Assembly: GCA_014896455.1 (NCBI GenBank)
Contig: JADBKJ010000006.1
Span: forward strand, 114,793 to 178,792
Direction: 5' to 3'
DNA from: Thermoanaerobacter sp.
Lineage (GTDB): Bacteria; Bacillota; Thermoanaerobacteria; Thermoanaerobacterales; Thermoanaerobacteraceae
Length of the DNA: 64,000 nucleotides
Notes under the pieces: model-generated
What the model was told of the DNA's origin: nothing
The model's database searches: none
Seen by the model: only the letters and a program-made list of their open reading frames with translations
Position numbers and translations under genes: made by a program
Part shown: one piece after another, positions 1 through 64,000 of the stretch
How positions within the stretch are numbered: the first letter of the stretch is position 1
How the letters are laid out: every line of letters begins with the position of its first letter

Positions 1-158
1 ATTCTTCCTTTAATGAAATTACTACTGGAGTGAGGAAAATAAATATATTTGGTGTATATTCAAATAGGGAAAAGGTGATCGTTAAAATTTTTGGTAAGGA
101 GTCAGTTATTGACATAGGAAGGTTAAGCCAATACTTTAAAGGGCGATTTTGGAAATGA
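1..158 (+). CDS. 3' end of hypothetical protein running in from the window edge
   Basis: Frame 3 is open from position 3 to TGA at 156-158 (SSFNEITTGVRKINIFGVYSN...GRFWK*); lies directly upstream of the lepA RBS. Confidence 0.55.
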   Translation, partial: SSFNEITTGVRKINIFGVYSNREKVIVKIFGKESVIDIGRLSQYFKGRFWK

Positions 159-191
159 GGTCTAAGCCTTTAATTTTTGAGGAGGTACAAA

Positions 192-2003
192 ATGTCAGAT
201 AGGATGCAGTATATTAGAAATTTTTGCATTATTGCTCACATAGACCATGGTAAATCTACTCTTGCAGATAGACTTATTGAGAAAACAGGTTTTCTTTCTG
301 AAAGGGAAACAGATAAGCAAATTTTAGATAATTTAGAATTAGAAAGGGAGAGAGGAATTACTATAAAGTTAAAGCCTGTAAGAATGATTTATAAAGCTAA
401 AGATGGAAATGAATATGAGCTTAATCTCATTGATACCCCTGGACATGTAGATTTTACTTACGAGGTATCCCGAAGTATTGCAGCTTGTGAAGGGGCCCTC
501 CTTGTAGTAGATGCTACACAAGGGATTGAGGCGCAAACCCTTGCTAATGTGTATATGGCTTTAGAACATGATTTAGAGATAGTACCCGTGATAAATAAAA
601 TAGACCTTCCTTCAGCAAATCCTGAACTTGTAAAAAAAGAAATTGAAGACGTGATTGGGATTGACGCAGAAGATGCTTTGCTTACCTCTGCTAAAGAAGG
701 CATAGGTATAGAAGAAGTTTTAGAAGCCATTGTAAATAGAATTCCCCCTCCAAAAGGAGATGAAAATAAGCCTTTAAAAGCGCTAATTTTTGACTCTTTT
801 TATGATAACTACAAGGGTGCAATAAGCTTTGTAAGGGTAGTAGATGGAATTGTTAAACCAGGAATGAAAATAAAAATGTTTTCTACTGGCAAAGTTTTTG
901 AAGTTACAGAAGTAGGTATGTTTAGACCTAACCTTTATCCAGTAGAAGAGCTTAAAGCAGGCGAAGTTGGATATATTGCCGCCAGCATAAAAAATGTAAA
1001 AGACACTCGCGTAGGAGATACAATAACAGATGCAGATAATCCAGCCGATTCTCCACTTCCTGGCTATAAAGAAGTAGTGCCAATGGTCTTTTGTGGAATT
1101 TATCCTGCGGATGGACAAGATTATGAAAATTTAAAAGAAGCTTTAGAAAAACTTCAGCTAAATGATGCGTCACTTGTATTTGAACCTGACACCTCTGCTG
1201 CCTTAGGTTTTGGATTTAGGTGTGGATTTTTGGGACTTTTGCACATGGAAATAGTTCAAGAAAGGTTGGAAAGAGAGTACAACTTAAATCTTGTTACTAC
1301 TGCACCAAGTGTAATTTACAAAGTTTACAAAACTGATGGAGAGGTATTGGATTTGGACAATCCTACAAAAATGCCGCCTCCTACGCAAATAGATCATATT
1401 GAAGAGCCAATTGTGGAAGCTACTATTATGGTGCCTACTGAATATGTAGGGGCAGTTATGGAGCTTTGCCAGGATAGACGGGGAGCATATTTAGGAATGG
1501 AATATTTAGAACAAACTCGCGTACTTTTAAAATATGAAATGCCTTTAAATGAGATAATATATGACTTTTTTAATGCTTTAAAATCACGAACAAGGGGTTA
1601 TGCCTCTTTCGACTATGAGCTTAAAGGGTATAAAGGATCTAATTTGGTAAAGCTTGATATTTTAATAAATGGCGAATTGGTAGATGCTTTATCCATGATA
1701 GTTCATAAAGATAAAGTCTATGAAAAAGCGAGAAGAATTGTAGAAAAGTTAAAAGAAAATATTCCAAGGCATCTTTTTGAGATTCCAATCCAGGCTGCAA
1801 TAGGCTCTAAGATTATTGCAAGAGAGACTGTAAAAGCTTTGAGAAAAAACGTTCTTGCCAAGTGTTATGGAGGAGACGTAACCCGCAAGAAAAAACTTTT
1901 GGAAAAGCAAAAAGAAGGTAAAAAGCGCATGAGACAGGTGGGAAGTGTTGAAATACCTCAAGAGGCTTTTATGTCAATATTGAAGCTAGATGATGAAAAA
2001 TGA
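192..2003 (+). CDS. lepA: Translation elongation factor 4 (LepA GTPase)
   Basis: [33 protein letters not shown]-terminal [30 protein letters not shown]; GGAGG RBS at 181 favours ATG 192. Confidence 0.99.
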
Positions 2004-3127
2004 GAGAGATAGGACTATACATTCACATTCCTTTTTGTAAAAGAAAATGCTATTATTGTGATTTTAATTCTTATGCAGGCTATGATTATCTTTTTGACGA
2101 CTATATTCGGGCACTAATTATGGAAATAGAATCAAATTCTACAAAAGATTATAAAGTGGTTTCGATTTATATAGGGGGAGGTACCCCTAACTTTTTGCCT
2201 CCTTCTTATATAGAGAAGATATTGAAGTCTGTATTTAAAAATTATAAAATACTTGATGGTTGCGAAATTACTATTGAAATAAATCCCGGCCTTATAACTG
2301 AAGAAAAACTAAAAATTTATAAAGGGAGCGGGATAAACCGAGTAAGTATTGGACTTCAAGCTTTTCAAAATAGGCTTTTAAAATATATAGGTAGAATCCA
2401 TACAATAGAAGATTTTTTTGAAAATTATGAGTCAGTGAAAAAGTTCTTTAACAATATAAATATTGACCTGATGTATGCTCTTCCTACTCAAACCTTTAAA
2501 GAGTGGCAAGAAACTTTAAAAGAAGTAGTAAAGTTACAGCCGACGCATGTTTCTACTTATAGCTTGATTTTAGAACCTAATACCTTCTTTTACAGACTTT
2601 ATAAAAAGGGTCAGTTGCCTATAGTTGATGAAGAAGAAGAGCTTAAAATGTATCATTGGGGTATAGAGTTTTTAAAAGAAAAAGGTTATCACCATTATGA
2701 AATTTCTAATTTTGCATTACCCACATTTGAATGTCGCCACAATATTTTATACTGGGAGTGCAAAAATTATTTGGGATTTGGTGCTGGAGCCCATTCTTAT
2801 ATGGAGGATGTGAGATATAGTAATATTGAAAATATAAAAGACTATATTAAGAGCATTTTAGAAAGAAAAAGTGCAGTTAAGGAAAAAATAAAGTTGGTAA
2901 AAGAAGATAGAATGGCTGAGTTTATGTTTTTAGGAATGAGAATGACAAAAGGAGTGTGTGACAAGGATTTTATGAAAAGATTCGGTATCAGTTTGTTTGA
3001 ATTTTACAAAAAAGTAATACAAAAATACTTAAATGAAGGTCTAATTGAGATTGATAATGAGTGTGTAAAACTTACCGAGAGGGGTATTGATGTCTCTAAC
3101 GTCATTTTTGAGGAATTTCTGCCCTAA
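2000..3127 (+). CDS. hemW: Radical SAM heme chaperone HemW (HemN-like)
   Basis: [46 protein letters not shown]; typical position between lepA and hrcA. Confidence 0.93.
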
Positions 3128-3134
3128 ATGAGTA

Positions 3135-3163
3135 TTGACAAAAAATTATAAGAGTGGTATTTT
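3135..3163 (+). promoter_or_regulatory. sigma-A promoter of the hrcA-grpE-dnaK operon
   Basis: TTGACA (3135-3140), 17 bp, TATTTT (3158-3163) with extended -10 TG. Confidence 0.85.
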
Positions 3164-3174
3164 AAAAACATGAA

Positions 3175-3201
3175 TTAGCACTCAATCGAGTAGAGTGCTA
3201 A
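3175..3201. promoter_or_regulatory. CIRCE element (HrcA operator)
   Basis: Exact TTAGCACTC-N9-GAGTGCTAA between the promoter and the hrcA start. Confidence 0.99.
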
Positions 3202-3221
3202 TAATACATGGGGTGGTGAAA

Positions 3222-4253
3222 ATGCCGTTAGATGATAGGAAGAAAAAAATACTATATGCGGTTATTACTGATTATATTATGACGGCAGAGCCAATAGGGT
3301 CGAGAACAATAGCTAAGAAGTACAATATAGGATTAAGTTCTGCTACTATAAGAAACGAAATGGCGGATTTAGAAGAAATGGGATATTTGGAGCAACCTCA
3401 TACTTCCGCAGGAAGAATACCTTCAGATAAAGGATATAGATTTTATGTAGACAGCATTCTTCGAAATTATATAAACAATGACCCTCCAATTAGCCATAAT
3501 ACTCGCGAGGAAATAATAGTGGAGTTTGATGAAATTGTAAAGAAATATGCAAGAATTTTAGCTAACATAACTCACCATACTACAGTTGCTAAAATGCCAA
3601 AGTTAAACCCTGATAGAATAAGGAAAATCCAACTTATACCTGTTGCTTCTAATAAAATGATCTTTTTAGTAGTTACAGACACAGGAATTGTAAAAAATTA
3701 CTTGTTGAATTTATGCCAAAATGTAGATAGGACTATCTTTGAGTTTTTAAATAATTTGTTAAACGAGAAAATTGCCGGAAAAAGTGAAAAAGATATTTTT
3801 GAGTTTTTACAAAAAGATTTAAGGCAGATGTTGGGAGAGGTAGCTTTTATAGCCGACGAATTGATAAACACTATACTTTTGAGCCTGAAGCAGTTACAGG
3901 AAACAGACATTTATGCGGATGGAACTTCACATATTTTAGATTTTCCTGAATACAAGGATTTAGGCAAAGCAAAAAATTTTTTCAATCTTTTGGACAACAA
4001 GCCGTTATTGAACGAAGTTTTAGAGCCTGAAGTAGATTTTATAGATGTGAGAATAGGAAGCGAAAACAAGTTTGAAGAAATGAAAGACTTAAGCGTAATA
4101 AAAACCACTTATAAGATTAATGGTCGCGTGGTGGGTACAATAGGAATTATAGGACCTACAAGAATGGATTATAGAAGGTTAATTAACGAAATCAATATGA
4201 TGACAAAAGAGCTTTCAAATCTTTTGTCGAGTATATACAATGATGAAATATAA
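3222..4253 (+). CDS. hrcA: Heat-inducible transcription repressor HrcA
   Basis: LDDRKKKILYAVITDYIMTAEPIGS, SSATIRNEMADLEEMGYLEQPHTSAGRIPS, GIIGPTRMDY; ATG 3222 chosen because the ORF-track start lies inside CIRCE. Confidence 0.98.
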   Translation: MPLDDRKKKILYAVITDYIMTAEPIGSRTIAKKYNIGLSSATIRNEMADLEEMGYLEQPHTSAGRIPSDKGYRFYVDSILRNYINNDPPISHNTREEIIVEFDEIVKKYARILANITHHTTVAKMPKLNPDRIRKIQLIPVASNKMIFLVVTDTGIVKNYLLNLCQNVDRTIFEFLNNLLNEKIAGKSEKDIFEFLQKDLRQMLGEVAFIADELINTILLSLKQLQETDIYADGTSHILDFPEYKDLGKAKNFFNLLDNKPLLNEVLEPEVDFIDVRIGSENKFEEMKDLSVIKTTYKINGRVVGTIGIIGPTRMDYRRLINEINMMTKELSNLLSSIYNDEI

Positions 4254-4266
4254 CGAGGTGATATAA

Positions 4267-4857
4267 GTGGAAGAGATGGAAAAAGAAATTAACAAAAAGG
4301 AGGAAAATGATGTAAATAATTTGAAATCAAATGAACAAATGGAAGGGCCTCCTGAAAAGGAAGAACAAACACAGCAGGAGCATAAGCAACAAACGGTTGA
4401 TGAAATAGAGGAGTTAAAGCAAAAACTTCAGCAAAAAGAGGCTGAAGCTCAAGAATATTTAGATATTGCACAAAGATTGAAAGCAGAATTTGAAAATTAT
4501 AGAAAAAGGACTGAAAAAGAGAAGGCAGAACTGATAGATTATGGGCAAGAAATAGTGATGTTAGAGCTTTTGCCTGTTATAGATAATTTTGAAAGAGCTT
4601 TGGCAAGCAGTGGAGATTATAATTCTCTAAAAGAAGGGATAGAATTAATTTACAGGCAGTTTAAAAAAATATTAGATAAATTTGGTGTGAAAGAAATTGA
4701 AGCAGAGGGGCAGATTTTTGATCCCTATAAGCACCATGCTGTAATGCAGGAAGAGGTAGAAGGGAAGCAACCAAATGAAATTATTGAAGTTTTCCAAAAA
4801 GGGTATTATCTAAAAGATAAAGTAATAAGACCAAGTTTGGTTAAAGTAGCAAAATAA
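4267..4857 (+). CDS. grpE: Nucleotide exchange factor GrpE
   Basis: [39 protein letters not shown]; operon context. Confidence 0.98.
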
Positions 4858-4874
4858 AAAGGAGGTTGAAAAAT

Positions 4875-6710
4875 ATGGGGAAAGTTATAGGGATTGACTT
4901 AGGAACTACTTTTTCTTGTGTTGCTGTTATGGAAGGAGGCCAACCTGTAGTAATACCTAACGCAGAAGGAGCTCGTACTACGCCTTCAGTCGTTGCTTTT
5001 ACTAAAGAAGGAGAAAGGTTAGTAGGGCAAGTTGCAAAAAGGCAGGCAATTGCAAATCCTGACAGGACTATAATGTCTATAAAAAGACACATGGGAACTG
5101 ATTACAAAGTAAAAATTGACGATAAAGAGTATACACCTCAAGAGATTTCTGCAATGATTTTGCAAAAACTTAAGGCTGATGCAGAAGCTTACTTGGGCGA
5201 AAAAGTTACACAGGCGGTAATTACTGTTCCTGCCTATTTCAATGACAGCCAAAGGCAGGCTACAAAAGATGCAGGTAGGATTGCAGGTCTTGAGGTTTTG
5301 AGAATAATAAATGAGCCGACAGCTGCTGCTTTGGCATATGGACTTGACAAAGAAGGAAATCAAAAGATAATGGTTTATGACTTAGGTGGTGGTACTTTTG
5401 ATGTTTCTATTTTGGAAATAGGAGATGGAGTATTTGAAGTTTTGGCTACAAGTGGCAATAACCATTTGGGTGGGGATGACTTCGACCAAAGGATAATAGA
5501 TTGGCTTGCTGACAATTTCAAAAAAGAATATGGAATTGACCTAAGAAATGACAGGATGGCATTGCAGAGATTAAAAGATGCTGCAGAAAAAGCAAAAATA
5601 GAGCTTTCTTCTGCAACGGTTACTAATATAAACTTGCCATTTATTACTGCTGATGCTACAGGTCCAAAACATATAGATGTAAATCTTACAAGGGCAAAAT
5701 TCGAAGAGCTAATTTCCGACCTTGTAGAATCAACTGTAGGTCCTGTTAACCAAGCATTAAGCGACGCAGGTTTAAAACCTTCTGATATTGATAAAGTCAT
5801 TCTCATTGGTGGTTCTACAAGAGTGCCTTTGGTACAGGAGACGGTAAAGAGAATAATGGGTAAAGAACCTCACAAAGGAATTAACCCAGATGAGGCAGTG
5901 GCTATAGGTGCAGCTATACAGGCAGCAGTATTGGCCGGAGAAGTGAAAGATATTCTCTTACTGGACGTAACACCTTTGTCCTTGGGTATAGAGACATTAG
6001 GTGGAGTATTTACTAAGATTATAGAGAGAAATACTACAATACCTACAAGAAAGAGCCAGATATTTACTACTGCAGCGGATAATCAGACTTCTGTTGAAAT
6101 ACACGTGTTACAAGGCGAAAGGCCTATGGCAAAAGACAACAAAACTCTTGGAAGGTTTATTTTGTCAGGGATTCCACCAGCTCCAAGAGGAGTACCTCAA
6201 ATTGAAGTTACTTTTGACATAGATGCCAATGGAATTGTACATGTTTCTGCAAAAGACTTAGGTACTGGCAAATCTCAGGATATAACTATTACTTCTACAA
6301 CTAATTTGTCAGAAGAAGAGATACAAAGAATGGTCAATGAGGCTAAGCAGTATGAAGAACAGGATAGGAAGAAGAAAGAAGAAATCGAAATAAGGAATAA
6401 AGCAGATTCTCTCATTTATCAAGCTGAAAAAACAATGAAAGACCTTGGAGATAAGATGACGCAAGCTGAAAAAGATGAAATAAATAGAGAAATAGAAAAT
6501 GTGAGAAAAGCCCTTGAAGGAAGCGATATAGAAGCGATTAAAAATGCTTCTGAGAAACTTTCACAAGCCTTCTACAAAGTTTCTACAAGAATATACCAAC
6601 AAGCGGGAGGACAAACGGGAGGAGCTACAAATACTGGTAGTGCTGGACAAGGTACAACACAGGACAATGTTTATGAAGCCAATTACAAAGTGGAGGATGA
6701 TGATAAATAA
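4875..6710 (+). CDS. dnaK: Chaperone DnaK (Hsp70)
   Basis: [38 protein letters not shown]; GGAGG RBS at 4861. Confidence 0.99.
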
Positions 6711-6712
6711 TA

Positions 6713-6737
6713 TAGAACCAGGTTTTACCTGGTTCTA
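6713..6737 (+). terminator. Hairpin between dnaK and dnaJ (weak terminator or mRNA stabiliser)
   Basis: TAGAACCAGG-tttta-CCTGGTTCTA perfect 10-bp stem; short U tail. Confidence 0.6.
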
Positions 6738-6765
6738 ATTTACGTAATGAAAGGCAGGTGAGAAA

Positions 6766-7926
6766 GTGGCTAAAAAAGATTTATATGAAATATTAGGAGT
6801 AGATAGAAATGCCACAGAAGAGGAAATAAAAAAGGCTTATAGACGGCTTGCTAAGAAATATCATCCTGACTTGAACCCAGGAGATAAAGAAGCAGAGCAA
6901 AAATTTAAAGAAATAAACGAAGCCTACGAAATTCTCTCTGACCCTCAAAAAAGAGCCCAATATGACCAATTTGGAGACGCAGCCTTTGAGCAAGGTGGTT
7001 TTGGCCAAGGTGGATTTGGTCAAGGAGGTTTTGGAGAGGGCGGTTTTGATTTTGGAGGCTTTGGAGGATTTGGCGATATATTTGGCGATATTTTTAATGA
7101 TTTCTTTGGTACTGGCAGGAGAAGAGCAGAAACAGGCCCTCAAAAGGGTAATGACATAAGATATGACCTTACTTTAACTTTTGAAGAAGCTGCTTTTGGA
7201 GCAGAAAGAGAAATAGAGGTTGAACGATTTGAAGAGTGTGATACGTGTAAAGGAACAGGGGCCAAGCCTGGTAGTAAACCAGAGACATGTCCTGTATGTC
7301 ATGGAACTGGTGAGGTGAGAACCGCACAGAATACTCCTTTTGGAAGAATTGTAAATATAAGAACTTGTCCTAAGTGCCATGGTGAAGGGAAAATTATTAC
7401 TGACCCTTGCAACAAATGCGGTGGCACAGGTAAAATTAGGAGGAGGAGAAAAATTAAAGTTACTATACCAGCGGGAATAGACGAAGGACAAATGCTTACC
7501 TTAAGAGGAGAAGGAGAGCCAGGCTTAAGAGGAGGTCCAAGGGGAGACCTGTATATTGTAATTCACGTAAAACCCCACGAGTTATTTACAAGAGAAGGAT
7601 ACAATGTACATTTGAAAATGCCCATAAGTTTTGCTGATGCAGCTTTAGGTGGAGAAATAAAAATTCCTACGCTGGATGGAACAGTTAGCTTTACAATACC
7701 AGAAGGGACCCAGACAGGGACTAAGTTTAGGTTAAGGGGAAAAGGGATTCCTCACATAAATGGAAGAGGACGCGGAGACCAAATTGTAGAGGTTTATATT
7801 GATGTGCCTAAAAAGTTGACAGAAAAGCAAAAAGAATTGCTAAGAGAGTTAAAAAAATTAGAAGGAAATACTACGACAGAATCAAAATCATTTTTTCAAA
7901 GGATGAAGGACGCTTTTGGCGGATAA
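6766..7926 (+). CDS. dnaJ: Chaperone DnaJ
   Basis: J domain with HPD, G/F-rich linker, four CxxCxGxG zinc motifs. Confidence 0.99.
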
Positions 7927-7952
7927 TAAATTTGAGTAAAGGTGTGGAAAGA

Positions 7953-8879
7953 ATGAAATGGATTGAAGTGCAAGTGACAACTTCACAAGAGGCAGAAGAG
8001 GCTGTGTCAAATATCATGCACGAATTAGGGGCTGGCGGTGTAGTTATAAAAAACCCTAATGATGTAAAACTGTTGGCGCAAAGTGATAATTGGGATTACT
8101 TTGACCCTTCTCTTTTTGAAGAAGGGGGAAATATTAAGGTTTTTGCCTATTTTCCCATTGTTTCAGATACTATAGATAAAATAAATATTTTAAAAGATAG
8201 AATTTTAGAACTTAAATCTTTTGGAATTGATATAGGCAATTTTGACTTAAAAGTCTCAGAAGTAGATGAATCGGACTGGGCAACCAATTGGAAACAGTAC
8301 TATAAGCCTTTAAAAATAGGGAAGAAAATAGTGATTAAGCCTTCTTGGGAAGAATATGTATTTAAAGGAGAAGAGATAATTATCGAATTAGACCCCGGAA
8401 TGGCTTTTGGGACAGGCACCCATGAGACTACAAAGATGTGTCTGGAATTTTTAGAGGAGATTGTGGTACCAGAAAGGATAGTTTTTGATGTAGGTTGTGG
8501 TTCAGGCATACTTAGTATTGCTAGTAGCAAATTAGGAGCAAAGGAAGTTTATGCGGCAGATATAGACGAAGTTTCCGTGGAAGTAGCCCGACAAAATGTA
8601 GAATTAAATAACTTACAAAATGTAAAAGTATTTAAAAGTGATTTATTAGGCGAATTTAGAGGAAAAGCGGATATTATAGTGGCAAATATAATTGCTGATG
8701 TGATAATTAGGTTGTCGGCAGAGGCTCCTAAATACTTAAAAGAAGAGGGCTTATTTTTAGCTAGTGGTATAATAAAAAGCAGAAAAGAAGAAGTTTTGCA
8801 AAAAGTTGAGGAATTTTTTGAGGTGTTGCAAATTAGAGAAGAAGGAGAATGGTGTGCAATATTATCAAGGAAAAAGTGA
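7953..8879 (+). CDS. prmA: Ribosomal protein L11 methyltransferase
   Basis: LDPGMAFGTGTHETT, DVGCGSGILSI, VANIIAD. Confidence 0.97.
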   Translation: MKWIEVQVTTSQEAEEAVSNIMHELGAGGVVIKNPNDVKLLAQSDNWDYFDPSLFEEGGNIKVFAYFPIVSDTIDKINILKDRILELKSFGIDIGNFDLKVSEVDESDWATNWKQYYKPLKIGKKIVIKPSWEEYVFKGEEIIIELDPGMAFGTGTHETTKMCLEFLEEIVVPERIVFDVGCGSGILSIASSKLGAKEVYAADIDEVSVEVARQNVELNNLQNVKVFKSDLLGEFRGKADIIVANIIADVIIRLSAEAPKYLKEEGLFLASGIIKSRKEEVLQKVEEFFEVLQIREEGEWCAILSRKK

Positions 8880-8885
8880 GAGCTT

Positions 8886-9623
8886 ATGAGAAAAATTTTT
8901 ATTGATAAGCAAAATATTAAAGGAGAATTTGTCTATATAGAAGGGGAGGACTTTCATCATCTGGTAAATGTCTTAAGGCTTAAAAGAGGAAATAAAATTG
9001 TTGTATCGGATGGATTAAAAGAATATGCTGCTCGCATTGAAGAGATAAAAAAAGACAAGCTTATTTTATTTTTAGAAAGAGAATTAGAATCAAATACAGA
9101 GAGTGCCTTAGAAATTTCATTATTTCAAGGCTTGCCTAAGTCAGATAAAATGGAATTGATTATTCAAAAATGTGCAGAAATTGGAGTTAAAAAATTTATC
9201 CCAGTTGTGACTCGTTATACGGTTGTAGATATAACTAAAAGCAATACAAATAAAAAAATTGCTAGGTGGAGAAAAATTAGTGAAGAAGCTTGTAAACAAT
9301 CGGGCAGAACTGGGGTGCCCGAAATTTGTATGCCTATTTCCTTTGAAGAGGCTATAAATCAGGTTGATAAGTTTGATCTATGCATAATTCCATATGAAAA
9401 GGAACAAACTTCAAAATTAAAAGAGGCGCTTAAAAAGGCAAAAGGCGTAAAAAAAATTGGAATTTTTATAGGCCCTGAAGGAGGTTTTTCTCAAGAGGAA
9501 ATTGAATTAGCCTTAAACAAAAGTATTAAGCCTGTAAGCTTAGGCCCCAGGATTTTGCGAACTGAGACAGCAGCCATCGCAGTTTGTTCAATAGTAATGT
9601 ATGAATTAGGAGATATGGGTTAA
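8886..9623 (+). CDS. rsmE: 16S rRNA m3U1498 methyltransferase
   Basis: HHLVNVLRL, KMELIIQKCAEIG, IGPEGGFS, LGPRILRTETA. Confidence 0.97.
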   Translation: MRKIFIDKQNIKGEFVYIEGEDFHHLVNVLRLKRGNKIVVSDGLKEYAARIEEIKKDKLILFLERELESNTESALEISLFQGLPKSDKMELIIQKCAEIGVKKFIPVVTRYTVVDITKSNTNKKIARWRKISEEACKQSGRTGVPEICMPISFEEAINQVDKFDLCIIPYEKEQTSKLKEALKKAKGVKKIGIFIGPEGGFSQEEIELALNKSIKPVSLGPRILRTETAAIAVCSIVMYELGDMG

Positions 9624-9650
9624 ATTATTAATAAATAAAGAACTAATGCA

Positions 9651-9804
9651 ATGGCGGAGGCGGGTACCTTAAGGCATGGATGCCACCTGACGTAGGTACC
9701 CTGCCGGAACCTGAAGTGGAAGCTTATGTTTTGTCGCTTTGGAACATCGGAGCGACGATGCAAAATATCTCCTTTGAATATTTTTTAACTTTGTCAACAA
9801 ACTG
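9651..9804 (+). mobile_element. MITE copy A, left-truncated, IS1182-type right end
   Basis: Matches the right half of the 58653-58917 element; ends ...TGCAAAATATCTCCTTTGAATATTTTTTAACTTTGTCAACAAACTG; followed by hairpin ATGCC-ttcgt-GGCAT plus T run. Confidence 0.85.
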
Positions 9805-9901
9805 AATGCCTTCGTGGCATGTTTTTTTTGTGTACAATAGCATGTTATAATATGTGATATAATATAAAAAAAAGGGATTTAATAGGAGGAGCATTTTTAA
9901 A

Positions 9902-11269
9902 GTGGCAAAAGTAGATTTAACTCTTAGTAATGAGGAATTTTATGAAAGATATGGTCATAAAAAAACTGTTGCTTTTTATACTTTGGGGTGTAAGGTAAAT
10001 CAATATGAGACAGAAGTCATGGCTGAGCTTTTTAAAAAAGCTGGTTATGAAGTAGTTGATTTTAATGAAAAAGCGGATGTTTACGTAATAAATACCTGTA
10101 CTGTAACAAATAGAAGTGATATGAAGTCAAGGCAGGAGATACGAAAAGCTAGGAAGAAAAATCTTGATGCGTTGGTAGTAGCTGTGGGCTGCTATGTGCA
10201 AGTAAGTCCAGAGGAAGCTTTTTCTCTTCCGGAAGTAGACATAGCGATTGGTACGAAAAATAAAGACAAAATAGTGGAATTAGTAGAGGAATTTATACAC
10301 AAAAATCAAAAGTTGAGTGTGGTAAATAATATAATGACTCAAAAGGGATATGAGGAATTTGGAGTAACAGCTTATACAGAAAGGACAAGGGCATATATAA
10401 AGATTCAAGACGGCTGCAATCAATACTGTACTTACTGCATAATCCCTTACGCCAGGGGACCTGTGAGAAGTAGAGACCCCAAAAAAATACTAGATGAAGT
10501 AAAAAAGTTTGCTGATTCAGGATATAAAGAAATTGTCCTCACAGGTATACACATAGCTTCCTATGGCAAAGATTTAAAAAATATTGGGCTTTTGGACATT
10601 ATAAAGATGATTCATGAAATAGATGGCATAAAAAGAATAAGACTTAGTTCTATTGAGCCTACTTTTTTAACTGAAGAGTTTGTGAAAGAAATAGCTAACT
10701 TGCCTAAGATGTGCAGGCATTATCATGTATCCCTTCAAAGCGGATGTGATGAAACTTTAAGAAGAATGGGAAGAAGATATACTACAAAGGAGTACAAAAG
10801 TGTAATTGATAGGTTAAGAGAATACATCACGGATGTGGCGATAACTACAGATGTTATGGTGGGATTTCCTGGTGAAACGGAAGAGGAGTTTCTCAAGACT
10901 TACAAATTTGTGGAAGAGATTTGTTTTAGCAAAATGCATGTTTTTAAATATTCAAGGAGAAAAGGTACAAGAGCATACAACTTTCCAAATCAAGTTGCAA
11001 ATCATATAAAAGAAGATAGGAGTAAAAAGCTCATAGAATTGTCTAATAAGTGCGAATATAAATTTATGGAGAGTTTTATAGGGAAAACTTTGGAAGTCCT
11101 CTTTGAACAACCGGCAAAGAATATGGAGGGTTATGTGGAAGGCTTGACTGATAATTATTTAAGTGTAGCTGTTAAAGGAGATAGAAAGTTACTTAGAAAT
11201 GAGATTTTCCCGGTGAAAATAAAAGAAATAAAAGATAATTTATTAATTGGAGAAATTGAAGGAATTTAA
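9902..11269 (+). CDS. mtaB: tRNA methylthiotransferase MtaB
   Basis: TLGCKVNQYE, INTCTVT, KIQDGCNQYCTYCIIPYARG, C-terminal TRAM-like region; context after rsmE. Confidence 0.95.
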   Translation: MAKVDLTLSNEEFYERYGHKKTVAFYTLGCKVNQYETEVMAELFKKAGYEVVDFNEKADVYVINTCTVTNRSDMKSRQEIRKARKKNLDALVVAVGCYVQVSPEEAFSLPEVDIAIGTKNKDKIVELVEEFIHKNQKLSVVNNIMTQKGYEEFGVTAYTERTRAYIKIQDGCNQYCTYCIIPYARGPVRSRDPKKILDEVKKFADSGYKEIVLTGIHIASYGKDLKNIGLLDIIKMIHEIDGIKRIRLSSIEPTFLTEEFVKEIANLPKMCRHYHVSLQSGCDETLRRMGRRYTTKEYKSVIDRLREYITDVAITTDVMVGFPGETEEEFLKTYKFVEEICFSKMHVFKYSRRKGTRAYNFPNQVANHIKEDRSKKLIELSNKCEYKFMESFIGKTLEVLFEQPAKNMEGYVEGLTDNYLSVAVKGDRKLLRNEIFPVKIKEIKDNLLIGEIEGI

Positions 11270-11305
11270 AGAGATTTGTAGAATATAAAAAGAGGAGGTG
11301 AAAAG

Positions 11306-11650
11306 ATGACAGATTGCATTTTTTGTAAAATTATAAATAAAGAGATACCTTCCAATATAGTCTATGAAGATGATTTAGTAGTAGCATTTCAGGATATTAA
11401 CCCGCAGGCACCTGTACATATCCTCATTGTACCTAAAGAACATATACCGACATTATTAGATTTAAATGAGGATAACAAACACTTAGTATCTCATGCTTAT
11501 ATGGTGGCAAAAGAATTGGCAAAAAAAGAGGGCATTGACAAAAAAGGTTATAGAATTGTATCAAACTGTGGAAATGACGGGGGACAAACGGTATATCACA
11601 TACATTTTCATCTTTTAGGCGGTAGATTTATGACTTGGCCCCCAGGTTAA
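11306..11650 (+). CDS. HIT family nucleotide-binding protein
   Basis: DCIFCKII, GQTVYHIHFHLLGGR histidine triad. Confidence 0.96.
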   Translation: MTDCIFCKIINKEIPSNIVYEDDLVVAFQDINPQAPVHILIVPKEHIPTLLDLNEDNKHLVSHAYMVAKELAKKEGIDKKGYRIVSNCGNDGGQTVYHIHFHLLGGRFMTWPPG

Positions 11651-11653
11651 TCA

Positions 11654-11682
11654 TTGACACATTATGGTTTTTGAAGTATAAT
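11654..11682 (+). promoter_or_regulatory. sigma-A promoter for rpsU
   Basis: Perfect TTGACA-17bp-TATAAT. Confidence 0.85.
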
Positions 11683-11761
11683 AAAATGAGAGTTTCTAGC
11701 AGGACATCGCAGCAAAATACGCAGCTTAGTTTGAGCAGTTTATCTGGAGGGAGGGAGAGTA

Positions 11762-11947
11762 GTGTCTGAAGTAAGAGTCGGCGAAAATGAATCATTGGAC
11801 AACGCTCTGAGAAGATTTAGGCGCCAATGTTCCAGAGCAGGCGTTTTATCAGAGCTTCGCAAAAGAGAACATTACGAAAGTCCCAGTGTAAAACGTAAGA
11901 AAAAATCAGAAGCAGCAAGAAAGAGAAAATATAAATATAATAAATAA
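11762..11947 (+). CDS. rpsU: 30S ribosomal protein S21
   Basis: [43 protein letters not shown]; GTG start after GGAGGGAGG. Confidence 0.98.
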
Positions 11948-11961
11948 AGGAAGTGCTTGCC

Positions 11962-12405
11962 ATGACCCTAAAAGAGCGAATATACAAAGATATGGTAGAA
12001 GCTATGAAAAACAAAGATAATTTTAAAAAGAATATTTTAAGTATGGTAAGAGCGGCTATTCTCCAAGTTGAAAAAGATACTCAAAAAGAATTAGACGATG
12101 AAGGGGTCATCAATGTAATTTCTAAGGAGATAAAGCAAAGAAAAGAAGTGTTGCCGGATTACGAAAAAAGTGGAAGGCAAGACTTAGTGGATAAAGCCAG
12201 AAAAGAAATTGAGATTATGCTTTCTTATTTACCGAAGCAGCTTTCCAAAGAGGAAATAGAGGAAATAGTAAAAAGAGCTATCGAAGAAACTGGTGCTAAA
12301 ACTAAAAGCGATATAGGAAAAGTGATGGGAAAGGTAATGCCAATCGTAAAAGGGAGAGCAGATGGCAACCTTGTTAAAGACATGGTAAACAAGTATCTAC
12401 AGTAA
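11962..12405 (+). CDS. yqeY: GatB/YqeY domain protein
   Basis: LKERIYKDMVEAMK, YEKSGRQDL, DIGKVMGKVM, GRADG. Confidence 0.95.
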   Translation: MTLKERIYKDMVEAMKNKDNFKKNILSMVRAAILQVEKDTQKELDDEGVINVISKEIKQRKEVLPDYEKSGRQDLVDKARKEIEIMLSYLPKQLSKEEIEEIVKRAIEETGAKTKSDIGKVMGKVMPIVKGRADGNLVKDMVNKYLQ

Positions 12406-12407
12406 AC

Positions 12408-12441
12408 AAAGGACTTGATGCTATTAAGTATCAAGTCCTTT
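12408..12441. terminator. Bidirectional terminator between yqeY and the convergent asparaginase
   Basis: AAAGGACTTGAT / ATCAAGTCCTTT 12-bp stem; overlaps the asparaginase stop codon. Confidence 0.75.
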
Positions 12442-13414
12442 CTTCTTTAAACAATTTTTTGATTTCATTGTAATTATTAGAATAAGCAAGAGCTGCCATG
12501 AGTTTTATACGAGCTTTTTGCCCTGAGAGATTACCTCCAAAGATTACCCCTAAGGACTCAAGATGTTTTCCACCACCTTTATAACCGTAAGAGGCATCAA
12601 CTCTTCCCATAGGACATCTTGAAACTAACACTACAATTACTCCCTTTGATATAGCATATTCTATACCCTCAGCCAATTTTGGAGGTACATTTCCCCTTCC
12701 TGTTCCTTCTACTACTATTCCTTTTTCTCCACTGTCAACAAGGAATCTGATAATTTTATCGTCCATACCAAAGGCAACTTTTAAAAGACTGACTCTTGGC
12801 TCTAAATGGTCTACTGGTATATAATCTCTTGCCTCAATGTTCCTATAAAAATACGCTCTGTTATTATCTACAACACCTATTGGACCTGTTTCAAGGCTTT
12901 TAAAGGTATCAATACTTGAAGTATGAGTTTTTGTGACATCTTGTGCAGCATGTATTTCGTTATTGAAAACTACTAACACTCCTTTGTTTTTGGCTTTTTC
13001 TGAGGAAACAGTAATTACAGAAGCAGTTAAGTTGCTGGGACCGTCGTATCCAACTTCAGACGAATTTTTCATGGCTCCAGTCAAGACTATTGGTTTTTCG
13101 GAATTTATAGTTAAGTCTAAAAAGTATGCTGTTTCTTCTATAGTGTCTGTACCGTGAGTAATGACGACTCCTTTTACTTGTTGTTTCATGATTACGTTTT
13201 CAACTTCTCGTCTCAAATTTATTAATAGCTCGGGAGTAAAGTAAGGACTTGGGAAATTGCCAAATTGGATTATTTCAATTTGGGCAATTTCTTTTATGTT
13301 GGGAACCATTTTTAGTATGTCATTTCCTGATAAAGAGGGTATAGCAGCATTTAAATTCGGGTCATTTTTCATGGATATAGTTCCACCAGTAAAAATTATT
13401 ACTATTTTCTCCAA
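12431..13414 (-). CDS. L-asparaginase (type I-like)
   Basis: IIFTGGTISM, VVITHGTDTIEETA, VLTGAMK, KTHTSS, GTGRGNVP; TTG start at 13414 after GGGGGG RBS. Confidence 0.95.
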   Translation of the reverse strand: MEKIVIIFTGGTISMKNDPNLNAAIPSLSGNDILKMVPNIKEIAQIEIIQFGNFPSPYFTPELLINLRREVENVIMKQQVKGVVITHGTDTIEETAYFLDLTINSEKPIVLTGAMKNSSEVGYDGPSNLTASVITVSSEKAKNKGVLVVFNNEIHAAQDVTKTHTSSIDTFKSLETGPIGVVDNNRAYFYRNIEARDYIPVDHLEPRVSLLKVAFGMDDKIIRFLVDSGEKGIVVEGTGRGNVPPKLAEGIEYAISKGVIVVLVSRCPMGRVDASYGYKGGGKHLESLGVIFGGNLSGQKARIKLMAALAYSNNYNEIKKLFKEERT

Positions 13415-13580
13415 GGCAAATCCCCCCAAAAATAATTTACAGTAATAAAAATATTAAATTTGATACTTTCATTATAATACATATTTTCTAATTACTCAAA
13501 AGGTCTAATTGCCTATAAAAAAGCAAGAGAATTTTTTTAATTTCTTCCTCATAAAATTTTAAGAGAAGGGAGGTTACAGT

Positions 13581-13850
13581 ATGAAAAATGGGATAAAAAA
13601 TGAACTTGTAAATGCAATAGACTTTCCAAAAGAGGTACTGCTTAATCTCCCTAAAATAACTTTGATAGGGAAAACCCATGTTACTATTGAAAACCACAAG
13701 GGAATTATTGAGTATATTCCTGAAAGGATTAGGGTAAATACGACAATTGGGGTTGTTAGAATATTAGGTAAAAACATGATTGTAAATTCTATAATGACAG
13801 AGATTATAACGATTAGTGGCGAAATAATGAATATAGAAATAATGGTATAG
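13581..13850 (+). CDS. yqfC: Sporulation protein YqfC (YabP family)
   Basis: LPKITLIG, IENHKGIIEY, IRVNT; precedes yqfD. Confidence 0.9.
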   Translation: MKNGIKNELVNAIDFPKEVLLNLPKITLIGKTHVTIENHKGIIEYIPERIRVNTTIGVVRILGKNMIVNSIMTEIITISGEIMNIEIMV

Positions 13851-13861
13851 GAGGAGTATTT

Positions 13862-15049
13862 TTGGTTGCAATAAAATTATGGAATTTTTTAAAAGGATAT
13901 GTTATTATTAAAATTGAAGGTTTGTCAATTGAAAAATTTTTAAATCTCATAATGGTAAATGATGTCTATATTTGGGATATTGAGCGTAAGGATTATACTA
14001 CTATAGTTGCAAAAGTAAGTTTAAAGGGTTTTAAGGAAATAGTGTCTTTTGCGAAAAAAACTAATTGTCGTGTTTCAATGATTTCTAAAAGAGGGTTGCC
14101 TTTTGTAATTTCTCGATTAAAAAGAAGAAAATCATTGGTTTTAGGGGCAGCAATTTCTTTTATACTGGTTTATGCATTTTCTACTTTTATATGGGAAATT
14201 AATATAGAAACCGTCAACAATGTAAATGAAAAAATAGTTTTAGAAAAGCTTTCACACTTAGGATTAAAGCCAGGAGTTTCTAAATTTACTATAGATGTTA
14301 ATAAGATAGAGACAGAATTTTTATTACAAAATAATGATATATCGTGGATAGGAATAAATATAAAAGGGACTAATGCTTTTGTAAAAGTTGTAGGTAAAAC
14401 AAAACCTCAAGAGGTATTGTCAAAAGATGAGCCATGCAATATAATAGCTAAAAAAGATGGTATAATTTATAAGATGACGGTTTTAGAAGGGGAAGCGGTA
14501 AAAAAAATTGGAGATACAGTAAAAGCGGGAGATATAATTGTTACAGGGATAATTGAAAAGCCAGGGATAGAGACAAGATTTGTACATGCTGATGGCCAAA
14601 TTATTGGGAGGACATGGTATGAAGTTTATGCTGACGCCGAACTCAAAAAAGAAGTCTTTGAGAGGACAAACAACAAAATAACTGTTACAAAAATAATACT
14701 TGGCAATAATACTATAACTATATCCCCTAAGAAAGTAGATTTTAAGAATTTTGAAAAAGAGGAAAAAGAGATAATATCAAGGAATTTTCCAGTTAGAATA
14801 ATAAAAGAAGTATACTATGAAACCAAACTTAAAACTATTGTTTTATCTAAAGAGGAAGCAAAAAATATTGCTTTTGAAAAAGCACTAAAGGAGTTGGAGA
14901 GGGTTTTAAGCCATCAAAGTAAGATAGTAAATAAAAAAGAAAGTTATGCGATTATACAAGATAAAATATTAAGAGCCAATATTACTGCAGAGGTTTTAGA
15001 GGAAATAGGAATGAAAGAAAAAATTTCTTATATAGGAGGGGAACATTGA
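13862..15049 (+). CDS. yqfD: Sporulation protein YqfD (stage IV)
   Basis: GYVIIKIEG..IEKFLN, SWIGINIKGT, CNIIAKKDGII, HADGQIIGRTWY. Confidence 0.92.
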   Translation: MVAIKLWNFLKGYVIIKIEGLSIEKFLNLIMVNDVYIWDIERKDYTTIVAKVSLKGFKEIVSFAKKTNCRVSMISKRGLPFVISRLKRRKSLVLGAAISFILVYAFSTFIWEINIETVNNVNEKIVLEKLSHLGLKPGVSKFTIDVNKIETEFLLQNNDISWIGINIKGTNAFVKVVGKTKPQEVLSKDEPCNIIAKKDGIIYKMTVLEGEAVKKIGDTVKAGDIIVTGIIEKPGIETRFVHADGQIIGRTWYEVYADAELKKEVFERTNNKITVTKIILGNNTITISPKKVDFKNFEKEEKEIISRNFPVRIIKEVYYETKLKTIVLSKEEAKNIAFEKALKELERVLSHQSKIVNKKESYAIIQDKILRANITAEVLEEIGMKEKISYIGGEH

Positions 15050-16029
15050 TTAAGGAGTTAGCTATTAATATTGAGGATATGGAGCAAGCTGCCAATTTGT
15101 TTGGCAACTTTGATGAAAATATTAAGTTAATAGAAGAGGGATTAGATGTCAAGATAGTGTTAAGAGGAGGAATTATTAAGATAACGGGGGAAGAAAAAAA
15201 CGTGGAATCCGCTAATAAACTTTTTAACAAATTGATAGGAATGATTGAAAAGGGAGATGTGATTACTAGTCAAAATGTTTTGTATACTATGAATATGATT
15301 GAGGCAGGAGAAGAAGAAAAACTAAAGTCTTTAATGTCTGATATTGTTTGTATAACAGCTAGAGGCAAACAGATAAGGTGCAAAACTTATGGGCAAATGA
15401 GGTATGTAGAAGCTATAAGAAAAAATCAGATTGTATTTGGAATAGGACCTGCTGGTACGGGCAAGACCTATTTGGCTATGGCAATGGCTATTACCGCAAT
15501 GAAAAATAAAGAAGTAGGTCGTATAATTTTAACAAGGCCGGCTGTTGAAGCAGGAGAAAAGCTGGGTTTTTTGCCAGGAGATTTGCAAGAAAAAGTTGAT
15601 CCTTATTTAAGACCTTTATATGATGCGCTTTATGACATTTTAGGAGCAGAAGTTTTCCAAAAATACATGGAAAAAGGTTTAATTGAGGTAGCACCCCTAG
15701 CCTATATGAGAGGTAGAACTTTGGACGATTCTTTTATAATACTTGATGAAGCTCAAAACACTACTCCTGAGCAGATGAAAATGTTTTTAACCCGCATAGG
15801 TTTTGGTTCTAAAGCAGTTATAACTGGTGACGTTACTCAAATAGATTTGCCAAGAGGTAAAAAATCCGGACTAAAAGAGGTTATGGAGATATTAAAAGGA
15901 ATAGAAGGTATAGAGTTTATAATGCTTTCTGAAGAAGATGTGATAAGGCATCCTCTTGTAGCTAAAATCATAAAAGCTTACGAAATTTATGAGAAGAACT
16001 TGGAGGAAAGCAAATCAGAAATCCCATAG
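15046..16029 (+). CDS. phoH: PhoH-like ATPase
   Basis: FGIGPAGTGKTYLA, LTRPAVEAGEKLGFLPGD, ILDEAQNTT. Confidence 0.96.
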   Translation: MIKELAINIEDMEQAANLFGNFDENIKLIEEGLDVKIVLRGGIIKITGEEKNVESANKLFNKLIGMIEKGDVITSQNVLYTMNMIEAGEEEKLKSLMSDIVCITARGKQIRCKTYGQMRYVEAIRKNQIVFGIGPAGTGKTYLAMAMAITAMKNKEVGRIILTRPAVEAGEKLGFLPGDLQEKVDPYLRPLYDALYDILGAEVFQKYMEKGLIEVAPLAYMRGRTLDDSFIILDEAQNTTPEQMKMFLTRIGFGSKAVITGDVTQIDLPRGKKSGLKEVMEILKGIEGIEFIMLSEEDVIRHPLVAKIIKAYEIYEKNLEESKSEIP

Positions 16030-16044
16030 CGAGGGGAATAATCC

Positions 16045-18111
16045 ATGAAAAAACTGGACAACCATATAAAAAATATAATTAAAAATGAGCAATTGATAAT
16101 CATTTTTTTTGTTATTTTTTATTTTGTTTCTTCCTATGCCTTAGTTTATACTAGTGTAACGCCTCCAAAATTTGACTTAAAAGCTGGGGACGTAGCTTCT
16201 CAAGACATAAAAGCTCCTAAAGATGTAGTAGATGTAGTTGCTACTCAAAAGAAAATAGAGGAAGCAGTAAATGCGGTAAATCCCAAATATGATTATAATG
16301 AAAATATTGCCAAAGAATCTTATCTTAAGCTGGTTGATTTTTTTAATAAATTGAGAGATGTACGCAAATCTTTAGAGACAGAAGAAAAGAAATTGCAGGA
16401 CTTTAAAGCTGTAAGTCCCATAGGTTTAGAAGATAATGACGTAGCTTTGCTTTTAAAAATAGATGATAATACCCTTATAAACATGGAATCGGTGGTATTA
16501 TCGACAGAAAAAGCAATTATGGCAAGGCAGATTACAGAAGATGCTTTGCCTACTGTTTTAAACGATGCCAAGAGTGTTGTAGAAAGTTCTGATATTTCTG
16601 AAGAAGTAAAACCAGTAGCTGTTAAGATTTTATCTTCTGTTATTGTTCCTAATATGATATATAATGCCTATGAGACAAACCTTGCTAAAAAAGAAGCAGA
16701 GGAAAGAGTACAGCCGGTTATGTATAAAAAAGGACAAAATATCGTAGTCAGTGGAGAAGTGGTGACACAACAACAAATTGAGGTTTTGAAATCTTTAGGT
16801 CTCTTAAAAGGTAGCAGTAAGATTGATTATGGAATGATAATAGGCTTATTTTTGATTTTAGGCTTGTCACTTTTTTTATCAGTGTATTACATTATAAAAT
16901 TGGACAAAAAAATTACTACAAAAAAAATGTACATTGAATTGTTGTGCTTAACAGGTATTTTTTATCTTTTATTAGCTGTTGCCTTTAAAGAGATTGAACC
17001 GCTTTTAATTCCTGCTGCTACTTTGCCTATGCTAATTTCTGTTTTAATAGATCCTTATATTGCTATTATGATTGACATAATTTATTCTCTTTTAGTAGGC
17101 TTAATGGTGGGTTTTAACCAAGAATTTATTTTTATGTCATTGCTGGGGGGATTGATTGGTGCAGCAAAACTTTCTCATTCTAAGCAACGTTTAGATTTTG
17201 TAAAAGCGGGTCTTTACGTCAGTGGGGTAAATCTTGTAAGTATTGTAGGAATAGGGCTTTTAAATAGCAATGATATAATTTCTGTATTAAAAAGTAGTTT
17301 ATGGGGAATTGTAAGTGGATCTTTTAGTATAATTTTGGTTATTGGTACTTTGCCTTTTTGGGAAACAGCTTTTGATATCTTAACTCCTTTAAAACTTTTA
17401 GAGCTATCAAATCCCAATAGTCCGCTTCTTAAAAAACTTATGATGGATGCTCCTGGTACTTATCACCATAGCATAGTAGTAGCAAATCTCGCAGAAGCTG
17501 CTTCTGATGCTATTGGAGCAAACAGTCTGTTAGTTAGAGTGGGGGCTTATTACCATGATATAGGTAAAATTAAAAGACCTTATTTTTTCAAAGAGAACCA
17601 GCTTTCAGGAGAAAATTTGCATGACAAAATTTCTCCTGATTTAAGCACATTAGTAATAATTTCTCATGTAAAAGATGGTATAGAATTAGCTAAAAAGTAT
17701 AAACTTCCTCAACAAGTCATCGATTTGATAAAAGAACACCATGGTACTTCCTTAGTGAAATACTTTTATACTAAAGCTTTACAGAATGAAGAGGAATCTT
17801 GCGAAGAAGAATCTTTCAGATATCCAGGTCCAAAGCCTTCTACCAAAGAGTCTGCCATTTTGATGTTGGCAGATTCTGTAGAAGCAGCTGTGAGATCTAT
17901 CCCGGAACCCACTGAGGAAAATATAAAAAATATGATTGAGAAAATCGTCGCAGATAGATTAAATGATGGTCAGTTGGAAGATAGCGATTTAACTTTAAAA
18001 GATATTAAAACTATAAAAAATTCTTTTTTGACTGCTTTAACTGGTATGTTTCATAAAAGAATTGAGTATCCTGATATTGAACCAAATCAAAATAAAGAGG
18101 TGTTAGAATGA
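16045..18111 (+). CDS. pgpH: 7TM-HD phosphohydrolase (PgpH-like c-di-AMP phosphodiesterase)
   Basis: Extracellular domain, multiple TM helices, APGTYHHS, RVGAYYHDIGK, LADSVEAA; between phoH and ybeY. Confidence 0.88.
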   Translation: MKKLDNHIKNIIKNEQLIIIFFVIFYFVSSYALVYTSVTPPKFDLKAGDVASQDIKAPKDVVDVVATQKKIEEAVNAVNPKYDYNENIAKESYLKLVDFFNKLRDVRKSLETEEKKLQDFKAVSPIGLEDNDVALLLKIDDNTLINMESVVLSTEKAIMARQITEDALPTVLNDAKSVVESSDISEEVKPVAVKILSSVIVPNMIYNAYETNLAKKEAEERVQPVMYKKGQNIVVSGEVVTQQQIEVLKSLGLLKGSSKIDYGMIIGLFLILGLSLFLSVYYIIKLDKKITTKKMYIELLCLTGIFYLLLAVAFKEIEPLLIPAATLPMLISVLIDPYIAIMIDIIYSLLVGLMVGFNQEFIFMSLLGGLIGAAKLSHSKQRLDFVKAGLYVSGVNLVSIVGIGLLNSNDIISVLKSSLWGIVSGSFSIILVIGTLPFWETAFDILTPLKLLELSNPNSPLLKKLMMDAPGTYHHSIVVANLAEAASDAIGANSLLVRVGAYYHDIGKIKRPYFFKENQLSGENLHDKISPDLSTLVIISHVKDGIELAKKYKLPQQVIDLIKEHHGTSLVKYFYTKALQNEEESCEEESFRYPGPKPSTKESAILMLADSVEAAVRSIPEPTEENIKNMIEKIVADRLNDGQLEDSDLTLKDIKTIKNSFLTALTGMFHKRIEYPDIEPNQNKEVLE

Positions 18112-18587
18112 ACATTTTGATAGATAACAGACAAGATAAAGTCGATACAATAAATTTGGAAAAATTAGTGGAAAAAGTTATAAAAACAGTATTAGAGGTA
18201 GAAGAGGTTATTGATAATGTTGAAGTAAGTGTGTCTTTTGTGGATAATGAGGAAATTAGAAAATTAAATAAATATTATAGAGGTATAGATAAGCCGACGG
18301 ATGTTTTGTCATTTCCTTTAGCAGAGTTTGAAGATACTTATGCAGAGGTTGAGGAAATAGAGAAAGATTCAGAAGAGGTGCAGCCAATAGGAGATATAGT
18401 TATTTCTTTAGAAAAAGCATTGGAGCAGTCAATGGAATACGGGCATTCCTTTGAAAGAGAAGTAGCTTATTTAACAGCTCACAGCATGTTGCATCTTTTG
18501 GGTTATGACCATGAAACTGAAGAAGAAAGAAAAATTATGAGAAAAAAAGAAGAGGAAGTTATGGCAAGGCTTAATATTGGGCGGTGA
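18108..18587 (+). CDS. ybeY: rRNA maturation endoribonuclease YbeY
   Basis: RGIDKPTDVLSFP, GDIVIS, HSMLHLLGYDH. Confidence 0.97.
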   Translation: MNILIDNRQDKVDTINLEKLVEKVIKTVLEVEEVIDNVEVSVSFVDNEEIRKLNKYYRGIDKPTDVLSFPLAEFEDTYAEVEEIEKDSEEVQPIGDIVISLEKALEQSMEYGHSFEREVAYLTAHSMLHLLGYDHETEEERKIMRKKEEEVMARLNIGR

Positions 18588-18591
18588 TTTT

Positions 18592-19290
18592 GTGAAATCG
18601 AGAAATTTAATTGACAGCTTTAATTATGCGATAGATGGCATTTTACATGCTTTTAAAACCCAAAGAAACATGAAGATTCACTTTGCCATAGCAATATTGG
18701 TATTATTCTTTTGCCTTTTTTTGGACCTTTCCAGGGTAGAATTTGTGGTAATTTTATTTACAATTTCTTTAGTTTTAATTTCTGAAATGATAAATACGGC
18801 TATTGAAACCACAATTGACATGATGGTTAAAAATTATAATCCTTTGGCTAAGGTTGCGAAAAATGTAGCTGCAGGAGCAGTTCTTATATCCGCGATAAAT
18901 GCCATTCTTGTAGCTTATTTAATATTTTTTGATAGAGTAAATCCTTGGACAAAAATAATTTTATTAAAGCTTAGAGAGTCACCCATTCATATCACAGTTA
19001 TAAGTCTTTTAGTTGTAGTGTTTTTGACTGTAATTTTAAAGGTGCATTTTAAAGAAGGAACACCTATGAGGGGAGGAATGCCCAGCGCTCATAGCGCTAT
19101 TGCTTTTGCTACTGCGACAGCTATAACTTTTATGACAGCAAATGCTTTTATTGCCACTTTAGGTTTTTTACTTGCTCTTATGGTGGCTGAAAGCAGAGTA
19201 GAAGGTAAAATCCACTCTTATTCTCAGGTATTTTTTGGAGGTTTATTGGGGATATTGATTACAGTGTTGATTTTTCAAATAATCGAGTAA
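18592..19290 (+). CDS. dgkA: Diacylglycerol/undecaprenol kinase fused to a PAP2-like phosphatase domain
   Basis: SFNYAIDGI..QRNMKIH, EMINTAIE, AKNVAAGAV, then GGMPSAHSA; GTG start at 18592. Confidence 0.9.
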   Translation: MKSRNLIDSFNYAIDGILHAFKTQRNMKIHFAIAILVLFFCLFLDLSRVEFVVILFTISLVLISEMINTAIETTIDMMVKNYNPLAKVAKNVAAGAVLISAINAILVAYLIFFDRVNPWTKIILLKLRESPIHITVISLLVVVFLTVILKVHFKEGTPMRGGMPSAHSAIAFATATAITFMTANAFIATLGFLLALMVAESRVEGKIHSYSQVFFGGLLGILITVLIFQIIE

Positions 19291-19301
19291 GGAGTGATGG
19301 T

Positions 19302-20210
19302 ATGGGCTATAAAGCTGGTTTTGTAGCATTAGTTGGTAGAACTAATGTAGGTAAATCTACTCTTTTAAATGCAATTTTACAAGAAAAGATTGCTATTACT
19401 TCTCCCAAACCCCAAACCACTCGAAATACCATTCGTGGGATTTTGACAACAGATGAATACCAGGTTATTTTTGTTGACACTCCTGGCATTCATAAACCTA
19501 AATCTAAATTAAGCGAATTTATGATTGAGGTAGCTAAAAGAACATTGAAAGAAGTTGACCTTATTTTGTATATGATAGAACCAGATACGGAAGTAGGACC
19601 TGGAGATAGATACATAATCGAACATTTAAAAGGAGTAGACACACCTGTCATACTTGTAGTCAACAAAATAGATTTGGTGTCTGAGAAAAGAGTGGAAGAG
19701 ACTATAAAAATTTTTAAAGAGCAATATGAGTTTGAAGATGCAGTAGCTATTTCCGCTACTCAAAATAAAAACATAGATTTGTTAAAAGAAAAAATTGTAT
19801 CACTTTTGCCAGAAGGCCCCAAATATTATTTGGATGATTATATGACAGATCAGCCCGAAAAATTAATAGTGGCAGAAATAATTCGAGAGAAGATGTTACA
19901 CTTTTTAGAGGAAGAAGTACCTCACGGTGTTTATGTGGAAGTAGAATCTATTAAAGAGAGGGAAGATAAAGATATAATAGACATTGAAGCATATATTTAC
20001 TGTGAGAAAGAGTCTCACAAAGGAATTGTTATAGGCAAAAATGGGCAAATGCTAAAAAAGATAGGTCAAAGTGCGCGACTTGATTTAGAAAAATTTTATG
20101 GAAAACAGGTTTTTCTTGACCTATGGGTAAAGACGAGGAAGGGGTGGAGAGACAATACAACTTTACTTAAAAAATTAGGATATGCCATTGACAAGAAAAC
20201 TTACGAATAG
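19302..20210 (+). CDS. era: GTPase Era
   Basis: [30 protein letters not shown] domain VIGKNG. Confidence 0.98.
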
Positions 20211-20245
20211 TAAAGTATTTAGTGAAAACAAAAGGAGGGTATATT

Positions 20246-20914
20246 ATGAACATAGCAAAAATGATTGACCACACTTTATTAAAACCAAATGCGACAAAAA
20301 GTGAGATAGAAAAGCTTTGTAATGAAGCAAAAGAGTATGGATTTGCTTCTGTCTGTATAAACCCCTGCTTTGTAGACCTTGCCTTTAGTATGTTAAAAGA
20401 TACAGATGTTAAAGTTTGCACAGTGATAGGTTTTCCATTAGGTGCAAATACTATCGAAACCAAAGTATTTGAAGCAGTTGAAGCGGTTAAAAAAGGTGCG
20501 ACAGAAGTTGACATGGTATTAAATATAAGCATGTTGAAGAGTGGAGATTACGACTATGTAAAAAAAGAAATTGAAGAAGTTGTGAAAGCGGTAAAATCCT
20601 ATGGAGATATAGTTGTAAAAGTAATTTTAGAAACCTGCTATCTCACTGATGAAGAAAAGGTAAAAGCATGTCAGATCACAAAAGAAGCAGGTGCTGATTT
20701 TGTTAAAACTTCTACTGGTTTTGGGCCAGGTGGAGCGACGGTAAATGATGTAAAATTAATGAGACAGGCAGTTGGTGAAAACTTCGGTGTTAAAGCTTCT
20801 GGCGGTGTAAGAACTGTTGAAGATGCTAAGGCGATGATTGAAGCAGGAGCTAATCGCATTGGGGCAAGTGCAGGCGTTAAGATTGTGGAGGAATGGAATA
20901 AACTAAAAAAATGA
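20246..20914 (+). CDS. deoC: Deoxyribose-phosphate aldolase
   Basis: [44 protein letters not shown]. Confidence 0.97.
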
Positions 20915-20925
20915 GTTGATAAAAA

Positions 20926-21672
20926 ATGCGCTTGTTAAAAACAGAAGCAATAGTATTAAAAAACAATTTAATAGGTGAAACAGACAAAATAGCCACCCTT
21001 TTTACTAAAAGCTATGGCAAACTCCAGGCAGTGGCAAAAGGGGCAAGGCGATCAAAGAGCCGATTTGTGAATGCAATAAGGACTTTTGTTGTTGCCAATT
21101 ATGTTATTTTTGAGGGGCAAAATTATTACTATATTGACCAATGGGAGTTAATCGAAGCTCATAAAAATATAGAAAAAGACTTATCTAAATTTTCTGTAGC
21201 TTCCTATATTGCTGAAACTATAAACAAAATTTTAGAGGAAAATCAAAAAAGCGAGAGACTGTATCTGTTTTTAAAACATTCTTTAAAAGCAGTTGACGAG
21301 CTACAAATAGACCCTTTAATTTTTATTTCTTCTTATGACTTAAAATTAGTTTCTTTATTGGGATATATGCCTCAACTTGATAATTGTGTTGTCTGTGGAG
21401 AAAGAGAGAATTTAAAATATTTTTCTAATTCATGCGGGGGTGCAGTGTGTATAAACTGCAAAAATAAATGTTTTGACGCCAAGCCATTACATGAAGTAAC
21501 ATTAAAAGCTATAAAGTATTTTCTTAAAGGAGATTATGACAAGCTTCAAAACATTAAAGTTTCAGTAGTTATAAAAGAAGAAGTGGATAAAATAATAACA
21601 GCCTATATGAAAGAACATCTTGAAATAGAGTTTAAATCAAAAGATTTTATTGACAAGTTACAAAATATGTGA
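20926..21672 (+). CDS. recO: DNA repair protein RecO
   Basis: [24 protein letters not shown], zinc motifs [13 protein letters not shown]. Confidence 0.95.
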
Positions 21673-21686
21673 AAGGAGGGTTTAAC

Positions 21687-22097
21687 GTGTTAGATGAAAA
21701 ATTAGAAAAAATAGATATGATAGTGGAGAGAATGGGAGTAAGTTATAAAGAAGCAAAACAAGCATTAGAAAAGTCGGGTGGCAGTGTTGTAGACGCATTG
21801 ATATATATAGAAGAGAATAGAAAAAATTGGACTGAGACCTTTACAGTCGCAGGTTCAGAAGTTATGGAAAAAATAAAAGAATTAATTAAAAAAGGTAACG
21901 TTACAAAAATAAGAATAAAAAAAGACGATAAAGTTCTTTTGGAGATTCCTGTAACTGCAGGTGCTATTTCTGCAGTTATCATTCCTCAGTTGACGTTAGT
22001 GGGAGCGGCAGTAGCGCTTTTAGCTAATTGCACAATTGAAGTTGAAAAATATGATAAAAGCGTAACTGTATTAAAAGAAGAAAAGAAAAAAGATTGA
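21687..22097 (+). CDS. DUF4342-domain protein (UBA-like N-terminus)
   Basis: VSYKEAKQALEKSGGSVVDALIY; IKELIKKGNVTKIRIKKDD..LLEIPVTAG. Confidence 0.8.
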   Translation: MLDEKLEKIDMIVERMGVSYKEAKQALEKSGGSVVDALIYIEENRKNWTETFTVAGSEVMEKIKELIKKGNVTKIRIKKDDKVLLEIPVTAGAISAVIIPQLTLVGAAVALLANCTIEVEKYDKSVTVLKEEKKKD

Positions 22098-22122
22098 CAG
22101 AAGCTTGTCTCTTTGGTATTCT
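22094..22122 (+). promoter_or_regulatory. Probable sigma-A promoter for glyQS
   Basis: TTGACA-17bp-TATTCT with extended -10 TG. Confidence 0.6.
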
Positions 22123-22208
22123 TAAATAAGTAACGTCAAAAACCTTTCTTCCCAAAAAAGGGATGAAGGGTTTTTGCATAATTGTGAGAGAAAAAGGAGT
22201 GTTATTAA

Positions 22209-23594
22209 ATGTCACAAGCAGTCACAATGGATAAAATAGTTGCCCTTGCAAAAAACAGAGGATTTGTTTTTCCAGGGTCTGAAATATATGGGGGGCTTGC
22301 TAATACTTGGGATTATGGACCTCTTGGAGTAGAACTTAAAAACAATATTAAGAGGATGTGGTGGAAAAGATTTATTCAACAAAGTCCTTATAATGTAGGA
22401 ATTGATACTGCAATTTTGATGAATCCAGAAGTGTGGGTTGCATCAGGTCATGTCAGTAGTTTTAGCGATCCTTTAATGGACTGTAAAGAGTGCAAATCAA
22501 GATTTAGAGCCGACCAATTGATTGAAGACTACATTAAAGAAAAGGAATTAAATATTTCTATTGGGGGTTGGACAAATGAACAATTGATGGAATTTATAAA
22601 AGAGCACAAAGTGCCATGTCCAAAATGTGGTGCCTATAATTTTACCGATATTAGGAAGTTTAATCTCATGTTTAAAACCTATCAAGGCGTTACAGAAGAT
22701 TCTAAATCAGAAGTGTATTTGCGACCTGAAACCGCACAAGGAATTTTTGTGAACTTTAAAAACGTTCAAAGGACAACTCGTAAGAAAATACCTTTTGGAA
22801 TAGGACAAATTGGTAAATCTTTTAGAAATGAAATTACTCCTGGTAATTTCATATTCAGAACGAGAGAATTTGAACAGATGGAATTAGAATTTTTCTGTAA
22901 ACCGGGAGAAGATATGGAATGGTTTAGTTACTGGAGAAAATATTGCATGGATTGGCTTTTAGAATTCGGCTTAAAAGAAGAAAACTTAAGATTTAGAGAC
23001 CATAAAAAAGAAGAATTGTCTCATTATAGTACTGCTACTACAGACATAGAATATAATTTTCCCTTTGGATGGGGAGAATTGTGGGGAATAGCTAATAGGA
23101 CAGATTTTGATTTAAGGCAACACATGGAACATTCTGGAGTTGACTTGTCTTATATGGACCCTGTAACAGGAGAAAAGTACATACCATATTGCATTGAGCC
23201 TTCTGTAGGGGTAGATAGACTTTTGTTAGCATTTTTAATTGATGCTTATGATGAAGAAGAAGTAGAAGGGGAAACAAGAGTGGTATTGAGACTCCATCCT
23301 GCTCTTGCTCCTATTAAAGTAGCAGTATTGCCTCTGTCTAAAAAATTAGCGGATAATGCCTATAAAATTTATGACCAGTTGAGAAATAAATTCGTAGTAG
23401 ATTACGATGAGACAGGAAGTATAGGTAAAAGGTATAGAAGACAGGATGAGATAGGCACGCCTTTCTGTATTACTTATGACTTTGATTCGGAAAATGACCA
23501 TTGTGTAACCATAAGAGATAGAGATACTATGCAACAAGTGAGAATAAAAATTGAAGAAGTAGAGAAATATCTTGAAAAAAGGTTAAATTTTTAA
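22209..23594 (+). CDS. glyQS: Glycine--tRNA ligase, homodimeric (alpha2) type
   Basis: [69 protein letters not shown]. Confidence 0.97.
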
Positions 23595-23785
23595 GGGGAT
23601 CAGGCTTTTTAACTGATTTCCTTGATTTTTTATGTTGCAATAATTTGTGATATAATAGGAAGGAAACGAAAAAGAAAGTTGGTTATCTTGTAAACTTGTG
23701 ATATAATTATACTAAAGTGATAAACCGATAGAAAACGTTTATGAAACGACAGAGGAAAGTATAAATTGTCAAAAACTTTAAAGGG

Positions 23786-24427
23786 GTGATTAAGATTCAA
23801 CTGACAAACCGCCAGCATATAATTATTGACATTGTCAAGAAACATCAACCCATTACAGGGGAACAAATAGCTGAGAAATTAAATGTCACAAGAGCGACTT
23901 TAAGACCGGATTTGGCAATATTAACTATGTCTGGGATCTTAGAAGCTAGGCCAAAAGTAGGATATTTTTATACAGGAAAATCACCCCTCAGTTTAGTAGA
24001 AGATTATATAAAGAGCATAAAAGTAAAAGATATCAAGTCTTTACCTGTAGTGGTAGAGGAAAGTACATCAGTGTATGATGCCATTGTAACACTTTTTTTA
24101 AAAGATGTCGGGACAATTTTTGTACAGGATGGAGGATTTTTAACCGGCGCTGTTTCAAGAAAAGACTTTTTAAAAATCGCAATAGGTAACACTGATATTT
24201 ATAAGGTCCCGGTGGGAATAATTATGACCCGTATGCCTAACATAGTTACAACTTATGATGATGAGCCTGTGTATAATGCTGCTGTTAAAATTATAGAGCA
24301 CGAAGTAGACAGTCTTCCTGTAGTTGAGCCTGTAGTGGGAAGTGATGGAAAACAAGGATACAAAGTGACAGGAAGGATTTCAAAGACCAACATTACTAAA
24401 TTGTTTGTAAAGCTTGGAGAAGGTTAG
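23786..24427 (+). CDS. ccpN: CcpN-type HTH-CBS transcriptional regulator
   Basis: [37 protein letters not shown], tandem CBS domains. Confidence 0.93.
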
Positions 24428-24437
24428 GTGGATTTTA

Positions 24438-25250
24438 ATGGAAGAAGGAGTATCAATTTACTTGGTTTCAGATTCTAATGTAGACACAGCAGAAAACATT
24501 GCGAGTATTGCAGCTGCCCATTTTGATACTTTTATAGAAAAAATAAAGAAATATCCTTATGTTGGAGATAAAAATCAAATAGAAGAGATTATCATGGAGG
24601 CAGCTAATGATGCAAATAGCATAATAATCCATACTATGGTGGTCCCTGAATTAAAAGATTATCTTCTTAAAAAAGCACAGAAATTCGGCATAAAAATAGT
24701 TGATGTGATGGGGCTAGTGATAAATGCTATTGAAGATAGTACTGGTATATCCCCCCATACCAATTTAGCCAAAAATAATAAAGAAGATTATTTAAAAAAA
24801 ATCGAGGTAATAGAATTTGCCGTAAAATATGATGATGGTAAAGATGCAATGGGTATACTATTGGCCGATGTAGTTGTTATAGGGGTTTCTAGAACATCCA
24901 AAACTCCTTTATGCATGTATCTTGCTCATAAATACATAAAAGCTGCTAATTTACCCTTAGTGCCAGAAATTGAACCACCTGAAGAATTATTTGAAATCAA
25001 CCCTAAAAAAATAGTTGGGTTAACTATAGATCCTGAAGTTTTGGTAAAAATAAGGAAAGAGAGATTAAAATCTCTTGGCCTTGATGCCAATGCTATATAC
25101 GCTACTGAAGAAAGAGTTAAAAAAGAGATAAAATATGCTGAGGAGGTGATGAAGAGATTAGGGTGTACTGTAATCGATGTTACAAATAAAGCTGTAGAAG
25201 AAACAGCTAATGTTATATTAAACGTATTAAAAGGAGGAGAGATTTCATGA
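24438..25250 (+). CDS. ppsR: Pyruvate phosphate dikinase regulatory kinase/phosphorylase (PpsR/YqfL)
   Basis: [34 protein letters not shown]; directly upstream of ppdK. Confidence 0.93.
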
Positions 25251-27880
25251 GTAAAAAGTATGTGTATTTATTTAGTGAAGGCGATGCTTCAATGAGAGAC
25301 CTCTTAGGAGGAAAAGGCGCAAATCTTGCTGAAATGACGAAGTTGGGTTTACCTGTTCCACAAGGATTTACAGTCACCACTGAGGCTTGTACAAGGTACT
25401 ATCACGATGGTAAGACTATAGCTCCAGAAATTGTTGAACAAATCTATGAATATATGGCTAAATTAGAAGAAATTACAGGTAAAAAATTTGGAGACCCAAC
25501 AAATCCTTTATTAGTATCTGTAAGGTCTGGCGCGAGAGTTTCAATGCCAGGTATGATGGATACTATTTTAAACCTTGGTTTAAATGACGAAACAGTAGAA
25601 GGCCTTGCTAAAGCTACAAACAATGAAAGATTTGCCTATGACAGCTATAGAAGATTTATTCAAATGTTCTCAGATGTTGTAATGGGAATTGACAAAAATA
25701 AATTTGAAGCTATTTTAGATGAAGTAAAAGAGGAAAATGGTGCAAAATTTGATACAGATTTAACAGCTGAAAACCTCAAAGAGGTGGTAAAAAGGTTTAA
25801 AGAACTTTATAAAAAAGAAATGGGAGTAGACTTCCCACAAGATCCAAAAGAACAACTTCTGGAAGCTGTAAAAGCAGTATTTAGGTCTTGGGATAATCCA
25901 AGGGCTATAGTGTACAGAAGACTTAACGACATACCAAGTGATTGGGGTACAGCAGTAAATGTTCAATCAATGGTATTTGGTAACATGGGTAATGATTCAG
26001 GTACAGGTGTTGCTTTCACAAGGAATCCCGCAACTGGTGAAAAGGCTTTATTTGGCGAATTCTTGATGAATGCTCAAGGCGAAGACGTTGTTGCAGGTAT
26101 TAGAACGCCTCAACCAATTTCAACCTTGAAAGAGACTATGCCAGAAGTTTATAACCAATTTGCAGAAATTGCTGAGAAATTGGAGAAACACTATAAAGAC
26201 ATGCAGGACATAGAGTTTACTATTGAGAAAGGTAAACTCTACATGCTACAGACAAGAAACGGAAAGAGAACTGCTCAAGCAGCTTTGAAAGTAGCTGTAG
26301 ACCTAGTAGCTGAAGGTTTAATAGATGAAAAAACAGCAGTCTTAAGAGTAGATCCAAAGCAATTAGATCAATTATTGCATCCTACCTTTGAACCAAATGC
26401 GTTAAAAGCTGCTAAACCTGTTGCAAAAGGTTTACCTGCTTCTCCTGGTGCTGCATCAGGAAAAGTATATTTTACTGCTGATGAAGCAATAGAAGCTGCG
26501 AAAAAAAGAGGAGAGAGAGTAATTCTTGTAAGAGCAGAGACATCTCCAGATGACATTGAAGGTATGTCTGTAGCACAAGGGATACTTACAACTCGCGGTG
26601 GTATGACATCTCACGCAGCTGTTGTTGCAAGAGGAATGGGTACAGCTTGCGTAGTAGGTTGTGGCGATGCAAAGATAGACGAGCAAGCAAAATTAATGAG
26701 AATTGGCGATATAGAAGTTCGCGAGGGAGACTACATATCTATAGATGGTAGCACAGGCAATGTTTATATTGGTGAAATAAAGACTGTTACACCTGAGTTA
26801 ACTGGAGATTTTGCAACTCTCATGAGCTGGGCAGACAAATATAGAAAATTAAAAGTAAAAACTAATGCAGATATACCAAAAGATGCAAAAGTTGCAGTTC
26901 AGTTTGGCGCTGAAGGAATAGGCCTTTGCAGGACAGAGCATATGTTCTTTGATGAAGATAGAATTCCTGCTATGAGAGAAATGATTGTCTCAAAGACAGA
27001 AGAACAAAGAAGAAAAGCTTTAGAAAAACTATTGCCTATGCAAAGGTCAGACTTTGAAGGTTTGTTTGAAGTTATGGGTGAATTCCCTGTTACTATACGC
27101 CTTTTAGATCCACCATTGCATGAATTTTTACCTCATACAGATGAAGAAATTAAAGAACTTGCAGAAAACATGGGTATAACTTTTGAAGAGCTAAAAGCAA
27201 CAGTAGAAAGCTTAAAAGAGTTTAACCCAATGTTAGGTCATAGAGGCTGTAGATTAGCTATAACTTATCCAGAAATTGCTGAAATGCAGACAAGAGCTAT
27301 TATAGAAGCTGCTATAAACGTAAAGAAGAAAACAGGCAAAGACGTAAAACCGCAGATTATGATACCACTTGTAGGTGAACTTAAAGAGCTTAAATACCTC
27401 AAAGACATAATAGTAAAAGTAGCTGACGAAGTTATAAAACAAAACAATGTTGAAATAAAATATCTTGTAGGAACAATGATAGAGGTACCGAGAGCAGCTC
27501 TTACAGCTGACCAAATTGCTAAGGAAGCAGAATTCTTCTCCTTTGGTACGAATGACTTGACTCAGATGACTTTTGGTTTCTCAAGGGATGATGCTGGCAA
27601 ATTCCTTGAAACTTATTATGAAAAGAAGATATATGAATTTGATCCATTTGCTAAGCTTGACCAAGAGGGTGTTGGCAAGTTAGTAGAAATGGGTACTAAA
27701 CTTGGAAGGCAGACAAGACCTGACCTTGAAATAGGTATATGTGGTGAACACGGTGGAGACCCATCTTCTATTGAATTCTGCCACAAAGTAGGCCTTGATT
27801 ATGTCTCTGCTTCACCTTATAGAGTGCCTATTGCAAGACTGGCTGCTGCTCAGGCGGCAATAAAATACGATAATAAATAA
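25247..27880 (+). CDS. ppdK: Pyruvate, phosphate dikinase
   Basis: [62 protein letters not shown]. Confidence 0.99.
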
Positions 27881-27887
27881 TTAATTT

Positions 27888-27918
27888 CAAAGGCAGCAAA
27901 TCAAATTTGCTGCCTTTG
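27888..27918 (+). terminator. Terminator after ppdK
   Basis: CAAAGGCAGCAAAT-caa-ATTTGCTGCCTTTG 14-bp stem. Confidence 0.8.
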
Positions 27919-28001
27919 TACATTTAAGATTATTGTTTTTTGACCATTCATGTTATAATATTAAGTAAAATTGGTAACTTTAATAGCAGGAGGAGAGCTA
28001 A

Positions 28002-28553
28002 ATGGATAGAAACATGGCTTTAGCACTTGTCAAAGAATATGTGTCAGATGAGACTTTAATAAATCACATGATAGCTACAGGTGCTATAATGGGAGGTTTA
28101 GCTGAAAGATTAGGGCAAGATGTTGAAAGATGGGTAGCTACAGGGATATTACATGACATAGACTACCAAGAGACTAAGGACAATCCAGAACTGCACAGTA
28201 TAAGAGGGGGAGAAATTTTAAGAGAGCATGGTCTTGATGAGGAAATAGTACATGCAGTTATGGCACATAATGAAATTCATGGCATTGAGAGGATAACTCT
28301 TCTTGACAAAGCTCTTTTCGCGGTTGACCCTTTATCAGGTTTAATTACTGCAACAGCTTATGTGATGCCTTCTAAAAAATTGGAGGAGGTGCAAGTAAAA
28401 TCATTAAAGAAAAAGTTTAAAGATAAGACTTTTGCTAAAGGAGCAAATCGCGACCAAATCAAAACTTGTGAAGAATTTGGAATTTCTTTAGACGAATTTT
28501 TAGAGATTGCCCTTAATGAAATGAAAAAAATCGCACCACAGATAGGATTGTGA
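28002..28553 (+). CDS. HDIG-domain metal-dependent phosphohydrolase
   Basis: LINHMIAT, GILHDIDY, AVMAHN, LFAVDPLSGLI, KDKTFAKGANR. Confidence 0.88.
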   Translation: MDRNMALALVKEYVSDETLINHMIATGAIMGGLAERLGQDVERWVATGILHDIDYQETKDNPELHSIRGGEILREHGLDEEIVHAVMAHNEIHGIERITLLDKALFAVDPLSGLITATAYVMPSKKLEEVQVKSLKKKFKDKTFAKGANRDQIKTCEEFGISLDEFLEIALNEMKKIAPQIGL

Positions 28554-28556
28554 GGA

Positions 28557-30725
28557 ATGAGAATGAATGTGAAGGAAAAACTTCTAGAATTAATGAATGA
28601 AGAAGATTATAAGCCTTCTAAAATAGAGGAAATAATGAAAATATTAGGGATAGACTATAGTCAAAAAAGCATTTTAGAAAAAATATTAAAAGAGATGGAA
28701 AAAGAGGGACTTGTTTTTAAAACAAAACGAGGTAAATATGCTCTTCCTGAAAGATTAGATTTGGTCAAAGGTAAGATTGAATTTCATTCAAGAGGCTATG
28801 GCTTTTTAATTCCCGAAGATAGCAATATAAAGGACATATTCATACCTGTAAGCGGCATGAACGGTGCAATGCATGATGACACTGTTTTGGTAAGAGTTAC
28901 AAAAAGGGTGGATGGAAAGAGTGAAGAGGGAGAAGTTGTAAAAATTCTCAAAAGGGCAAATACAACTATTGTTGGAACTTACGAAAAAAGCAAAAATTTT
29001 GGCTTTGTAGTACCAGACAACAAAAAGATCCATCAAGATATATTTATTCCTAAAGGAGAAGATAAAGGCGCCAAAACAGGCATGAAAGTTGTAGCCAGAA
29101 TTACTAAATGGCCTGAAGGAAGGCGAAGTCCTGAAGGGGAGATTATAGAAATATTAGGGTATAAAGGTGACCCTGGCATAGATGTAATGTCCATTATAAG
29201 GGAATATGATATTCCTGAAATTTTTCCTAAAGAGGTTTTAAAGGAAACAGAAGAGATATCGACAGAAATTCCTGAAGAAGAAAAAAAGAGAAGAGTCGAT
29301 TTGACTAACTTAAACTTTGTCACAATTGATGGAGAAGATGCAAAAGATTTGGACGACGCAGTATGTGTTCAAAAACTGTCAGAAGAAAATTATCTTTTAT
29401 ATGTGAGTATTGCAGATGTGAGTCACTACGTAAAAGAAGGTGCTCATTTAGATAAAGAAGCATTAAAGAGAGGATGTAGTGTATATTTCATCGATAGAGT
29501 AATACCAATGCTGCCACCTAAGTTATCTAATGGTATTTGCAGTTTAAATCCGCAGGAAGAAAGACTGACTCTCACTGTTAAAATGAAAATAAACTCTCAA
29601 GGAGAAGTTGTAGACCATGAAATTTTTGAAAGCATTATAAAGAGCAAAGAGAGAATGACATATACGAATGTTTACAAACTCTTAGAAGAAAATGATGAAG
29701 AATTAAAAAAGAGGTATCAGTATCTATTGGAAGATTTTAAACTAATGAAAGAGCTAGCTCTTGTTTTGCTAGAGAAGAGGAAAAGAAGAGGCAGTGTAGA
29801 TTTTGATTTTCCTGAAGCTAAAGTAATAGTAGACGAGAAAGGTAAGCCAATAGATATTGTAAAAGTTGAAAGAAATATAGCTCACAGGATAATTGAAGAA
29901 TTTATGTTAGCAGCTAATGAAACGGTAGCGGAACACATGCATTGGTTAAATGTACCTTTTGTTTATAGAATTCATGAACATCCCGATATAGAAAAGCTGA
30001 TTGCTTTTAATAAGTTTATTCACAATTTGGGGTATCATGTAAAAGGAATTGAAGGAGGACAAATACATCCGAAGTCTTTGCAAGAATTAATAAGACAAGT
30101 TAGAGGAAAGAGTGAGCAAAGAGTTGTAGAAACTTTGCTTTTAAGGTCTTTAAAAAGGGCAAGATACAGTCCAGAAGACATTGGCCATTATGCTTTGGCG
30201 ACCCAATATTATACTCACTTTACTTCTCCTATAAGGAGATATCCTGACCTTATAATTCACAGGATAATCAAAGAATACATAAATGGAAAATTAACAGAAA
30301 AAAGGCAACGCCATTACAACAGAATTTTAAATGACATTGCTTTAAAATCTTCTGAGAGAGAAAGAGCAGCAGAAGCTGCAGAAAGAGAAATAGAAGAATT
30401 AAAGAAAGTAGAGTACATGGCAGATAGAATAGGGAATGTTTATAAAGGGATAATTTCCAACGTGACAAATTACGGGTTTTTTGTAGAACTTGACAACACT
30501 GTGGAAGGGTTAGTAGATGTTGCTTCATTGGAGGATGACTATTACCATTTTGATCCAGAAAGATATGTTTTAATTGGTGAAAAGAGCAAAAAAGTTTACT
30601 CTATTGGTAAAGAGGTTTATGTAAAAGTTGTTCATGTAGATGTGGATAGGAGAGAAATAGACTTTGTTTTAGCGGAAGAAGAAAAAGATAATTTAGGGAT
30701 TGGCTTAACCGAGCATAAAAGCTGA
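28557..30725 (+). CDS. rnr: Ribonuclease R
   Basis: VTIDGEDAKDLDDA, SIADVSHYV, IEEFMLAANE, HFTSPIRRYPDL, C-terminal S1 domain. Confidence 0.98.
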   Translation: MRMNVKEKLLELMNEEDYKPSKIEEIMKILGIDYSQKSILEKILKEMEKEGLVFKTKRGKYALPERLDLVKGKIEFHSRGYGFLIPEDSNIKDIFIPVSGMNGAMHDDTVLVRVTKRVDGKSEEGEVVKILKRANTTIVGTYEKSKNFGFVVPDNKKIHQDIFIPKGEDKGAKTGMKVVARITKWPEGRRSPEGEIIEILGYKGDPGIDVMSIIREYDIPEIFPKEVLKETEEISTEIPEEEKKRRVDLTNLNFVTIDGEDAKDLDDAVCVQKLSEENYLLYVSIADVSHYVKEGAHLDKEALKRGCSVYFIDRVIPMLPPKLSNGICSLNPQEERLTLTVKMKINSQGEVVDHEIFESIIKSKERMTYTNVYKLLEENDEELKKRYQYLLEDFKLMKELALVLLEKRKRRGSVDFDFPEAKVIVDEKGKPIDIVKVERNIAHRIIEEFMLAANETVAEHMHWLNVPFVYRIHEHPDIEKLIAFNKFIHNLGYHVKGIEGGQIHPKSLQELIRQVRGKSEQRVVETLLLRSLKRARYSPEDIGHYALATQYYTHFTSPIRRYPDLIIHRIIKEYINGKLTEKRQRHYNRILNDIALKSSERERAAEAAEREIEELKKVEYMADRIGNVYKGIISNVTNYGFFVELDNTVEGLVDVASLEDDYYHFDPERYVLIGEKSKKVYSIGKEVYVKVVHVDVDRREIDFVLAEEEKDNLGIGLTEHKS

Positions 30726-30834
30726 AACATATATTGACACTATTTAAAAATGTGTTATAATATAATAGCGGCGAGGGTGCCCTATTTGTGACACACAAGT
30801 AGGGCAATTTTCCCCTAAAGAGGGTGTTTAAAAT

Positions 30835-31305
30835 TTGGCGAAGGAAGAAATTAAAATAATCGCTCAAAACAAAAAAGCTTACCATGATTACTTCATTGAA
30901 GAAACTTATGAAGCAGGAATAGTGCTTAGTGGAACTGAAGTTAAATCTATTAGGATGGGGAAAGTCAATTTAAAAGATAGCTTTGCAAGAGTTGAAAACA
31001 ACGAAGTTTATCTTTATAATATGCATATAAGTCCTTATGAAAAAGGCAATATATTTAATAAAGACCCCTTAAGGACCAGAAAATTACTTCTCAATAGACA
31101 TGAGATTAATAAACTAATTGGTTATGTAACAAGGAAGGGTTACACTTTAATTCCTACAAAGCTTTATTTAAAGCGAGGCCTTGTCAAAGTCGAATTAGCT
31201 GTAGCGAGAGGTAAAAAACTCTACGATAAGAGAGAAGATATTGCGAGAAGAGATGCAAAAAGAGAATTAGAAAAACACTTTAAAGAAAAACAATTAGGCA
31301 TATAA
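30835..31305 (+). CDS. smpB: SsrA-binding protein SmpB
   Basis: [37 protein letters not shown]; TTG start; followed by tmRNA. Confidence 0.98.
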
Positions 31306-31308
31306 CAT

Positions 31309-31660
31309 GGGGGTGTACTGGTTTCGACGGGGGCAGTCGAGGTAGAAGTAGCGAGCCGAGTTGTCCGCCAGCTCGTAAAAACGGTGGAGTAAAAATAAAC
31401 GCAGACAGAGAATTAGCTTACGCTGCCTAATTAAAGGCGGCCGTCCAACCTGAAATGCCCACGTTTCAGGATTGGGCGTCAAAAAGTGGGGAACTGGTTT
31501 TGCTCAGGCTTCGGGGCAAAACCGGAACTTATGAAGCTACCGAGGCGGTTATCCTGTCGCTGGGAGAACCGCTGAGGGAAAGTTAAAACAGCGACTGCGC
31601 TCGGAGAAGCTTTTACTGTGACGCCTTCGGACCGGGGTTCGACTCCCCGCACCTCCACCA
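31309..31660 (+). ncRNA. ssrA: tmRNA (tag peptide ADRELAYAA* at 31401-31430)
   Basis: 5' GGGGGTGTACTGGTTTCGACGGGG; 3' GGTTCGACTCCCCGCACCTCCACCA with G3:U acceptor pair; resume region ATAAAC-GCA GAC AGA GAA TTA GCT TAC GCT GCC TAA. Confidence 0.98.
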
Positions 31661-31671
31661 AAAATAAATAT

Positions 31672-31747
31672 GGGGCTGTAGCTCAGTTGGGAGAGCGCCA
31701 CAATGGCATTGTGGAAGTCGTGGGTTCAAGTCCCATCAGCTCCACCA
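31672..31747 (+). tRNA. tRNA-Ala(GGC)
   Basis: 76 nt cloverleaf; anticodon arm CCACA-ATGGCAT-TGTGG; G3:U70; GGTTCAAGTCC T arm; encoded CCA. Confidence 0.97.
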
Positions 31748-31755
31748 GAAAAATC

Positions 31756-31796
31756 AAGGGTTCTAGGTATCCGGCAAGGTACCAGAACCCTTTTTT
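31756..31796 (+). terminator. Terminator after tRNA-Ala
   Basis: AAGGGTTCT..GGTATC / GGTACC..AGAACCC followed by T6. Confidence 0.75.
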
Positions 31797-32057
31797 GGTG
31801 CCCGTATGGAGGTGTCAAGATTATGATAGACTTGGGAAAGGTCAGACTACTTTTTGAAGCACAATATATAATAGAAAAAAAGAGAACCAAGGGAGTCTTT
31901 GTATTTTTCTCTATGATAGCAAGAAGATAAAAGCACATGACAAACATGAGTGTTTTGTTACATTTTGCTTGATATTAGTGAAGATATATATTATAATGAA
32001 TTAAAAAAGCAATTTAAAAATGATATTTTTATTTCACAATAGGAGGTACTGAAGCTT

Positions 32058-32570
32058 ATGGAATTTCTAACGCCTGGTGATAAGGCGAAGGAGGAGGAAC
32101 AAAAACTTGTATTAGAGCTATTAAATCTTGAGGTAGAAAGGCTTAAAACCCAAAAGTCTTTAGAAGATTTAGCAATAGAGATTGAAAATTTAACTGTAGC
32201 TATTCAGGAAAAATCTAAAGAAATACAAATGGTAGATAAAGACATAGAAAAGGAAAAAGAAATAATAAAGACTTGGTTTAGGTTTTTGTATATGGATGGA
32301 ACAAATGCTATATTATCACTTCTGCTTATGTCACAAAATTCCAGCGAATTATTGCATAGGCTTATTTACATAGACATTGTAACCAATTATTTTTACAATA
32401 AACTAGAAAATTTAAATAAGCTTGTAAACTATAAAAGAGAAGAGGAAAATAGATTAACCTCTCAAAGATTGCAGCTTATAGAAAAACAAAAAGAACAAAT
32501 AGAATTGCTAAAAAAAATAGACGAAAACAAAAACAATCTTATACATTATCTATCAATCATTATTAAATAA
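32058..32570 (+). pseudogene. Coiled-coil protein resembling the PcsB/CwlO-type N-terminal domain, probably 3'-truncated
   Basis: GGAGG RBS; heptad-rich; FRFLYMDG..AILSLLLMSQNSSELLHRL resembles the R.RALY..G....L..LL.S....DF..R motif; no catalytic domain follows. Confidence 0.45.
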
Positions 32571-32705
32571 AAACCATTCTCCTGGATGGGAGTCTTTCAA
32601 AATAATTTCTTTTTATTGTTATTCAAATTAATTATTTTAATATACAAGGTACCATTAGTATCCGCAGCATAAGCTAGACTTAAAAGCAGGTGTATTAGTG
32701 AGCCA

Positions 32706-33365
32706 GCAGTTTCAATTGATTATATTCAGAAGTGTTTATCAGTGTTAGATAAAGAAAAAGATTTTGAGTACTATGTATATATAAAGTCAATAGAAGCGAA
32801 TTGCTATAGAGACATGAAAGAATATGATAAGGCTTTAGAAATATTTAGAGGACTAGTCGAAGAAATAAAAGACAATAATAACCCTTTATTGGGTTTTCTT
32901 TATACCAACATTGGAGAAGTTTATATGGAAAAAAATGATTTTGAAAAATCAATGGAATATTTAAATGAAGCCGAAAAAATCAGGCGAAAAGAAGATAAAA
33001 ATTTACTATCACATACTCTTATTGAAAAAGCAAATCTTTATATAAAAATGGGTTTATACAAAGAAGCACGTTCTTTATTGGAAGAAGGCATTGAAATATC
33101 CTACAGGAACAAGGATATAGAATATATAGTAAAAGGCAGTTATCTTCTGGCGGAAGTATATAAAAAGTTAGGAAATAAACAGGCTATCATAGAAACATAT
33201 AAAAGGCTGGCAAACATTCTCCAAAACATGGGTAGTAAAAAAGAAACTTTAAAGACCTATATAGAACTGGCATTGCTTTATATTGAGAATAACGATGTTA
33301 GTAATGCTAAATATTTTTTGGAAAAATCCAGAGAAGTAATTGAACAAAAAACAATAAAAAAATAA
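32706..33365 (+). pseudogene. 5'-truncated TPR protein of RRNPP/HTH-TPR peptide-receptor type
   Basis: Tandem TPRs (ANCYRDMKEYDKALEIF; LYTNIGEVYMEKNDFEKSMEYLNEAEKI; EKANLYIKMGLYKEARSLLEEG); frame open upstream of the GTG (AVSIDYIQKCLS) with no RBS or HTH; followed by a propeptide gene. Confidence 0.65.
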
Positions 33366-33373
33366 AAAATATA

Positions 33374-33401
33374 TTGCATTTTTATTTTTTTACGTTATAA
33401 T
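33374..33401 (+). promoter_or_regulatory. Probable promoter for the small peptide gene
   Basis: TTGCAT-16bp-TATAAT. Confidence 0.55.
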
Positions 33402-33439
33402 AAGGGCAAAAGAGTAGACAGTTAAGAGGGGGGAACAGG

Positions 33440-33547
33440 ATGGGGAGGAAACTTAAGGTGCTACTCACATCACTGGTGTTTCTTGCCTATGTATATGGGG
33501 CTTTTATTGTAATCCCACTTGAAAATCCTCCTATTTGGGTAGGTTAA
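33440..33547 (+). CDS. 35-aa putative quorum-sensing propeptide MGRKLKVLLTSLVFLAYVYGAFIVIPLENPPIWVG
   Basis: Below the ORF-track cutoff; RBS AGAGGGGGG; basic N-terminus, hydrophobic core, polar Pro/Trp tail; directly after the TPR gene. Confidence 0.7.
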   Translation: MGRKLKVLLTSLVFLAYVYGAFIVIPLENPPIWVG

Positions 33548-33831
33548 GGGGTAATAATATCAATAGCGGGTTAAAATTGAGCTACTTTTAATAATTTTAA
33601 ATTAAGTTGTTGATCTTTCCTAAATACTTCCATTGTCCTCAGTTGCATAAAAATAGTTTGTTACAAAAAACACAACCAATAAAAGTAGCAACTAATATCA
33701 ATATTACTTTTTCATAAGACATAACCTCACTTTCTTTTAAATTTTATACGTTTTTAGACTCTCCCACTGCTTATAACGCTACTTGCTGAAGAATACTACC
33801 CTGAAATCGAAAAATGCTGTCATAACATTTA

Positions 33832-34015
33832 AAATGCAAAAATTCAAAGGAAGCAAAAATAGAACTAAAAAGATGGATGCAGTTAACTAAAGAAAGCAAA
33901 ATTGTTGAATTTAAAAGATGTGTGCAAGTATTTAACCGGTGGTTTGAAGAAATAACAAATGCGAATGTTTCCTTACACTAATTCTGTAACAGAAGGCTAT
34001 AACAATAAAATTAAG
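33832..34015 (+). pseudogene. ISL3-family transposase C-terminal fragment
   Basis: KEAKIELKRWMQLTKESKIVEFKRCVQVFNRWFEEITNA, then after a frameshift FPYTNSVTEGYNNKIK (ISL3 S/TNG..EG.NNKIK motif). Confidence 0.75.
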
Positions 34016-34172
34016 GGAAGGTCTTAGGTTTATAACCAAAGACAAATTACTGTTTAATGTTATGACAGCATTTTTCGATTTCAGGGTAGGGTATTTTCAG
34101 CAAGTAGCGTTATGTCTACAGTGGGAGAGTCTAAACGTATAAAATTTAAAAAGAAAGTGAGGTTAGTGTCTT

Positions 34173-34364
34173 ATGAAAAAGAAAGTAATATTGATATTAG
34201 TTGCTACTTTATTGGTTGTGTTTTTTGTAACAAACTATTTTTATGCAACTGAGGGACAATGGAAGTATTTAGGAAAGAAAGATTATCAATTACTATATCG
34301 TATAGATAATGTACCGCTTGGGGGTAATAATATCAATAGCGGGTTAAAATTGAGCTACTTTTAA
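34173..34364 (+). pseudogene. Chimeric 63-aa ORF: secreted-protein N-terminus fused to the 67-bp repeat
   Basis: Signal-like MKKKVILILVATLLVVFFV; the last 14 aa are encoded by the repeat; a frameshifted copy lies on the - strand in the left inverted arm. Confidence 0.5.
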
Positions 34365-34478
34365 TAATTTTAAATTAAGTTGTTGATTTCAGGCAGCTAA
34401 GAAGCACATCTTAAGACTTTTATGTAAAAAGTTTTTGGGATGAACTCAGCATAAAAATTCTTTAAGGGGAGAAAGAAA

Positions 34479-34700
34479 ATGAAACCGTCTAGATATAACT
34501 TTTTCTTTGACTTTCCTGAAGAGCCGGAGAAAATAGTAGCTTATAACTCAAGAACAGGAGCTTTAGCCTTAATGGAAAAAAAGAATTATAACAAGTATAA
34601 AAATTATGTGGAAAAAGGCATTTCAATTGATGACAGTAAATTAATAGAAGATTTGAAAAAAGGCCAATTTTTCTTAGATGACAATGTTGATGAACTACAA
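34479..34700 (+). pseudogene. N-terminal part of a radical SAM/SPASM peptide maturase
   Basis: RBS AAGGGGAG; MKPSRYNFFF...YNSRTGALALM...LKKGQFFLDDNVDELQ, typical pre-SAM domain; breaks at ~34700. Confidence 0.7.
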
Positions 34701-35063
34701 TGTTATTTGTATAAATGATAATCGCAAGTTCTTAAATTGTTCCACTACTTCCCTTGTCAAGTTATACCCATTTGTTATAATAGATGCTCCATACATAACT
34801 TCGTTTTCATCACAGAGTTTTATAATTTTTTTTGACATATTTTTAACAATGTCAAAAGCTAATAAAGGTTCCCCTCCATACCAAGTAATATTTACACTCT
34901 GCAAATACTTTATCTGCCGCTTTATATATTCAATTATTTTACGCTGCACTTCTTCGCTCATAAATACATTTTTCTGACTATCCTTTTCATAACAATATAC
35001 ACAGGCAAAATTACACCCTAGTGTAGGTGCAATAGTTAAACCCAAATATCCTGCAGAAGCCAA
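34698..35063 (-). pseudogene. Radical SAM core of the same gene, inverted
   Basis: LTIAPTLGCNFACVYCYE (CxxxCxxC), WYGGEPLL, IITNGY, ends at IQITL where DG would follow. Confidence 0.85.
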
Positions 35064-35235
35064 ATGTTAAAAAATGGCATGAACTAAATTCAGCAAAAGT
35101 TAACCCGATTGCATCAGAGCACTAAGAGACTTAAACTCATCAAATTTACCCAGTTTAATAGCTACTCGGCGGAAAGTCCAATAAGAAGGAAGATGAGAAT
35201 AACCCTTACGGCCAGGACTAGAGGAAGGTAATTCA

Positions 35236-35278
35236 GGTAAACACCTCACACCTTTTGAAAGAGGGAGAATTTCTGCTC
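35236..35278 (+). mobile_element. IS30-family transposase N-terminal fragment, first half
   Basis: GKHLTPFERGRISA; the reading frame continues on the - strand at 37248-37178. Confidence 0.7.
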
Positions 35279-35411
35279 AAGATTTTTAAACATATTTATT
35301 AGATAGAAGAACTTAAATTGATAGGAAGCGTTTACGACAGTGATTCATATGTAAGACATATTTTAGAGTGCTTGTCAAAAATAATAGTGCAAAAGTAAGG
35401 AGGAGAAAAGT

Positions 35412-37160
35412 ATGAATATTCTTGTTATTGTTGGTATTGGTACGCTAATTCTTCTCTTAGCTTATTTTACGTATGGAAAGTTCATTAGCGAGAAAGTATA
35501 CGAACTTGACGATTCGAGAGTGGTCCCAGCCGTCGAAATGGAAGACGGAGTAGATTTCATTCCGACAGATGCAAGATATTTAGCAGGTCAGCACTTCTCA
35601 GCCATCGCCGCTGCAGGTCCAGTAACAGGTCCGATCATCGCAGGTATGACCTATGGTTGGTTGCCAACTTTACTTTGGATTCTCTTTGGCAGTATTTTTA
35701 TCGGCGGTGTTCATGACATGGGGGCTTTGGTTGCTTCGATTCGCCATAAAGCGGCGGGTATCGCAGATACGCTGAGAAATTACGTCTCAAAACGAGTCTG
35801 GATTCTTTTCAATCTTTTCATATTCTTTGCCCTTGTGATGATTATTGTGGCTTTCACGGATATTACAACTTCATCTTTTGTCAATACAATCGAATTGGCT
35901 GATGGCAGAGTCGTCGGTGGAGGCGCAATCGCCACCTCTTCTATTCTGTATCTGATCCTACCTGTGATCATGGGCCTATTACTGAGATACACAAAAATAA
36001 AGCTCAGTGTGGCAACAGCTATCTTCCTGCCGTTGGTTGGGGTTGCTATTTGGGTTGGTCAATATATACCGCTCAACTTACAGGATGTTCTAGGCCTAGC
36101 TTCTCCTGAGGATGCTCAGAGGATATGGAATTTTATAATCATACTGTACTGTTTCGTTGCAGGAATTATACCTGCATGGCTTCTTTTGCAGCCGCGTGGT
36201 CACCTGGGTGGTTGGTTCTTGTATGCCACGCTGGTTGTAGCGTTCATCGGTATCCTCTTCGGTGGGTTCGATACGCAATTTCCGGCGTGGACAAATGCGT
36301 TCGGTAGTGAAAACTTCTGGACTCCTATGATACCGATGCTGTTTATCACAGTTGCTTGCGGTGCCTGTTCCGGCTTCCACAGCTTGGTAAGTTCCGGAAC
36401 AACTTCTAAGCAATTGGCGAAGGAGAGTGACGCCAGACCCATAGGTTATGGCATGATGCTTGCTGAAGCAGCTGTTGCTATGGTTGCATTGGCGACAGTT
36501 ATGATGCTTCCAAAAGGCGATACTCTCCTGAACAAATCACCTAACTTCATCTATGCCAGTGGACTTGGTTCTTTCATGGAATTAATCGGTATCAGCAAAG
36601 CTTTTGGTATTTCCTTTGGGTTGATGGCATTCGCGACTTTCGTCTATGACACCTTAGACGTCTGCATCCGGCTCGGTCGCTTCGTCATACAAGAAATCAC
36701 CGGCTGGAAAGGCTGGACCGGCCGTGTTATTTCGGCCTTATTGACTGTGGGAATTCCACTAGCTCTAATGTCAATTAACCTGACTGACCCGAATGGAAAC
36801 CCGATTCCAATATGGAGCCTGTTCTGGAAGACCTTCGGTGCATCTAACCAGCTGCTTGCCGCCTTGGCATTAGTCGGAATTACCGTATGGCTGCAAAGAA
36901 CCGCCAAAAACCCAAAAGCTTGGTTGGCAACATTTATTCCTGCTATATTCATGTTTGTTATGAGCACTTGGGCGTTGTTTAACATGATGGCATCCTATAC
37001 TTTCAAAGACGGTGTTTTCGTGATGCCGTCGGGATCTAATATTGTTGTCCCGTTTTTGTGTTTGATTTATATCATCCTTGCTATATGGGTTGTCATTGAG
37101 TGTGCACCGGTGATAATTAAAAATACCAAACGACCGACGAGTTCAGCACTCTCCAGATAG
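35412..37160 (+). CDS. cstA: Carbon starvation protein A family transporter (peptide/pyruvate)
   Basis: PAVEMEDGVDF, GQHFSAIAAAGPVTGP, GGVHDMG, LLQPRGHLGG, ITVACGACSGFHSLVSSGTTSKQL, FGASNQLLAALAL; visibly higher GC than the flanks. Confidence 0.95.
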   Translation: MNILVIVGIGTLILLLAYFTYGKFISEKVYELDDSRVVPAVEMEDGVDFIPTDARYLAGQHFSAIAAAGPVTGPIIAGMTYGWLPTLLWILFGSIFIGGVHDMGALVASIRHKAAGIADTLRNYVSKRVWILFNLFIFFALVMIIVAFTDITTSSFVNTIELADGRVVGGGAIATSSILYLILPVIMGLLLRYTKIKLSVATAIFLPLVGVAIWVGQYIPLNLQDVLGLASPEDAQRIWNFIIILYCFVAGIIPAWLLLQPRGHLGGWFLYATLVVAFIGILFGGFDTQFPAWTNAFGSENFWTPMIPMLFITVACGACSGFHSLVSSGTTSKQLAKESDARPIGYGMMLAEAAVAMVALATVMMLPKGDTLLNKSPNFIYASGLGSFMELIGISKAFGISFGLMAFATFVYDTLDVCIRLGRFVIQEITGWKGWTGRVISALLTVGIPLALMSINLTDPNGNPIPIWSLFWKTFGASNQLLAALALVGITVWLQRTAKNPKAWLATFIPAIFMFVMSTWALFNMMASYTFKDGVFVMPSGSNIVVPFLCLIYIILAIWVVIECAPVIIKNTKRPTSSALSR

Positions 37161-37177
37161 AATTTAGACATCAATTA

Positions 37178-37267
37178 GTGTAAATTTTGCTGCGGTTACA
37201 GCCGAAGTTTTGCAGCAATTTGTGCTGGTGAGAAACCTTCTTTTAGGAGAGCAGAAATTCTCCCTCT
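37178..37267 (-). mobile_element. IS30-family transposase HTH fragment, second half
   Basis: RGRISALLKEGFSPAQIAAKL, then after a frameshift GCNRSKIY; first 19 bp are an inverted copy of 35260-35278. Confidence 0.7.
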
Positions 37268-37303
37268 ATTTTAGTTTTTTCTCTTACCTCTTCCTTTATT
37301 ATT

Positions 37304-37600
37304 ATGATAATTTCCTATTTTGTTGTGGGAATTGGGCAAACCATATTCAATGTAAATATGGTGTCAATATTACAGAAAATTATACCAATTGATTTAAGAG
37401 GAAAAGTATTTTCCATAGTTCAGGCACTTACTACAGCACTTATACCGATTTCATATGGTGTATTTGGTATATTAGGAAATTATTTTAAAACAAGCCATAT
37501 ATTTATACTTACATCGGTGGCACTTTTAACAGGTGGAATCTATGTATTTCTTAGCGGAAAATTAATAGAGGGAACTAAAAAAGTTAAGGAAAATATATAA
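37304..37600 (+). pseudogene. C-terminal fragment of an MFS exporter
   Basis: SILQKIIPIDLRGKVFSIVQAL..ALIPISYGVFGILG; only the last ~3 TM helices remain. Confidence 0.7.
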
Positions 37601-37670
37601 TATATATGAAAAGCACCAAATAAAGGAAAAATTATATAAAATTATAATTTTTCTTACAGACAGGATTGGG

Positions 37671-37817
37671 AAAAAGTATGATGAAATATTTGTGATGAGA
37701 GATGGAGAAATCATTGAAAGAGGCACATTAGATGAGCTATTAGAAAAGAGAAGGTATTTCTATTATATGTATAATTATGGAATTGACGAGAAAGAAGCAG
37801 TAAAGGAAGTTATATGA
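37671..37817 (+). pseudogene. C-terminal fragment of an ABC exporter ATPase
   Basis: KKYDEIFVMRDGEIIERGTLDELLEKRRYFYYMY...EVI*; first 39 bp are identical to 53302-53340. Confidence 0.7.
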
Positions 37818-38079
37818 AAGGATTCAAAATATAGCATTGAAGCAACTTACAGAGTATATGGTGTTATTCATCTCCCTTATTATATTATTTGGTTTTAAAA
37901 GTTATCCTTTACCAAGGGCTGAAAAAATACCAGTCGACAGGAGAATTGTGATTAAGACTATAAATTGCGTGACAGATAAAGCCTATAAAATTTGATGCTT
38001 TTGAAAATAAATTGGATTGAATTTTTCTAATCTTATGATATAATAGAAGCAAAAGAACTTAAAAAAATTGAATATCAAA

Positions 38080-38165
38080 GTGCTAGGGGAGCCAGAAATG
38101 GCTGAGAGGGGATTCGTTCCCGACCCTTAGAACCTGACCAGGGTAATGCCTGCGAAGGGAAGCAC
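38080..38165 (+). promoter_or_regulatory. TPP riboswitch (THI box)
   Basis: GTGCTAGGGGAGCC..GGCTGAGAGG..GACCCTTAGAACCTGA..GGGTAATGCCTGCGAAGGGAAGCAC; upstream of thiD. Confidence 0.96.
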
Positions 38166-38186
38166 GTTTTACGGAATCTGTAAAAA

Positions 38187-38216
38187 GTGCTCACCTTTTC
38201 AGGTGGGCATATTTTT
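38187..38216 (+). terminator. Riboswitch expression-platform terminator
   Basis: GTGCTCACCT-tttc-AGGTGGGCAT plus T-rich tail; its 5' GTGCT can compete for the P1 3' strand AGCAC. Confidence 0.8.
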
Positions 38217-38236
38217 ATTATCTTGGAGGTGAGTAT

Positions 38237-39034
38237 ATGAAACTAGCTCTTACAATTGCTGGTTCAGATTCAGGAGGAGGAGCAGGAATCCAGGCAGATT
38301 TGAAAACTTTTTCTGCCCACGGAGTATTTGGAATGAGCGTCATTACTTCAATAACGGCTCAGAATACTCAAGGAGTATTAGGGATTTTAGATGTTACTCC
38401 AGAAATGGTTTATTTGCAAATGAAAGCTATTTTTGAGGATTTGTATCCGGATGCAGTTAAGATAGGCATGGTATCCAATGAAGAGATTATAAAAACTATC
38501 GCAAAGGGCTTAAAAGAATACGGAGTAGAAAAAGTTGTTTTAGACCCAGTCATGATTGCGAAGAGTGGAGACCCTCTTTTAAAACCCGAGGCGATGAAAG
38601 CATTAAAGGAGGAGCTGTTGCCATTAAGCCTTGTTGTTACGCCAAATTTGATGGAAGCTAAGGAATTAACAGGAATGGAGATAAAGAACATTTCGGATAT
38701 GAAGGAAGCTGCAAAGAAAATTTTAAGTTTAGGCGCAAAGGTAGTTTTGGTAAAGGGCGGACATTTAGAAGGAGAAGCGGTGGATGTGTTTTATGATGGA
38801 GTAAAATTTTACGAAATTAAAGCGGAGAGAATTAACACTAAAAACACACATGGGACAGGATGCACTTTTTCATCAGCTATAGCAGCAAACTTGGCTTTAG
38901 GATATGATTTGTTAGAGGCGGTGAAGAGGGCTAAAAGGTACATCACAGGAGCCATAAAAAATTCTCTTTCTATAGGGCATGGAGTGGGACCCACAAATCA
39001 TTTCTGGAATGTTGAATTTAAAAGGATTGAATAA
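38237..39034 (+). CDS. thiD: Hydroxymethylpyrimidine/phosphomethylpyrimidine kinase
   Basis: [57 protein letters not shown]. Confidence 0.97.
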
Positions 39035-39049
39035 GGGGGTAAAGGTTGT

Positions 39050-39104
39050 AAACAGTAGGGACGGTTCCTCTTGCCCGTTTTTTAGGTGAAAGGAACCGTC
39101 TGTT
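39050..39104. repeat. Diverged GACGGTTCCT/AGGAACCGTC palindrome (REP-like); may terminate thiD
   Basis: Same arm sequence as the 65-bp elements at 52969 and 57345, with a different loop. Confidence 0.7.
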
Positions 39105-39174
39105 TTTTTATCTGAATACCTGAATGATATATTTCTAAATTTAGGATATTTTAAATATGTCTATAAGCAAAAAG

Positions 39175-39591
39175 TCAGCTATTTTTTTCATAATAACTTT
39201 GAGTAATTAGCAATGTTATAAACATAATTACTATTAAGGCAAATAGAGTTAGTCCCACAATCATAAAAAGGAGATTGTTTGTAATACTATATAACATTAA
39301 AAAGAAAACTCCAAAAACTAAACAAATATTGTTCATAAACTTTAGGGTGCTCTGAGTGCTTTTCATGACAATATATAGATCTCGTTCATCTGCATTTTCA
39401 AGTAAATCATCTTTAAAACCTACATTTTTTCGGTATAAAAATATATTTACCGCAAAAAGTCCAAAGGCAAAAGCAGCAGCAATCAAATATTTCATTTCAT
39501 ACCCTTTTGTTGTATAAGCATAAAAACTTCCAATTAGCAAAGAAATACTAACAATTACATATATCAAATTTCTTTCACTTTTTGGGTTCAT
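39175..39591 (-). CDS. Small 4-TM membrane protein with a DER motif (DUF2178-like)
   Basis: Hydrophobic helices flanking ENADERDLYI; overlaps the stop of the upstream XRE gene. Confidence 0.65.
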   Translation of the reverse strand: MNPKSERNLIYVIVSISLLIGSFYAYTTKGYEMKYLIAAAFAFGLFAVNIFLYRKNVGFKDDLLENADERDLYIVMKSTQSTLKFMNNICLVFGVFFLMLYSITNNLLFMIVGLTLFALIVIMFITLLITQSYYEKNS

Positions 39592-39808
39592 ATTTTTTTT
39601 CCTCCTCTTTCATATTTTCCTCTAAACAGTACAAATCTTCAATTGTCGTTCCAAATACGAGAGCTAAGCGGTACGCTAACATTAGCGATGGATTGTATTT
39701 TCCTTGTTCCAATGAAATAATGGTTCTTGTTGAGACGTGTACGGCTTCTGCTAGCTGCTGCTGAGTCATGCCCTTTTTCAATCTATATTCTCGTATTTTA
39801 TTTTTCAA
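39575..39808 (-). CDS. XRE-family HTH transcriptional regulator
   Basis: KNKIREYRLKKGMTQQQLAEAVHVSTRTIISLEQGKYNPSLMLAYRLA; start TTG 39808 or ATG 39814. Confidence 0.93.
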   Translation of the reverse strand: MKNKIREYRLKKGMTQQQLAEAVHVSTRTIISLEQGKYNPSLMLAYRLALVFGTTIEDLYCLEENMKEEEKKYEPKK

Positions 39809-39823
39809 CCGCATCCCCCTTCG

Positions 39824-39886
39824 ATGTGAAGTAAACTTCATGTGAAGCTTACTTCACATTATAGCCTGTGATTTTTGTTTTGTCAA
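39824..39886 (-). promoter_or_regulatory. Promoter and palindromic operator of the XRE operon
   Basis: Perfect TTGACA-17-TATAAT on - (39886-39858); ATGTGAAGTAA...TTACTTCACAT at 39824-39859 covers the transcription start. Confidence 0.8.
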
Positions 39887-40090
39887 TACCAAAAGTAGGA
39901 TTATAATGAAATTTTAAAAACTGATAAAAATAAAATAGCATATTCTTTAGAAAGAGGAACATAATAAAACGCTCAAAAATCCCTAAAAAAGTAATATTAA
40001 CCAGTTTGTTAATTTTGCAATTTGACTTCTTTTTTGAATTGGTTTACAATCAAATTGATAAAAATTATATAAAAATGGGGGAAAAGTAAA

Positions 40091-41854
40091 ATGAGATGGT
40101 CGTTAGAAAAGCTTTATACCTCCTTTGACAGCGAAGAATTTAAAAAAGACAACGAAAAGATACTTTCATCAATTGAACACATAAAAAGGTGGTGCGAGAA
40201 AAACCTCCAAACAGATGAAAATGCAAAAGAAAAGCTTGAGTACTACATAAAGTTTAAAAATGAACTGGGAGACCTTTTAGTAAAAGTGAGGGGCTTTTCT
40301 TTGCTTTCCTTAAGTGTAGATGTTAAAAATGAAAAAGCCCTCAAAGCAGTTGAAACCCTTGAAAATGTTACAACAATGCTGGCAGAGCCTGAAACAAAAT
40401 TCAAAAGGTGGCTTTTAAACCTCAAAAGCGTAGATGAAATAATAGAATCCTCTTCATACCTCAAATCTCATGAGTTTTACGTAAAAGAAACAATAAAGGA
40501 AGCCGAACACCTCCTATCGGAAAAAGAAGAAATAATACTGGCAAAAATGAAAAACACTGGTTCAGAAGCATGGACAAAGTTACATGAGTTTTTAACCTCC
40601 ACACTACTTGTAGATATAAACATAAATGGAGAAGAAAAAAAACTGCCTCTTTCGGTTGTCAGAAACATGGCTTATGACAAGGACCCTTACATAAGAAAGA
40701 CTGCCTACTTTGCAGAATTAAATTCCTACAAAAGGATAGAAGAAGCTTCAGCCGCCTGTCTAAACGGAATAAAAGGTGAAGTCCTCACTGTAATAGAATT
40801 AAAAAAATACTCTTCTCCTCTCGAAATGACGTTACAGCGCTCTCGTATGGATTTTGAAACCCTTGATGCAATGTTAAAAGCCATAGAAGAATATTTACCA
40901 GTGTTTAGAAAATATTTAAAAGAAAAAGCAAAGCTTTTAGGTCACAAAGAAGGACTTCCTTTTTATGACCTCTTTGCCCCTGTAGGAAAACTGGACAAAA
41001 AACTTGCCTTTGAAGAGGTTAGAGAATTCATTGTAGAAAACTTCAAGTCTTTCAGTAAAGACTTGGCAGAATTTGCAAATAACGCTTTTAGAAATAATTG
41101 GATTGATGCAGAACCTAGAGAAGGCAAGAGAGGAGGAGCATTTTGCTTTAACCTGCATCCGATAAAAGAAAGCAGAATTCTCGCAAACTTTGATGGAAGT
41201 TTTTCTAATGTTTTGACATTAGCCCACGAATTAGGGCATGGGTATCACGGCCATCTACTGGCAGATGAAACATTAATAAACTCAAGGTACCCTATGCCCA
41301 TAGCTGAAACTGCCTCTATCTTTAATGAGCACATAATAGTAAACTCCGCATTAAAAACAGCAACTAAAGAAGAAAAACTGTCAATTATAGAAAATTCTCT
41401 CCAGCGCTCTACTCAAACCATAGTCGATATTTACTCAAGATTTTTATTTGAAGATGAACTCTTAAAAAGGCGAAAAGACCATTCCTTATCTGTGGAAGAA
41501 CTAAAACAAATGATGATAGATGCTCAGAAAAAAACTTATGGAGATGGACTTGACCAAAATTATATGCACCCTTACATGTGGATAAATAAACCCCACTATT
41601 ACGATGCTGACTTAAACTATTACAATTTCCCTTATGCTTTTGGTGAATTATTTGTAAAAGGCCTAATTTGCAAGTACAATCAAGAAGGAGAAAAATTCGT
41701 AGAGGAGTACAAAGAACTTTTATCCCAAACAGGCAAAAAAAATCTTTACGAATTAGGGAAAATCATGGGATTTGACATACATTCTATCGATTTCTGGAGA
41801 AAATCTCTCGATGTTATAAAAGAAGAAATAGAACAATTTATTTCACTGATATGA
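40091..41854 (+). CDS. pepF: Oligoendopeptidase F (M3B)
   Basis: WSLEKLY, WIDAEPREGKRGGAFC, TLAHELGHGYH, AETASIFNE, HYY...YYNFPYAFG. Confidence 0.93.
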   Translation: MRWSLEKLYTSFDSEEFKKDNEKILSSIEHIKRWCEKNLQTDENAKEKLEYYIKFKNELGDLLVKVRGFSLLSLSVDVKNEKALKAVETLENVTTMLAEPETKFKRWLLNLKSVDEIIESSSYLKSHEFYVKETIKEAEHLLSEKEEIILAKMKNTGSEAWTKLHEFLTSTLLVDININGEEKKLPLSVVRNMAYDKDPYIRKTAYFAELNSYKRIEEASAACLNGIKGEVLTVIELKKYSSPLEMTLQRSRMDFETLDAMLKAIEEYLPVFRKYLKEKAKLLGHKEGLPFYDLFAPVGKLDKKLAFEEVREFIVENFKSFSKDLAEFANNAFRNNWIDAEPREGKRGGAFCFNLHPIKESRILANFDGSFSNVLTLAHELGHGYHGHLLADETLINSRYPMPIAETASIFNEHIIVNSALKTATKEEKLSIIENSLQRSTQTIVDIYSRFLFEDELLKRRKDHSLSVEELKQMMIDAQKKTYGDGLDQNYMHPYMWINKPHYYDADLNYYNFPYAFGELFVKGLICKYNQEGEKFVEEYKELLSQTGKKNLYELGKIMGFDIHSIDFWRKSLDVIKEEIEQFISLI

Positions 41855-41928
41855 CTCCAAACCCAAACAAAAGGGATGGTTCATTTTTATGTTCTTCACC
41901 AAATGCTTCTAAATCGTAATAAAGCCCA

Positions 41929-41960
41929 TCTATTTTTTGCCACCACATGCGAGGTGGCTT
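41929..41960 (+). terminator. Terminator after pepF
   Basis: GCCACC-acatgcga-GGTGGC followed by T runs. Confidence 0.6.
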
Positions 41961-42093
41961 TTTTGTTTTTTAATAAAAAACACCTATAATTTTAGTTTAT
42001 ATTTGGATATTACAATTTCTAATTGGACTTTTACCACCGCTTGCCTTAAACTTTAAGTGAAAATAAATTTAACTTCAAAAAAGGAGTGGTACG

Positions 42094-43683
42094 ATGGAAG
42101 CAGCAAAAAAAATACAGAACCAAAATTCTTCTAAAATTAAACAGATTTTTGGTAGTCAGTGGTCATTTTTTTGGGCTGGTGTTGCTTTCGGAATAGCAGA
42201 GATTTTTTACATGTCGGCTACTTTGATAACTAATATCTTGAAAGGGAAAGAAGCAGTTTTAGATCCTATGACTGTTACTACAGACCTTGGCAAAATGTTC
42301 AGAACAGTTGAAGTTGTAACGGCAAAGATACTACATATAAATGATTTGCAATTATATGGTAAATCTATAGACGGGATCTCTGCTTCAGAGGGCGCCTTTA
42401 TACCTGGTATTGGATGGCAGATTATCGGTTTGATGATCGGAGGTTTGCTGGTTGCCTTATTTGAAAAGGATTACCGTTCATGGGTAAAGTATCCTCCAAA
42501 ACTTTTGCTTGTTAACTTTCTCGGGGGAGTGCTTTTCAGTTATGGAACGCGCTTGGCTGGTGGGTGTACTCTCAATCACCTAATCGGAGGAATACCTCTT
42601 ATGAGTATTCAGTCAACTGTTACTGTAATATTCATGGCTATTGGCGGAATAGCGGCTTTCTTTATAATGGGGAAATTAAAATTAGCAAGTTATTTTAAAC
42701 ATCAGGAAACACTGTCTTATGTAAAAAACAATGTAGACGATCCTGTGGAATCCATAACCTATGATCCAAAATACAAATATTACAAAAATCTAGTTTGGTG
42801 GTTGTTTTTGTTATTTATCGGATACTTTGTAATTGCAAATATTTTTGGAGGTATAGTTAATCCGTCTTTTCTACAGCATTCTAGTGGAGAAAAAATTCTA
42901 CCTTTTAGCAAGTCTATAGTTGATAAAGGGGCAATTTATGTTTTATTAACATTGCTAGCAGGCATTATTGGAGGCTTTGGACTTGCAAAAAGTGGTTATG
43001 GAACTGAATGTGCTTTAATAAGTCTAGAAACAGGTAAAAGCATGACAAAAAATGATAGCTTCTATGCAAAATTAGGAATACCGCGCATTACAAGAGTATT
43101 AATGAGAGGCTATTTACCTATGATTGGTATAGTAACTACATGGGTAATTATGCTAGCTTTTATACTCATAGGATGGATATTTTTTGGAGCACATCCCGGA
43201 TTTGAAGAAGGGATAAAAGAACAATTGACCTTTGGAAACGTTATTGGTGGATTTTTATTGGGAATGGGAGCAGTATTATTAATAGGATGTGAAATTCGCA
43301 CTTACATGAGAATAGGTTTGGGATATTTAGGATCTTGGGTTGGATTCTTAGGCTTTGCTGTAGGATACCTGCCATTTACCCTTTTTTATGAACAGCATAT
43401 GAATTTTCTAAAAGCTACAAGAGTTACTGAAACTTTCAAGTGGTACCAATTGTTCTTCCCCAATAGCGAAATTTTACAAAAAGCAACTCTTTTTGCCTGG
43501 TGGCTGCTTTTGGTGTATTTCCTAGTATATTTGATAAAACAAGGGGCTCATAACATTGGCGTTGATGAAAACAAAATAGTAAACACTAATACAGAAAATT
43601 TAATGGGAGAAATAGGCGTTACTGTTAAAAAAGGTGAAACTATAAGTGTGCCAGTGTCAAGACCTGCTGAACTTACCGAATAG
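42094..43683 (+). CDS. YeeE/YedE (TsuA-like) sulfur-oxyanion transporter, halves in swapped order
   Basis: Polytopic; RLAGGCTLNHLIGG, AKSGYGTEC, VLLIGCEIR. Confidence 0.85.
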   Translation: MEAAKKIQNQNSSKIKQIFGSQWSFFWAGVAFGIAEIFYMSATLITNILKGKEAVLDPMTVTTDLGKMFRTVEVVTAKILHINDLQLYGKSIDGISASEGAFIPGIGWQIIGLMIGGLLVALFEKDYRSWVKYPPKLLLVNFLGGVLFSYGTRLAGGCTLNHLIGGIPLMSIQSTVTVIFMAIGGIAAFFIMGKLKLASYFKHQETLSYVKNNVDDPVESITYDPKYKYYKNLVWWLFLLFIGYFVIANIFGGIVNPSFLQHSSGEKILPFSKSIVDKGAIYVLLTLLAGIIGGFGLAKSGYGTECALISLETGKSMTKNDSFYAKLGIPRITRVLMRGYLPMIGIVTTWVIMLAFILIGWIFFGAHPGFEEGIKEQLTFGNVIGGFLLGMGAVLLIGCEIRTYMRIGLGYLGSWVGFLGFAVGYLPFTLFYEQHMNFLKATRVTETFKWYQLFFPNSEILQKATLFAWWLLLVYFLVYLIKQGAHNIGVDENKIVNTNTENLMGEIGVTVKKGETISVPVSRPAELTE

Positions 43684-43687
43684 CTAA

Positions 43688-44578
43688 TTAAAACGTAAAA
43701 ATATGATTAATAAGGTCTATCTCTTCTGAGCGAAAGACTTTATCTCTATGGTATATCAAATTTACATCTATTGAGGTATTAACATCTTTTAATTTATAAG
43801 AAAGCAAATTATTATGGTATGAGCTACATTGAAATATTAAACGAGGGAAAAACGTAATGCCGACATTGTCATCCACAGCTTTCAATAAAGCGTTGATATC
43901 CGGGATTTCAAAATTTAAATTAGATAAAAGGCGGTGCCGAGCCAAGTATTTGTCCATTAGAGCTCTGGTACCGCTGCCTTTTTCTTGTAAGAGCAGGACT
44001 TCATTTTTTAAATCTTTTAAAGAGATTTCTTTATTAGCTGTTAAAACATGATTTTTTGAAGATAACAAAATGACTTCATCAGTGTAAATCTTGTCTTTAG
44101 CTAAAAGGGAATAATTCAGGTTGCCTAAAATTATGCCAAAATTTAAATTCAACTCTGCAACCATTTTTTGTATTTCATTAGTTGGTCTTATCACTATTTT
44201 AGAATCTATATTCTTGTAATTATTGCTAATATGTAACAAAATTTTGGAAATATATTTTAAGGATACAGAGGGAGACAGACCAATAGTTAGTTTTAGAGGA
44301 GCAAATTGATGGGACTGAGCTACTAATTCTTTTAACTTACTTGCGCTCATTAAAATACTTTGAGCGTGTATATATAGTATTTCTCCAGTTTCGGTTAAGG
44401 ATATTTCTTTTGAAGTTCTGTAAAAAAGTTTAGTTCCCAGTTGTTTTTCAAGAGATTTTATTTGCTGGCTTACAGCAGGTTGTGATAAGAAAAGTTCTTC
44501 GGCTGCCTTGCTAAAGCTCTTATTCCTTGCAACAGATTCAAAGACTTTTAAAGCATATAAGTCAATAAGTTCATCCAT
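43688..44578 (-). CDS. LysR-family regulator (CysL/CmpR-like)
   Basis: LKVFESVARNKSFSKAAEELFLSQPAVSQQIKSLEKQLGTKLFYR, LLLQEKGSGTR; AGGAG RBS favours ATG 44578. Confidence 0.93.
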   Translation of the reverse strand: MDELIDLYALKVFESVARNKSFSKAAEELFLSQPAVSQQIKSLEKQLGTKLFYRTSKEISLTETGEILYIHAQSILMSASKLKELVAQSHQFAPLKLTIGLSPSVSLKYISKILLHISNNYKNIDSKIVIRPTNEIQKMVAELNLNFGIILGNLNYSLLAKDKIYTDEVILLSSKNHVLTANKEISLKDLKNEVLLLQEKGSGTRALMDKYLARHRLLSNLNFEIPDINALLKAVDDNVGITFFPRLIFQCSSYHNNLLSYKLKDVNTSIDVNLIYHRDKVFRSEEIDLINHIFTF

Positions 44579-44620
44579 AAGATCAACTCCTATTAAGAGG
44601 TTGGGCAAAGTGTGTAAACA

Positions 44621-44649
44621 TTGACATTTGCAAATATGTGGTATATACT
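44621..44649 (+). promoter_or_regulatory. sigma-A promoter for the second YeeE gene, divergent from LysR
   Basis: TTGACA-17bp-TATACT. Confidence 0.75.
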
Positions 44650-44725
44650 GTTGTAAAAGTTTAATATTACAGTACTAATTATAAAGGAATTGCAATAAAA
44701 AATCAAAAACAAAATGAGGTGTTAG

Positions 44726-46120
44726 ATGAATATGCAGCGCTGGCTTAAATATCAATGGCCTTTTTGGACCTCAGGTTTTTTAATTGGTTTAGCCGAAATT
44801 TTATATTATATAAAAAATAAAACTTTTATAACATTTACTACAAGCATGGCGCAAATGTCTGCTGTTGCTGAAAAAAAGTTGTTAAAAACTTCTATCTTTG
44901 AAAAAGTGTTTGTTCCTGATATAAACTGGGTTTTGATTGGTGTAATCATAGGTGCGTCTCTTGTGGCTCTTATGGAGAAGGAATTTAGATTTTGGGTTAA
45001 ATATAACGTAAAAGCTCTGGTACTTTCTTTTGTCGGAGCTTTTATATTTAGCTTTGGAACAAGGATTGGCGGAGGATGTACTACACATCATCTTTTAGGT
45101 GGAATAGCATCAATGAATATTTCTAGTTGGGTTGTGGCGATAATTATGCAAATTTCATCTTTTTTGGGATTGTTTATATACATTAAATTGGGTCTAGGAA
45201 ATTATTTTAAGCCACAAGAAACTAAATGGTATGCAAGGCAAGAATATACCTTAGGCTTGATTGACACTTCCAAAATCGATGAAAAGGATGAGGATTTTTA
45301 TATAAAAATAATAAAACTTTTATTGTATCTTTTTACTATTTTATTTTTCGTTATAATAATATTATCCGGAATATTTGATAATTTACCCCATAGTCTTAGT
45401 AATATTGGAATTTTTAACGTAATATTTTTGTTGATGGTTGGAACAATTGCCGGTGTCGGGATTGCTAAGACAGGTTTTGGGAATGTATGCGGGATTTTAA
45501 CTCCTAATATTCATTTGATTTTTCAGGATGGTCCCAAAAAAGAAATATCCAAAAGGATTAATTATTTAACTAGAGTGATGTTTATGGGAATGTTTCCTTT
45601 TATTTCTATTATGATTTCTGTTATAATGCTTAACATAGCGATTTTAATAGGATGGATTGTGTATAAAATACCTCTTCCAGCCTCTTCTGAAGCTCAAGAT
45701 TTTCTTTCATATGGGCATTTTTTGGGCGGATTTTTGATGGGCATGGGAAGCATATTTATGTTAGGTTGTGAAATAAGAAATTATGCCAGGTTAGGTATGG
45801 GGTATTTAACCGCATTTGCAGCTATACCAGGTTTTATTCTAGGGTATCTTCCATATGTTATTTTCAAAAAACCTATTGATGACTGGGCTTTTTCTCACCA
45901 TTTACTGACGATTACTTCTTTACCGCAAATAGCGCATAATTTTTTGGGGCAAATTTTAATTTCAATATCTTATTTACTATTTCTTGTAGGATTGCTTTTT
46001 ATCTTCATTATTGTAAGTAAGAAGTCAATAGGATTATATTTTTACGATATATGCACAGAGCCAATTGAAAAAATATTTTTAAAAAATATCTTAAGAGGAA
46101 AGATTAATGTTTATAAATGA
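44726..46120 (+). CDS. Second YeeE/YedE transporter paralogue, same swapped order
   Basis: RIGGGCTTHHLLGG, AKTGFGNVC, FMLGCEIR. Confidence 0.85.
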   Translation: MNMQRWLKYQWPFWTSGFLIGLAEILYYIKNKTFITFTTSMAQMSAVAEKKLLKTSIFEKVFVPDINWVLIGVIIGASLVALMEKEFRFWVKYNVKALVLSFVGAFIFSFGTRIGGGCTTHHLLGGIASMNISSWVVAIIMQISSFLGLFIYIKLGLGNYFKPQETKWYARQEYTLGLIDTSKIDEKDEDFYIKIIKLLLYLFTILFFVIIILSGIFDNLPHSLSNIGIFNVIFLLMVGTIAGVGIAKTGFGNVCGILTPNIHLIFQDGPKKEISKRINYLTRVMFMGMFPFISIMISVIMLNIAILIGWIVYKIPLPASSEAQDFLSYGHFLGGFLMGMGSIFMLGCEIRNYARLGMGYLTAFAAIPGFILGYLPYVIFKKPIDDWAFSHHLLTITSLPQIAHNFLGQILISISYLLFLVGLLFIFIIVSKKSIGLYFYDICTEPIEKIFLKNILRGKINVYK

Positions 46121-46336
46121 TTTTATAAATAGAACTATTTAAACATAAATTGGGTAAAAACATCTATAAACATTTTTGAAAAAGCAGAAGATGAGTTAAA
46201 AGTTTGTAATGAATAAAGGGAATCTAAATGCGTATTACATCACGCAATAAGCTGATGGAAATTGATGAGTCGGTTTATTTTGCTTCAAGACTTACCGATA
46301 TTTTTATAGAGAATATTTTAAAAGAGGTGGTTTTGT

Positions 46337-47495
46337 ATGAATTACAAAAAAATATTAAAAATTTTTTTTGGTTTTTATAGTAGCTTTTTCCCTTGCAGCA
46401 CCAAGCTACCTGTATGTACCAGGCAGTTATAAAAACACTGTGTCTGAGTCTAAACTCATTCAGGACGCCTATGCAGCAAGCAGTGTAGAAAATGTTAAGC
46501 CTTCAGTGGAGCCTGTGAGAGTAGCAAGGCTCTGGATAGGTAAACAGTACTTTGTAAGAAATGCTGAAAAGATAGCGACTGATACAGCACCATATGTAGA
46601 CAAAAACGGACGTACGCTTGTACCTTTGAGATTTGTAGCTTATGCACTTGGCTTAGGTGAAGAAAATGTCATATGGGATCAAGAAAACCAAACAGTAACA
46701 ATAAAAGCAAATATAACTTTCCCTAAGTTTTATACATTGCCACAGAAGACACTGAAGAGGACACTTGTATTTAAAATAGGCAGCCCAGAGTTTACAGTAG
46801 ATGGAGAGACAAAGACAATGGACACTGTACCTGTTTTAGTAAACGGCAGAACAATGCTCCCTGCAAGATTTGTTGCAGAAAATCTGGACTATGAAGTGTT
46901 CTGGAATGAAAAAAGGCTTGATGTAACCTTTGTGCCAAAAATAGATGTAAAATTACATGAATATATAGACTATTCAAAAAGTATGATGGGAGATATTTAT
47001 ATTGTACTTGAAGGAGATCCTCATTTTAACCCAATGGCGGGAGATATAAAAGAATATTCTACTTTTTTCCCTGATGACATGAAAGTTTTAAACAGCATAT
47101 TTGGAATACCTATAGATAATGCTGACGGTTATAATAATTTAAGATTTTTCTATAGTATTATTGATTCTCCCAAAAATCCTGATTATGGAATTTGGTATAC
47201 TATTGATATTTACCACGATTACCAGCCTGGTACACCTCAATACGACCGCTTCCCCAAAGTAACCCTTGACAACTTTGATTATTATGTAAAACCTCTAATG
47301 GCAATATATTTCCCTGATAATTATGAGGAAATAACCAAGAAAATAAAAAATATATTTATTAATTCAGTAGGTAAAATGCCTCAATTTGGTGTTTATGTTG
47401 TTTCGGATGTAAAACATCCTCCACATCTCAGTATTGATACTTTATATGCAGGAGGAGAGGCTGACCCAATTACAATAAATCTAAAAATCCAATAA
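46337..47495 (+). CDS. Secreted copper-amine-oxidase-N (stalk) domain protein; one extra base in the A7/T8 tract of its signal peptide
   Basis: APYVDKNGRTLVPLRFVAYALG..VIWD and MDTVPVLVNGRTMLPARFVAENLDYEVFW; RBS AAAGAGGTGG precedes ATG 46337, which is 1 nt out of frame with the 46368 ORF. Confidence 0.8.
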
Positions 47496-47550
47496 AAACT
47501 ATTTACTGCTCCCAAATGGGGGCTTTATTTTTTTAGGAGGTGATACATTT

Positions 47551-50500
47551 GTGCTAAAAAAACTTTTTCTTTTTTCTATGGTTTTAATTCTTTTTGTTTT
47601 TGCTTTTTCTATAACAGCTTATGCACTAACGCCAGTTGATATAGTGAGAGACCCAAATATACTGAAACAACCGGAATTTACAAACCTGCCCTACCCTGAA
47701 AAAATCAATCTTTTAAGCCTCCTTCTTGAAAAAATGGATATTAAAAAATCAGTACAGCTGCCTAACGGTCCTACTGTATACCTTGACCTTGACCTTTTAA
47801 TAAACTACGGAGGAGTAGTGTACACAGTAAAAGACTACAATACAGGGGAAAAATATTCTCCTCAAGAAATAGGAGACCTCATTAACAAGTACTCTCCTGT
47901 GTATGTAAGCGCTCCACAAGAATCCAAAAAAGATGCTAATGGAAATATTCAGTGGAGATACCTTGGGTTTACAATGGAAGGAGTACCGTATACAAATATT
48001 GAGTTTCCTGATGACGCAGTATGGGATTTAACTCCAAAACACTACATTCAAACACCGTGGAATGCAGACCGGCTGCCTCCAGACATAAGACAGGTTACAG
48101 GTGGCAAACCCCTTACAATGTTTCCAAGTGATACTACATTAAACACTATTAAATTGGGACCAAAAGGTGACACAGAAGTCTTCAAAGAAGGGTTGTGGCA
48201 GCAGATAGTTGATAAATTAATAGCTTCTGGCCAGCTAAGGCCTGGTTTCGATGCAAAGACAGGAAAACCTATAAGCATAGAAGACCTTCTTAATATAAAT
48301 GCTGCAACAAGTAGGAAAGATGGCTACTGGTACGTTCAGGCACCAGTTTTTTGGCTCAACAACTGGCTTGAAAGAGTGCCTGTACTTTTAAGGATATGGC
48401 ATGATAAAGGAGGCTATCCTTGGTATAAAACATTCAAGGTAGAAATTCAAGGTTATCCAGACTATGTTGTTCGTGGGATACAAAAAGACATAAACACACC
48501 AGACCCCCCTACAGCAGTTTTAAAAGAAGATGGTTGGTATGATATAAATGGTACGGTGATATTTAAACAAAATAATCTAGGATTTTATATAGCTCAGGAT
48601 GTGCCATGGGATATAGATATAAAATACTATTCACCTTATACAAACTCTTATGCACATCCAAAAGAAATGGTTGTTTATAACCTCCCGCCTGATAACAGAA
48701 CAGTAGGTGGACCTTATAGTAGCATGAAAATATATCTTTCTAGCCGGGGATATACAAATCTTGCTTACAACGGGCTAGAAGACTATTTTTTGACTGAAGG
48801 GCAGTCAAATTTAATGATTTACTACTTCAATGCAAAAGTATCCATATCCCCTCCACCCAGCAAAGACTACACAATGGTTGTAATAACTGCAAAAATAAAC
48901 GGTGGATTTGACGGCCCACATATGTATCAGGAAAGCCTAAACCCGTATTACTACTACGGGGAACCCGGAACAGCTCAATTTGAAAAATGGCAAGCGAAGT
49001 ATCAGGGTATTCCTCTTGACCCATACAGAACGCCAGGCCATCAGAATGAATTTGTAGCAAAAATACCTCTTGTAAATATTCCAATTACTAAATCTGTTGA
49101 CAAATCCACAATAACAGTAGGTGACGAGGCAACATTTACAGTAAAAATAGAAAACAAAGGTGAACGCCCTGTAGAAATGCCTCTAACAATAATTGATAAA
49201 ATCCCTCAGGGCTTAGAAGTAGTAAATTACACTGCAACCGAAGGCACATATGACCCATCTACAGGCATATGGAAAATTGACAGACTTAATCCCAAAGAGA
49301 TAGCAGAACTCCATATTACTGTAAAAGGTGTGCTGGCAGGAACTTTTATCAACACAGCAAAATTAGTAGAGTTTGATTCAGAAGCAACAGCTCAAATAAA
49401 AGTATTTTCAAAAGACATAAAAATACAAAAGACAATAGACAAACCCACAATAAAGGTAGGAGAAACAGCAACTTTTACAGTTAAGATAGACAACATTTGG
49501 GATACAGATGCCAAAGACGTAAAAGTACAGGACAAAATCCCTGCAGGACTTGAAATAGTGAGTGTAAGTGCTTCACAGGGAAGCTATGACCCTGCAGCAG
49601 GAATCTGGAATGTAGGCTTGATGCCTGCTAAAAGCTCTGCCACACTTAACATAACAGTCAAAGGAACAAAGCCTGGAGATTATCTGAATATTGCTACAGT
49701 GGACGAAAATTCAGATTCAGCAGTGCTCACCGTAACAGACGGGTCAGAAGACATAGAGCTTACAAAAACAGTCGATAGAACATTTATCAATCTTGATGAC
49801 TCCAAAGATCCCAAAACAGCAACCTTTACAGTAACAATTGAAAACAAGGGCAAAAACCCGGTAAATAACATCGTAGTAAAAGATAATCCATACATGAAAG
49901 GGTTACAAGTACTATCAATATCTGTATCTAAAGGTTCATATAACTCTCAGACAGCAGAATGGACAGTAGGTACGCTTGCTCCTGGCGAAAAAGCGGTTAT
50001 GACAATCGGAGTAAAAGTTATAGAAAAAGGAGTGTATGTGAACACAGCAGAATACAAAGACAAACGAGCATCTGCAACAATATCAGCTGAGTCTGAAGAT
50101 GTAAATGGTAATCTCACTGCTGTCAGGATATACACACTTAACCAGCAGGGAGAAGATGTAAATAATGTTGAATCTCCGCAGCTTTTAAGTGTAAAAGCAG
50201 ATTTTGCATCACTTTTCAGTCAGCCCGGCTACGTAACAGTAAGGCTTTATAAAAACAGCAGCCTTTTGGTAGAAAAAACAAAATTAATAGCTCCTTTTGA
50301 AACATGGCAGGAGGATTTCGGAAAGCAAGCAGTAACAGGAGCTACAACATTTACTGTTACAATAAACTACAGAAGTCCTTATTTTGCAGATGATAATGAC
50401 GGCAAACTTTACGGAGAGCCTTATAAACTCGCTCAAAACGGCAAAGAGATAATGGAAAACCAATACTGGGATAATGTTTTGAGCAAAAACTTAGCTGGCC

Positions 50501-52374
50501 CTCACAGCGATGTTTCTTCATGGGTAGATTTCACTTTTACAGGATTTAATTACAACTCCAAAACAAAAATCTGGGAAGCAAAAGTAGGAGATGGTATAGG
50601 AACAAGAAATCTCACACAAAACAACTGGTGGATATACGATTATTACGATTATGCAGATTTATATCTTACTGAAGCAAGATACCCAGAGCCTACAACAGTG
50701 AGAGTTCCTCCATATAAGCGAGTAATACCCGGGCCAATGGAGAAAGCAAAGTACAAAGACAATTATGAATGGTGGCTGCCAGACCCATACGGCAAAGGTC
50801 CTTACAATCAGGAAACAATATCCTTTGCTACGATCCCTTTAACAACAGCCTATGGAAGCAGTTTTACTGGCAAAAAGATAACAACAGACACATACCAATG
50901 GAATGTAGTAACTAGATACCATTATGACACGTGGTGGGAAGACCACGGCGAATGGGACAAGAGATGGTATCCAGTGCCTATATATGATGATCGGGGGAAT
51001 GTAATAGGTTGGGATGTGGTTTATTATGAAGTGTGGGTTCCTAACTGGAAAATAGTAGGTAGAGATCATTACTATCAGGTATTTGGTCCTGAAGGCCCAT
51101 ACACTCATGTGAAGCAGGATCACTATCCACAGTACGGACAAATAATTCCTTCTGCATACGCAGCTAAAAGATATTCGGATGACCACTGGGCAATGGAAAG
51201 CTTCCCATTTTACGATATGTATGTTCTATTAACTGACTGGGATTACTACATTAATGAATTCCCTGGTGGAGATGTGCCTATGGTATGGGCATATATCCCA
51301 CAGCATTTTGGAAGCGCATATCATCCATTAAGAGTTTATTATAATAATGCCCCTGTAGCTTACTTTAACATTATCGGGGATATCTCTAAAACAAACGAAA
51401 GAGTAAAGATACAGAACTTAAGTTATGATCCGGACTACGATCCTGTAATAACAACTAAATGGGAAATTGACGGCAAAATCTTTTATGATATTCAGTCCCT
51501 TGAAGACTATATAAACGGGCCAATGAAGGACATACCAGGATATCATATTTTAAAACTAATAGTAGTAGACGACCCCACATCAAGGTACTACAGGTTAGAG
51601 CCACGAGAAAGTGTTCCTTATATGAAGACTATATATGTACATCCCAAAAATACTTCACTTCCTGTATCATACAAAGCACAGATAGACTTTGACAGAGACG
51701 TTGTATATACAATGTGGCATCCATCCGAAGCTTCAATTGCAATAGACCCAGAAAGACATTCATATTTAAAAATACACGTAGAAGTAAGAGATATTGGATA
51801 CTGGACATACGAATATGGAGTCAACAAAGAGAAAATTTTAAGGTTTGTTCCATTGAAAGTACTGGACGTTCCAAAACCAGAGACTTTCATAGTCCGCTAC
51901 AGAAATGCTGGAACACAAATTATAAAACCGGTCAAATTTGAAAATCTAGTAATAAACAATAACAGCTTCAGTTATGATGCATACTTTGAATATCCAAAAG
52001 CAGGTAAAATAGATTTAAACGAAGAAACAGACTTACTGAATCCACTTAACATGAATACTTCTCAGGATTCAAAACTAATAATACCATTTGTAGTGGAACA
52101 CTTTGGAGAAGTGAGGACACTTATTAAAGACCACGTTGCAGTAAATGCCTTCAATCCAACATTTGCAGACCCGCCAGGGCCTGATAGAACGGTATTTTTC
52201 AGAATCTATGGGCTTGGTGAAAAAATCACAGATAACTATGTCTTAAAAGATGGAGTTCTTACAAGAGGTACTCCTGATCCGATGATGTACCCGCCGCAGA
52301 AGATAGGTAAGTTTAAAGAACCTCTTGACAACAAGCTTCAGTGGATATTGATAAGAAATGTGTTTCCATATTAA
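47551..52374 (+). CDS. 1607-aa secreted modular surface protein: Athe_2463-like N-domain, three DUF11 repeats, CARDB-like and PKD-like domains
   Basis: Signal peptide; WRYLGFTMEGVPYTNIEFPDD; three repeats (I/L)xKxVD(K/R)...ATFTVxI(E/D)N...YD...G.W.(I/V) at ~49084-50090; NNAPVAYF..SYDPDYD..KW; no LPXTG or SLH seen. Confidence 0.8.
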   Translation: MLKKLFLFSMVLILFVFAFSITAYALTPVDIVRDPNILKQPEFTNLPYPEKINLLSLLLEKMDIKKSVQLPNGPTVYLDLDLLINYGGVVYTVKDYNTGEKYSPQEIGDLINKYSPVYVSAPQESKKDANGNIQWRYLGFTMEGVPYTNIEFPDDAVWDLTPKHYIQTPWNADRLPPDIRQVTGGKPLTMFPSDTTLNTIKLGPKGDTEVFKEGLWQQIVDKLIASGQLRPGFDAKTGKPISIEDLLNINAATSRKDGYWYVQAPVFWLNNWLERVPVLLRIWHDKGGYPWYKTFKVEIQGYPDYVVRGIQKDINTPDPPTAVLKEDGWYDINGTVIFKQNNLGFYIAQDVPWDIDIKYYSPYTNSYAHPKEMVVYNLPPDNRTVGGPYSSMKIYLSSRGYTNLAYNGLEDYFLTEGQSNLMIYYFNAKVSISPPPSKDYTMVVITAKINGGFDGPHMYQESLNPYYYYGEPGTAQFEKWQAKYQGIPLDPYRTPGHQNEFVAKIPLVNIPITKSVDKSTITVGDEATFTVKIENKGERPVEMPLTIIDKIPQGLEVVNYTATEGTYDPSTGIWKIDRLNPKEIAELHITVKGVLAGTFINTAKLVEFDSEATAQIKVFSKDIKIQKTIDKPTIKVGETATFTVKIDNIWDTDAKDVKVQDKIPAGLEIVSVSASQGSYDPAAGIWNVGLMPAKSSATLNITVKGTKPGDYLNIATVDENSDSAVLTVTDGSEDIELTKTVDRTFINLDDSKDPKTATFTVTIENKGKNPVNNIVVKDNPYMKGLQVLSISVSKGSYNSQTAEWTVGTLAPGEKAVMTIGVKVIEKGVYVNTAEYKDKRASATISAESEDVNGNLTAVRIYTLNQQGEDVNNVESPQLLSVKADFASLFSQPGYVTVRLYKNSSLLVEKTKLIAPFETWQEDFGKQAVTGATTFTVTINYRSPYFADDNDGKLYGEPYKLAQNGKEIMENQYWDNVLSKNLAGPHSDVSSWVDFTFTGFNYNSKTKIWEAKVGDGIGTRNLTQNNWWIYDYYDYADLYLTEARYPEPTTVRVPPYKRVIPGPMEKAKYKDNYEWWLPDPYGKGPYNQETISFATIPLTTAYGSSFTGKKITTDTYQWNVVTRYHYDTWWEDHGEWDKRWYPVPIYDDRGNVIGWDVVYYEVWVPNWKIVGRDHYYQVFGPEGPYTHVKQDHYPQYGQIIPSAYAAKRYSDDHWAMESFPFYDMYVLLTDWDYYINEFPGGDVPMVWAYIPQHFGSAYHPLRVYYNNAPVAYFNIIGDISKTNERVKIQNLSYDPDYDPVITTKWEIDGKIFYDIQSLEDYINGPMKDIPGYHILKLIVVDDPTSRYYRLEPRESVPYMKTIYVHPKNTSLPVSYKAQIDFDRDVVYTMWHPSEASIAIDPERHSYLKIHVEVRDIGYWTYEYGVNKEKILRFVPLKVLDVPKPETFIVRYRNAGTQIIKPVKFENLVINNNSFSYDAYFEYPKAGKIDLNEETDLLNPLNMNTSQDSKLIIPFVVEHFGEVRTLIKDHVAVNAFNPTFADPPGPDRTVFFRIYGLGEKITDNYVLKDGVLTRGTPDPMMYPPQKIGKFKEPLDNKLQWILIRNVFPY

Positions 52375-52402
52375 GGTACTGCCTTCTGGCAGTGCCTTTT
52401 TT
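52373..52402 (+). terminator. Terminator after the large surface protein
   Basis: AAGGTACTGCC-ttct-GGCAGTGCCTT plus T run. Confidence 0.8.
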
Positions 52403-52434
52403 GTTTTTAAAAAGCATTATTAGGGGGTGAAAAG

Positions 52435-52968
52435 TTGACGAAAAATAATTATGATTCGCCCGATAAAGTGCTTTTAAAAAAATTTAAGGATGAAGTCGTC
52501 AGAGACATTTTTGGTTTTAAAAACGCTAAAGAAGTTGAAGTTATAGATTCAAACCTTCAGGTTTTAGGTGAATTGCGAGCTGATACTGTATTTTTAATAA
52601 AAAGTGTAGGCTCAAAAGAGGTTATTCTCCATGTAGAAGTACAAACATCAGATGATGAAGACATGCCAAAGAGGATGCATGATTACAGGTACTTTTTAAA
52701 ATACAACTATCCAGACAAAGAAATTTGTCAGGCAGTTATTTATCTTGGTTCTAAAGAACCGAAGATGAAAGATATATATGAAGAAAAGAGGATAGTTTAT
52801 ATTCCATCACTTAATATAAAATTTGAGTCATCAACTGCGACGAAATTTGGTATAATAGACATAGGGGCAAGAACAATCAAAGAGATTCTCCAGAGCAGAA
52901 ACCATTTTTTGCTTCACTTTTTATAAAACAACAACTGCTGGAGGGGAAATACAAACTACAACCAGTTC
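52435..52968 (+). pseudogene. Rpn-like PD-(D/E)XK nuclease/putative transposase, 3'-truncated
   Basis: LRADTVFL..VILHVEVQTSDDEDMPKRMHDY..QAVIYLG; frameshift near 52905, then cut by the REP-like palindrome. Confidence 0.7.
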
Positions 52969-53033
52969 CAAACAGAGGGGACGGTTCCTTCTGTTTGATT
53001 TTTTCAGATAAAAGGAACCGTCCCCCTTGTTTG
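52969..53033. repeat. 65-bp REP-like palindrome, copy 1
   Basis: CAAACAGAGGGGACGGTTCCTT...AAGGAACCGTCCCCCTTGTTTG; 64/65 identical to 57345-57409. Confidence 0.92.
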
Positions 53034-53072
53034 TTATGAAGTAAGAAAGTAAAAAGTAAATTGTTGTGTTAA

Positions 53073-53114
53073 TAGCGATGCATCTGGAACTTTTAAGTTT
53101 TAGATGCATCGCTA
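53073..53114. terminator. 13-bp perfect hairpin, terminator-like
   Basis: TAGCGATGCATCT / AGATGCATCGCTA followed by CTTTT. Confidence 0.55.
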
Positions 53115-53159
53115 CTTTTAAAAATTATAAGTGAAAGGATGGATATATTCTTGAGCAGA

Positions 53160-53340
53160 AGGAAGAGCGTTAATCAAAAAAGCAGAAGTACTACTAATAG
53201 ATGAAGCTACGGCGGCTTTTTGAATACACGGCTTAATTTATATTGGACAAAGGAATTAACAGAAAAGCAAAAAATAGAAGACTTTGAATACATGTATACT
53301 TAAAAAGTATGATGAAATATTTGTGATGAGAGATGGAGAA
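53160..53340 (+). pseudogene. ABC ATPase remnants
   Basis: RALIKKAEVLLIDEATAA (Walker B) and LKKYDEIFVMRDGE separated by disrupted sequence. Confidence 0.65.
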
Positions 53341-53567
53341 TTTTGTGATTATAATATTTATAATCGGGAAAAGGAATACACAAGAAATCAAAATGAAAAA
53401 CATATATTGTAACTTACAGTTGCAAAATTAAAATTTTTCAATGGCTATATATGAAAAAAGAAGAAAAAGAAAGAAAAATATAGATAACTTCGCTAAAACG
53501 AAATATTGGGAGGGCTCTTCAAAGATTTTGCCGTTTTACTGGAAGAGGTAAGAATGTTAGGATAAAA

Positions 53568-53798
53568 TTGAAAAAAGCCATAGTTTTACTACGGATACTT
53601 GCAAAGCTTATGGAATCTTTAGGTATTTCTGAGGTCATGATATCCCTAGAGGGAGCTAGTGCACAAATCCACGATGCTATCAGAGGACAAGGTTTGTTCG
53701 CCAGGACCATGGGAGGCGTAGAGATACTAAGAAAATACTGTTCTAATATATTTCTTGGATGTACTAATTTAGCAAAGGAAAAGGTAGGAGGGTATTGA
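53568..53798 (+). pseudogene. Internal fragment of a radical SAM enzyme
   Basis: GISEVMISLEGASAQIHDAIRGQGLFARTMGGVEIL resembles the ISLDG...HD.IRG.G.F motif; no CxxxCxxC is left. Confidence 0.6.
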
Positions 53799-53799
53799 C

Positions 53800-55017
53800 A
53801 TGACTGAACATTCAACTAATGGAAAAATGCTCTATACCTACTATATTCGCCGTTATATTATTGCTGTATGCCTTGTAGAGTTTTTTGCTTTTAAAATTCT
53901 TGATCCTTACTATATTCAATTTATGACTACAGAAAAGGGACTCGGGTTAACACCTACCCAATTTGGATTTTTTGTATCACTTGCCTCAGCAGTGACCTCT
54001 GCTATCGATTACCTGTCTGGAGCTTTTGCAGACCGGCTGGGCCGTAGGCTCTCTTGGGGATTGGCAATGTTTTGCTATGGTGCAGGAATGTTATGGCTCA
54101 GCTCGATTTCTGCCTTTGGTCCTGCACTTGTTACTGCTGTATTAATGGGAATTTCTTATGCTTTTACGAGCGGTGCACGGGAAGCATGGCTCTATGATAG
54201 TGTTGGACAAGAAGGGACAAGGGAAGCTTTTGGTAAACTTTACCTTTACTCTATTCCATTTACTGCGATAGGAATGGTGGTTGCATATATTCTTGGAAGT
54301 CTTGGCAGCCTGCGTATTCCAATTGCTTTGACTGGCGTTATCATTATAGCCAATGGTTTTTTTATCATGACCTTTCCTGAGAACTATGGAAATTACCGTC
54401 GCCGAGGATGGTTGGAGATACTCAAAACGGGATTTTATCAGTTTTTAGAAAGTCGTGTTCTATGGATTACAGCAGTTCAGAGTTTTTTCTTTACACTTCC
54501 CATTTGGATCACAACTGCCTGGTGGATTACTTACATGGTGGAACAGTTTGGAGTTGACCTGAAAGGGACGGCATTTGCTTTTGGTGTTACTTCATTGGCT
54601 GCAGCAGTGACAGGTTTTTATATTTGCAAGATAAAAATCACCGATTACAGGAAACTAATTCTTTGGCCAACACTATTATCAGCGCTTGCCTTTTTATTAA
54701 TGCCGTTAGTTCCTGTGCCTTGGGCTTTTGTGGCCTTAGTTATTGTTGCGATTGCTTCCAGTTATTTGAGGGGGAGTGGTATTACCCTTTTAGAGAATGA
54801 ACAGATTAGTGTTGAACGGGCAACAGCATTATCCTTTTTGAATACTCTTCGTAGTGCTTTCTGGGCAGTAACTCCTCTCTTATGGGGGACTCTTATCTCA
54901 GTTTTGGGGCTTAAGGTCATGTTCTTTTTTGCAGGAGTAGCTTCGCTGATTTCTTTGTTTTTGTTAAAACTTGCGTTAGTGCTAAGACAAACGGTAAAAT
55001 GTCAAGGGGGTAATTAA
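53800..55017 (+). CDS. MFS transporter (12-TM, exporter-like); native C-terminus replaced
   Basis: DYLSGAFADRLGRR motif A, AFTSGAREAWLYD; the last residues (TVKCQGGN) are encoded by the 45-bp repeat. Confidence 0.88.
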   Translation: MTEHSTNGKMLYTYYIRRYIIAVCLVEFFAFKILDPYYIQFMTTEKGLGLTPTQFGFFVSLASAVTSAIDYLSGAFADRLGRRLSWGLAMFCYGAGMLWLSSISAFGPALVTAVLMGISYAFTSGAREAWLYDSVGQEGTREAFGKLYLYSIPFTAIGMVVAYILGSLGSLRIPIALTGVIIIANGFFIMTFPENYGNYRRRGWLEILKTGFYQFLESRVLWITAVQSFFFTLPIWITTAWWITYMVEQFGVDLKGTAFAFGVTSLAAAVTGFYICKIKITDYRKLILWPTLLSALAFLLMPLVPVPWAFVALVIVAIASSYLRGSGITLLENEQISVERATALSFLNTLRSAFWAVTPLLWGTLISVLGLKVMFFFAGVASLISLFLLKLALVLRQTVKCQGGN

Positions 55018-55036
55018 AAATTTTTTGAGACATTTA
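54992..55036 (+). repeat. 45-bp IS-end-like repeat, copy 1 (copy 2 at 58983-59027)
   Basis: CGGTAAAATGTCAAGGGGGTAATTAAAAATTTTTTGAGACATTTA; 43/45 identical. Confidence 0.8.
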
Positions 55037-55210
55037 AAGGGCAAAAAGGCAAAAAATACCCTTCTCCCAATATACTAATAAATGGTATTGAAAGTTCCAG
55101 AACAAGATTGTTTATTAATCTTTAACAAAAAAGTATTTAAATACTAACAACACCTTTTTATTGATATATTTGACCTTTGCTGAGCATTGCAAAGATCAGA
55201 GGGATTAGAC

Positions 55211-55261
55211 ATACTTGGCAAGAGCAGCTTCATTATTAAACCTTTTGATATCTCCAATTTC
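55211..55261 (-). mobile_element. IS110-family transposase scrap
   Basis: EIGDIKRFNNEAALAKY matches the IS110 EIGDI.RF.....L..YAG motif. Confidence 0.65.
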
Positions 55262-56138
55262 CCATATAAACACGGTGGCTTTTTATATTCTTCATAATTT
55301 CATCAGATAAACCCTCCATGTTATAGTCATGTTCTTCTATTATTTCTTTAATAAATAAATCTATTTTTATTGCATTTACTTACTTGCCATTTTACATAAT
55401 TATATCCTAAAAAATTGTAGTATAGCTTGTATTGGGTCATCATATGCTTGAATACAAATTGATTTTGCCGTAAAAATATCGTAATTAAATATTTTAGATA
55501 TTTCGTGTATTACTTTATTAATTTCAGTTTCAAATGCCGTGAATTTTCAATGCTGCGACTTGGTAACCCATTTTCTAAATGAATTATAAAAGCATGTTCC
55601 AATCTTAATTCAGGTCTAATTTGTACATATTTTTCTTCTGCAAATTTAGCCCATCCTTCTTTCGATTTTTTTCACGGACCAAGCTGCGGACAATATGATA
55701 ACGCATGCGAGTGATCATATTAGTATTTTTGAAGAAGGATGGGCTAAATTTGCAGAAGAAAAATATGTACAAATTAGACCTGAATTAAGATTGGAACATG
55801 CTTTTTATAATTCATTTAGAAAAATGGTTGTACTTGCTTTCGCAGCATTGAAAATTCACGCATTTGAAACTGAAATTAATAAAGTAATACACGAAATATC
55901 TAAAATATTTAATTACGATATTTTTACGGCAAAATCAATTTGTATTCAAGCATATGATGACCCAATACAAGCTATATCATACTTTTTAGGATATAATTAT
56001 GTAAAATGGCAAGTAAGTAAATGCAATAAAAAATAGATTTATTTATTAAAGAAATAATAGAAGAACATGACTATAACATGGAGGGTTTATCTTATGATGA
56101 AATTAGAAGAATATAAAAAAGCTACCGTGTTATATGGG
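55261..56138. repeat. Fold-back duplication: ~400-bp arms (55261-55661, 55732-56138), 70-bp spacer
   Basis: Left arm is the reverse complement of the right arm with scattered indels and substitutions (about 90% by eye). Confidence 0.92.
55695..56036 (+). pseudogene. C-terminal fragment of a DUF885-like (zincin) protein
   Basis: FEEGWAKFAE ... DPIQAISYFLGY resemble the DUF885 EGWA.YAE and P.QA.SY..G motifs. Confidence 0.5.
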
Positions 56139-57305
56139 GTTCTCGGTTCATTGTATAACATGGCTGACAAGCTTTATGGAACAGTTTTTATACTGTTGAT
56201 GTACGAGAGAAATATAGGCTCGAATATGATTAGTGTTGTTTTTGCGATTTCTTCTCTGACTTTAGCAGCATTTGATTACCCTACTGGAAATATTTCTGAC
56301 AAGTATGGGAGGAAAAAGACCGCAGGTATTGGATTCTTATTTTGGGGAATTGGAATGATTGCATATGGGTACTCTACTGAAACTTGGGGTTTTATCTTTT
56401 CATCAATTGTAATGTCATTTGGAATTGCATTGATTTCAGGTGCCCTACAATCTTGGTACGTGGACTATCTTCATAAATTAAATAAGCTGGATTATAAGGA
56501 TAAAATTATCCCTAAGTTAGCAGGGATAACAAGCTTTTTTGCAGCGGTGACGTTGGCAATGGGAACTGTATTGATTAAAAAAAGTTTAAATCTTCCAGTA
56601 GTTATTAGCGGTATAATTGCTTGCATTGCAGGTGTTATAGCTTTATTGTTTTTAGAAGACAATTATGGAGAAATTACTAATGATAATATTTTTGTGGATA
56701 TTGTTAATAATACTAAGAAATTGTTAAAAGATAAAAATATGATGAAAATACTGATAAGAAATTTATTCGCGCATACAGCATTTATTTGTTTCATTTTGTC
56801 ATGGCAAATTTATGGAGCAAATAACGTTGGATTAGATCCCAGCTTAAATGGAATTCTTTTGATAATTTTCATGTTATTATTTACCTTTTCAGGTTTTATT
56901 ACATCAAAACTTGTAGATTATTTTAAAGCCGTTTATATTTCAATTGTTGGAATGTTAATCGCTGTATTAGGATTAATCATTGTTTTCCTCATGCCCAACG
57001 TATACTTCTTTATATTGGGATTATGTGCTTTTGAGTTTGGACTAGGTATAGACCAATCTGCAAGTAGCGCGTGGATACATGATTATATACCTAATGATAA
57101 AAGAGCGACATTTTACTCTGGTTTATCGGCTGTAAGATCTTTTTATGGTTTTTTTGTATCGATAGCAATTGGCTATTTTATTGAATATTTTGGCTATACA
57201 TATGTTTGGCTGTTAGCAGCAATTGCAGAAATTTGTGCAGCAATTTACTTGTATGTTAATATTAACAATCTGATACCAGCTATTCAACCGATATATAGGA
57301 AATAA
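56094..57305 (+). CDS. MFS transporter (exporter-like)
   Basis: DYPTGNISDKYGRKK, ALISGALQSWYVD, IPNDKRATFYSG; GGAGGG RBS before ATG 56094. Confidence 0.9.
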   Translation: MMKLEEYKKATVLYGVLGSLYNMADKLYGTVFILLMYERNIGSNMISVVFAISSLTLAAFDYPTGNISDKYGRKKTAGIGFLFWGIGMIAYGYSTETWGFIFSSIVMSFGIALISGALQSWYVDYLHKLNKLDYKDKIIPKLAGITSFFAAVTLAMGTVLIKKSLNLPVVISGIIACIAGVIALLFLEDNYGEITNDNIFVDIVNNTKKLLKDKNMMKILIRNLFAHTAFICFILSWQIYGANNVGLDPSLNGILLIIFMLLFTFSGFITSKLVDYFKAVYISIVGMLIAVLGLIIVFLMPNVYFFILGLCAFEFGLGIDQSASSAWIHDYIPNDKRATFYSGLSAVRSFYGFFVSIAIGYFIEYFGYTYVWLLAAIAEICAAIYLYVNINNLIPAIQPIYRK

Positions 57306-57344
57306 CTAAGACTATGCAAATTTTAAGTAATCAAAACTAATAAT

Positions 57345-57409
57345 CAAACAGAGGGGACGGTTCCTTCTGTCTGATTTTTTCAGATAAAAGGAACCGTCCC
57401 CCTTGTTTG
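57345..57409. repeat. 65-bp REP-like palindrome, copy 2
   Basis: 64/65 identical to 52969-53033, same orientation. Confidence 0.92.
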
Positions 57410-57685
57410 TGGACTTTTCCGGCAGTGTCTGCTAAGAGCATAGGGCATCCTGCCCCTTTTCGTGAAGAGTTGCCTTACAGATTAATACAGTTATATACAT
57501 TTAAGTCAGAGGTTGTATTGGACCCATTTTGCGGAAGTGGAACCACCTGTTTGGCTGCGTTGAAAAGCGGAAGGTATTATATCGGTTATGAGATAGAACC
57601 TAAATATGTTGAATTAGCAGAAAAAAGAATTAAGTCTTATTCAGAACAAATACATTTATTTGATGATTACCGCGCCTTAAAATGA
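57410..57685 (+). pseudogene. C-terminal fragment of an N4/N6 DNA methyltransferase (beta class)
   Basis: WTFPAVSAKSIGHPAPF..LPYRLIQLYT..VVLDPFCGSGTT..YIGYEI; catalytic N-terminal part missing, begins at the palindrome. Confidence 0.85.
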
Positions 57686-57692
57686 GGCGCTT

Positions 57693-58626
57693 CAGACTGT
57701 AGACAAAATATCGGGAACCCGTTATGATGAAAAGGGTTCCTTGTTTTTTTAGTATTATAGAAACATAAAAGGGAAACAAGATGTTATCAAAAACAGGATA
57801 CTTGAACATCAAATGAAATTTGCCAGCATAGATCAGTTAGTTCCAAAAGATCACCTTTTAAGGAAGATAGAAAGAGTCATAGACACCAGTTTCATATATG
57901 ATTTAGTAAAAGACAAATATTCCGAGATCACGGCAGACCAAAGTTGAAAAGGGTAGAAAACCGAAAGCAATAGCAGTAGATGCAGGCTATAAAAATCCCG
58001 TACATATTAAAGACAATATTTGATAGACAAATAATACCAGCAGTGCCATACACAAGGCCAAACAAAAGATGGTTTCATGAAAAAACATGAATTTGTTTAT
58101 GATGAATACTATGGCTATTTACATATACCCTGGGAGTAAATATTAACATATGTTCAGCCAACAGAGAAGGATATAGAGGGAATGCAAATCAAACCCAGAA
58201 ATGTAAAAACTGTCCTCTAAGAGGAAGAAGTGTGCCAAAGTAAAGACACACAAAGAGGATATTCAGGCACATATGGGAAGGATATGTAGAAGAAACAGAA
58301 CACCTAAGGCATACACCTTACTGTAAAAAAGTATATGAAAGAAGGAAAAGAGACAATAGAGAGAGTATTTGCAGATTTAAAAAGGAGAAGCATGGTTTGC
58401 GATGGACGACGTTAAGAGGGAAAGGAAAAATTGTCCAGCTACAAACGTGCTTGTTTTGCTGCCATGAATTTAAAGAAAATGGCCTTATAGTTATGGAAGG
58501 GCAAAGGGCCTTTGACATTTCAAACTTTATCCATTATTTGGAGTTTTAAAGAAAATTTTATCAGATATGCGCCCCTGCTTTCGGTACAGAAAACAGGGGC
58601 TTAGAATTTGCTTTGTCAACAAACTG
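57693..58626 (+). mobile_element. Degenerate IS1182-family element with internal deletion and frameshifts
   Basis: TIRs CAGACTGTAGACAAA / TTTGTCAACAAACTG; SIDQLVPKDHLLRKIERVIDTSFIYDLVKDKYSE; AVDAGYK; HLRHTPYCKKVYER, TIERVFAD; AAMNLKKMA. Confidence 0.9.
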
Positions 58627-58652
58627 AAATAAGCCGCTTTTATAGGGCTTAT

Positions 58653-58917
58653 CAGACTGTAGACAAACTTTCGCAAAGGAGATATTTTGCAATCGGTGCG
58701 ACTTGTTACAAAGCGGTAACAAAACTTAGCGAGACTGAGGGTGGAGGCAGGGCCGAAGCCATGGATGGCGAAGGCGGGCACCTGAGGCAAGGAGGCCGAT
58801 TGTGCCCGGTACCCTGCCGGAGCCCGAAGGTCGAGCTTTAGTTTTGTCGCTTTGGAACATCGGAGCGACGATGCAAAATATCTCCTTTGAATATTTTTTA
58901 ACTTTGTCAACAAACTG
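58653..58917 (+). mobile_element. MITE copy B (265 bp, complete) with IS1182-type TIRs
   Basis: Same TIRs as the adjacent IS; internal IR CAAAGGAGATATTTTGCA/TGCAAAATATCTCCTTTG; GC-rich structured core; no transposase. Confidence 0.92.
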
Positions 58918-59023
58918 CGAGAGTATTTCGTATACTCTCTTTTATTATTGTATATTTTGTGATAGAATTAACTTAAACATACCGGTAAAATGTTAAGGGG
59001 ATAATTAAAAATTTTTTGAGACA

Positions 59024-59257
59024 TTTAGCGGAATAAAAAACTTTATCTGGAATATTGTCAATGCCCTTATGGACGTTGCAGTAGTTGTCGCAGTAGGCTT
59101 TATTGTATAGAAGGGATACAAGATAATAGCAAATTTCACCAACACGGCAGGACGTTCCGAATCAATGACAGGGTTATTGTGGGCTATCCTTGGAGCTATT
59201 GTTGTGCTTGGCGCAAAAAGATTTGTCGGAGTTGCGCTTGGATTCGAGCCGCAGTAA
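59024..59257 (+). pseudogene. VirB2/TrbC-like conjugative pilin remnant
   Basis: FSGIKNFIWNIVNALMDVAVVVAVGFIV*KGYKII...GRSESMTGLLWAILGAIVVLGAKRFVG: two hydrophobic helices with a basic loop; TAG at 59108; 5' part lost at the 45-bp repeat. Confidence 0.55.
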
Positions 59258-59344
59258 TAAAGAGTTTACTTTGTTGGGACTATCTTTAGTGATAGTCCTA
59301 ATTTTTTTATTTTAAAAGCAGAATTTATTTTTGCAAATATAGAA

Positions 59345-59389
59345 TTTTGCCATCAAATAGTGGCAAAAATAAATCTGATATGATATAAT
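59345..59389 (+). promoter_or_regulatory. TA operon promoter with a palindromic operator
   Basis: TTTTGCCA-N8-TGGCAAAA; right arm overlaps the -35 (TGGCAA 59361-66); 17 bp; TGnTATAAT (59384-89). Confidence 0.7.
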
Positions 59390-59438
59390 AGATTCAGAAA
59401 AAATAAATCTGCTGCTCTAAAGAAAGAAGGCGATCAAG

Positions 59439-59798
59439 ATTGAGGAATTAAAAAAACAACTTATTAAAAGTTATTTGCTAGCAATAAAAAAGCTTGTAGC
59501 AGACAATAAATGGACTTTTATTCCAAGGAGAAAAAATATAGAATTTTTAAGAAAATGGGGATTGCTTGTAGATGATGTTAAAGACATAATTTTAACTTTG
59601 GAACCTTCGGATTATATAAAAGGACCAGAAAAGGATCATGATAAAGACAAAGAAGGTGACGTATGGATTTTTAAAAATCAGAAGTATTTAGATGCTTGCA
59701 TATACATAAAATTAAGATATAATTCACCGAATGAAGTGGTGTGTATTTCTATCCATGAAGATGAACCTCTAGAAGGGTGTGATGAAAATGGTGAATAA
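59439..59798 (+). CDS. MqsR-like type II toxin; start uncertain (ATT 59439 or TTG 59475)
   Basis: IPRRKNIEFL..GL....VKDIILTLEPSDY.KGP..D.D...GDVWIF..IYIKL....VVCISIH; overlaps the antitoxin start. Confidence 0.78.
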   Translation: MEELKKQLIKSYLLAIKKLVADNKWTFIPRRKNIEFLRKWGLLVDDVKDIILTLEPSDYIKGPEKDHDKDKEGDVWIFKNQKYLDACIYIKLRYNSPNEVVCISIHEDEPLEGCDENGE

Positions 59799-60798
59799 AA
59801 TATATTGCCCAGTATGCAAACAAGAAGTTGGATTTAAAATAAAGAAAAGTTTAATAAAAGAATATAAAGGTGTGCAAGTTAATGTTGAGGAAAATATTCC
59901 TTACTGCAGCAAATGTGGTACTGAACTGTTTGTTCCAGAAATAGAAAATGACAATTTAAAAAGACTTTACAGACGTTATGGAGAACTCACGGGTTTAATT
60001 ACCCCAGAAGATATTGCAAAAATAAGAAAGAAATATAATCTTTCTCAAAGAGAATTGGGCCAGATTCTCGGTTGGGGCAAAATGACAATTAACAGATATG
60101 AAAGAGGAGCGTTGCCTTCAGTTTCACATAGCGACATTCTAAAGTTGATTTCAAAATCGAAAGATTTTTTAATCGAAAAAGCTGAAGAAGCACTAAGAGA
60201 GGGAAGAATATCTGAGAAAACATATCAAAAAATACAAAAAACAGATAAACCTCATATTACAGATTTAAGAAGAAAAGTTATTGAAACGGAATTGAATCAA
60301 ACGGAGAGTGTTTTTAATGGCTTTAAAAGATTTGATTTTGAAAAATTGGAAAATTTGATAAGTTATATTGCAGATAAGGTCGATAATCTATATTTAAGCA
60401 GTTTAAATAAATATCTTTGGTATATTGATTTTTTACACTTTAAACGTCACTTATATTCAGTTACAGGGTTAAGCTATATCAAATACGCTTTTGGCCCAGT
60501 TATTAAAGGTTTTGTATTTAATGAAATAGCTGCTTATCCTAGTAATAAGTATTATGTTGAAGAGTATGAGATGGAGGATGGAGCAATTCAGACAAAATTT
60601 AAAAGCAAAAAGAACTACCATCTTACAATATTTACCACAGACGAATTACAAACTATAGATACTGTAATAAATGCACTAAAAGACAAAACATGCAAAGCAA
60701 TTTCTGAGTTATCTCATAATGAAACTGGTTGGCAGCAAACTCCATATTCTGAATTAATTTCATACGAATACGCAGAACAATTAAAACTCTTTAATTAA
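59782..60798 (+). CDS. Antitoxin: MqsA-like Zn finger + HTH fused to a Panacea/SocA (DUF4065) domain
   Basis: CPVC...CSKCG; IRKKYNLSQRELGQILGWGKMTINRYERG; LNKYLWYIDF.HF....SVTGLSY...FGPV; LSHNETGW. Confidence 0.85.
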   Translation: MKMVNKIYCPVCKQEVGFKIKKSLIKEYKGVQVNVEENIPYCSKCGTELFVPEIENDNLKRLYRRYGELTGLITPEDIAKIRKKYNLSQRELGQILGWGKMTINRYERGALPSVSHSDILKLISKSKDFLIEKAEEALREGRISEKTYQKIQKTDKPHITDLRRKVIETELNQTESVFNGFKRFDFEKLENLISYIADKVDNLYLSSLNKYLWYIDFLHFKRHLYSVTGLSYIKYAFGPVIKGFVFNEIAAYPSNKYYVEEYEMEDGAIQTKFKSKKNYHLTIFTTDELQTIDTVINALKDKTCKAISELSHNETGWQQTPYSELISYEYAEQLKLFN

Positions 60799-60821
60799 AA
60801 ATTGAAAATAAGGTACTTTTG

Positions 60822-60853
60822 AGAAACTGTTTTTGCAACAGTTTCTTTTTTTT
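60822..60853 (+). terminator. Terminator after the TA operon
   Basis: AGAAACTGTT-tttgc-AACAGTTTCT plus T run. Confidence 0.8.
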
Positions 60854-60879
60854 GTAACAAATTAGGGAGGTGTTTTTTT

Positions 60880-61652
60880 ATGAAACAAAAAAAGAGCAAA
60901 TATGAAAACATAAATTTAGAAGGACAAGAAAAGAAGACTTCTTTAATTTTAAACAACAGAGAAAAAGATTTTTTGGATGAAATAGAAGACGGGATTAAAC
61001 CATTAGTTAAAGCTTGTATAGATAAGTATATTGACACTTATTCCTCATGTGAAGGACATATTTATGACACAAGGGAAGAACATTCACCCCAGATAACAAT
61101 TGTAATTGAAAAAAAGACATAGAGCAGTGGAGTGCATATGTTGATGCTCTCAAAACCAAACACAATATTTATTTGAATCCGCAAGTTTTTAATGCAATTG
61201 ATTTTTCAATAATGAACAAATTTTACCTGGAACCTATTTATTACAAAATTTACTTTTCAAACAAAGATAAAGAAAAATCCATCCCATTGTTAACTGAATC
61301 AATTTTAAATAATGAATTTCCTCAATATCAGAATCCTGTTTTACAGTATCTTCAGAAAGAAAATATTAAAGTAGAATATATAGATAATGCAGAACTTATA
61401 GGCAGTATTGTAATTAATACTTCAGAACCTCATAAGTGGAAATATTTTACAAGATGTGTTAATGAACAGGGGGAAATAATAAAAATTGAAGATGTAGCTC
61501 AAGGGGTTAAAATAACCTTTTTATCTCAAAATTATTTTGCTTATAAAAAGTTCTACAACGCTCTTTTAAGAAAATTTTATCTGGTAAACCCAAAGGTTAA
61601 ACACTTTTCTGTTCTTTGTTCTTTGCAAGTATTGCTGCGTATTTACTGGTAA
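60880..61652 (+). pseudogene. Hypothetical protein with DTYSSCEGH motif, split by a frameshift in an A7 run (61109-61115)
   Basis: Adding one A joins the 80-aa and 159-aa ORFs through EKK-DIEQWSAYVDALKTKHNIYL-NPQV. Confidence 0.65.
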
Positions 61653-62018
61653 CAGTCTGGCTGGGCTGGGTTCTTTTAAACATACTGCACATGAAGGGAT
61701 TGATTTATTTTAAGCTGTTGGTTTGAGAGCAGGTGGCGGCTTATGCTGAAAAAATACAAAAGAGATGATGTGCCAGGCATTGGATATGCTACAGTGCTCA
61801 AAAAGAAGTTAGTTCGGCAGTATGGAACATGTAAAAACAGAAAACCAGGGGAAAAATAACAACTGTTAGAACGTAACGACTGTTATTTTCCCGGTTTTTA
61901 TTTGCTAGGACTACTGTAATCCTAACAATTTTAAATTTTAAAGTGAGTATTATAGTTGCTTTTTCACGGAAAAGTAGTATACTAATAAGTAGATAAATAA
62001 ATCTACGAGGTGGTTAAT

Positions 62019-62270
62019 ATGATAAACAAAACTACAACTATAAGGGTAGATATTGAAACATATAATGGCATAAAAAGACTTTCGGAACAACTTAACCAGT
62101 CAATGAATAAGACAATTCAAGAAGCTATTTTCGAGTACAAAAAGAAAATTTTACTTTCAAAAACCGCTGAAGCTTTTGCTGCTCTTAAAGAAAACAGCAA
62201 ATTGTGGCAGGAAGAGATCGAAGAAAGGCAAATATGGGAAAATACACTGTGGGATGGAGTTAAAGAATGA
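62019..62270 (+). CDS. Ribbon-helix-helix-like antitoxin (MazE partner)
   Basis: TTTIRVDIETYNGIKRLSEQLNQSMNKTIQEAI; acidic tail WQEEIEERQIWE; ATGA overlap with the toxin. Confidence 0.8.
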   Translation: MINKTTTIRVDIETYNGIKRLSEQLNQSMNKTIQEAIFEYKKKILLSKTAEAFAALKENSKLWQEEIEERQIWENTLWDGVKE

Positions 62271-62608
62271 ACCCAAAAAGAGGAGAAATATGGCTTGTTA
62301 ATCTAAATCCGACAAGGGGTCATGAGCAAAGTGGTATTCGCCCTGCTGTGGTAATTTCGGTTGACGAATTTAATTCGTGTCCTGCTGATCTGGTAGTTGT
62401 TGTTCCGGTTACCAGCAAAAACAAAAATATACCATTACACGTAGAAATACAGCCTCATAACAGTGAACTTGCAAAAGTGTCATTTGCAAAACCGGAAGAC
62501 ATACGCTCAATTTCTAAAGAAAGACTTGTAAAAAGAGTAGGAGAAATGCCAAAAGAAAAATTACAGGAATTAGAAGAAAAAATAAAAATTTTGCTTGGAT
62601 TACAATAG
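62267..62608 (+). CDS. mazF: PemK/MazF-family endoribonuclease toxin
   Basis: KRGEIWLVNLNPTRGHEQSGIRPAVVIS, VVVPVTS, EDIRSISKERL. Confidence 0.93.
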   Translation: MNPKRGEIWLVNLNPTRGHEQSGIRPAVVISVDEFNSCPADLVVVVPVTSKNKNIPLHVEIQPHNSELAKVSFAKPEDIRSISKERLVKRVGEMPKEKLQELEEKIKILLGLQ

Positions 62609-62625
62609 CTCCAAATTGTACGTCT

Positions 62626-62887
62626 CAGTTTGTTGGCAAAGTTAAAAAACATTCAAAGGAGATATTTTGCATCGTCGCTCCGATGTTCCAAAGCGACAAA
62701 ACTAAACTCGACTTTCAGGTTCCGGCAGGGTACCCCGTCAGGCGACGTCCTGTCTCAGGTGCCCGCCTCCGCCCTCCTTGGCTTCGGCCCTGCCTCCACC
62801 CTCAGTCTCGCTAAGTTTTGTTACCGCTTTGTCACAAGTCGCTCCGATTGCAAAATATCTCCTTTACGAAAGTTTGTCTACAGTCTG
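62626..62887 (-). mobile_element. MITE copy C (262 bp, complete), opposite orientation to copy B
   Basis: CAGTTTGTTGGCAAA...TTTGTCTACAGTCTG; followed by hairpin GCAGGCT-aata-AGCCTGT plus T run. Confidence 0.92.
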
Positions 62888-62971
62888 CGGCAGGCTAATA
62901 AGCCTGTCTTTTTTTATCGACATAATTAATAGAAAAACATTTTTAAATAACCAAAAACGGAGGGGATTTTT

Positions 62972-63309
62972 ATGCAAATGATAGACATCAATCTTTTAAA
63001 AGAACACCTTCGCACCAGAGAATTTTTTGATGACATTCAGGGCGAGCGCTGGCAGGAATTTGTAGAAAGCATAAGAACTAGTGGGATAATAGTGCCACTT
63101 ATAGTAACACAAGGCTATATAGTTACATTAAAAAATTAGAAGAAACAAATAAAATACTAAGAAAGGAAAGGGACAAATTTGTGGAACTGTATCGTGAATA
63201 CGAAGCTGCTTATATGGAAGAGAAATGGAACTTTGAGCTTACAGAAACGCTGGCCAATTTTTCAAAAGAAGTAGCAGGAAGGACAGCTGCAATTGAAGTA
63301 ATGAATTAA
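62972..63309 (+). pseudogene. ParB-like N-terminal domain protein with internal deletion
   Basis: GGAGGGG RBS; MQMIDINLLKEH..REFFDDIQGERWQEFVESIRTSGIIVPLIVT, stop at 63139; a different frame continues LEETNKILRKERD...AIEVMN*. Confidence 0.6.
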
Positions 63310-63382
63310 TCTCCTGCTAGTTTAATAAAAACAAAAAAAGAGTTATAATAAAGGAGGAGAACAAAAAATGGTGGTGAGAATC

Positions 63383-63518
63383 ATGGATAACTTACTTAAA
63401 AATAAAATAAAGGAAATTATTGAGAATCTTCAAGAAGAAGAGCTAGCAGAAGTTATTGATTTTTAATTCTACATCGTTAAGGATTTCATTTTCTTCTTTT
63501 TCTTCTTTAAACTTTACG
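63383..63518 (+). pseudogene. DUF2281-like small antitoxin-type gene broken by a ~55-bp inversion
   Basis: MDNLLKNKIKEIIENLQEEELAEVIDF* on +; VKFKEEKEENEILNDVEL on - at 63518-63464. Confidence 0.55.
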
Positions 63519-64000
63519 TAAGTTGATAGAGAATGGATTTCTCGTATCATCTAACAAAGAAAATGATGAAAATGCTACTTTTTGGAGAATGTACCACGAT
63601 ATCAAATATCGTTCTGTGTTTGAAGTGTGCCATTTGGTAGTGATGCCTACCTACGAGTGCGATTTTAAATGCACATATTGCTTTGAAGACTTCAATTCCT
63701 TGGAAGGGGCAAGAGAAGGATTAGTCACCCCGCAACTACTCTTAAATTGGGTTGAAAAACTATGGCATGTGTACGAGTTTAAGGCACTTAGAATAGTTTT
63801 TTATGGAGGAGAACCTCTACTTCGTAAAGAACTTCTTAAGAACTATGTTAAAGTCATGAGAGAGTGGGGCACTCAAAAAGGTGTGAAATTCTCTTTTTCT
63901 ATCATCACTAATGGTGCTTTATGTAGCGAAGAGTTTATTCAAGATATACTTGAATATGGACTGGAAGAAATGCAAGTTACTATAGATGGTGTTAAGGAGG
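63511..64000 (+). pseudogene. Radical SAM (SPASM-type) enzyme, 5'-truncated, runs off the window
   Basis: KLIENGFLV...VMPTYECDFKCTYCFE (CxxxCxxC), FYGGEPLL, IITNG, MQVTIDG; in-frame TAA at 63508 and no RBS. Confidence 0.8.

Follow-up and report, generated by a model that had tools for sequence, protein, structure and literature searches.

One important question raised by this locus is whether a short, strongly folding repeat with two GGA-loop hairpins at its centre acts for its host as a CsrA-binding element, or whether the hairpins are cargo of a mobile element. The sequence analysed (hereafter the window) is a stretch of 64,000 nucleotides (C30:114793-178792) in a draft genome of Thermoanaerobacter sp. 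(2.22 Mb, 33 contigs, 90% complete). A previous sequence-only reading of the window had described three copies of a MITE with IS1182-type ends, and had proposed that the element is under structural selection and could, when co-transcribed, work as a dispersed CsrA-binding site. The three copies (named A, B and C) were found where that reading had placed them (Table 1), and no further MITE copies were detected in the 64-kb window.

Table 1. Coordinates of the MITE copies, their parts and the adjacent features in the window
Feature	Position	Strand	Remarks
MITE copy A	9651..9804	+	5'-truncated, 3' 153 nt only (positions 113-265 of the element); 85.7% identical to B
Partner IS1182-family remnant	57693..58626	+	934 bp; both ends kept, ~612 bp deleted, frame broken by stops
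Local hairpin ATAAGCC...GGCTTAT	58627..58652	.	Between the IS remnant and copy B; target type these elements use
MITE copy B	58653..58917	+	Full length, 265 nt; youngest subfamily (core haplotype common to 24 copies)
Left TIR CAGACTGTAGACAAA	58653..58667	+	Identical to left end of IS1182-family element
Promoter-like TAGACA-17-TATTTT	58660..58688	+	Inside left end, pointing inward on the GGA strand; consensus match only
Stretch aligned to the whole Rfam RF01731 (TwoAYGGAY) model	58702..58861	+	26.7 bits (gathering score 43), E 0.04
GC-rich core, predicted three-way junction	58746..58818	+	Closed by GGCAGGG/CCCTGCC
Hairpin 1, GCC-AUGGAU-GGC	58758..58769	+	GAA/GAA on its flanks (tandem G.A)
Hairpin 2, GGC-AAGGAG-GCC	58786..58797	+	Flanks CUGA/GAUU; within helix CGGGCAC/GUGCCCG
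Right TIR TTTGTCAACAAACTG	58903..58917	+	Identical to right end of the IS
Terminator-like hairpin GAGAGTATTTCGTATACTCTC + T run	58919..58939	+	Immediately 3' of copy B
MITE copy C	62626..62887	- (inverted)	91.7% identical to B; alternative lower helix
Terminator-like hairpin + T run	62888..62915	+	Beyond copy C

As had been noticed from the letters, the 15-nt ends of the MITE coincide exactly with both ends of the neighbouring IS1182-family remnant, and nested arms of ~75 bp surround the GGCAGGG...CCCTGCC core. All the hairpins quoted for the three copies were correct: in addition to those of copy B, copy C has the core haplotype GCC-AAGGAG-GGC / GAC-AGGAC-GTC, and copy A keeps hairpin 2 in the form GGC-AUGGAU-GCC. 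When the whole element was folded, one long imperfect hairpin was obtained, with -123.4 kcal/mol for the + strand (z -9.6) and -108.1 kcal/mol for the - strand (z -9.8). No transposase gene is present within the 265 nt, and the only long frame, located on the - strand, is a 128-aa read-through of the palindrome. The promoter-like TAGACA-17-TATTTT occupies the position of a TTGACA-17-TATGAT in the IS. Copy A sits, in GGA sense, between an RsmE-type methyltransferase gene and the terminator of that gene (9805-9830), and its other neighbour is a MiaB/MtaB-type radical SAM enzyme gene; these gene types match the rsmE and mtaB named previously. The transcript of a MazF-like gene (62267-62608) would run through copy C in the UCC (antisense) sense.

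BLAST of copy B against the genome, one of the checks that had been suggested, revealed 75 full-length copies and ~35 partial ones. About 20 copies match B at every position of the full length and 24 share one identical core haplotype, with identities to B of 76-99% in the remaining copies. An intact partner IS of 1,566 bp, whose ends are the same as those of the MITE, was found in sister genomes in 5-8 or more copies. Its transposase (491 aa) matches NF033551 (IS1182 family) with 497.6 bits (cut-off 270), and the broken frames of the remnant in the window keep a DDE_Tnp_1_6 fragment (24.9 bits). This establishes the repeat as a non-autonomous MITE with IS1182-family ends, as had been suspected. 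It is present in 10/10 sampled genomes of the genus (BLAST), and an exact-pattern scan located it in Thermoanaerobacter sp. A7A, T. thermocopriae JCM 7501 and one Clostridia MAG. In this 33-contig, 90%-complete draft, the search for an intact partner IS gave no more than the remnant and an unrelated DUF772 fragment. Hence, current mobility in this strain is judged from the identical copies and from the empty sites in its relatives. Without a transposase of its own, the MITE would be moved in trans by the transposase of the 1,566-bp IS with the same ends.

The sites of insertion were analysed next to both kinds of element. Clean direct duplications flank 36/73 MITE copies. They are 16-30 bp long, in most cases 21-26 bp, and each of them is a palindrome made of an A-tract, a stem-loop and a T-tract, such as AAAGGAACAGGAAAACCTGTTCTTTT. 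Intact IS copies showed the same pattern (22-28 bp). A clean duplication is absent at the other 37/73 copies. Copy B is one of those without a simple duplication; its right flank is a carried-along hairpin region, named 'X' (58918-58983), the first part of which is the hairpin GAGAGTATTTCGTATACTCTC. Both a simple duplication and a cryptic end were tried for the 'X' flank, and neither of them fits. Empty sites with a single hairpin were reconstructed, and 8/8 of them were contiguous in sister genomes (94-100% identity) and split in this genome. At the level of genome comparison, these empty sites show recent mobility and duplication of the entire stem-loop. Gene 3' ends are favoured, with 23 copies between convergent gene pairs and 3 between divergent ones (p 9e-5), and the median distance from the left-hand neighbouring gene is 36 nt.

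Both IS and MITE thus insert at the foot of hairpins that resemble intrinsic terminators, near the 3' ends of genes, and duplicate the hairpin in full (16-30 bp). According to the mechanism that we propose, the points of strand transfer would be the two feet of the stem. Only an extruded or single-stranded target brings these feet next to each other, and attack on a hairpin in one of these two states is therefore the probable route. As a result of the duplication, the terminator of the upstream gene is preserved and a hairpin stands on either side of the insert. Survival of the upstream terminator would make the insertions nearly harmless, and this may be how the element could come to occupy ~1% of the genome. 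To our knowledge, little has been established about the mechanism of the IS1182 family, for which ISfinder gives duplication lengths of 0-60 bp. IS1272, which also belongs to this family, has been reported to target inverted repeats (PMC5678879). The element studied here resembles IS1272 and the IS1182-like element of Thermoanaerobacter kivui (PMC5678879; bioRxiv 10.1101/2024.09.20.614114) in its transposase family (NF033551), in the targeting of inverted repeats or stem-loops with long, variable duplications, and in the co-mobilisation of neighbouring DNA from one end. However, IS1272 is reported to replace the target repeat without duplication (PMC5678879), whereas here the whole hairpin is duplicated.

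The duplicated terminators bear directly on the claim that the copies act when co-transcribed with host genes. That claim did not hold as a general rule: a clean insertion has a terminator hairpin on each side, as can still be seen at about half of the copies, and co-transcription is consequently not the default.

In order to identify the core, the window was compared with Rfam motifs, as the previous reading had recommended. No match on the element was obtained at gathering thresholds, and TwoAYGGAY (RF01731) surfaced only in a permissive scan. With a cut-off of 43 bits, copy B scored 26.7 bits and its single-copy relatives in a sister genus 35-42.7, so that the gathering threshold was reached by none of them; among 20 diverse relatives, the Rfam model lists only one (39.4 bits). 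Two hairpins with AYGGAY-type loops are nevertheless placed on a multistem junction, with loop sequences A[U/A/C]GGA[U/G] and A[A/G/U/-]GGA[G/U/C], and the long closing P1 stem is accompanied by tandem G.A (GAA/GAA at hairpin 1, UGA/GAAU at hairpin 2). Sequence and pairing predict a three-way junction at the centre of the module, which bears two hairpins with A(N)GGA(Y) loops as well as tandem G.A. The module is a relative of TwoAYGGAY, albeit a sub-threshold one.

TwoAYGGAY was described by Weinberg et al. 2010 with a very long P1 stem, and the published alignment includes several Psychromonas copies with shared flanks from one genome (PMC2864571). The element shares with that motif the three-way junction, the long outer stem, the two hairpins with AYGGAY loops and the tandem G.A, together with the occurrence in Clostridia and, as in Psychromonas, the presence in a single genome of multiple copies whose flanks are shared; copy B and its relatives align over the full model. 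It differs in scoring below the gathering score, in its 3-bp hairpin stems interrupted by G.A internal loops, in some loops with a final G (AAGGAG) or with five nucleotides (AGGAC), and in being demonstrably the cargo of an IS1182-type MITE. This last property of a TwoAYGGAY relative explains both the long outer stem of the motif and its multi-copy occurrence.

The same core was found on other elements. Within this genome, it is present in a second MITE with the same IS ends and different arms, and in two elements that lack the IS ends and have the ends GCTGACATTTTGCAC instead. It was also seen behind GCTGRCATTTTG-type ends and, in other families, in multiple copies behind different ends, for example an inverted repeat CTGGCGCATCCCCAGTTTTG with 9-10 bp duplications. 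Altogether, the core stands on at least three kinds of element ends. Conversely, a version of the MITE without the core is located at C13:167488, and a sister MITE family with GAAA/CGAAG loops (GCGAAAGC/GCGAAGC) in place of the GGA loops is also multi-copy. In the sister genus, the module is single-copy, with genes for an S41 peptidase and a glycerate kinase on its two sides. The possibility of one syntenic 'ancestral sRNA gene' at that locus was considered and rejected, because both orientations occur there among species.

To define the distribution of the core, a covariance model (R1) was built from 26 sequences and searched against 401 genomes of 277 genera of the phylum. Matches were obtained in 74/401 genomes and 56/277 genera, mostly with several copies each. 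The interior of the MITE does not come from the IS, and this distribution suggests that a palindromic module of ~200 nt, older than the MITE and widespread, was captured by the IS ends. Taken as a whole, the feature is very probably a non-autonomous MITE of a hairpin-targeting IS1182-family IS that carries such a captured, TwoAYGGAY-related module.

The conservation of the module was then assessed. In the alignment of 26 sequences, 96% of the cells are paired and 12/26 pairs carry a change in both partners, a value that was not attained in any of 500 shuffles; slid controls gave 1-4 such pairs. Among 28 diverse matches, pair 42-63 occurs as AU (11), CG (9), GC (6) and UA (1). The GGA is present in both loops in 26-28 of these 28 matches, as A-N-G-G-A-Y in the same proportion, and the variation in the loops falls on the N positions of A(N)GGA. 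The UGA/GAAU around hairpin 2, the GA/GA around hairpin 1 and the junction GAA are nearly fixed. The compensatory change from GGC/GCC to GAC/GTC noticed between copies B and C is real, with GTC/GAC and G.U intermediates also present genome-wide, and the pairing of the core with fixed GGA in both loops is maintained through many compensatory changes across the copies and ~25 genera.

The idea that the MITE is under structural selection was upheld in part. Pairing and loops are conserved and, within the genome, rare variants are depleted in the core (16/125 on 28% of the sites, p 1e-4). However, the conservation belongs to a much older module, and the depletion among the copies of this genome was not significant at the GGA sites alone, so that the evidence for selection on individual copies is only mild. 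We conclude that covariation and fixed GGA reflect conservation of the module across many genera and several mobile ends, and are not evidence of selection by the host on each copy.

Of the 720 pairing cells, 680 are Watson-Crick, 9 are G.U and 14 are A.C, and among single copies G.U occurs at 28 sites and A.C at 25. G.U pairs are thus no commoner than A.C. RNAs under selection on one strand do not usually behave in this way, and the pattern suggests that complementarity is maintained on both strands or in the DNA itself. The three-way junction might accordingly be used as folded single-stranded or cruciform DNA, possibly as the recognition site of the module's own putative mobility or replication machinery, with the GGA loops as protein contacts on DNA. 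Integron attC sites and the forked hairpin of the CTX phage are recognised as folded DNA. Almost purely Watson-Crick pairing is what DNA complementarity predicts, the element works in either orientation, and the transposase of the partner IS already targets hairpin DNA; moreover, the GCGAAAGC/GCGAAGC of the sister family are reportedly ultra-stable DNA mini-hairpins (Hirao et al.). On the other hand, the core stands on unrelated kinds of ends, at least three, and recognition by one single transposase is therefore excluded; the neighbouring genes showed none that is conserved; tandem G.A and GGA or GNRA loops are classic RNA motifs; and the core-less MITE at C13 indicates that the core is not needed for IS1182-type mobility. 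We regard a function of the junction as folded DNA as unlikely.

Pairing required on both strands would also explain Watson-Crick-only covariation if the element worked as a generic RNA hairpin. In that case, the ~75-bp helix in read-through transcripts of either strand would be a barrier to 3' exonucleases or a substrate of RNase III, as reported for REP, ERIC and Correia elements, and the loops would be kept for folding only. The very stable folds of both strands (-123 and -108 kcal/mol, z about -9.7) and the location at gene 3' ends are consistent with this role. It leaves unexplained the near-invariant GGA, UGA/GAAU and junction GAA across ~25 genera, and read-through is limited by the duplicated terminators. 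For these reasons, a purely generic hairpin is considered quite unlikely.

The remaining specific reading is that of a dispersed CsrA decoy. A transcript of the GGA strand, arising by read-through or from the promoter-like site of the left end, would offer two A(N)GGA hairpins to one CsrA dimer, and ~75 copies would jointly titrate CsrA, or host transcripts would meet a different fate. The CsrA/RsmE site is reported to be CANGGANG (Schubert et al. 2007), and both loops fit it, with GGA in the loop, a short GC stem and variation at the N positions. As the previous reading had advised, the genome was searched for csrA and fliW, and both were found side by side (csrA C33:16841-16987, fliW C33:16462-16824). 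In the genome set of the phylum, csrA is present in 70/74 genomes with the element and in 194/327 of the others (OR 12, p 2.5e-10), and at the level of genera in 53/56 versus 138/221 (p 5.5e-7). The promoter-like TAGACA-17-TATTTT in the left end, the terminator-like hairpin past the right end and the position of copy A within a 3' UTR in GGA sense also agree with a CsrA-binding transcript. For motifs of this class, the idea had already been published: TwoAYGGAY and Bacillaceae-1 were proposed as CsrA-binding sRNAs on the basis of RMfam CsrA-site prediction (Gardner and Eldai 2015, PMC4333381), and the publication of the same proposal for TwoAYGGAY speaks in its favour.

Several results, however, weaken the CsrA reading. 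FliW is equally enriched (69/74 versus 192/327) and Spo0A also gives an OR of 4, which ties the csrA association to the flagellar module or to lifestyle, and partly to phylogeny. The orientation of the copies relative to neighbouring genes is unbiased (23 same and 22 opposite here, 13 versus 7 in other genera), and the single copy of the sister genus can face either way at the same syntenic locus. There is no excess of G.U over A.C (9 versus 14). Clean insertions are insulated by duplicated terminators, and the duplication is still visible at 36/73 copies. Sister MITE families lack the promoter-like site, no conserved internal promoter was seen in these families or in other genera, and the sister family with GNRA loops spreads equally well. 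Capture of CsrA by a GGA-strand transcript is the leading specific idea for the function of the module, and we consider it possible rather than probable.

The element was also compared with the sequestering sRNAs CsrB and RsmY/Z. In common with them, it has GGA in the loops of short GC-rich hairpins, its paired sites would suit a CsrA dimer, and csrA is present in the genome. Unlike them, the element has two sites per unit in ~75 dispersed mobile units, instead of one or two regulated genes, and the known antagonist of CsrA in Firmicutes is FliW, whose gene is present here. We know of no CsrA antagonist in Firmicutes other than this protein. In the most elaborate form of the CsrA reading, each copy would be a self-contained mobile sRNA gene, with a promoter in the left IS end, the duplicated hairpin as terminator and a core that traps a CsrA dimer; we judge this form very unlikely. 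The probability that is left after CsrA capture, a DNA-level structure and a generic hairpin falls to another binding partner or to the absence of any function.

Short bacterial MITEs and repeats with conserved folded transcripts include bcr1 (Bacillus cereus group), Correia/NEMIS, ERIC, RUP and REP. Like these, the element is short and intergenic, occurs in many copies at the ends of genes, folds strongly and could affect transcripts. It is distinguished from them by a three-way-junction module that is common to several genera and transposon ends, and by the duplication of its hairpin target. MITEs, IS1182 elements, TwoAYGGAY and the CsrA hypothesis were each already known. In the searchable literature, nothing specific was found on MITEs of Thermoanaerobacter, nor any description of a MITE derived from an IS1182-type element with a foreign core, nor the link between a TwoAYGGAY-class module as cargo of several mobile ends, its amplification as an IS1182-type MITE of ~75 copies and the duplication of whole terminators. 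For bioRxiv 10.64898/2026.09.22.753630, term counts gave TwoAYGGAY 52 times and no mention of CsrA, MITE, transposon or insertion sequence.

The results have consequences for the motif, for the transposon family and for CsrA. TwoAYGGAY has been an orphan RNA motif since 2010, and a relative of it is now recognised as mobile-element cargo on at least three kinds of ends, spread through about one fifth of the genomes sampled in the phylum. For the IS1182 family, the filled and empty sites provide unusually clean comparative evidence on target choice, namely terminator hairpins that are duplicated whole. The sister strains with filled and empty sites also mean that the genus offers natural test material for RNA antagonists of CsrA in Firmicutes. 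If the CsrA reading were true, the MITE would be a transposon-borne, dispersed CsrA sponge in a Firmicute and, should each copy be a mobile sRNA gene, transposition bursts would change the availability of CsrA. More broadly, the TwoAYGGAY class would then be a domesticated or selfish 'CsrA-bait' module taken up by several transposon families.

A stretch of about 118 nt, here called X, was found beside the youngest subfamily of the MITE, the one that includes copy B. Members of this subfamily adjoined pieces of X in every case, and X was never observed without a neighbouring MITE in this genome. The hairpin GAGAGTATTTCGTATACTCTC is contained within X. At 13 loci the MITE was followed by the right part of X, the cut points of which varied, and the local hairpin was not duplicated. 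At six or more loci, nucleotides 1-50 of the MITE were followed by the left part of X and then by a full MITE, with a duplication bracketing the whole array. X seems to be donor-flank DNA that was carried along from a fixed end of the MITE. This carry-over resembles the one-ended mobilisation reported beside an IS1182-like gene in T. kivui (bioRxiv 10.1101/2024.09.20.614114). The DNA that lies past the X flank of copy B (window 58983-59038) is 88% identical to window 54992-55047, the 3' end region of an MFS gene (53800-55017), which suggests a local duplication or rearrangement adjoining the MITE.

Each arm of the MITE carries one TCGG[T/A]GCGAC motif (e.g. window 58693-58702 and 58870-58880). 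The two motifs are direct rather than inverted and therefore form a conserved mismatch within the long hairpin. The motif was also seen at loci L076-L089, and in other genera it takes the form GGAGCGAGCGA. In the composite elements it is always this motif that marks the end of the MITE fragment. A multi-copy sister MITE family has the IS ends and arms of the main MITE and retains the three-way junction, with both GGA loops replaced: hairpin 1 is GCGAAAGC or GCGAAGC, and hairpin 2 is GCC-CGAA-GGC. The single-copy TwoAYGGAY-like element in the sister genus lies between a gene for a CtpB-like S41 peptidase and a glycerate kinase gene; both orientations were found among the species, and in one of them (L026) hairpin 2 has been lost.

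Features of the MITE, its relatives and the surrounding window
Feature	Position or loci	Strand	Description
128-aa open frame	window 58527-58913	-	spans the whole copy B palindrome
X pieces	window 58918-58983; contigs C30:36204-36600 and C33:49563-49915; 19 more pieces		
Sister MITE family	loci L032-L039		genomes G003, G006, G012
TwoAYGGAY-like element	loci L021-L026		single-copy; sister genus g2
MqsR-like toxin + MqsA-HTH-Panacea fusion	window 59475-60798		
86-aa ORF	window 62010-62270		just upstream of PemK/MazF toxin gene
PemK/MazF toxin gene	window 62267-62608		
Nested near-perfect palindromic region	window 55261-56138		arms of 128, 74, 69 and 50 nt around 55700
Nested near-perfect palindromic region	window 33548-34387		67-nt direct repeats (33548, 34321) flanking arms of 25-56 nt
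66-nt hairpin repeat pair (CAAACAGAGGGGACGGTTCC...)	window 52969-53034, 57345-57410		98% identical

Copies B (+) and C (-) (together window 58653-62887) are mutually inverted and separated by 3.7 kb containing two toxin-antitoxin modules, one made up of the MqsR-like toxin and the MqsA-HTH-Panacea fusion, the other of the 86-aa ORF and the PemK/MazF toxin gene. The layout is similar to that of a composite transposon; no matching flank duplication was seen around this segment. Comparison of the 86-aa ORF with Pfam gave no significant match.

Other repeats were also present in the window. The two nested palindromic regions are both large and bear no relation to the MITE. The 66-nt hairpin repeats, which are in direct orientation with 4.4 kb between them and have a diverged copy at window 39045, constitute a separate repeat family.

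The open frame running through copy B is most likely spurious, but at many copies of the MITE gene callers may annotate such a frame as coding for a hypothetical protein.
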